From: an uncultured Gammaproteobacteria bacterium
Lineage (GTDB): Bacteria > Pseudomonadota > Gammaproteobacteria > UBA9214
NCBI GenBank assembly: GCA_963827755.1
Contig: CAWHCQ010000026.1
Coordinates: forward strand, 1-28,795
DNA length: 28,795 bases
Direction: 5' to 3'
Both the position numbers and the translations under genes were made by a program. This document shows, one piece after another, positions 1 to 28,795 of the stretch. The notes under the pieces were generated by a model. That model made no database searches, was not told the DNA's origin, and saw only the letters and a list, made by a program, of their open reading frames with translations. The number at the start of each line of letters is the position of its first letter. Position 1 is the stretch's first letter.

Positions 1-1
1 A

Positions 2-764
2 TCAGTCTTCATCGCCACCGACTACGCAAATCTCAATCTCGGCAATGCCGTTGAGTTCATCCGGTGGTCTCGATCGTATGTCGGCAACATCCTGCGCAAG
101 CACCAACGTGAGATTGCCTTCTTGATAGCGCCTGACCAAGGCTTGCAGATAACCGAGCGGTGAGGTGTCGATAAACTCGGCAGCCATGCAGCCGGCCCAT
201 TCGTCGATCACAATCTGTGCCTCGACAGGACTGAGTCTGGCGACTTTTTCCAGGGCCGCCTCTCTGAGCTCATCCGGAACCCAGGTGGCGAATTCTGGAG
301 TGCCGATATCATTTTCACTACTACTACACTCTTTGGTAGTAGTCGGTGTTGTAGTAGTAGTTCTTTTTAGGTTTACATCAGTAGTAGGTAATGCTCCCGG
401 GCTTGACCGGATACGGTTCAGCCGTGTCCGGCTCAACCGTATACGGCAATTCCGGATGCGGTGAATCAGCAATCTCCCGGACAAAATACGTGCCGCCACG
501 GATGCGCCCGTGCCGGTCACGTTTACGCACGAATCGCACATAGCCGGCATCGCGGAGTTCCCGGAGCAGGCTGTAGATACCGTCGCGTCCCAGGTCGCCG
601 CGCTTGCGCAGGTCGTTGATCAGCACTATCCAGTCATCCGGCCGGGACAGCAGGTAGCCGAGTAGCCCCCTGGCCGCCCAGGACAGGCGGGCATCCTCGA
701 TGGCACGCTGGTCGATGATGACAAAGCGGTCGCGGCGAGTGGCACGAATGATGGTCTTGATCAT
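2..764 (-). CDS. Replication initiator-like protein (N-terminal winged helix), split by one +1 frameshift at about 396-401
   Basis: ORF 378-764 (RLSWAARGLLGYLLSRPDDW...LRELRDAGY) resembles phage Rep/HTH N-termini. Removing one base in CCCGGG joins it to ORF 2-550 (PGALPTT...TTTTT...VIDEWAG...PLGYLQALV). That C-terminus recalls ICE replication proteins of the STY4528 type (from memory). Confidence 0.7.
407..461. repeat. Four palindromic CCG-N4-CGG iterons at exact 15-bp period (putative origin inside the rep gene)
   Basis: ccggatacgg 407, ccgtgtccgg 422, ccgtatacgg 437, ccggatgcgg 452. An AT-rich, TAG-repeat tract lies next to them at about 335-390. Confidence 0.7.
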
Positions 765-1012
765 GCCTCACCGGTACCGATGATGATCCTGGCTATCTCC
801 GAGGCCGGGTAATACACACGCCGTCCGATCTTGCGGCCGCAGGCCTTGAGTGCGCGCGTGCTCAGGTCACTCGGGTAACTGAGGCTGTAGCGCAAGCCAC
901 CGGTGGTACGACCGAGCAGTTCGGCCAGTTGCGTCTGCGACAACAGCAGACCGAAACGTTCAGTCAATTGGTTTTCCAGCGTTACCACGCTGGTGTTGAT
1001 TTGCTCTTGCAT
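761..1012 (-). CDS. Small HTH DNA-binding protein (AlpA/HTH_17/PrtN-like)
   Basis: MQEQINT...LLSQTQLAELLGRTTGGLRYSL...KIGRRVYYP. AAGGAG RBS at 1023-1028. Stop overlaps the rep start (ATGA). Confidence 0.75.
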   Translation of the reverse strand: MQEQINTSVVTLENQLTERFGLLLSQTQLAELLGRTTGGLRYSLSYPSDLSTRALKACGRKIGRRVYYPASEIARIIIGTGEA

Positions 1013-1137
1013 AGTCCGTGTTCTCCTTGTGTTTGACATGGAGACACGAGATTGCACAACGCATCACACATTTTCCAGAACAAAATGTTTAGCAGTACGC
1101 GAAGTTAATCGGCGGCATTTTTTTACTAAATAGCCTC

Positions 1138-1216
1138 GTCATTACGCTGCAATCTTTTTCATTCATGTTCAATTGCTTTTTGAAGATTGCTTCGTCACTG
1201 CGCTCCTCGCAATGAC
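1138..1216. repeat. Degenerate palindromic interspersed repeat (GTCATTGCGAG...GCAATCT / AGATTGCTTCGTC...CTCGCAATGAC type)
   Basis: Right arm agattgcttcgtcactgcgctcctcgcaatgac (1184-1216) is intact. Left arm gtcattacgctgcaatct (1138-1155) is shortened. Confidence 0.6.
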
Positions 1217-1504
1217 TGGATACGTTATTACTTCACAGCTAAAAACAGGCAAAAAACACTACCGTTTTGCTAAACATTTATCCTTTGATTTATCGATTTG
1301 TCCGGTGTTAGTGTCAGTGACATGCACGTGATGATGCAATCTGTGTTCTCCAGTGGTTACTTGTGAACACATCAGCTTGCCATCACGCGTGTACGGAATC
1401 ACGTTCGAAAGATCGACTCAAAAGGCGATCTTTCGAACGTGATTCCGAACCGACTCGTAGCTATGATCAACCGCTGGTTAACACTCGATGCAATACAACC
1501 GCTC

Positions 1505-1903
1505 ATGAAACAACCCGGCCCTATCACTCCAAGACTGATCCGCTTCCGGGACGCGCCCTTCTATCTGGGCATGGACCGAAACCGCTTTAACGCCGAGGTA
1601 CGGCCGTATCTCGTTGAAATTCGCATCGGACAACAAGGTATTGCCTTTGATCGCCTTGATCTGGATGCCTGGGTAGACCACTATAAGTCCCGCAACGGGC
1701 GTTCCGGTCAACTCAGAGGAGAATTGACATGGGACGCAAAAGAACAGCCGGACTCTGCGAGCGCAACGGAGTCTGGCACATCGACAAACAGATCAGAGGC
1801 ATCCGCATTTGCGAAAGCACTGGAGAAAGCAGCCTCGCAAAGGCGGAAGAATACCTCGCCAAGAAAACGGAGGAAGTCAGGCAAGCGGTCGTCTACGGTG
1901 TAA
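1505..1903 (+). CDS. Excisionase-like (Xis/RDF) DNA-binding protein
   Basis: PRLIRFRDAPFYLGMDRNRFNAEVRP...FDRLDLDAWVD looks like a winged-helix Xis. It lies directly upstream of, and overlaps, the integrase. Start at ATG 1505 is uncertain. Confidence 0.7.
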   Translation: MKQPGPITPRLIRFRDAPFYLGMDRNRFNAEVRPYLVEIRIGQQGIAFDRLDLDAWVDHYKSRNGRSGQLRGELTWDAKEQPDSASATESGTSTNRSEASAFAKALEKAASQRRKNTSPRKRRKSGKRSSTV

Positions 1904-2832
1904 GGCCGAAACGCGCATTTCGGCGGGCCGCAACCCGGTACCTGAATGAGAACCAGCAGAAACGCCGCATCGCCGATACTGCGTTGCATCTGAAACAACT
2001 GGACCCCTGGATCGGCCACCTGCCGATCGAATCGGTCCACATCGGGACATTGCAGCCCTTTATCGAGGCACGGCGCAAGCAGGGGATCAAGACCAAGAGC
2101 ATCAACCTCGCCCTGGGCGTGGTACGGCACATTCTTAATCTCGCGGCATCGGAATGGCTGGATAAGAACAACCTCACCTGGTTGCACTCTCCACCCAAGA
2201 TCAAGTTGCTGCCGGTGACAGACGCACGCAAGCCCTGGCCCTTATCCTGGGAAGAGCAGGCGCGGCTGTTTAAGGAACTGCCGCCACATCTGGCGCGGAT
2301 GGCGCTGTTCAAGGTCAATACGGGTACGCGGCAAAAGGAAGTGTGTTACCTGCGTTGGGAATGGGAAGTACCCGTTCCCGAGCTGGGGACCAGCGTCTTC
2401 ATCATCCCGGAGGATCGGGTTAAAAACGGTGAAGAACGATTGCTGGTACTCAACCGGGTTGCAATGTCAGTCATCGAGGACGTCCGGGGTGAACATCCTG
2501 AATTTGTGTTCACCTGGCGCGGCCATCCGATCACGGTCATGAACAACTCGGGCTGGCGAAGCGCACGCAAGCGGGCTGATCTTTCGCAGGTACGTGTCCA
2601 CGACCTCAAGCACACATTCGGTCGTCGTTTACGGGCAGCCGGGGTGAGTTACGAGGACAGGCAGGACTTGCTGGGACACAAGTCGGGCAGGATCACCACA
2701 CACTACTCGGCGGCCGAACTGGAGAACCTGATTGAGGCGGCCAACCGGGTGTGCGGGGAAAACTCCCGCAAAAGTCCCGCACTGGTGTTGTTGAAGCAAA
2801 AGGCGGCTACCGCTGAAACGGTATCCGCTTGA
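1729..2832 (+). CDS. int: Tyrosine recombinase / phage-type integrase
   Basis: Motifs NTGTR, KNG, HDLKHTF, LLGH and THY. AGGAG RBS upstream. Adjacent to a tRNA 3' end. Confidence 0.95.
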   Translation: MGRKRTAGLCERNGVWHIDKQIRGIRICESTGESSLAKAEEYLAKKTEEVRQAVVYGVRPKRAFRRAATRYLNENQQKRRIADTALHLKQLDPWIGHLPIESVHIGTLQPFIEARRKQGIKTKSINLALGVVRHILNLAASEWLDKNNLTWLHSPPKIKLLPVTDARKPWPLSWEEQARLFKELPPHLARMALFKVNTGTRQKEVCYLRWEWEVPVPELGTSVFIIPEDRVKNGEERLLVLNRVAMSVIEDVRGEHPEFVFTWRGHPITVMNNSGWRSARKRADLSQVRVHDLKHTFGRRLRAAGVSYEDRQDLLGHKSGRITTHYSAAELENLIEAANRVCGENSRKSPALVLLKQKAATAETVSA

Positions 2833-2847
2833 TGTAGAAGTGAAAAA

Positions 2848-2924
2848 TGGCGCGCCCGGAAAGATTCGAACTTCCGACCGCCTGGTTCGTAGCCAGGTAC
2901 TCTATCCAGCTGAGCTACGGGCGC
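2848..2924 (-). tRNA. tRNA-Arg (anticodon ACG)
   Basis: Reverse complement GCGCCCGTAGCTCAGCTGGATAGAGTACCTGGCTACGAACCAGGCGGTCGGAAGTTCGAATCTTTCCGGGCGCGCCA: 77 nt, full cloverleaf, encoded CCA. Confidence 0.98.
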
Positions 2925-2942
2925 TTATTGAGTGGATTGGGG

Positions 2943-2970
2943 ATTATACAGAAATCAGCTTGCGTGTCAT
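2943..2970 (-). promoter_or_regulatory. Putative sigma70 promoter of tRNA-Arg
   Basis: Minus strand ATGACA-16 bp-TATAAT, about 20 bp upstream of the tRNA 5' end. Confidence 0.65.
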
Positions 2971-3111
2971 TGGATATGGCGCTGGTTGCGGTCTGCTGCG
3001 AACCTGTGTCCGGTGATCTCCCTGATTCAGGGAAATTTACAGGGAGTTCACGAGAATTTCGGCACCCCGGGGGCAGACACACGTCATTGCCCGGTACCGC
3101 CACCGTGGCGA

Positions 3112-4200
3112 CTATTTGCCTGAACCGGCAATCCAGTCAAGACCAAGCGGATTATGCGGGTCCACCCCCTCCATGTAGGGCAGGTTCCGCTGTTCGTGGG
3201 TCAACTGGTAGACCAGCCCGATCCAGTTGCCGACGATAGCTTCGGCTGTGTCGTGCCAGGTGTTGTCGAGGTGTTCGGCAACCAGCTGCTCCGGGAATTC
3301 GGGAGCCGGGTCACCCGCTGACCGCGCCGCGGCCAGGCGCGTGTGATACTCGTCGAGGATGGCCTGTTCGCGCGGCTTGAAGTGGTGTTCCGGAAACGCT
3401 GGATAATTGCTGCGTTCGCCGCCGGCAAAACGCTGCACTTCGCGCTTGTACTCCTTGAGCAGGGACACGGTGTCATACTCCGGGTGTCCCTGGAAATAGA
3501 CGACGCGGAAACCATCCGGACTGACGGCGAGGTGCACGCCTGCCTCCCCACTCTCGACCAGCACGTGCAGGCCGGCCTCCCGGAACTGTCCGGCACTGAT
3601 GTTGTTGAAGCGCGAATGCGGCACGTCGAACTGCGTATTGACGTCGTTGACCAGCGGGTGGTCTGTGCGAATCACCCGGTGCGGGTACACGCCCCAGCGT
3701 TTGGCTGGCAGCGCGGTGCGCTTCTGGCCGTGCTGGAACTGCATCGCCGCGTGAGTGGCGAGGCAGGAACACAGCACAGAGGTCACGTTCTGCTGTGCCC
3801 AGTCGAGCACCGCGCGCAACGGTTCCCAGAAGGTCTCCTGTGACAGGTCGGGATGGGAAACATTGGCCCCGGTAATGATCAGCGCATCCAGCCCTTCGCT
3901 GCAGATCTGCTCGAACGAGTCGTAGTAACGCTCGATGTGCGCTCTCGCCTGTTTTCCGCGCGGCAACTCGGCGAGCGTGAACGGGTGCATGTAGAACTGG
4001 GCGATGGGATTGCTCTCCCCGACGAGGCGAAAAAACTGGCGCTCGGTCGCGGCCAGTGCCGCATCCGGCATCATGTTCAGCACACCGATGTGCAACTCGC
4101 GAATGGTCTGCTGCCGGGCCCGACCCGGTTTCAGGATAGTCTGGCCTTCCAGGCGCAGGCGCTGGAAGGTCGGCAGATCGTTGTGGGCGACAATCGGCAT
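3112..4200 (-). CDS. metA: Homoserine O-acyltransferase, MetA family (probably succinyltransferase)
   Basis: Motifs LNMMP, TERQF, DALIITGA, catalytic C in CSCLA, PHSR and GHPEYD. The specificity position after TGA is Ser, not the acetyl-type Glu. Confidence 0.92.
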   Translation of the reverse strand: MPIVAHNDLPTFQRLRLEGQTILKPGRARQQTIRELHIGVLNMMPDAALAATERQFFRLVGESNPIAQFYMHPFTLAELPRGKQARAHIERYYDSFEQICSEGLDALIITGANVSHPDLSQETFWEPLRAVLDWAQQNVTSVLCSCLATHAAMQFQHGQKRTALPAKRWGVYPHRVIRTDHPLVNDVNTQFDVPHSRFNNISAGQFREAGLHVLVESGEAGVHLAVSPDGFRVVYFQGHPEYDTVSLLKEYKREVQRFAGGERSNYPAFPEHHFKPREQAILDEYHTRLAAARSAGDPAPEFPEQLVAEHLDNTWHDTAEAIVGNWIGLVYQLTHEQRNLPYMEGVDPHNPLGLDWIAGSGK

Positions 4201-4205
4201 GCCTG

Positions 4206-5069
4206 CTATCCCCGCGGTTCGTCCGCCTTGCGGGCGATGGCGTTTTCCAGCAGGTCGTGGAAGTCCTGCTCGTCGCGTACTGCCGCGACTTCGTGCGAGG
4301 TCACTGTATAGCCGTAAGGACCGGCAATGGCCTCGTAACGCGGCACGCGCGAATGGAACAGTCGCGGGAACACCCAGCTGCAGAAATCATCCGGGTCAAC
4401 CTGTGCCGCGTATTCAAGTCCACGCAGTTCGAGGTACTGCTGCAGGTGTTCGGCGAGAAACTCGGGGCGGTAATACAGCGGCTTGGGACTGCTCTGGGCG
4501 CGGCTGATCAGGGCCTCCTCCTCGGCCTTCTCGGTGACCCGGATGTACAGGATCAGCGAGTGCTTCACCAACAGGTCGATCACGGACGGCTCGTCGAGTT
4601 CACACAGGCTGCCGCCGACATCGTTGACGAAATTGTCGTAACCGTAAATCTCGTGTGCCTTGCGAATAAACAAGGGCACATCCCGCATGGCCGCGATCTC
4701 CGCCTCGCGGTAAAGCGCCTGGCGCCGTGAAAACTCTTCCAGCGGAACACCATCGAGTTCAGGATTGCCGAGTTTGCCGACAAAACTCAGCACCGGCCCC
4801 AGGTCATGCACCTTGATGTTGTTGCGAATATTGATCCAGTCACGACGCAGCAGCTCGCGCAGGAACGGTGTCTGCATCGCCTGCTGCTTGATCAGGTCCA
4901 TGATCGGCTCGTCCAGGTAGCGGGTACCGATACGGTAGTCACCCGAGTAGTGGAACCAGTTGTGCTTGCGCAGCAGCATCGACAGGTGGGTCTTGCCCAC
5001 CCCCGACATCCCCAGCAGGGTAACGCTCTTGTTCTTCCAGGTATGAAACCCGTCAACGGTGAACTGCAT
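4206..5069 (-). CDS. Uncharacterised P-loop NTPase/kinase, co-operonic with metA
   Basis: Walker A GMSGVGKT near the N-terminus and a hhhD motif (FVND). The stop is 5 bp from the metA start. GGAG RBS. Confidence 0.85.
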   Translation of the reverse strand: MQFTVDGFHTWKNKSVTLLGMSGVGKTHLSMLLRKHNWFHYSGDYRIGTRYLDEPIMDLIKQQAMQTPFLRELLRRDWINIRNNIKVHDLGPVLSFVGKLGNPELDGVPLEEFSRRQALYREAEIAAMRDVPLFIRKAHEIYGYDNFVNDVGGSLCELDEPSVIDLLVKHSLILYIRVTEKAEEEALISRAQSSPKPLYYRPEFLAEHLQQYLELRGLEYAAQVDPDDFCSWVFPRLFHSRVPRYEAIAGPYGYTVTSHEVAAVRDEQDFHDLLENAIARKADEPRG

Positions 5070-5111
5070 GCATCAAACTCCGCTGTAAATAACCGCAATC
5101 AATAAAAGTGG

Positions 5112-5140
5112 AGTTTAACCGAAATGCCGTAGTACGTCAG
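5112..5140 (-). promoter_or_regulatory. Putative sigma70 promoter of the NTPase-metA operon
   Basis: Minus strand CTGACG-17 bp-TAAACT. Confidence 0.5.
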
Positions 5141-5209
5141 AGATCGACTTGCATGCATCTCTGCAAACCGTCGTAAATCAGCAGGGAGGAAATAAAAGAC
5201 CGGACTGTA

Positions 5210-5548
5210 TGGCGGAGAGAGAGGGATTATTCGGGCCGTTGGCCCTCACCCCTTCGGGGCCGCCGGCATAGCCGGCGTTCTGCGCGACTTCCAGTCGCTT
5301 GTCGAACCGCTTAATTGGTATATCGAGGGCTCAAATCCCGGCTGGCATTGGTGAAAAAAAAGGCCCCTCAAGGGGCCTTTTTTATCTGGCGGAGAGAGAG
5401 GGATTATTCGGGCCGTTGGCCCTCACCCCTTCGGGGCCGCCGGCATAGCCGGCGTTCTGCGCGACTTCCAGTCGCTTGTCGAACCGCTTGATTGGTATAT
5501 CGAGGGCTCAAATCCCGGCTGGCATTGGTGAAAAAAAAAGGCCCCTCA
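5210..5548 (-). repeat. Two tandem 177-bp tRNA-Ser-linked repeat units (RtT-like)
   Basis: Units start at 5210 and 5387 and are nearly identical (one substitution, A-run 8 vs 9). Each carries the 19 3'-terminal nt of tRNA-Ser including CCA, four GC hairpins and a terminator hairpin (broken in unit 2). Confidence 0.9.
5354..5383. terminator. Bidirectional intrinsic terminator within repeat unit 1
   Basis: A8-ggcccc-tcaa-ggggcc-T6. Confidence 0.85.
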
Positions 5549-5658
5549 TGGGGACCTTAATTCCCATACTCCCTTAGCAGGGGAGCGGCTTCAGCCCTCG
5601 GCAGACTGACTCCTACTTGCTTACCCGGGCAGCGCCTGCAGCCGTCGGCCACCTCTCC
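5548..5658 (-). pseudogene. tRNA-Ser(GCT), garbled as assembled: T-arm and 3' acceptor strand missing, D-arm region duplicated imperfectly
   Basis: Anticodon arm CTCCC-CTGCTAA-GGGAG at 5569-5585, variable arm atggg/cccat at 5548-5567, 5' end GGAGAGGTGGCCGA from 5658. Canonical position downstream of csrA. Confidence 0.75.
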
Positions 5659-5747
5659 GGGAAACACATTTTAACTGTTTTACTGCCTGGCCTCATTAAT
5701 TAGTGGTCGCAATGAGCCACATCTTTTTCCCCCTTACGTCCAGGTTG

Positions 5748-5771
5748 ATCGCGGATGATATCCGCTCCCAC
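5748..5771 (-). repeat. GTAG/GTGG-type REP singlet
   Basis: Reverse complement GTGGGAGCGGATATCATCCGCGAT matches 10398-10421 GTAGGAGCGGATCTCATCCGCGAT at 22 of 24 positions. Confidence 0.75.
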
Positions 5772-5815
5772 AGGCGCGCGGGCCGGACTCTGTAAGGGGC
5801 AAAAACGAAACATTA

Positions 5816-5859
5816 CACACAGGTATGCTACGCCACAAGGGGCGTAGCATACCTGTGTG
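5816..5859. terminator. Perfect 19-bp inverted repeat downstream of csrA (possible terminator)
   Basis: cacacaggtatgctacgcc-acaagg-ggcgtagcatacctgtgtg, with a U-rich tail on the minus strand. Confidence 0.6.
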
Positions 5860-5874
5860 ATTTTACGAGGTAAA
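5846..5874 (-). promoter_or_regulatory. Putative stable-RNA promoter for tRNA-Ser
   Basis: Minus strand TTTACC-17 bp-TATGCT followed by the GC-rich discriminator ACGCCCC. Confidence 0.6.
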
Positions 5875-5903
5875 GTTTGGCGCTTTAAAAAGCATCGGGC
5901 GAG

Positions 5904-6092
5904 TCAATTGGTACCGTCTTTATCGTGCTGCTCATGCTTGATGCGTTCGTATATCTCTTCCCGGTGGACGGCGACATCCCGGGGAGCATTGACACCTATC
6001 CTGACCTGATTACCTTTGACACCCAGCACAGTGACAGTCACTTCATCACCGACCATGAGCGTCTCCCCCACTCTTCTTGTAAGAATCAACAT
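5904..6092 (-). CDS. csrA: Carbon storage regulator CsrA/RsmA
   Basis: [37 protein letters not shown]...VHREEIY. Confidence 0.99.
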
Positions 6093-6293
6093 CGGTCCAT
6101 CTCCTTGTTATCACGTGGTTCCTACCCAATGTTTGTTGTTATATTCAGCAGATGCCGTACCTGCTACCTGAACCCGGCGCTCTTTTTCCCCTGGCACCTC
6201 TTGTACTTCAAGAATATATATAAAGTGTAATCGGGGCAAGTTTCTGCAAATAACCTGAATACCGGGACTAAATACAGGCAATTATTGATTACT

Positions 6294-7523
6294 CTAGACT
6301 TTTTCAGGCTGCGCCAAATTAAAGACATCATGCAGGGTACGAACACCCAGTTCCAGGTACTTTTCATCCACCACGACGGATATCTTGATCTCGGACGTTG
6401 AAATCATGCGGATGTTCACACCTTCCCTGGCAAGGGCGGCAAACATGGTCGAGGCAATACCGGCGTGCGAGCGCATGCCGACACCTACCAGTGAAATCTT
6501 GACGATCTTGTCATCGCCGATGACCTCGCGTGCATGCAGTTCATCCGCCGTGCGCGAGAGTATTTCCAGGGCGCGGCTGTAATCATTGCGGTGAACGGTA
6601 AAGGTGAAGTCAGTCGTGCCGCCGTCAGGCGCGATGTTCTGGATGATCATGTCCACTTCTATATTGGCATCGGCAATCGGCCCAAGTAACTGGTAGGCAA
6701 TACCCGGTTTGTCAGGCACGCCGAGAACGGTTAATTTTGCCTCATCGCGATTGAAAGCAATGCCGGATATCAGCGCCTGTTCCATCTCTTCATCCTCATA
6801 GGTAATCAGCGTACCTTCACCCTCTTCAAACGAAGAAAGGACCCGTAGCGGTACATTGTAACGACCGGCAAAACTCACCGAGCGGATCTGCAATACTTTC
6901 GAGCCAAGACTTGCCATCTCGAGCATCTCTTCAAAGGTAATCCGCGCGAGCCGACGAGCCTCAGGCACGACGCGCGGGTCCGTGGTATAGACGCCATCGA
7001 CGTCCGTATAGATCTGGCATTCGTCCGCCTTCAGTGCCGCGGCCAGCGCCACTGCCGTGGTATCCGATCCGCCCCGGCCCAGCGTGGTGATATTGCCATC
7101 TTCATCGACACCCTGGAAACCGGCCACGACCACCACCCGTCCGGCCGCAAGGTCGGTATGCAAGCGCTTGTCATCAATTTCCCGAATGCGCGCCTTGTTG
7201 TGGGCATTATCGGTAAGAATCTGCACCTGGCTGCCGGTGTAGGAACGCGCCGCACAGCCGCGTTTTTCCAACGCCATGCAGAGCAGTGCGATGGTCACCT
7301 GCTCGCCGGTGGACAACAATACATCAAGTTCACGCGGAACCGGTTTGTCTGTGACTTCATCGGCCAGTGCCAGCAGGCGGTTGGTTTCACCGCTCATTGC
7401 CGAGACCACCACGACGACGTCATTGCCTTTTGCACGCCAGTCAACGACCTTGTCGGCCACGTGACCGATGTGCTCGGCCGAACCGACCGAGGTGCCGCCG
7501 TATTTTTGTACGATAAGTGCCAT
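6294..7523 (-). CDS. lysC: Aspartate kinase
   Basis: Motifs VQKYGGTSV, TTLGRGGSDTTA and DVDGVYTTDPR. C-terminal ACT domains. alaS-lysC-csrA synteny. Confidence 0.97.
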   Translation of the reverse strand: MALIVQKYGGTSVGSAEHIGHVADKVVDWRAKGNDVVVVVSAMSGETNRLLALADEVTDKPVPRELDVLLSTGEQVTIALLCMALEKRGCAARSYTGSQVQILTDNAHNKARIREIDDKRLHTDLAAGRVVVVAGFQGVDEDGNITTLGRGGSDTTAVALAAALKADECQIYTDVDGVYTTDPRVVPEARRLARITFEEMLEMASLGSKVLQIRSVSFAGRYNVPLRVLSSFEEGEGTLITYEDEEMEQALISGIAFNRDEAKLTVLGVPDKPGIAYQLLGPIADANIEVDMIIQNIAPDGGTTDFTFTVHRNDYSRALEILSRTADELHAREVIGDDKIVKISLVGVGMRSHAGIASTMFAALAREGVNIRMISTSEIKISVVVDEKYLELGVRTLHDVFNLAQPEKV

Positions 7524-7547
7524 GTCCCTGTTTATTTCAACCTGTTA

Positions 7548-10145
<2,598 letters not shown>

Positions 10146-10329
10146 AAAGCGGGTTCTGTCACATGATTGATTTAAGGATCCTTATTATTCAGGGATTTGG
10201 GATGGATTGGAACATCTTTTAACGGTCCGCCGTGGACACCGGGGAATATGGCCGGGTACGCATGCTCTCATCGCGGATGAGATCCGTCACAGGTCTCAGA
10301 ACAACAGGATATCCGGGCATAAATAAATT

Positions 10330-10420
10330 GCAGGAGCCAGCGCAGCTGGCGAGCTGTTCGCGAGCTGGCGCTCGCTCCTACAGGTGGCAGAACGAGCGTA
10401 GGAGCGGATCTCATCCGCGA
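10330..10420. repeat. Cluster of three GTAG-type REPs (an inverted REPIN-like pair plus one singlet)
   Basis: gcaggagccagcgcagctggcga (10330-10352), tcgcgagctggcgctcgctcctac (10358-10381, inverted) and gtaggagcggatctcatccgcga (10398-10420). Confidence 0.8.
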
Positions 10421-10429
10421 TCGGAACTG

Positions 10430-10888
10430 CTATGTCTCTTTAAAAGCACTCGAGATCTGTTCGGAGGTAAAACCACGCTGCTGCAGAAAGCGCATCTGCC
10501 GGGCGCGCTCCTTGTAATCGCCCGGCAGGTGTGCGCCGAATTTTTTCTCGCGCACCTCCCTGACACGTTCCCGCCATTGCTGGTCGTACCCGGCAATGCT
10601 GTCGTCGATCAGGCCATCGTCGATACCGCGTTCGCGCAGTTCCGCATGGATCTTCTGCGGTCCTGTGCCCCGCTGGAAACGGGAGTGCACAAAGGCCTCG
10701 GCAAAACGCGAATTACTCAGCAGGTTTTCCGCAACCAGGTCGGCGAGCGTGGTTTCGATCAGTTCTGCATCAAAACCACGCGTTGCCAGTTTGCGTCTCA
10801 GTTCGACTTCACTGTGTTCACGGCGCGCCAGGAAATCCATTGCGGATTTTCGAATAAAGGCGGCATCACTCGCCTGTTCAGGCTTCAG
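10430..10888 (-). CDS. recX: Regulatory protein RecX (start uncertain, near the recA stop)
   Basis: [19 protein letters not shown]...[14 protein letters not shown]...RFLQQRGF, directly downstream of recA. Confidence 0.93.
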
Positions 10889-11912
10889 CTTCGAGCACCT
10901 CTTCAAGCGCAGCGACGGGCTTGCCGGGTAACAGCTTGGCACGGAGCTTGGCATCGATCTCGTTGGCGATATCCGGGTTCTGTTTCAGAAACTCGCGCAC
11001 ATTATCCTTGCCCTGCCCGATGCGGTCCTTGCCATAGCTGTACCAGGCGCCGGACTTTTCAACGAAGCCGTGCTCGACACCCAGGTCGATGAGTTCCGCC
11101 TCGCGGGAAATACCCTCGCCGTAGAGGATCTGGAATTCCGCCTTCTTGAAGGGCGGTGCCATCTTGTTCTTCACCACCTTGACGCGGGTCTCGTTACCGG
11201 TGATTTCATCGCCCTTCTTGATGGCGCCGATGCGGCGGATATCGAGACGCACCGAGGCGTAAAACTTCAGCGCATTACCGCCGGTGGTGGTTTCCGGGCT
11301 GCCGAACATGACACCGATCTTCATGCGGATCTGGTTGATGAAGATCACCATGGTATTGGAGCGCTGGATATTGGCGGTCAGCTTGCGCAGTGCCTGCGAC
11401 ATCAGCCGTGCCTGCAGGCCCATGTGCGAATCACCCATGTCGCCCTCGATTTCGGCCTTCGGTGTCAGTGCGGCAACCGAGTCGACCACGACGACGTCGA
11501 TGGCGGAAGAACGCACCAGCATGTCGGCAATCTCAAGGGCCTGCTCACCGGTATCCGGCTGCGAGACCAGCAGGTCATCGACATTCACCCCGAGTTTCTC
11601 GGCATAGCCCGGATCGAGCGCGTGCTCGGCGTCGATAAACGCCGCCGTGCCGCCGGCCTTTTGTGCCTCGGCAATCACCTGCAGGGTGAGCGTTGTCTTG
11701 CCGGACGATTCCGGGCCGTAGATCTCGACAACCCGGCCACGCGGCAAGCCGCCGATACCGAGCGCGACATCCAGACCGAGCGAACCGGTGGACACCACCT
11801 CGATATCACGTGCGGCACCGACGTCCCCCATACGCATGACCGCACCCTTGCCAAACTGTTTCTCGATTTGCCCCAGCGCTGCACTCAAGGCCTTGCGTTT
11901 GTTGTCTTCCAT
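10878..11912 (-). CDS. recA: Recombinase RecA
   Basis: Motifs [17 protein letters not shown] and [18 protein letters not shown]. Start MEDNKRK at 11912 with a GAGGAG RBS. Confidence 0.99.
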
Positions 11913-11983
11913 CTGCTCCTCCGCTAGTGGTTCATGGCGAGGCCATCCCTGGCTCGCCGGACGCCGCAATTATCACATAGATG

Positions 11984-12526
11984 CTAGCCACCCCCAAGCG
12001 CCCAGCGGCACAATACGCGATATCGGGCACCCGCCGGGTCGGTGACTGACTCGACCAGACAGAATTCGCTGATTGACCATGTAATCGCGGGGAATTTATT
12101 TGAATCGGGCGCCGTATTCTGCTTGCGCGCAAGCGTGACATGCGGCACATAGGCGCGGGCATCCGGTGCGAAGCCGCACCCTGCAAGCACCGCTTGCAGG
12201 GCACCCGCCAATGTCCGTATTTCCATGGGGGTATGGTGGCACCCGGCCCAGAGCATACGCGGTTTTTGCCAATAACCCAGGCGGTCGATGCAGAGTTCAA
12301 AGCGCGGCGCCTGGATTTCGCCGGCGGCCGTCTCCAGGCAAGCGCGCTGGTCTGCGGTGCACGCACCGGCAAACGCCAGTGTTATATGCAGATTATCAGC
12401 CGCGACACGCCTGACCCGCTTGCCCAGCAGTTGCTTCGCCGACTGGTCCAGGGCACTGCGCAACTCTTCATCGGGCCACAGGGCGAAGAACAGCCGCTGG
12501 CGTTTTTCAGCCTTTTCCGGGGACAT
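11984..12526 (-). CDS. thpR: RNA 2',3'-cyclic phosphodiesterase (2H family)
   Basis: RLFFALWP and two HxT motifs (HITL, HVTL). cinA-thpR-recA synteny. Confidence 0.9.
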
Positions 12527-12996
12527 TCAGCAACCCCTGCAGGGCATGGGCTACCGACTGGCGGCGCACGGCCTCGCGGTCGCCCGTGAAATGACAGGTC
12601 TCGGCCCGCAGATCGCCAGCGGCCGCGGCCCAGGCAAAACAGACCGTGCCCACCGGCTTGCCCGGCATGGCGCCGCCCGGGCCGGCAATCCCGCTGATCG
12701 CCACGGCCACATCCGCGCGCGCTGTTGGCCAGCGCCCCGGCCGCCATTTCCCGGACGGTCTGCTCACTCACCGCCCCCGCCGCGTCCAGCGTTGCCGCGC
12801 TGACCCCGAGCATGGTCTGCTTGGCAGCGTTGCTGTAGGTGACGAAGCCGCGGTCAAACCAGCCGGAGCTGCCGGCAATATCTGTCAGGCACTTCGCCAC
12901 CCAGCCGCCGGTGCAGGACTCGGCCACGGCCAGCATTTCATTTTGCAGTAACAGCCGTTCCCCAACCTGTTGCGCCAGTTCGTTCAAGTCAGACAT
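12507..12996 (-). CDS. pncC: Nicotinamide-nucleotide amidohydrolase (CinA C-terminal domain), +1 frameshift near 12720
   Basis: AVAESCTGG and [10 protein letters not shown] in one frame; [11 protein letters not shown]...[10 protein letters not shown]...GDREAVR in the next frame. Confidence 0.88.
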
Positions 12997-13028
12997 GAGG
13001 ATTAGGTTCTCACCTGCATCTGATCACT

Positions 13029-13092
13029 GTAGGTAGCCAGCGTCAGCTGCCGAACAGCGCGTGTACGTTCGCCTAGCTGGCGCTGGCTCCAC
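13029..13092. repeat. Inverted REP pair (REPIN-like)
   Basis: gtaggtagccagcgtcagctgccga...tcgcctagctggcgctggctccac, the same family as 10330-10381. Confidence 0.72.
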
Positions 13093-13102
13093 AAGTACCA
13101 GT

Positions 13103-16100
13103 CTAGCCTGCGTTAACGATCAACCGCTGCACCAGCGACTCGTCCGGAACCACGGCGACCGCGGCCTTGTGTTCCTGGCCAAGCAACAGGTACACGGCCG
13201 GCACGACAAACAGGGTGAACAGCGTGCCGATACCCAGGCCGGTGGCGATCACCAGGCCGATGTCGAAGCGGCTGACGGCCCCGGGTCCGCTGGCGGTGAG
13301 CAGCGGCACCATTGCCACGATCATCGACACCGTGGTCATCAGGATGGGCCGCAGGCGAATGGCCGCCGCCTGTTCGACCGCCGCGCGCTTGCCCAGGCCC
13401 TCGGTCAGTTGCAGCTGGTTGGCGAACTCGACGATCAGGATGCCGTTTTTCGCGATCAGCCCGATCAGCGTAATCAGGCCGACCTGGGTGTAGATGTTGA
13501 CCGTGGCGAAACCCAGCATCAGGAACGCCAGCGCGCCGGCAATCGACATGGGCACGGAGACGAGGATGATGATCGGATCGCGCCAGCTCTCGAACTGCGC
13601 GGCCAGCACCAGGTAGATGACCAGGATGGACATGAAGAACGTGGCGATCAGCGCACTGCCCTGCTGCGCGTACTGGCGTGACTCGCCGGCATAGTCCCAG
13701 CCGAAGCCCTGCGGGAAGATGTTGCGCGCCTGCGTCTCGAGGAAGACCAGCGCATCGCCCAGCGTGGTCCCCGGCGCGACCACGCCCTCGACGGTCACGG
13801 AATTGAGCTGCTGGAACTGCACCCGTTTGTTGGGTTCGACGCTGGTCTCGAACGATACCACGGTGGATAAGGGCACCATCTCACCGGTCCTGGTGCGCAC
13901 ATAATATTCATCCAGCATGTCGCGATCGAGGCGGAATTGCCGTGCCACCTGGGGAATGACCTTGTAGCTGCGTCCATCGAGGTTGAAACGGTTGACGTAG
14001 TTTCCGCCCAGCATGGTGCCCAGGTTGCCGCCGATGTCCTGCATGCTGATACCCAGGTCCGCGGCCAGGTCGCGGTCGATCACCAGGGTGTTGCGCGGCC
14101 GGTTGAACTCGATGGACTTTCTCAGGAAGGCGAACTTGCCGCTGCCCATGCCGCTGCCGATCAGCCTGTCGGCGACATCCGTCAGCTCGGAGAAATCGAC
14201 CGCCGGGGCGGTGATCACGAACTGCAGCGGCAGGCCGCGCCCTGCGCCCGGCAGGCTGGCACGCGGGAACACCGCTGTCTGGACACCGGCAACCTGGTTG
14301 AGCCCCTGCTGGACATCCGGCATGACCTGCATCTGCGAGCGCGTGCGCTGCGAGGGTGGCAGCATCTTGAAACCGCCGAAAGTGGTGCGGTTATCGCCCC
14401 CGAAACCCAGCAGAAAAAAACTTTCGTGATGTTCGGGCACCTGCTTGAAGGCATCAACGATCTGTCGTATGTAGGCCTCGTTGTAGTCCAGCGTTGCGGT
14501 CTGCGGTCCGAGGGCCTGGAAAAACAGGATGCTCTGGTCCTCGGTCGGTGCAAGCTCGTTCTGGCTGGCGGCAAACATGAAGTAGATGCTGCCGAGCACC
14601 ACCGCGGCAAACACCATGACCGCCGGCAACGCATCCAGGGACGCACGCAGTGCACCCAGGTACCCGTTGGAAAGCCGGGTGAAAAAATGTTCAACCAGCT
14701 GTTCGAAGCGGCCCTGTTCGCCGGCCGGTTTCAACACCTTGCCAGAGAGCATCGGTGACAGGGTCAGTGCAACTACACCGGAAATCAGCACAGCACCGGC
14801 GAGGGTAAAGGCAAACTCGGTGAACAGGGTCCCGACCAGCCCGCCCATGAATCCGATCGGCGCATATACCGCCACCAGCGTGGTGGTCATGGCAATAATG
14901 GGCACGGCCAGTTCGCGCGCACCCTTGATGGCGGCATCGAGGCGCGCCTCACCCTTTTCGATATGCCGGTGCACGTTCTCGACCACCACGATGGCATCAT
15001 CGACCACCAGGCCGATTGCCAGCACCAGCGACAACAGCGTCAACAGGTTGATCGAAAAACCCATCAACAGCATCAGGAAAGTCCCGCCAACCAGTGACAG
15101 CGGCACGACGACGGCCGGGACCAGGGCCGCACGCAGCGAACCGAGTGACAGAAAAATCACCGTCAGCACGATCAGCACCGCCTCGGCCAGCGTAATAAAC
15201 ACCTCGTCGATGGAATCGTTGATATAGACGCTGGCATCATAGGGAATGTGCGCATTGAGACCCTGCGGCAGCTGCTCGCGAATCTCGTCCATGGTGGCAT
15301 GCACGCGTGCGGCCACATTCAGCGGGTTGGCCCCCGGGGCCGGCTCCATACCGATGTAGATGGCGGTCTCGCCGTTGTACCAGCTGGTCGAGTCATAGTC
15401 CTCCGCGCCCATCTTTACCTCGGCGAAGTCCCTGATGCGCACCAGCACATCGCCCGACTCGCGTACCACCAGGCTGGCAAAGTCCTCGAGCGTGCTGATG
15501 TCGGTCGTGGTACTGAGATCGATGGTCACGTAGGCGTCCTTGGTGTTGCCGATCCCCGACAGGTAGTTGTTTGCCTGCAGCGCCTCGCGCACGTCGCCGG
15601 CCGTTACCCCCATGGCCGCCATGCGCTGCGGATCAAGCCAGATGCGCATGGCGAATGTCTTGTTGCCGATAAGTCCCGCCTTGGCCACGCCGGGGACGGC
15701 CTGCAGTTTGGGCTGAGCAACCCGGAGCAGGTAATCGGTAATCTGCGAAGGCGACATGGACTCGCTGTAGAAGGCGAGATACATCAATGCGGTGGAATCG
15801 CCCGTGGTCGAATCGATCACCGGGTCATCGGCCTCGGCCGGCAGCACGTTGCGCTGGCTGGCGACCTTGGACTGGATCTCGGCCACCGCCGCGTTCGAAT
15901 CGTAATTGAGGACCATGTGCGCCTCGATCACGGAGCGGCCCTGGGTGCTGGTCGAGACGAGGAAGTCGATGCCGTCGGCCTCGGCGATCGCCTGTTGCAG
16001 CGGCGTGGTAATGAAACCCTTGACCAGCTCGCTGCTGGCGCCCGGGTAGGTCGTGGTCACCGTCACCACGGTATTCTTGGTTTCCGGAAACTGGCGCACT

Positions 16101-16198
16101 TCGAGTGCGGTGATCGCACGCAGGCCGACGACCAGGATCAGCAGGCTGACGACACTGGCCAGCACCGGGCGGTGAATGAAGATATCGGTGAATTTCAT
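13103..16198 (-). CDS. RND efflux permease (AcrB family, MexW/MexI-like)
   Basis: 1031 aa. [45 protein letters not shown] and RLRPILMTT. Confidence 0.96.
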   Translation of the reverse strand: MKFTDIFIHRPVLASVVSLLILVVGLRAITALEVRQFPETKNTVVTVTTTYPGASSELVKGFITTPLQQAIAEADGIDFLVSTSTQGRSVIEAHMVLNYDSNAAVAEIQSKVASQRNVLPAEADDPVIDSTTGDSTALMYLAFYSESMSPSQITDYLLRVAQPKLQAVPGVAKAGLIGNKTFAMRIWLDPQRMAAMGVTAGDVREALQANNYLSGIGNTKDAYVTIDLSTTTDISTLEDFASLVVRESGDVLVRIRDFAEVKMGAEDYDSTSWYNGETAIYIGMEPAPGANPLNVAARVHATMDEIREQLPQGLNAHIPYDASVYINDSIDEVFITLAEAVLIVLTVIFLSLGSLRAALVPAVVVPLSLVGGTFLMLLMGFSINLLTLLSLVLAIGLVVDDAIVVVENVHRHIEKGEARLDAAIKGARELAVPIIAMTTTLVAVYAPIGFMGGLVGTLFTEFAFTLAGAVLISGVVALTLSPMLSGKVLKPAGEQGRFEQLVEHFFTRLSNGYLGALRASLDALPAVMVFAAVVLGSIYFMFAASQNELAPTEDQSILFFQALGPQTATLDYNEAYIRQIVDAFKQVPEHHESFFLLGFGGDNRTTFGGFKMLPPSQRTRSQMQVMPDVQQGLNQVAGVQTAVFPRASLPGAGRGLPLQFVITAPAVDFSELTDVADRLIGSGMGSGKFAFLRKSIEFNRPRNTLVIDRDLAADLGISMQDIGGNLGTMLGGNYVNRFNLDGRSYKVIPQVARQFRLDRDMLDEYYVRTRTGEMVPLSTVVSFETSVEPNKRVQFQQLNSVTVEGVVAPGTTLGDALVFLETQARNIFPQGFGWDYAGESRQYAQQGSALIATFFMSILVIYLVLAAQFESWRDPIIILVSVPMSIAGALAFLMLGFATVNIYTQVGLITLIGLIAKNGILIVEFANQLQLTEGLGKRAAVEQAAAIRLRPILMTTVSMIVAMVPLLTASGPGAVSRFDIGLVIATGLGIGTLFTLFVVPAVYLLLGQEHKAAVAVVPDESLVQRLIVNAG

Positions 16199-17291
16199 GG
16201 TGCGCTGACTGCTTTATCGAGCTTGACGGTCGCGTCGATGACCACCTGTGCGCCGTTTCGCAGCTTCACCTGGCCGGCACTGACCACGCGCTCGCCGGCA
16301 CTCAGACCCGAACGGATCTCGACCCGGCCGTCACGCACCTCGCCGGTTTCCACCTGGCGGTGTTCGACACTGAGCGCCCCGTCCTTTTCCTGCACGACGA
16401 ACACCGCATCGCCGTAGGTATTATAGGTAATGGCCGTGCGTGGCAGTGTCAGTATTCCGCTGCGCATGGGCAGCAGGGCACGCACCTCGGCGAACATGCC
16501 GGGGAGCAGGTAATGGTCGGGATTGTCGAGGGTGGCGCGGATGCGTACGCTGCGGGTATTGCGGTCAACGCGCGGATCGATGGCGCTGATGGTGCCGCTG
16601 AACAGCCGCCCGGGCCGGGCCTTGATGCGGATGCTGATGTCCTGGTTGAGCGCAAGGGATGACTGGTCGCGTTCCGGCAACGCGAAATCCACGAAGATCG
16701 GGTCGAGCTGCTGCAGCGAGGCGATCTGCGCACCCGGCTGCAGATACTGTCCCAGGTTGACTTCACGGATGCCCAGCTGGCCGCTGAACGGCGCACGAAT
16801 CGCCTTTTTCTCAAGCTGGGCGCGTTTCGCCTCATGCAGGGCCTGCGCAATTCTGCAGGTTCGCTTTTGCCCGGTCGAAGGTCGACTGCGAACCCAGCTT
16901 GTCGGTCACCAGTTTCTCGGCGCGCTCGTATTCCTGCTGCGCAACCCGCCGCTCGGCGGCCAGGCCATCCAGTTCCGCCCGGTCGACACTGTCGTCGAGC
17001 TGCACCAGCAAGGTGCCCGCCTCTACCTGCTCACCCGACTCGAACTGGATGGCGCTCACCATGCCCGGCGATTTCGGTGGAGACGAACACCCCCTGCGTC
17101 GCCACCAGCGTCCCGACCGACTCCAGCCAGGGCTGCCACTCGGTCTCCTCCACGGTCGCCACGGCCACGGTGGACGGTGGCGGCATGTGGGACTGGCCCG
17201 CACTCTGTTGCACCTGGCAGTATTTCACGCCAAACAGACCGCCAATCAACAGAATGAGAAGCACGATGACAGCAAGCACACGTGTAGACAT
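16195..17291 (-). CDS. RND periplasmic adaptor (MFP), +1 frameshifts near 17065 and 16850
   Basis: N-terminal TM anchor ([18 protein letters not shown]), then [27 protein letters not shown] and LLPGMFAEV across three frames. Stop overlaps the permease start. Confidence 0.88.
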
Positions 17292-17393
17292 AGGACTATC
17301 CGGTGGAGACACTCGGTGAAGTCTACCAGACCGCTCTGCAAACGACAGAGTTACCCTGTGCGAGCAGCGCATATAAAGGTAGACTTGCACGCC

Positions 17394-19959
17394 ATGACGA
17401 CACCCGCCCATACACCGATGATGCAGCAGTACCTCGGCATCAAGGCTGAACACCCTGACATCCTGCTGTTCTACCGAATGGGCGACTTTTACGAGCTGTT
17501 TTTCAACGACGCCCGGCGCGCCGCCAAACTGCTGGATATCACCCTGACGGCTCGCGGCCAGTCCGCGGGCGAGGCCATACCCATGGCCGGTGTGCCGGTA
17601 CATGCAATCGACCAGTACCTCGGCCGGCTGGTGCGCCAGGGTGAATCGGTCGCCATCTGCGAACAGGTCGGCGACGTGGCGACCAGCAAGGGACCGGTCG
17701 AGCGCAAGGTGGTGCGTATCGTCACCCCCGGCACCGTCACCGAAGACGCCCTGCTGGATGACCGCCAGGACAACCTGCTGGTGGCCGTCAACCGGCTCGG
17801 CGACACCTGGGGGCTGGCCGCGCTTGACCTCTCCGGCGCACGCTTCAGCGTGCAGCAATTCACGGGTAACGATGCGCTGCAGGGCGAACTGCAACGTCTC
17901 AACCCGGCGGAACTGATCGTCAATGAAGCCGTCGAACTGCCGGCTGATATTGCACGCCACAGCGGCCTGCGCCGGCAGGCCCCCTGGCTGTTCGAAACCG
18001 ACAGCGCACGCCGCCAGCTGAACCAGCAATTCGGTACGCATGATCTCGGCGGCTTCGGTTGCGAGACACTCGATGTGGCCATCGGCGCCGCCGGCGGCCT
18101 GCTGCAATATGTAAAGAACACCCAGCGCACCGAGCTGCCGCATTTGCGCGGCCTGCGCCTCGAGCAGCGCAGTGACAGCCTGGTGCTGGATGTCGCTACC
18201 CGCAGCAACCTGGAACTCGAGGAATCCGGATCAAGCAACAGGAAACACACCTTGATCAGCGTGCTCGATAACACTGCCTGCAGCATGGGCGGTCGCCTGT
18301 TGCGCCGCTGGCTGGCGCGCCCGTTACGAGACCATGCCGTGCTCAGGCAACGCTACCAGTGCGTTGCTACGCTTGTTGAAGGCCAGTTGTATGCAGAGGT
18401 GCATGAGCTGCTGTGTGGTATCTCCGATATCGAACGCATACTGGCTCGCATTGCCCTGAAATCGGCGCGCCCCCGGGACCTGGCCGGGCTCCGCGACAGC
18501 CTTGGCCTGCTAACCGACCTGCAGGAGACGCTTGCCGGCTACGAGGACCCCATGCTCACGCAGCTGTCCGCACAAATCGGGCTCCACCCGGACATCCATG
18601 CCCTGCTGGTAGCAGCGATAAAAGAAGAACCGCCGGTACTGATTCGTGACGGCGGTGTACTGGCAGCGGGCTTTGATTCAGATCTCGATGAATTGCGCGA
18701 CCTGAGCGAACATGGTGACCGGGTGCTGGTCGACATGGAAACCCGCGAGCGCCAGCGCAGTGGTATCGGTAACCTGAAGATTCGCTACAACCGGGTGCAT
18801 GGTTTCTACATCGAGGTCAGCCGCCTGCAGGCCGACAAGGTACCGGATGACTACCAGCGCCGGCAGACGCTGAAGGCCGTTGAACGTTACAGTACGCCGG
18901 AATTAAAAGACCATGAAAGCAAGGTGCTGAGCGCACGCGAACGTGCGCTGGCACTGGAGAAGTCTCTCTACAATGACCTGCTCGAGCAGCTTGCCGAATA
19001 TCTCGGGCCGCTGGGGCGATGCGCCCATGCACTTTCCGAACTGGATGTGCTGGCCAATTTTGCCGAACGCAGTGTCACGCTGAAACTGTGTTGCCCGACA
19101 CTCGCAGATCGAGCTGGCATCGCCATCGAGAAAGGCCGCCACCTGGTCGTTGAAAATATTCTCGACGATCCGTTTATTCCGAATGATCTGCAACTCAATT
19201 CAAGCCGGCGCATGCTCATCATCACCGGGCCCAACATGGGTGGTAAATCCACCTACATGCGCCAGACTGCACTGATCGTACTGCTTGCCCATATCGGCTG
19301 TTATGTGCCGGCTGACAAGGCGGTCATCGGCCCCATCGACCGCATCTTCTCGCGCATCGGGGCCTCCGATGACCTGGCGGGCGGACGTTCCACCTTCATG
19401 GTCGAAATGACCGAGACGGCCAACATCCTGCATAACGCGACCGAACAGAGCCTCGTGCTGATGGATGAAATCGGACGCGGCACCAGCACCTACGACGGGC
19501 TGTCGCTGGCCTGGGCCTGCGCCGTGGATCTCGCCGTGCGGGTCAAGGCGTTCACCCTGTTTGCCACCCATTATTTCGAACTGACCTCGTTACCGGAGGA
19601 GTACGACAGTATCGACAACGCCCACCTCGACGCCGTTGAGCACGATGACCGTATCGTCTTCCTGCACGCCGTCAAAAGCGGTGCGGCCGATCAGAGCTAC
19701 GGCCTGCACGTGGCGGCGCTGGCCGGGGTGCCGCTGGCCGTGATTGCAGAGGCGCGCAAGTGCCTGCATGAACTGGAACAGGAGAAACCGCCCGGCAACA
19801 GACGCGCCCTCCCCGCAGCTGGGCCTGTTCCAGGCGCCCGGCGAGCACCCGCTGCTGGAGGCCCTGGACGGGATTGATCCCGACAACATGACGCCGAAGC
19901 AGGCCCAGCAGGCCCTGTATGCCCTCAAGGATCTCGCCAAACAGGATCTGCATTCATAG
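17394..19959 (+). CDS. mutS: DNA mismatch repair protein MutS, +1 frameshift near 19790
   Basis: [33 protein letters not shown] and DEIGRGTST. The C-terminal tail QLGLF...[10 protein letters not shown] is in the next frame, ending at 19959. Confidence 0.97.
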
Positions 19960-20102
19960 CGGGGCTGTTTAGATGTATACTGCAAGCCTGCGACAGGGTC
20001 TTTGACCATATACATTATATAACAATAAGTTAGCGTTTTTTATTGAGAACATGGATGCAGCCGCGCAGGCGCTGTACCAGGCAACTACCAGTGGAGAACT
20101 TC

Positions 20103-20426
20103 ATGACCTTTGTTGTGACTGAAAACTGCATCAAGTGCAAACTCACCGACTGTGTCGAGGTCTGCCCGGTCGACTGCTTCCATGAAGGCCCGAACTTCCT
20201 GGTGATCGACCCCGATGAATGCATTGACTGCACCCTGTGCGAACCCGAATGCCCGATCAATGCCATCTTCGACGAAGGTGACCTGCCGGAAGGACAGGAG
20301 CAGTTCCTCGCGCTGAATGCCGAGCTGGCGAAAGAGTGGCCGGTCATTACCCAGATGAAAGACCCGCCCGCGGATTCCGCTGAGTGGACAGACAAACCGG
20401 ACAAGTTAAAGTACCTGGAGCGTTGA
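20103..20426 (+). CDS. fdxA: 7Fe ferredoxin (FdI type)
   Basis: [26 protein letters not shown]...[12 protein letters not shown]. mutS-fdxA synteny. Confidence 0.96.
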
Positions 20427-20457
20427 TGCCGTTTCAGTGATCAGCGATCACGCCGAG

Positions 20458-23345
20458 ATGAGCGCCGAGAAGGCAGTTATCCTCGTCCCCTGTCACGAAG
20501 ATATTCTTGCGGTCACTGCACGCCGCATCATCGACAACGCGACGACGCTTGCCGGACCTGAGCAACACCGTCGTCCTGCTGCCCGACCTGCAGTTCGCAG
20601 CGCAACTGCGCAAACACCTGCTCGATGCGGCCGCCGTGCCTGGCCATCGCGCCCTGCTCGGCCCGGACATCAGCACCCTTGAACAGTGGCTGGGCAAACA
20701 CACTGCAGTCGACCAGGTCATTCCCGGACGCGCCCACCGGGAGTTGATGCTCGCCGGGGTACTGAAGTCTCACCCGTCGGTTTTCTCCGGCGGCGATCCC
20801 TGGCAAGTCGCCGCCAGCCTGGTGTCCCTGTTTGACGAACTGACCCTGCACCGTGTCCCGGTTCCCGATGACATCGAGGTCTTTACGGCACAACTGGGCT
20901 CCGCCTACGGGGTGACCGACCGGCTGCCGGAACCGCTGGGTATTGAAGCCAATGTCGTCCACCGCCTGTGGCAGGCCTGGCACACGCAGCTGGCGGCTGA
21001 AAACATGCTCGATCCCGGCATGGCCTGCCTGCAACGCCTTGCCGCCGCCCTGCCCGCCAGCGAGTCCTGCCGGATTTATTTCACGGGCTTTGACGCACTG
21101 CATGCCGCAGAAGTCGAATGGATCGCGCGGCTGTTGCCGTCCGGGCAGGCCGAGTGCCTGCTCTACCCGCAGCAATCACCCGGCGCTGTCACCGCCAGCC
21201 AGCCCATGGACAGTCTCCGGCAACAGGCAGCGGCGCCGGCGGATGACGACAGCGCGCGCTTTCTCGATGCCGTGTTCTCGCCCGTGGAAACCCCGCCCGG
21301 CGAACGGGCCGCGGCCTTCAGTGCGCAGGCCTCCCCGCTGGCCGGCCGCCTGGCAGTCCTGGCGGCGCGTTCCCCGGAGCAGGAAGCCCGCGCGATTGAA
21401 TTGCAGGTCCGCCGCTGGTTACTCGATGAACGCCAGCCGATCGCCATCGTCACCGAAGACCGGCGCCTGGCACGACGCGTGCGCGCCCTGCTGGAACGCG
21501 CCTCCATCAGCCTGCAGGACAGCGGCGGCTGGGCACTCTCCACGACCAGTACCGCGGCAGCACTGGAGCGCTGGCTGGAAACCGTTGAGGAAGACTTTGC
21601 CCACCAGCCGCTGCTCGATGTACTCAAATCCCCTTTCATCTTTGCGGACGACGACACTGAACGGCTCCAGCATCTTGTCTACCGGCTGGAACAGGACATC
21701 ATCCGGCATGAAAACATTGCCCGCGGACTGCAACGCTACCGTTACCACATCGAATCGCGCCGGCAGCGCCTGCCCGATTTCTGGCCGAGTGACACGGCCC
21801 GTGAATTGCTCGAGCTGCTGAACCTGCTCGACCAGGCCGCCGACCCCTTGCGCCCGTTCCTGGACGGCTCGCCGGCACAACCGTTGCAGCTACTGGAGGC
21901 CCTGCAAGAGAGCCTGCAACGATTAGGCATGTGGCAGGCCTTCGGTAACGACCAGGCCGGGGAGCGCATTCTCCATGAATGGAACCTGCTGCATGATGCC
22001 GCAAGACACTGCGCTGTCGAAATGAACTGGCTCGAGTTCCGCGCCTGGTTCGGTGCCGCCCTGGAACGCCACGATTTTCGTCCCGGCTGCCGTGAACAGC
22101 CCGGTGTTGCTGATGAACCTGCAACAGGCGCAGCTGGGCAGTTTTGCGGCCATCGTCATCGGTGCCTGTGACCGCGAATACCTGCCGGCCGGCACGGCGG
22201 CCTCACCGTTTTTTAACGACCCGGTTCGCAGCGGCCTGGGCCTGCCCGTCTGGCCGGAACGCCATGCACTGCAGTTCAACCGCTTTCGTCGCCTGCTCGA
22301 AAGTGCGCCGGACGTCCTGCTGACCTGGCACAGTGAAGCCAACGGCGAAGCGCGCATGCCCAGCCCGTGGCTCGAGGCCCTGCAAACCTTTCACCGGCTT
22401 GCCTGGAATGACGACCTGGCTGACAACGACCTTGCTGCATTACTGGAAGACCCGGCCAGCCAGGTACAGGGCTCGAACCCGCTGCCTGCACCCTTACCCG
22501 CCGCGTATCCCGCCGCGCACTTGCCCGCGGAGCTGCTGCCGCGGGAACTCTCGGTCAGTGCACACCGTATGCTGATTGACTGCCCCTACCGTTTCTTTGC
22601 CGCCCGCGGCCTCGGGCTGAAGGCACAGGAAGAAGTCAGGGAGGCACTGGAGAAGGCCGAATACGGCAGCCTGGTGCACCAGGCACTGGAACGCTTTCAC
22701 GTCGACTTCACTGTGCCTGTCACCGCAGCCAACAGCATGCAGGCAAAGGCCCGCCTCGAAGAGATTTCGGCAGAGGTGTTTACCCGGACACTGGAAGACA
22801 ACTTCGAACACCGCGCCTGGTTGCGCCGCTGGCAGCTGCTGATCCCTGCTTACATCGACTGGCAAATCGAGCGTCAGCAGGCGTGGGCGTTCCAGACGGC
22901 CGAGCAGGATGCCGAACTCGAACTGGTTAATGGCTACAGGCTCAGGGGCCGGCTCGATCGCATCGACAGCAATGCGAGCGGCACGGCCATTGTTGATTAC
23001 AAAACCGGCGGCATCGCCAAACAGGCCGAGGTCGATGCGGGCGAGGACGTGCAGTTGTCCTCCTACGCCCTGCTGACCGGGCGTCTGCCGGCACGGGTCG
23101 AATACCTGCAGGTCGACCGGGAAATCAAGCCGGCCGCCCGGCTTGCGGGCGAACCCCTCGTTGAACTGGCCGGCGCAGTTAAAGAACGCCTCAACAATGT
23201 ACTGCAAGCCATTGAAAACGGTAGTAGCCTGCCTGCCTGGGGAGATGACAAAACCTGCAAGTATTGCGACATGGACGGGCTCTGCAGAAAACAGGCCTGG
23301 CTCGTTGAAAACGTCGCCGGCCCGGCCAACGGCAAGCCGGCATGA
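20458..23345 (+). CDS. addB: AddB-like helicase-nuclease subunit (PD-(D/E)XK nuclease, Fe-S), frameshifts near 20550 and 22084
   Basis: LSVS...CPYRFFA, LRGRLDRID, IVDYKTG, QL.SY and CKYCDMDGLC (4 Cys in total). Its stop overlaps the addA start. Confidence 0.85.
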
Positions 23346-26300
23346 GCGCCGCTATCGATTCCCTGCAGGCCGCAGACCCCGCCGGCAATGCCAGCGTGCA
23401 CGCCTCGGCGGGCACGGGCAAGACCTGGTTGCTGGTAACACGCATCATTCGCCTGTTGCTCGGGGGTGCAGCGCCGGACAGCATCCTCGCCATTACCTTC
23501 ACGCGCAAGGCCGCCGCCGAAATGCAGGAACGGGTCACGGAGCGCCTGCGCGAGCTGATGGAGGCTGGTCCGCAACAACTGGATGAACGGCTGCTGCAAT
23601 GCGGCATCAAGCCGGATGTCGCCACACGCACGCGCGCCCGGCAGCTTTACGAAGAATCGCTGTTCAATCCCTACACGCTGCGTACCACCACCTTTCATGC
23701 CTTCTGCCAGGAACTGCTGCAACGCTTTCCGCTGGAAGCCGGCGTGGCGCCCGGTTTCGACCTGATCGAGTCCAGCGGCCTGCTCGAGCAGGCCGCCCGG
23801 GATGCACTTGTTGCGGAGACGGCGCGCGATCCCGATGGGGAAATCGCCCGGGCTCTTGCAACACTGGTCGAAGGGTGTGAAGGTCTCGACAGCGCCCGCA
23901 CGGCACTCACCTCCTTCCTCAGCCAGCGCAGCGACTGGTGGGCGTTCATCGAGGACCAGCCGGACGCGCATGCCTTTGCACAGGGCAGGCTCACGAAACT
24001 GCTCGGCATCGGCCCCGGCGAAGATCCGCTGAAAGGTTTTCCGAATAAGCAGTTGCGCTCGCAGCTGCAGGAATTCGCACAGTTGCTCGAAAAAAACACA
24101 ACCAAAAACCAATCGCGCATCATGCCAGCCCTGCTTGACGCGGCACTGAAAGGCACTCGCTGCCACTGACATCTACTGGCACATGCATCACACCTGTCAT
24201 CTTCACCGGAAGACGGGACACCCCGCGTGTACAAGGCCAGGCAAGGCCCAGTGCAAACGACTCGGCGAACAGGCGAGCAGCAATTCCTCGAGCTGCACGA
24301 GACACTGGTCAGCGAGCTGGGTGAAATACGAGACAGGTGTGCACGCTTCAGGACCCTGCAAACCAACCTGGCCTGGTACACGGCGGGCATGCAGTTGCTT
24401 GCATATTACCAGCGCATCAAGCGGGAACAGCGGCTGCTGGATTTTTCCGACCTTGAATGGACGGCCTGCCAGTTGCTGAATCGCAGCGATCACGCCAGCT
24501 GGGTGCAATACAAGCTGGACACGCGCATCGACCACCTGCTGGTCGATGAATTCCAGGACACCAACCCGACGCAATGGCGGCTGTTGCTGCCGCTGCTGGA
24601 AGAACTTGCCGCCGGCAATAATGAGCGCAGCCGCTCGGTCTTCCTGGTCGGTGACCGCAAGCAGTCGATCTACGGGTTTCGCCGCGCCAATCCCGCCCTG
24701 CTGGAAGAGGCCTCCAGCTGGCTGGAGGCCCGCCTGCAGGCAAAGAAATATCCGCTGGATGCGTCACGCCGCTCGGCCCGGGCCATCATCGACTGCGTCA
24801 ACACGGTGTTCGGCGTGGAGCCGCTGAAACAGCGCATCCCTGCCTTCAACCCGCACAGCACACATCTCCCGGCACTGTACGGGCGCGTGGAGATCCTGCC
24901 GCTGGTGACCGCCGGCGAACCTGAATCGACAGAGCCCGCGCAAGACGGACTGCGCAACCCGCTGGAGACACCGCGCCTGGTCGACGCCGACCCGCCGCAT
25001 GCCCGCGAAGGCCGGCTGATTGCCGCACAGATAGGCGCCCTGGTCGGCGCCGGCACGCGGATTGTCGAGAATGATGCGAGCCGCACACTCGACTACGGCG
25101 ATATCATCCTCCTGCTGCGCCGGCGCACCCATGCCGGCAGCTACGAACGGGCACTGCGCGAGGCCGGTATCCCCTATGCCAGCGCCAGCCGCGGTGAACT
25201 GCTCGACAACCTGGAGGTGCGCGACCTCGAGGCGCTGTTGAAGCTGCTGATTTCACCCTATGCCAACCTGGCGCTGGCCCAGGTGCTGCGCTCGCCGCTG
25301 TTTGGACTCAGCAGCGAACAGTTGTGTCCGCTCGCACGTCCCGATGACGGCACCTGGTACGAACGCCTCGGCAAACTCGCCCGGGAAGGACAACCGGTCT
25401 ACAGGCAGGTCCATGACGTCCTGGAAGGCTGGCGTGCGCTTACCGGCAAGATCCCGGTCCACGACCTGCTCGACCGCATCTACCATGAAGCGGACGTCAT
25501 GCAGCGTTACCAGGCGGCCTTCCCCGTGGAACTGCGTGCCCGCGTCCAGGCCAGCCTGACCCGTTTTATCGAACTGGCACTTGAACTGGACAACGGCCGT
25601 TATCCCAGCCTGCCGCACTTTCTCGACCAGCTGACGCGCCTGCGCCAGTCGGCGCGCGACCAGCCGGATGAAGGCACGCCGAATGACAGCGATGGCAAGC
25701 GGGTACGCCTGCTCACCATCCATGGCGCCAAGGGCCTGGAGGCGGCAGTGATTTTTCTTGCCGACTGCGCCGCCACGCCACCCAACCGCAGCGCCAACGA
25801 GGCCCTGGTCATCTGGCCACCCGGCAAGGCCTCACCGGATCAATTCCTGCTGACTGGCAAGAAGGCCCTGCAGGACCCGGTCAGCCAGGCGTTGCTGGAA
25901 AACCGGCAACAGGATGCACTGCGCGAGGATGCCAACCTGCTCTATGTCGCGATGACACGTGCGCGCCAGTACCTGTTCATCTCCGGCAGCGCGGGCAAAC
26001 AATCGAATAACGCCAGCTGGTACACCATGATTGGTGCCGCCGTATCCGGCTGGAACACGAACAGCGCCGGCCACCTGTTCCACGAAAGCGGCACGCCGCC
26101 TGCCGCGCGGCAGGCCGCAGCTGCCGGCGGGCCGCCCGTTGCACCCGATCCCCGCCTGTCGAAGAAGATCGCCCCGTTGCAACCGGAACTGGTACAGGTT
26201 TCACCGAGCGACACTCACGGAATCGGCAGCTGGCAGCCCGGGGATGCCGACGGTCGCGAGCGCGGCAAGGCGATTCACGCCATGCTCGAATGGCTGTGCG

Positions 26301-26755
26301 CACAAGAGGCTCGCGTCGAGGCATTGCCGGCACGACTCGCCAACACACTCGGGCGCGCTGCCGACAACCCGGCACTGCAGGAATGGTGGCAGGAGGCGCT
26401 GCGCACCGTCCAGAACCCGGACCTGGCCCGGCTGTTCGACGGCCGCCACTACCGGCAAGCCATGAACGAGGTGCCGGTCCAGTTTATGGATGGGGGCCGC
26501 TTGATATACGGTATTATTGACCGCATCGTGATACAGGAAGACACGGTGCTGGTGATCGATTACAAGACCCACCGGGCAAACGACAGTACGCAGCTGTCCG
26601 CACTGGCAGATGGCTACCGCGAACAGATGCGGCTTTACGCCAGGGCGGCTGCGCTACTCTGGCCGGAACACGCGATCAGGGCCTGCCTGTTGTTTACGCA
26701 CAGCGGCACGCTGGTTCCTGTTGACGATGAAAATTATCATGCATCATCCTGGTAA
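23342..26755 (+). CDS. addA: AddA-like UvrD-family helicase-nuclease, garbled or frameshifted at about 24110-24275
   Basis: ASAGTGKT, AITFTRKAAAEM, LVDEFQDTN, VGDRKQSIYGFR, LTIHGAKGLE, LLYVAMTRAR and C-terminal nuclease GIIDR...VIDYKT. Confidence 0.9.
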
Positions 26756-26760
26756 TGATT

Positions 26761-26780
26761 GCAGGAGCGCCTGCAGGCGC
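26761..26780 (+). repeat. Degenerate REP singlet
   Basis: gcaggagcgcctgcaggcgc has the G(C/T)AGGA head plus a palindrome, just after the addA stop. Confidence 0.45.
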
Positions 26781-26843
26781 ACCAACAGGTTATTGCGATC
26801 CGGATGAGCGGGAATCAACCGAAAATAAACAATGGCCGTAACC

Positions 26844-26971
26844 ATGAACGATCAAAAAAACATCACGGATGTCAGCGATGAAACCTTCAATGCAGCGGTG
26901 GTCGAGCGCTCGCACACGCAACCGGTGCTGGTCGACCTTCCGGGCGCCGCCTGTTCAATGCACTGCACTGA
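26844..26971 (+). pseudogene. Internally deleted remnant of a thioredoxin-TPR chaperedoxin (CnoX/YbbN-like)
   Basis: The N-terminus DVSDETFNAAVVERSHTQPVLVD stops just before the WCxxC site. It is joined to a CnoX-like C-terminus, RRLFNALH*. Confidence 0.7.
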
Positions 26972-26995
26972 TCGCGGCGCCGGCGCTGCAGCAGG

Positions 26996-27733
26996 TCAGG
27001 ATTTTCCGTCGAGCACCTTGGCCAGCTTCGCAGCGGGCACATAACCGGGGAACAACTCACCGTCATCGAGCACGATTGCCGGCGTGCCTTTTATACCGAG
27101 CACACTACCCAGCTCCATGTGCGCCTGTATCGGGTTGTCGCATTGCGCCCTGGGCAGCGTCTTGCCGGCCTTGGAATCGGTCAGCGCAACATTGCGGTCT
27201 TTCTCGCACCAGACCGAGACAGCCTTGTAGTAGGAAGGTGTGTTCATGCCGCTGCGCGGAAACATCAGGTAACGCACGGTAATTCCGTTGGCGTTGAACT
27301 GATCGATTTCCTTGTGTAATTTGCGGCAGTAACCACAATCGATATCGGTAAACACGGTAATCGTGTGGCGGGGCTTGCCGGCCGGGAAAATAATCATGTT
27401 GTCTTCGCCCATCTCATTGACTGCCTTCAGGCGGATGGAATTGCGGCGCGTTTCACTGATGTCTGTGCGCGTCTCGATTTCGACCAGGCTGCCCTGGAAA
27501 AGATACTTGCCGTCATTGGTCACATAAAACAGTTGCGGACCTACCAGTACTTCCGAAATGCCCGCAATCGGTGACGGTGTAACTTCGTCGATCCTGAAAT
27601 CAGGCGCAATGCTCTTGAATGATTTCTCGATGACGGCACGGTTGCTATCCCCGGCCACTGCAAAGCCGGCAATGACCATGGTCATGAGTGACAGGCAAAG
27701 CTTGATGAGTCGTTTTGGCATAATAAATTCCAT
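26996..27733 (-). CDS. dsbC: Protein disulfide isomerase DsbC
   Basis: Signal peptide, FTDIDCGYCRKLH and GTPA. xerD-dsbC synteny. Confidence 0.95.
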   Translation of the reverse strand: MEFIMPKRLIKLCLSLMTMVIAGFAVAGDSNRAVIEKSFKSIAPDFRIDEVTPSPIAGISEVLVGPQLFYVTNDGKYLFQGSLVEIETRTDISETRRNSIRLKAVNEMGEDNMIIFPAGKPRHTITVFTDIDCGYCRKLHKEIDQFNANGITVRYLMFPRSGMNTPSYYKAVSVWCEKDRNVALTDSKAGKTLPRAQCDNPIQAHMELGSVLGIKGTPAIVLDDGELFPGYVPAAKLAKVLDGKS

Positions 27734-27823
27734 AGTGTTTATGTGATTGTCAGGTGTAGGACAGCCTGTCCCGGGGAGAAGTTCACGTTATCCGCGCCGG
27801 ACACCTGGATGAAAAGGAGACAC

Positions 27824-28768
27824 CTAACCGCGAGGATGGTGTTGCGCATGCAAATCCTTCAGCCGCTCACGCGCCACGTGAGTATATATCTGTGTCGTTG
27901 ACAGGTCACTATGACCCAGCAACATTTGTACAACTCTCAGATCGGCACCATGATTCAGCAAGTGCGTTGCAAAGGCATGCCGCAGGGTATGCGGCGATAG
28001 CGGCTTGCTGACACCTGATGTCAGGGCATAGTGGCGCAGACGATACCAGAATGCCTGCCGCGTCATGCCCTTGCCGCGGCGCGATAAAAACAGGTGCCGG
28101 GCACTGCCTTCACCGGCAAGCACGGCACGGCTTTCATCAAGATAACGCTGCAGCCAGTCAATCGCCTCCTCGCCCAGCGGAACGAGGCGCTCCTTGTTGC
28201 CCTTGCCGATAAGGCGTACCACTCCCTGCTGCAGGTTGACCTGCTCGGTCGCCAGGCCAACCAGTTCGGAGACCCGCAGGCCACACGCGTATAACAGCTC
28301 CAGCATGGCACGGTCGCGCAGGCCGATGGCGTCGGTGTCATTCGGGGAATCGAGCAGGACTTCAACTTCATGCTCACTGAGGGTATCCGGTAATGGCCGG
28401 CCGATACGCGGTGTATCGATACGCACACTGGGATCGGTTTTCAGGCGGCCCTCGCGCACCAGGTAGCGGTAGAAGCGCCGCATCGATGACAGCAGGCGCG
28501 CCGTTGTCCTCGGTTTGGCGCCCTCGCCGACACGTTCGGAGAGATAGGCCAGCAAATCGCCGCGACCGGCATCGAGCAGCCCCGTGGGAATTCCTGTCAG
28601 CCAGGCCGCCAGGCCGGACAGGTCATTGCGGTACGCCGCCAGGGTGTTTTCACTGAGGCCGCGCTCCATCCACAAGTTGTCGACAAATCTTTCGATTTCC
28701 TGCAGCGCATCAGCCGGTACAAGCTCTGCACGTGAGCCTGGCCTGTCTGCCTTTGCATTGCCTGCCAC
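27824..28768 (-). CDS. xerD: Site-specific tyrosine recombinase XerD
   Basis: ERGLSENTLAAYRNDL, LYACGLRVSEL, SPHTLRHAFATHLLNHGADLRVVQMLLGHSDLSTTQIYTHV and HHPRG. Confidence 0.97.
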   Translation of the reverse strand: MAGNAKADRPGSRAELVPADALQEIERFVDNLWMERGLSENTLAAYRNDLSGLAAWLTGIPTGLLDAGRGDLLAYLSERVGEGAKPRTTARLLSSMRRFYRYLVREGRLKTDPSVRIDTPRIGRPLPDTLSEHEVEVLLDSPNDTDAIGLRDRAMLELLYACGLRVSELVGLATEQVNLQQGVVRLIGKGNKERLVPLGEEAIDWLQRYLDESRAVLAGEGSARHLFLSRRGKGMTRQAFWYRLRHYALTSGVSKPLSPHTLRHAFATHLLNHGADLRVVQMLLGHSDLSTTQIYTHVARERLKDLHAQHHPRG

Positions 28769-28795
28769 AACAGTTATCTCAGCCAGATGATTGTC

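Follow-up and report, generated by a model that had tools for sequence, protein, structure and literature searches.

RtT repeats are known from the tyrT-tyrV operon of E. coli, where they are 178 bp long, and to our knowledge RtT has had no accepted function since its first description. In E. coli K-12, rttR is annotated as a 171-nt small RNA which starts 8 nt after tyrV and ends at the CCA of the repeat's tail. It is the sole RNA annotation over four copies in the tyrT-tyrV region, and a hypothetical CDS, ychS, lies over two further repeats. A preprint describes rtT RNA as involved in processing of the tyrT transcript and likely in the stringent response, with an unknown mode of action, and a table entry in PMC12306157 states that rttR holds a REP. 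An account of the family beyond rttR/tyrT was not found in the literature searched. AaHKsRNA22 (Aggregatibacter sRNA 22, RF02902), judged by its Rfam name, is catalogued as an independent small RNA, and a connection with RtT or tRNA ends is not stated. An RNA with a role of its own can also be freed from a tRNA precursor by tRNA-processing enzymes, as in case of 3'ETS-leuZ, which pairs with small RNAs.

The stretch analysed here, referred to as the window, comprises 28,795 nt of an uncultured gammaproteobacterium and contains one tandem array at 5210-5558 with a period of 177, 2.0 copies and 97% matches (Tandem Repeats Finder). Both units are situated on the minus strand. The downstream RtT-type unit (177 nt, 5386 to 5210), delimited by the sequence itself, Tandem Repeats Finder, Rfam, our covariance model R1 and the predicted fold, begins with a terminator hairpin seen in the fold at approximately 5377-5362 and a T-run at 5361-5354. 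These are followed by the antisense T-arm (5339-5321), a linker (5320-5309), the motif GGTTCGA (5308-5302), a four-hairpin module of 73 nt (5301-5229), and a 19-nt tail with a CCA end (5228-5210). The upstream unit (5558 to 5387), recognized by sequence, Tandem Repeats Finder, terminator scan, Rfam RtT and R1, has the same layout shifted by 177: terminator hairpin at 5558-5538 with adjoining T-run (terminator scan), antisense T-arm at 5516-5498, GGTTCGA at 5485-5479, module at 5478-5406, and tail with CCA end at 5405-5387. The order in both units is terminator, antisense T-arm, GGTTCGA, 73-nt insert and the last 19 nt of tRNA-Ser(GCU), the 5' start of each unit being a G+C-rich hairpin followed by a T-run. 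The coordinates proposed for the downstream unit in a sequence-only reading of the window proved exact when the minus strand was read. The same reading had taken the tail for the last 19 nt of a tRNA-Ser including CCA, and indeed both tails agree in every base with the 3' ends of the tRNA-Ser(GCU) genes that are intact in relatives (L023 and L026).

RNAfold assigned -75.5 kcal/mol to 5386-5210, compared to -59.1 +/- 4.2 kcal/mol for 200 shuffled sequences (z = -3.95), none of which equalled the native value. The predicted structure of one unit consists of the terminator hairpin, an outer helix between antisense segment and tail, a second helix between antisense segment and GGTTCGA, and the four hairpins of the insert. 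The antisense piece at 5339-5321 matches the reverse complement of the serine T-arm in 16 of 18 positions, both mismatches being compatible with G.U pairing, and it is paired with the tail in RNAfold as well as in the Rfam RtT alignment. ORFs within the units encode 22-58 aa and none of them stands out as coding; a promoter-like site was not found within the units.

The Rfam RtT model (RF00391) aligns with positions 1-130 of its 130 to both units, with 31.2 bits at 5387-5535 (E = 5.6e-4) and 30.9 bits at 5210-5358 (E = 6.6e-4), and thus below its gathering cut-off (31 vs 45 bits). In the opposite direction, model R1, which was built from 26 aligned inserts of the window genome and its genus and scores 92.6 bits on each window module (5224-5308 and 5401-5485), matches the four E. 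coli tyrT-tyrV repeats with 52-55.9 bits (E = 3.6e-15 to 8.1e-14), although only modules of the genus entered the model. The window units are diverged members of the RtT family, with homology observed in both directions, and the scaffold shared with the tyrT repeats that had been proposed from the letters alone is confirmed. Common to E. coli repeats and window units is the layout of antisense T-arm, GGTTCGA, multi-hairpin insert, and AATCC with acceptor 3' strand and CCA, as well as the tandem arrangement behind a tRNA gene. They differ in that the host in the window is tRNA-Ser(GCU), whose gene is broken, in the antisense loop (ATTTGAG type in the window, ATGAGAA type in E. coli), in the intrinsic terminator that each window unit possesses, and in the linker, which is longer in the window and contains a conserved ATCAAT-like motif. 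AaHKsRNA22 aligns to the four-hairpin module alone, with three of its hairpins in register (37.7 bits on both modules, cut-off 39.8; 5216-5303 and 5393-5480). To 3'ETS-leuZ there is neither sequence nor structural likeness, nor do the present data show anything like its pairing with small RNAs.

It had further been proposed that the scaffold is re-addressed in the window to a different tRNA. A serine host is indeed present, but such re-addressing is not new, as it already occurs within Rfam RtT in E. coli K-12: the RtT model scores 101 bits at proK, 46.7-60 bits in the lysine/valine cluster, and 47.3 bits at lysV (cut-off 45), while the serX units reach 46.3, 46.3, and 36.1 bits. Since the model passes units at all of these loci, re-addressing, serine included, is implicit in Rfam. 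The locus is not a new kind of system but a diverged member of a known, poorly understood family.

The window belongs to a 52-contig draft assembly of a metagenome bin with 91.8% completeness and 5.4% contamination, and the tandem copy might accordingly be an artefact of assembly. In four public runs, no contig spans 5515-5555 or 5597-5637, and the passage from the broken tRNA-Ser into the first unit is left uncovered. In the same samples, contig joints or loose ends at 5563 and 5596-5645 resemble the intact tRNA-Ser(GCU) of other organisms. The junction between the two units, on the other hand, is crossed by contigs of two public runs from two studies (5288-5430 and 5270-5430), one of which may be the source sample of the assembly, and the two copies are not identical but differ at several positions. 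Both observations make a plain assembly duplication unlikely. Arrays of the same design occur, moreover, with three tandem units on contig C43 of the window genome and with three at serX in the finished genome of E. coli K-12. Taken as a whole, an artefact is scarcely credible.

The units had been described as linked to a tRNA-Ser. They are situated directly behind pieces of tRNA-Ser(GCU), but the linked gene is broken and present as two damaged fragments. Neither ARAGORN nor the Rfam tRNA model detects an intact tRNA-Ser in the window, the only call being tRNA-Arg(ACG) at 2848-2924 on the minus strand. A damaged tRNA-Ser(GCU), copy B (5543..5613, minus strand), which escapes both programs, was recognized by alignment to the intact gene of a relative. 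It retains the D-arm region, an intact anticodon arm with the loop CUGCUAA, the variable arm and the 5' strand of the T-stem. Its 5' acceptor strand is corrupted, and T-loop, 3' T-stem strand and acceptor 3' strand are replaced by the terminator of the first unit. Fragment A (5627..5658, minus strand), a 5' piece of tRNA-Ser identified from the sequence and by comparison with L023, L025, L026, L027, and L038, is sound in the 5' acceptor strand and the D-arm but diverges beyond them; its position corresponds to that of a tRNA-Ser-like copy with the module in the D-loop in relatives. Copy B is the sole GCU anticodon arm across the 52 contigs. Due to the incompleteness of the assembly, an intact tRNA-Ser(GCU) may simply reside in the unassembled part of approximately 8% of the genome. 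At the locus itself the units are tandem but the tRNA-Ser(GCU) directly upstream is broken, and the array appears to have outlived its own tRNA gene.

On the minus strand the order of genes is alaS (7548-10145), aspartate kinase (6294-7523), csrA (5904..6092; Pfam CsrA, E = 1.7e-25), the tRNA-Ser region with the units, an ORF without Pfam match (4206-5069), homoserine O-succinyltransferase (3112-4200), and tRNA-Arg(ACG). Upstream of the tRNA-Ser(GCU) locus, csrA is a conserved neighbour, and the window locus is situated directly behind it. In relatives, csrA, an intact tRNA-Ser(GCU) and tRNA-Arg(ACG) are located close together, whereas in the window tRNA-Ser and tRNA-Arg are parted by 2.3 kb of genes. 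Together with the broken tRNA-Ser, this indicates that the locus has been rearranged.

Such a history, the exact copies of a tRNA 3' end in the tails, and the presence of a gene of the phage-integrase family (1729-2832, plus strand) beside tRNA-Arg would suit a view of the units as inert by-products, either decayed tandem duplicates of the 3' part of a tRNA or att-site leftovers of integrative elements, given that tRNA 3' ends are a region used by many integrases. Direct repeats of a tRNA 3' end downstream of the gene are what the units have in common with the att repeats of integrative elements. They differ from the latter in the absence of an island, in the 177-bp period, in the T-loop split by a structured module, and in the absence of an integrase alongside them. 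An integrase-bearing island between direct repeats of a tRNA 3' end was not seen, and there is no coding sequence between the tails of the units. The sole integrase gene of the window adjoins tRNA-Arg, 2.4 kb away, and not the units, and no further repeat of the tRNA-Arg end was found within the window. The module splits the T-loop, where crossover usually takes place, and the sense copy is thus no intact att site. In 67 of 151 sampled families (see below) the module persists and its helices vary by compensatory changes, which would not be expected of decay products. We consider an origin as inert by-products very unlikely. For decoy att sites, as suggested in the sequence-only reading, there is likewise little support.

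The window genome contains 11 R1 matches at 8 loci. Apart from the window, the hosts are tRNA-Ser(UGA), tRNA-Ser(GGA) with three tandem units, tRNA-Gln(CUG), tRNA-Gln(UUG), and tRNA-Glu(UUC). A further match is located beside a tail of tRNA-Arg type, and another match is weak (E = 0.086). Altogether, 10 of the 11 matches are situated beside a tRNA gene or end in a tRNA-type tail. The units on contig C43, which are 74-75% alike to those of the window, were missed by an nhmmer profile at E 1e-3 and recovered by the covariance model.

In E. coli K-12, R1 matches at 19 places, all with E <= 1.1e-4. According to their coordinates, four are found at tyrT-tyrV, one at proK, five in the lysT-valT cluster, three in the serV-arg cluster, three behind serX, one behind lysV, and three just after 5S genes; 15 of the 19 sites were read and confirmed, and one lysT-valT site, one serV-arg site and two 5S sites were placed by coordinates alone. 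Over the module copies of the rrnB, serX, and serV-arg regions, the K-12 genome has no annotation. The rrnB copy lies in the T1-T2 stretch, where the module splits a short copy of the 5S rRNA 3' end (GAGTAGGA, module, AACTGCCAGGCAT) and is flanked by terminators as in the window. R1 scores 36.5 bits here (E = 1.6e-8), and the Rfam RtT model falls short of E 0.001. In contrast to the window units, the host is 5S rRNA and not a tRNA, and a clear antisense segment is absent.

An alignment of 106 module matches (98 distinct) from 63 sources was used for an analysis of structure conservation. The four helices show 89.5% standard pairs, and 15 of the 18 helix pairs have changes on both sides. Cells with double changes amount to 297, compared to 86.5 +/- 7.6 in shuffled alignments (none of 500 reached the observed value) and to 16-78 with slid partners, significances which are overstated by the shuffle controls, since the sequences share descent and helices 2-4 owe their alignment to the model. 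Helix 1, which is absent from the structure of the model, has double changes in all four of its pairs. As judged from this alignment, the insert is a separable conserved module with strong covariation in four helices. Among helix cells which are not Watson-Crick pairs, G.U occurs 86 times and A.C 23 times. Such a strand-specific excess is expected of an RNA transcribed from the tRNA strand and not of hairpins selected as DNA. Together with the same tendency in the antisense pairing described below, it points to selection on RNA of the tRNA strand. Family identity and the reading of the units as RNA structures, taken together, are in our view very probable.

The insert had been supposed to interrupt the T-loop, which is borne out, and moreover it does so at one fixed point. 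Of 106 modules, 61 have GGTTCGA as their exact start and 10 have GGCTGAC, which is the D-loop of tRNA-Ser-like copies. In 61 of the 106 modules the tail equals the 3' end of a tRNA located on the same strand in the locus. These host tRNAs comprise 15 anticodon types of Arg, Gln, Ser, Lys, Tyr, Glu, Pro, and Val. In several relatives and members of other families, the intact tRNA-Ser(GCU) is preceded by a tRNA-Ser-like copy with a module in the D-loop and often one in the T-loop as well; the copies bearing the D-loop module are devoid of the acceptor 3' strand. Similarly, copies of tRNA-Arg(CCG) with a T-loop module precede the intact gene in two genomes. An intrinsic hairpin followed by a T-run was found at most 80 nt upstream in 20 of the 60 units with a host.

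For 43 units, one per locus and host, the 80 nt upstream were scored against each host, represented by the reverse complement of its final 45 nt. The own host outscored all hosts of other amino acids in 26 of the 43 units (mean 12.8 vs 8.1), in line with the earlier proposal that the antisense segment matches the host tRNA. It failed to top all others in 17, including the antisense-free units of the lysine and arginine clusters of E. coli, and a clear antisense segment is missing in 10 of the 43 (score below 11). Due to these 10 and 17 units, respectively, a closing helix is not universal. Mismatches within the 33 of 43 antisense segments scoring at least 11 comprise 22 G.U and 3 A.C. At the level of sequence comparison, the antisense segment is seen to track the host tRNA in a manner that RNA pairing would demand.

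No pairing partner exists within the unit for that part of the antisense segment which is complementary to the end of the variable arm and to the T-stem 5' strand. Its presence could be explained by gene conversion between the inverted copies or by pairing in trans. Pairing in trans would imply that the antisense segment, directed against T-arm, acceptor strand and CCA over up to 28 nt, binds the cognate tRNA, its precursor or 3' fragments and senses or sequesters them. Such an action is suggested by the partnerless part and by some segments that begin at TGG, complementary to CCA, and continue across the T-arm, for example with 28 nt in L034 and 25 nt in L036 and L051. The antisense of the window, however, is limited to 18-19 nt and can be accommodated by pairing in cis, and the recurrent change from ATTCGAA to ATGAGAA, which puts G.A and A.G opposite the sense GA, reduces the complementarity to the tRNA. 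Mature T-arms are, furthermore, tightly folded and modified, and the 10 units devoid of a clear antisense segment are equally at odds with pairing to a tRNA. We regard an action in trans as highly improbable and presume that the antisense segment contributes to a closing helix within the unit.

In a draw of one genome per family at the level of the class, 67 of 151 genomes match R1 at E <= 0.01, with 1 to 16 matches each; two of the 67 (G063 and G165) are unpublished, and without both the count is 65 of 149. At the level of the phylum, 46 of 151 genomes match at E <= 0.001, another class included. In some of these genomes the modules are near-identical, dispersed in both orientations, and have no tRNA nearby (29 matches in G187; six loci, L082-L087). 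In a tree of 56 host-assigned modules, which is based on 95 columns and weakly resolved, 23 host changes are required, compared to 33.9 after shuffling (none of 200 as low). Well-supported branches force at least 4, 7, and 3 changes of host for Arg, Gln, and Ser, respectively, and the Lys- and Arg-linked modules of E. coli form one clade with 100/97 support. Lacking an intact host, the window units were not included in the tree. What emerges is a module that stays with its host for a long time and is now and then copied to another one.

Mobility of this kind raises the question of a selfish element acting at the level of DNA, i.e., a miniature non-autonomous transposon or REP-type element with fixed sites in T-loops, D-loops and 5S ends, whose RNA has no role and whose scars are kept by linkage to essential genes. 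The fixed insertion points marked by GGTTCGA and GGCTGAC, the patchy presence in 67 of 151 genomes of the class, the enforced changes of host, among them the Lys/Arg clade of E. coli, and the dispersed tRNA-free copies of G187 are what such an element would leave behind. It does not account for the strand-specific excess of G.U over A.C, seen in the module (86:23) as well as in the antisense segment (22:3), nor for the clustering of modules by host in the tree. All 19 places in E. coli K-12 (15 of them read and confirmed) are within tRNA clusters or just after 5S. No terminal repeat, target duplication or transposase accompanies the units, and the loci of one genome are mutually diverged, as in case of the window and C43 units, which speaks against a recent burst and against the designation of the units in the window genome as a miniature transposon or REP-type element. 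The former suggestion of a tRNA-targeted non-autonomous element gains some substance from the switching of hosts and from the copies dispersed in genomes of another class, but neither a recombinase nor a reverse transcriptase was found alongside the units. We consider a purely selfish element unlikely.

We favour the view that the window units are structured RNAs of the RtT family, transcribed from the tRNA strand, processed and stable, which display a module for binding a partner; this chain of steps as a whole seems reasonably probable to us. The 73-nt four-hairpin module would be presented at a fixed point of the T-loop remnant, between GGTTCGA and AATCC, on a closing helix formed by the upstream antisense segment with the sense T-arm halves and the tail, and the 3' end of the RNA would be the last 19 nt of the host tRNA with CCA. 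Transcription would take place by read-through from the tRNA promoter, and since each unit opens with an intrinsic terminator, read-through may be rare. Because a unit reaches from behind one CCA up to the following one, like the 171-nt RttR, excision is presumably carried out by the enzymes which mature tRNA ends. The resulting stable RNA would persist, with the module binding a protein or another cellular partner and not acting as a tRNA. Our best guess for the function is thus that of a processed, stable, protein-binding RNA. The size of the array would change by unequal crossing-over between the repeated tails, and over long times the module would be copied into new stable-RNA contexts.

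As to the partner, the loop of hairpin 1 contains GGA in 36 of 90 distinct modules (shuffled mean 15.4) and that of hairpin 4 in 33 of 95 (shuffled mean 17.8); both loops do so in 27 of 98, and the motif is depleted in hairpins 2 and 3. One subtype of the module has loops of the CAGGAUG kind, which we take to resemble CsrA binding sites, and the window units contain GGA in hairpin 1 only. CsrA, whose gene directly precedes the locus in the window, may thus be named as a candidate partner of the module. Due to the kinship of the module rows, the enrichment of GGA is a lead and not a finding, and in literature naming both CsrA and rttR a link between them is absent from titles and abstracts. It is tempting to speculate further that the module is a portable RNA domain which copies itself into T-loops, D-loops and the 5S end, gains a closing helix matched to its host, is freed along with tRNA and rRNA transcription, and serves as a multi-copy protein sponge. 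We hold this extended scenario to be quite unlikely. If it were true, the output of stable-RNA operons would be tied to global post-transcriptional control, and the link between RtT and the stringent response that was reported long ago might find an explanation.

The gain from the window alone is modest, namely one more diverged member of the family, with a broken host gene as its oddity. What the present data add is a separable, covarying module with many hosts, its D-loop and 5S sites, and its switching between hosts. The RtT family is neither a curiosity of E. coli nor tied to tRNA-Tyr, as its core module occurs in 67 of the 151 sampled families of the class. In the cell's most strongly transcribed operons it occupies leaders and trailers, and among these is the rrnB T1-T2 stretch, which is carried by many cloning vectors. 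A function for the module would bear on the biology of tRNA and rRNA operons in many bacteria.

The sole tRNA-Ser(GCU) sequence of the 52-contig assembly, located upstream of the RtT-type units on the minus strand (positions 5543-5658), is broken in two pieces, a 5' fragment and a copy lacking the T-loop and the 3' end. Since tRNA-Ser(GCU) is required for AGY codons, either an intact copy is missing from the assembly or the bin is chimeric at this position. In many genomes of the same genus and of other families, a tRNA-Ser-like copy is situated between csrA and an intact tRNA-Ser(GCU) gene (L023:360-640, L025, L026, L027, L019, and L024; also L038, L040, L048, and L056). These copies lack the acceptor 3' strand and carry the four-hairpin module, i.e., the conserved 73-nt insert of RtT-type units, in the D-loop and in many cases in the T-loop as well.

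Immediately 3' of csrA in the window, a near-perfect 19-pair hairpin was observed (5816-5859, minus strand), and a similar sequence occurs at the same position in several relatives (L018, L021, and L023). Its Rfam match to mir-5881 is a chance hit. Directly 3' of the units, an ORF of 287 aa on the minus strand (4206-5069) contains a P-loop-like motif, GMSGVGKT, close to its start; no Pfam match was found for this ORF at E <= 0.001. The end of a phage-integrase family gene (1729-2832, plus strand; Pfam E = 2.1e-16) and the 3' end of tRNA-Arg(ACG) (2848-2924, minus strand) are separated by 16 bases, an arrangement resembling the border of an integrated island. A repeat of the tRNA-Arg end was looked for across the window and none was found.

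Nineteen copies of the module are present in E. coli K-12, with sites at 4171832-4171915, 1097037-1097482, 780638-781794, 2817665-2818433, 3708462-3708538, and 2521396-2521470 of NC_000913.3. One of these copies lies between rrnB T1 and T2, where it interrupts a copy of the 5S 3' end; furthermore, three tandem units are situated behind serX. The small RNA gene rttR is the only RNA feature annotated over the module copies of the tyrT-tyrV region, and in the rrnB, serX, and serV-arg regions checked the copies carry no annotation.

Repeats lacking the module occur in the window's own assembly: on contig C43 (8250-8450, minus strand), two further degenerate repeats, with a tRNA-Ser(GGA) tail at the end, are located approximately 1.3 kb past the three-unit array behind tRNA-Ser(GGA), and the intervening DNA contains coding sequence. 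The module is also present in genomes from a different class of the phylum, with up to 29 matches per genome (L082-L087 in G187, L088-L091 in G201, and L098 in G236). There, its copies are nearly identical to one another, are dispersed in either orientation away from tRNA genes, and have other hairpins on their flanks.
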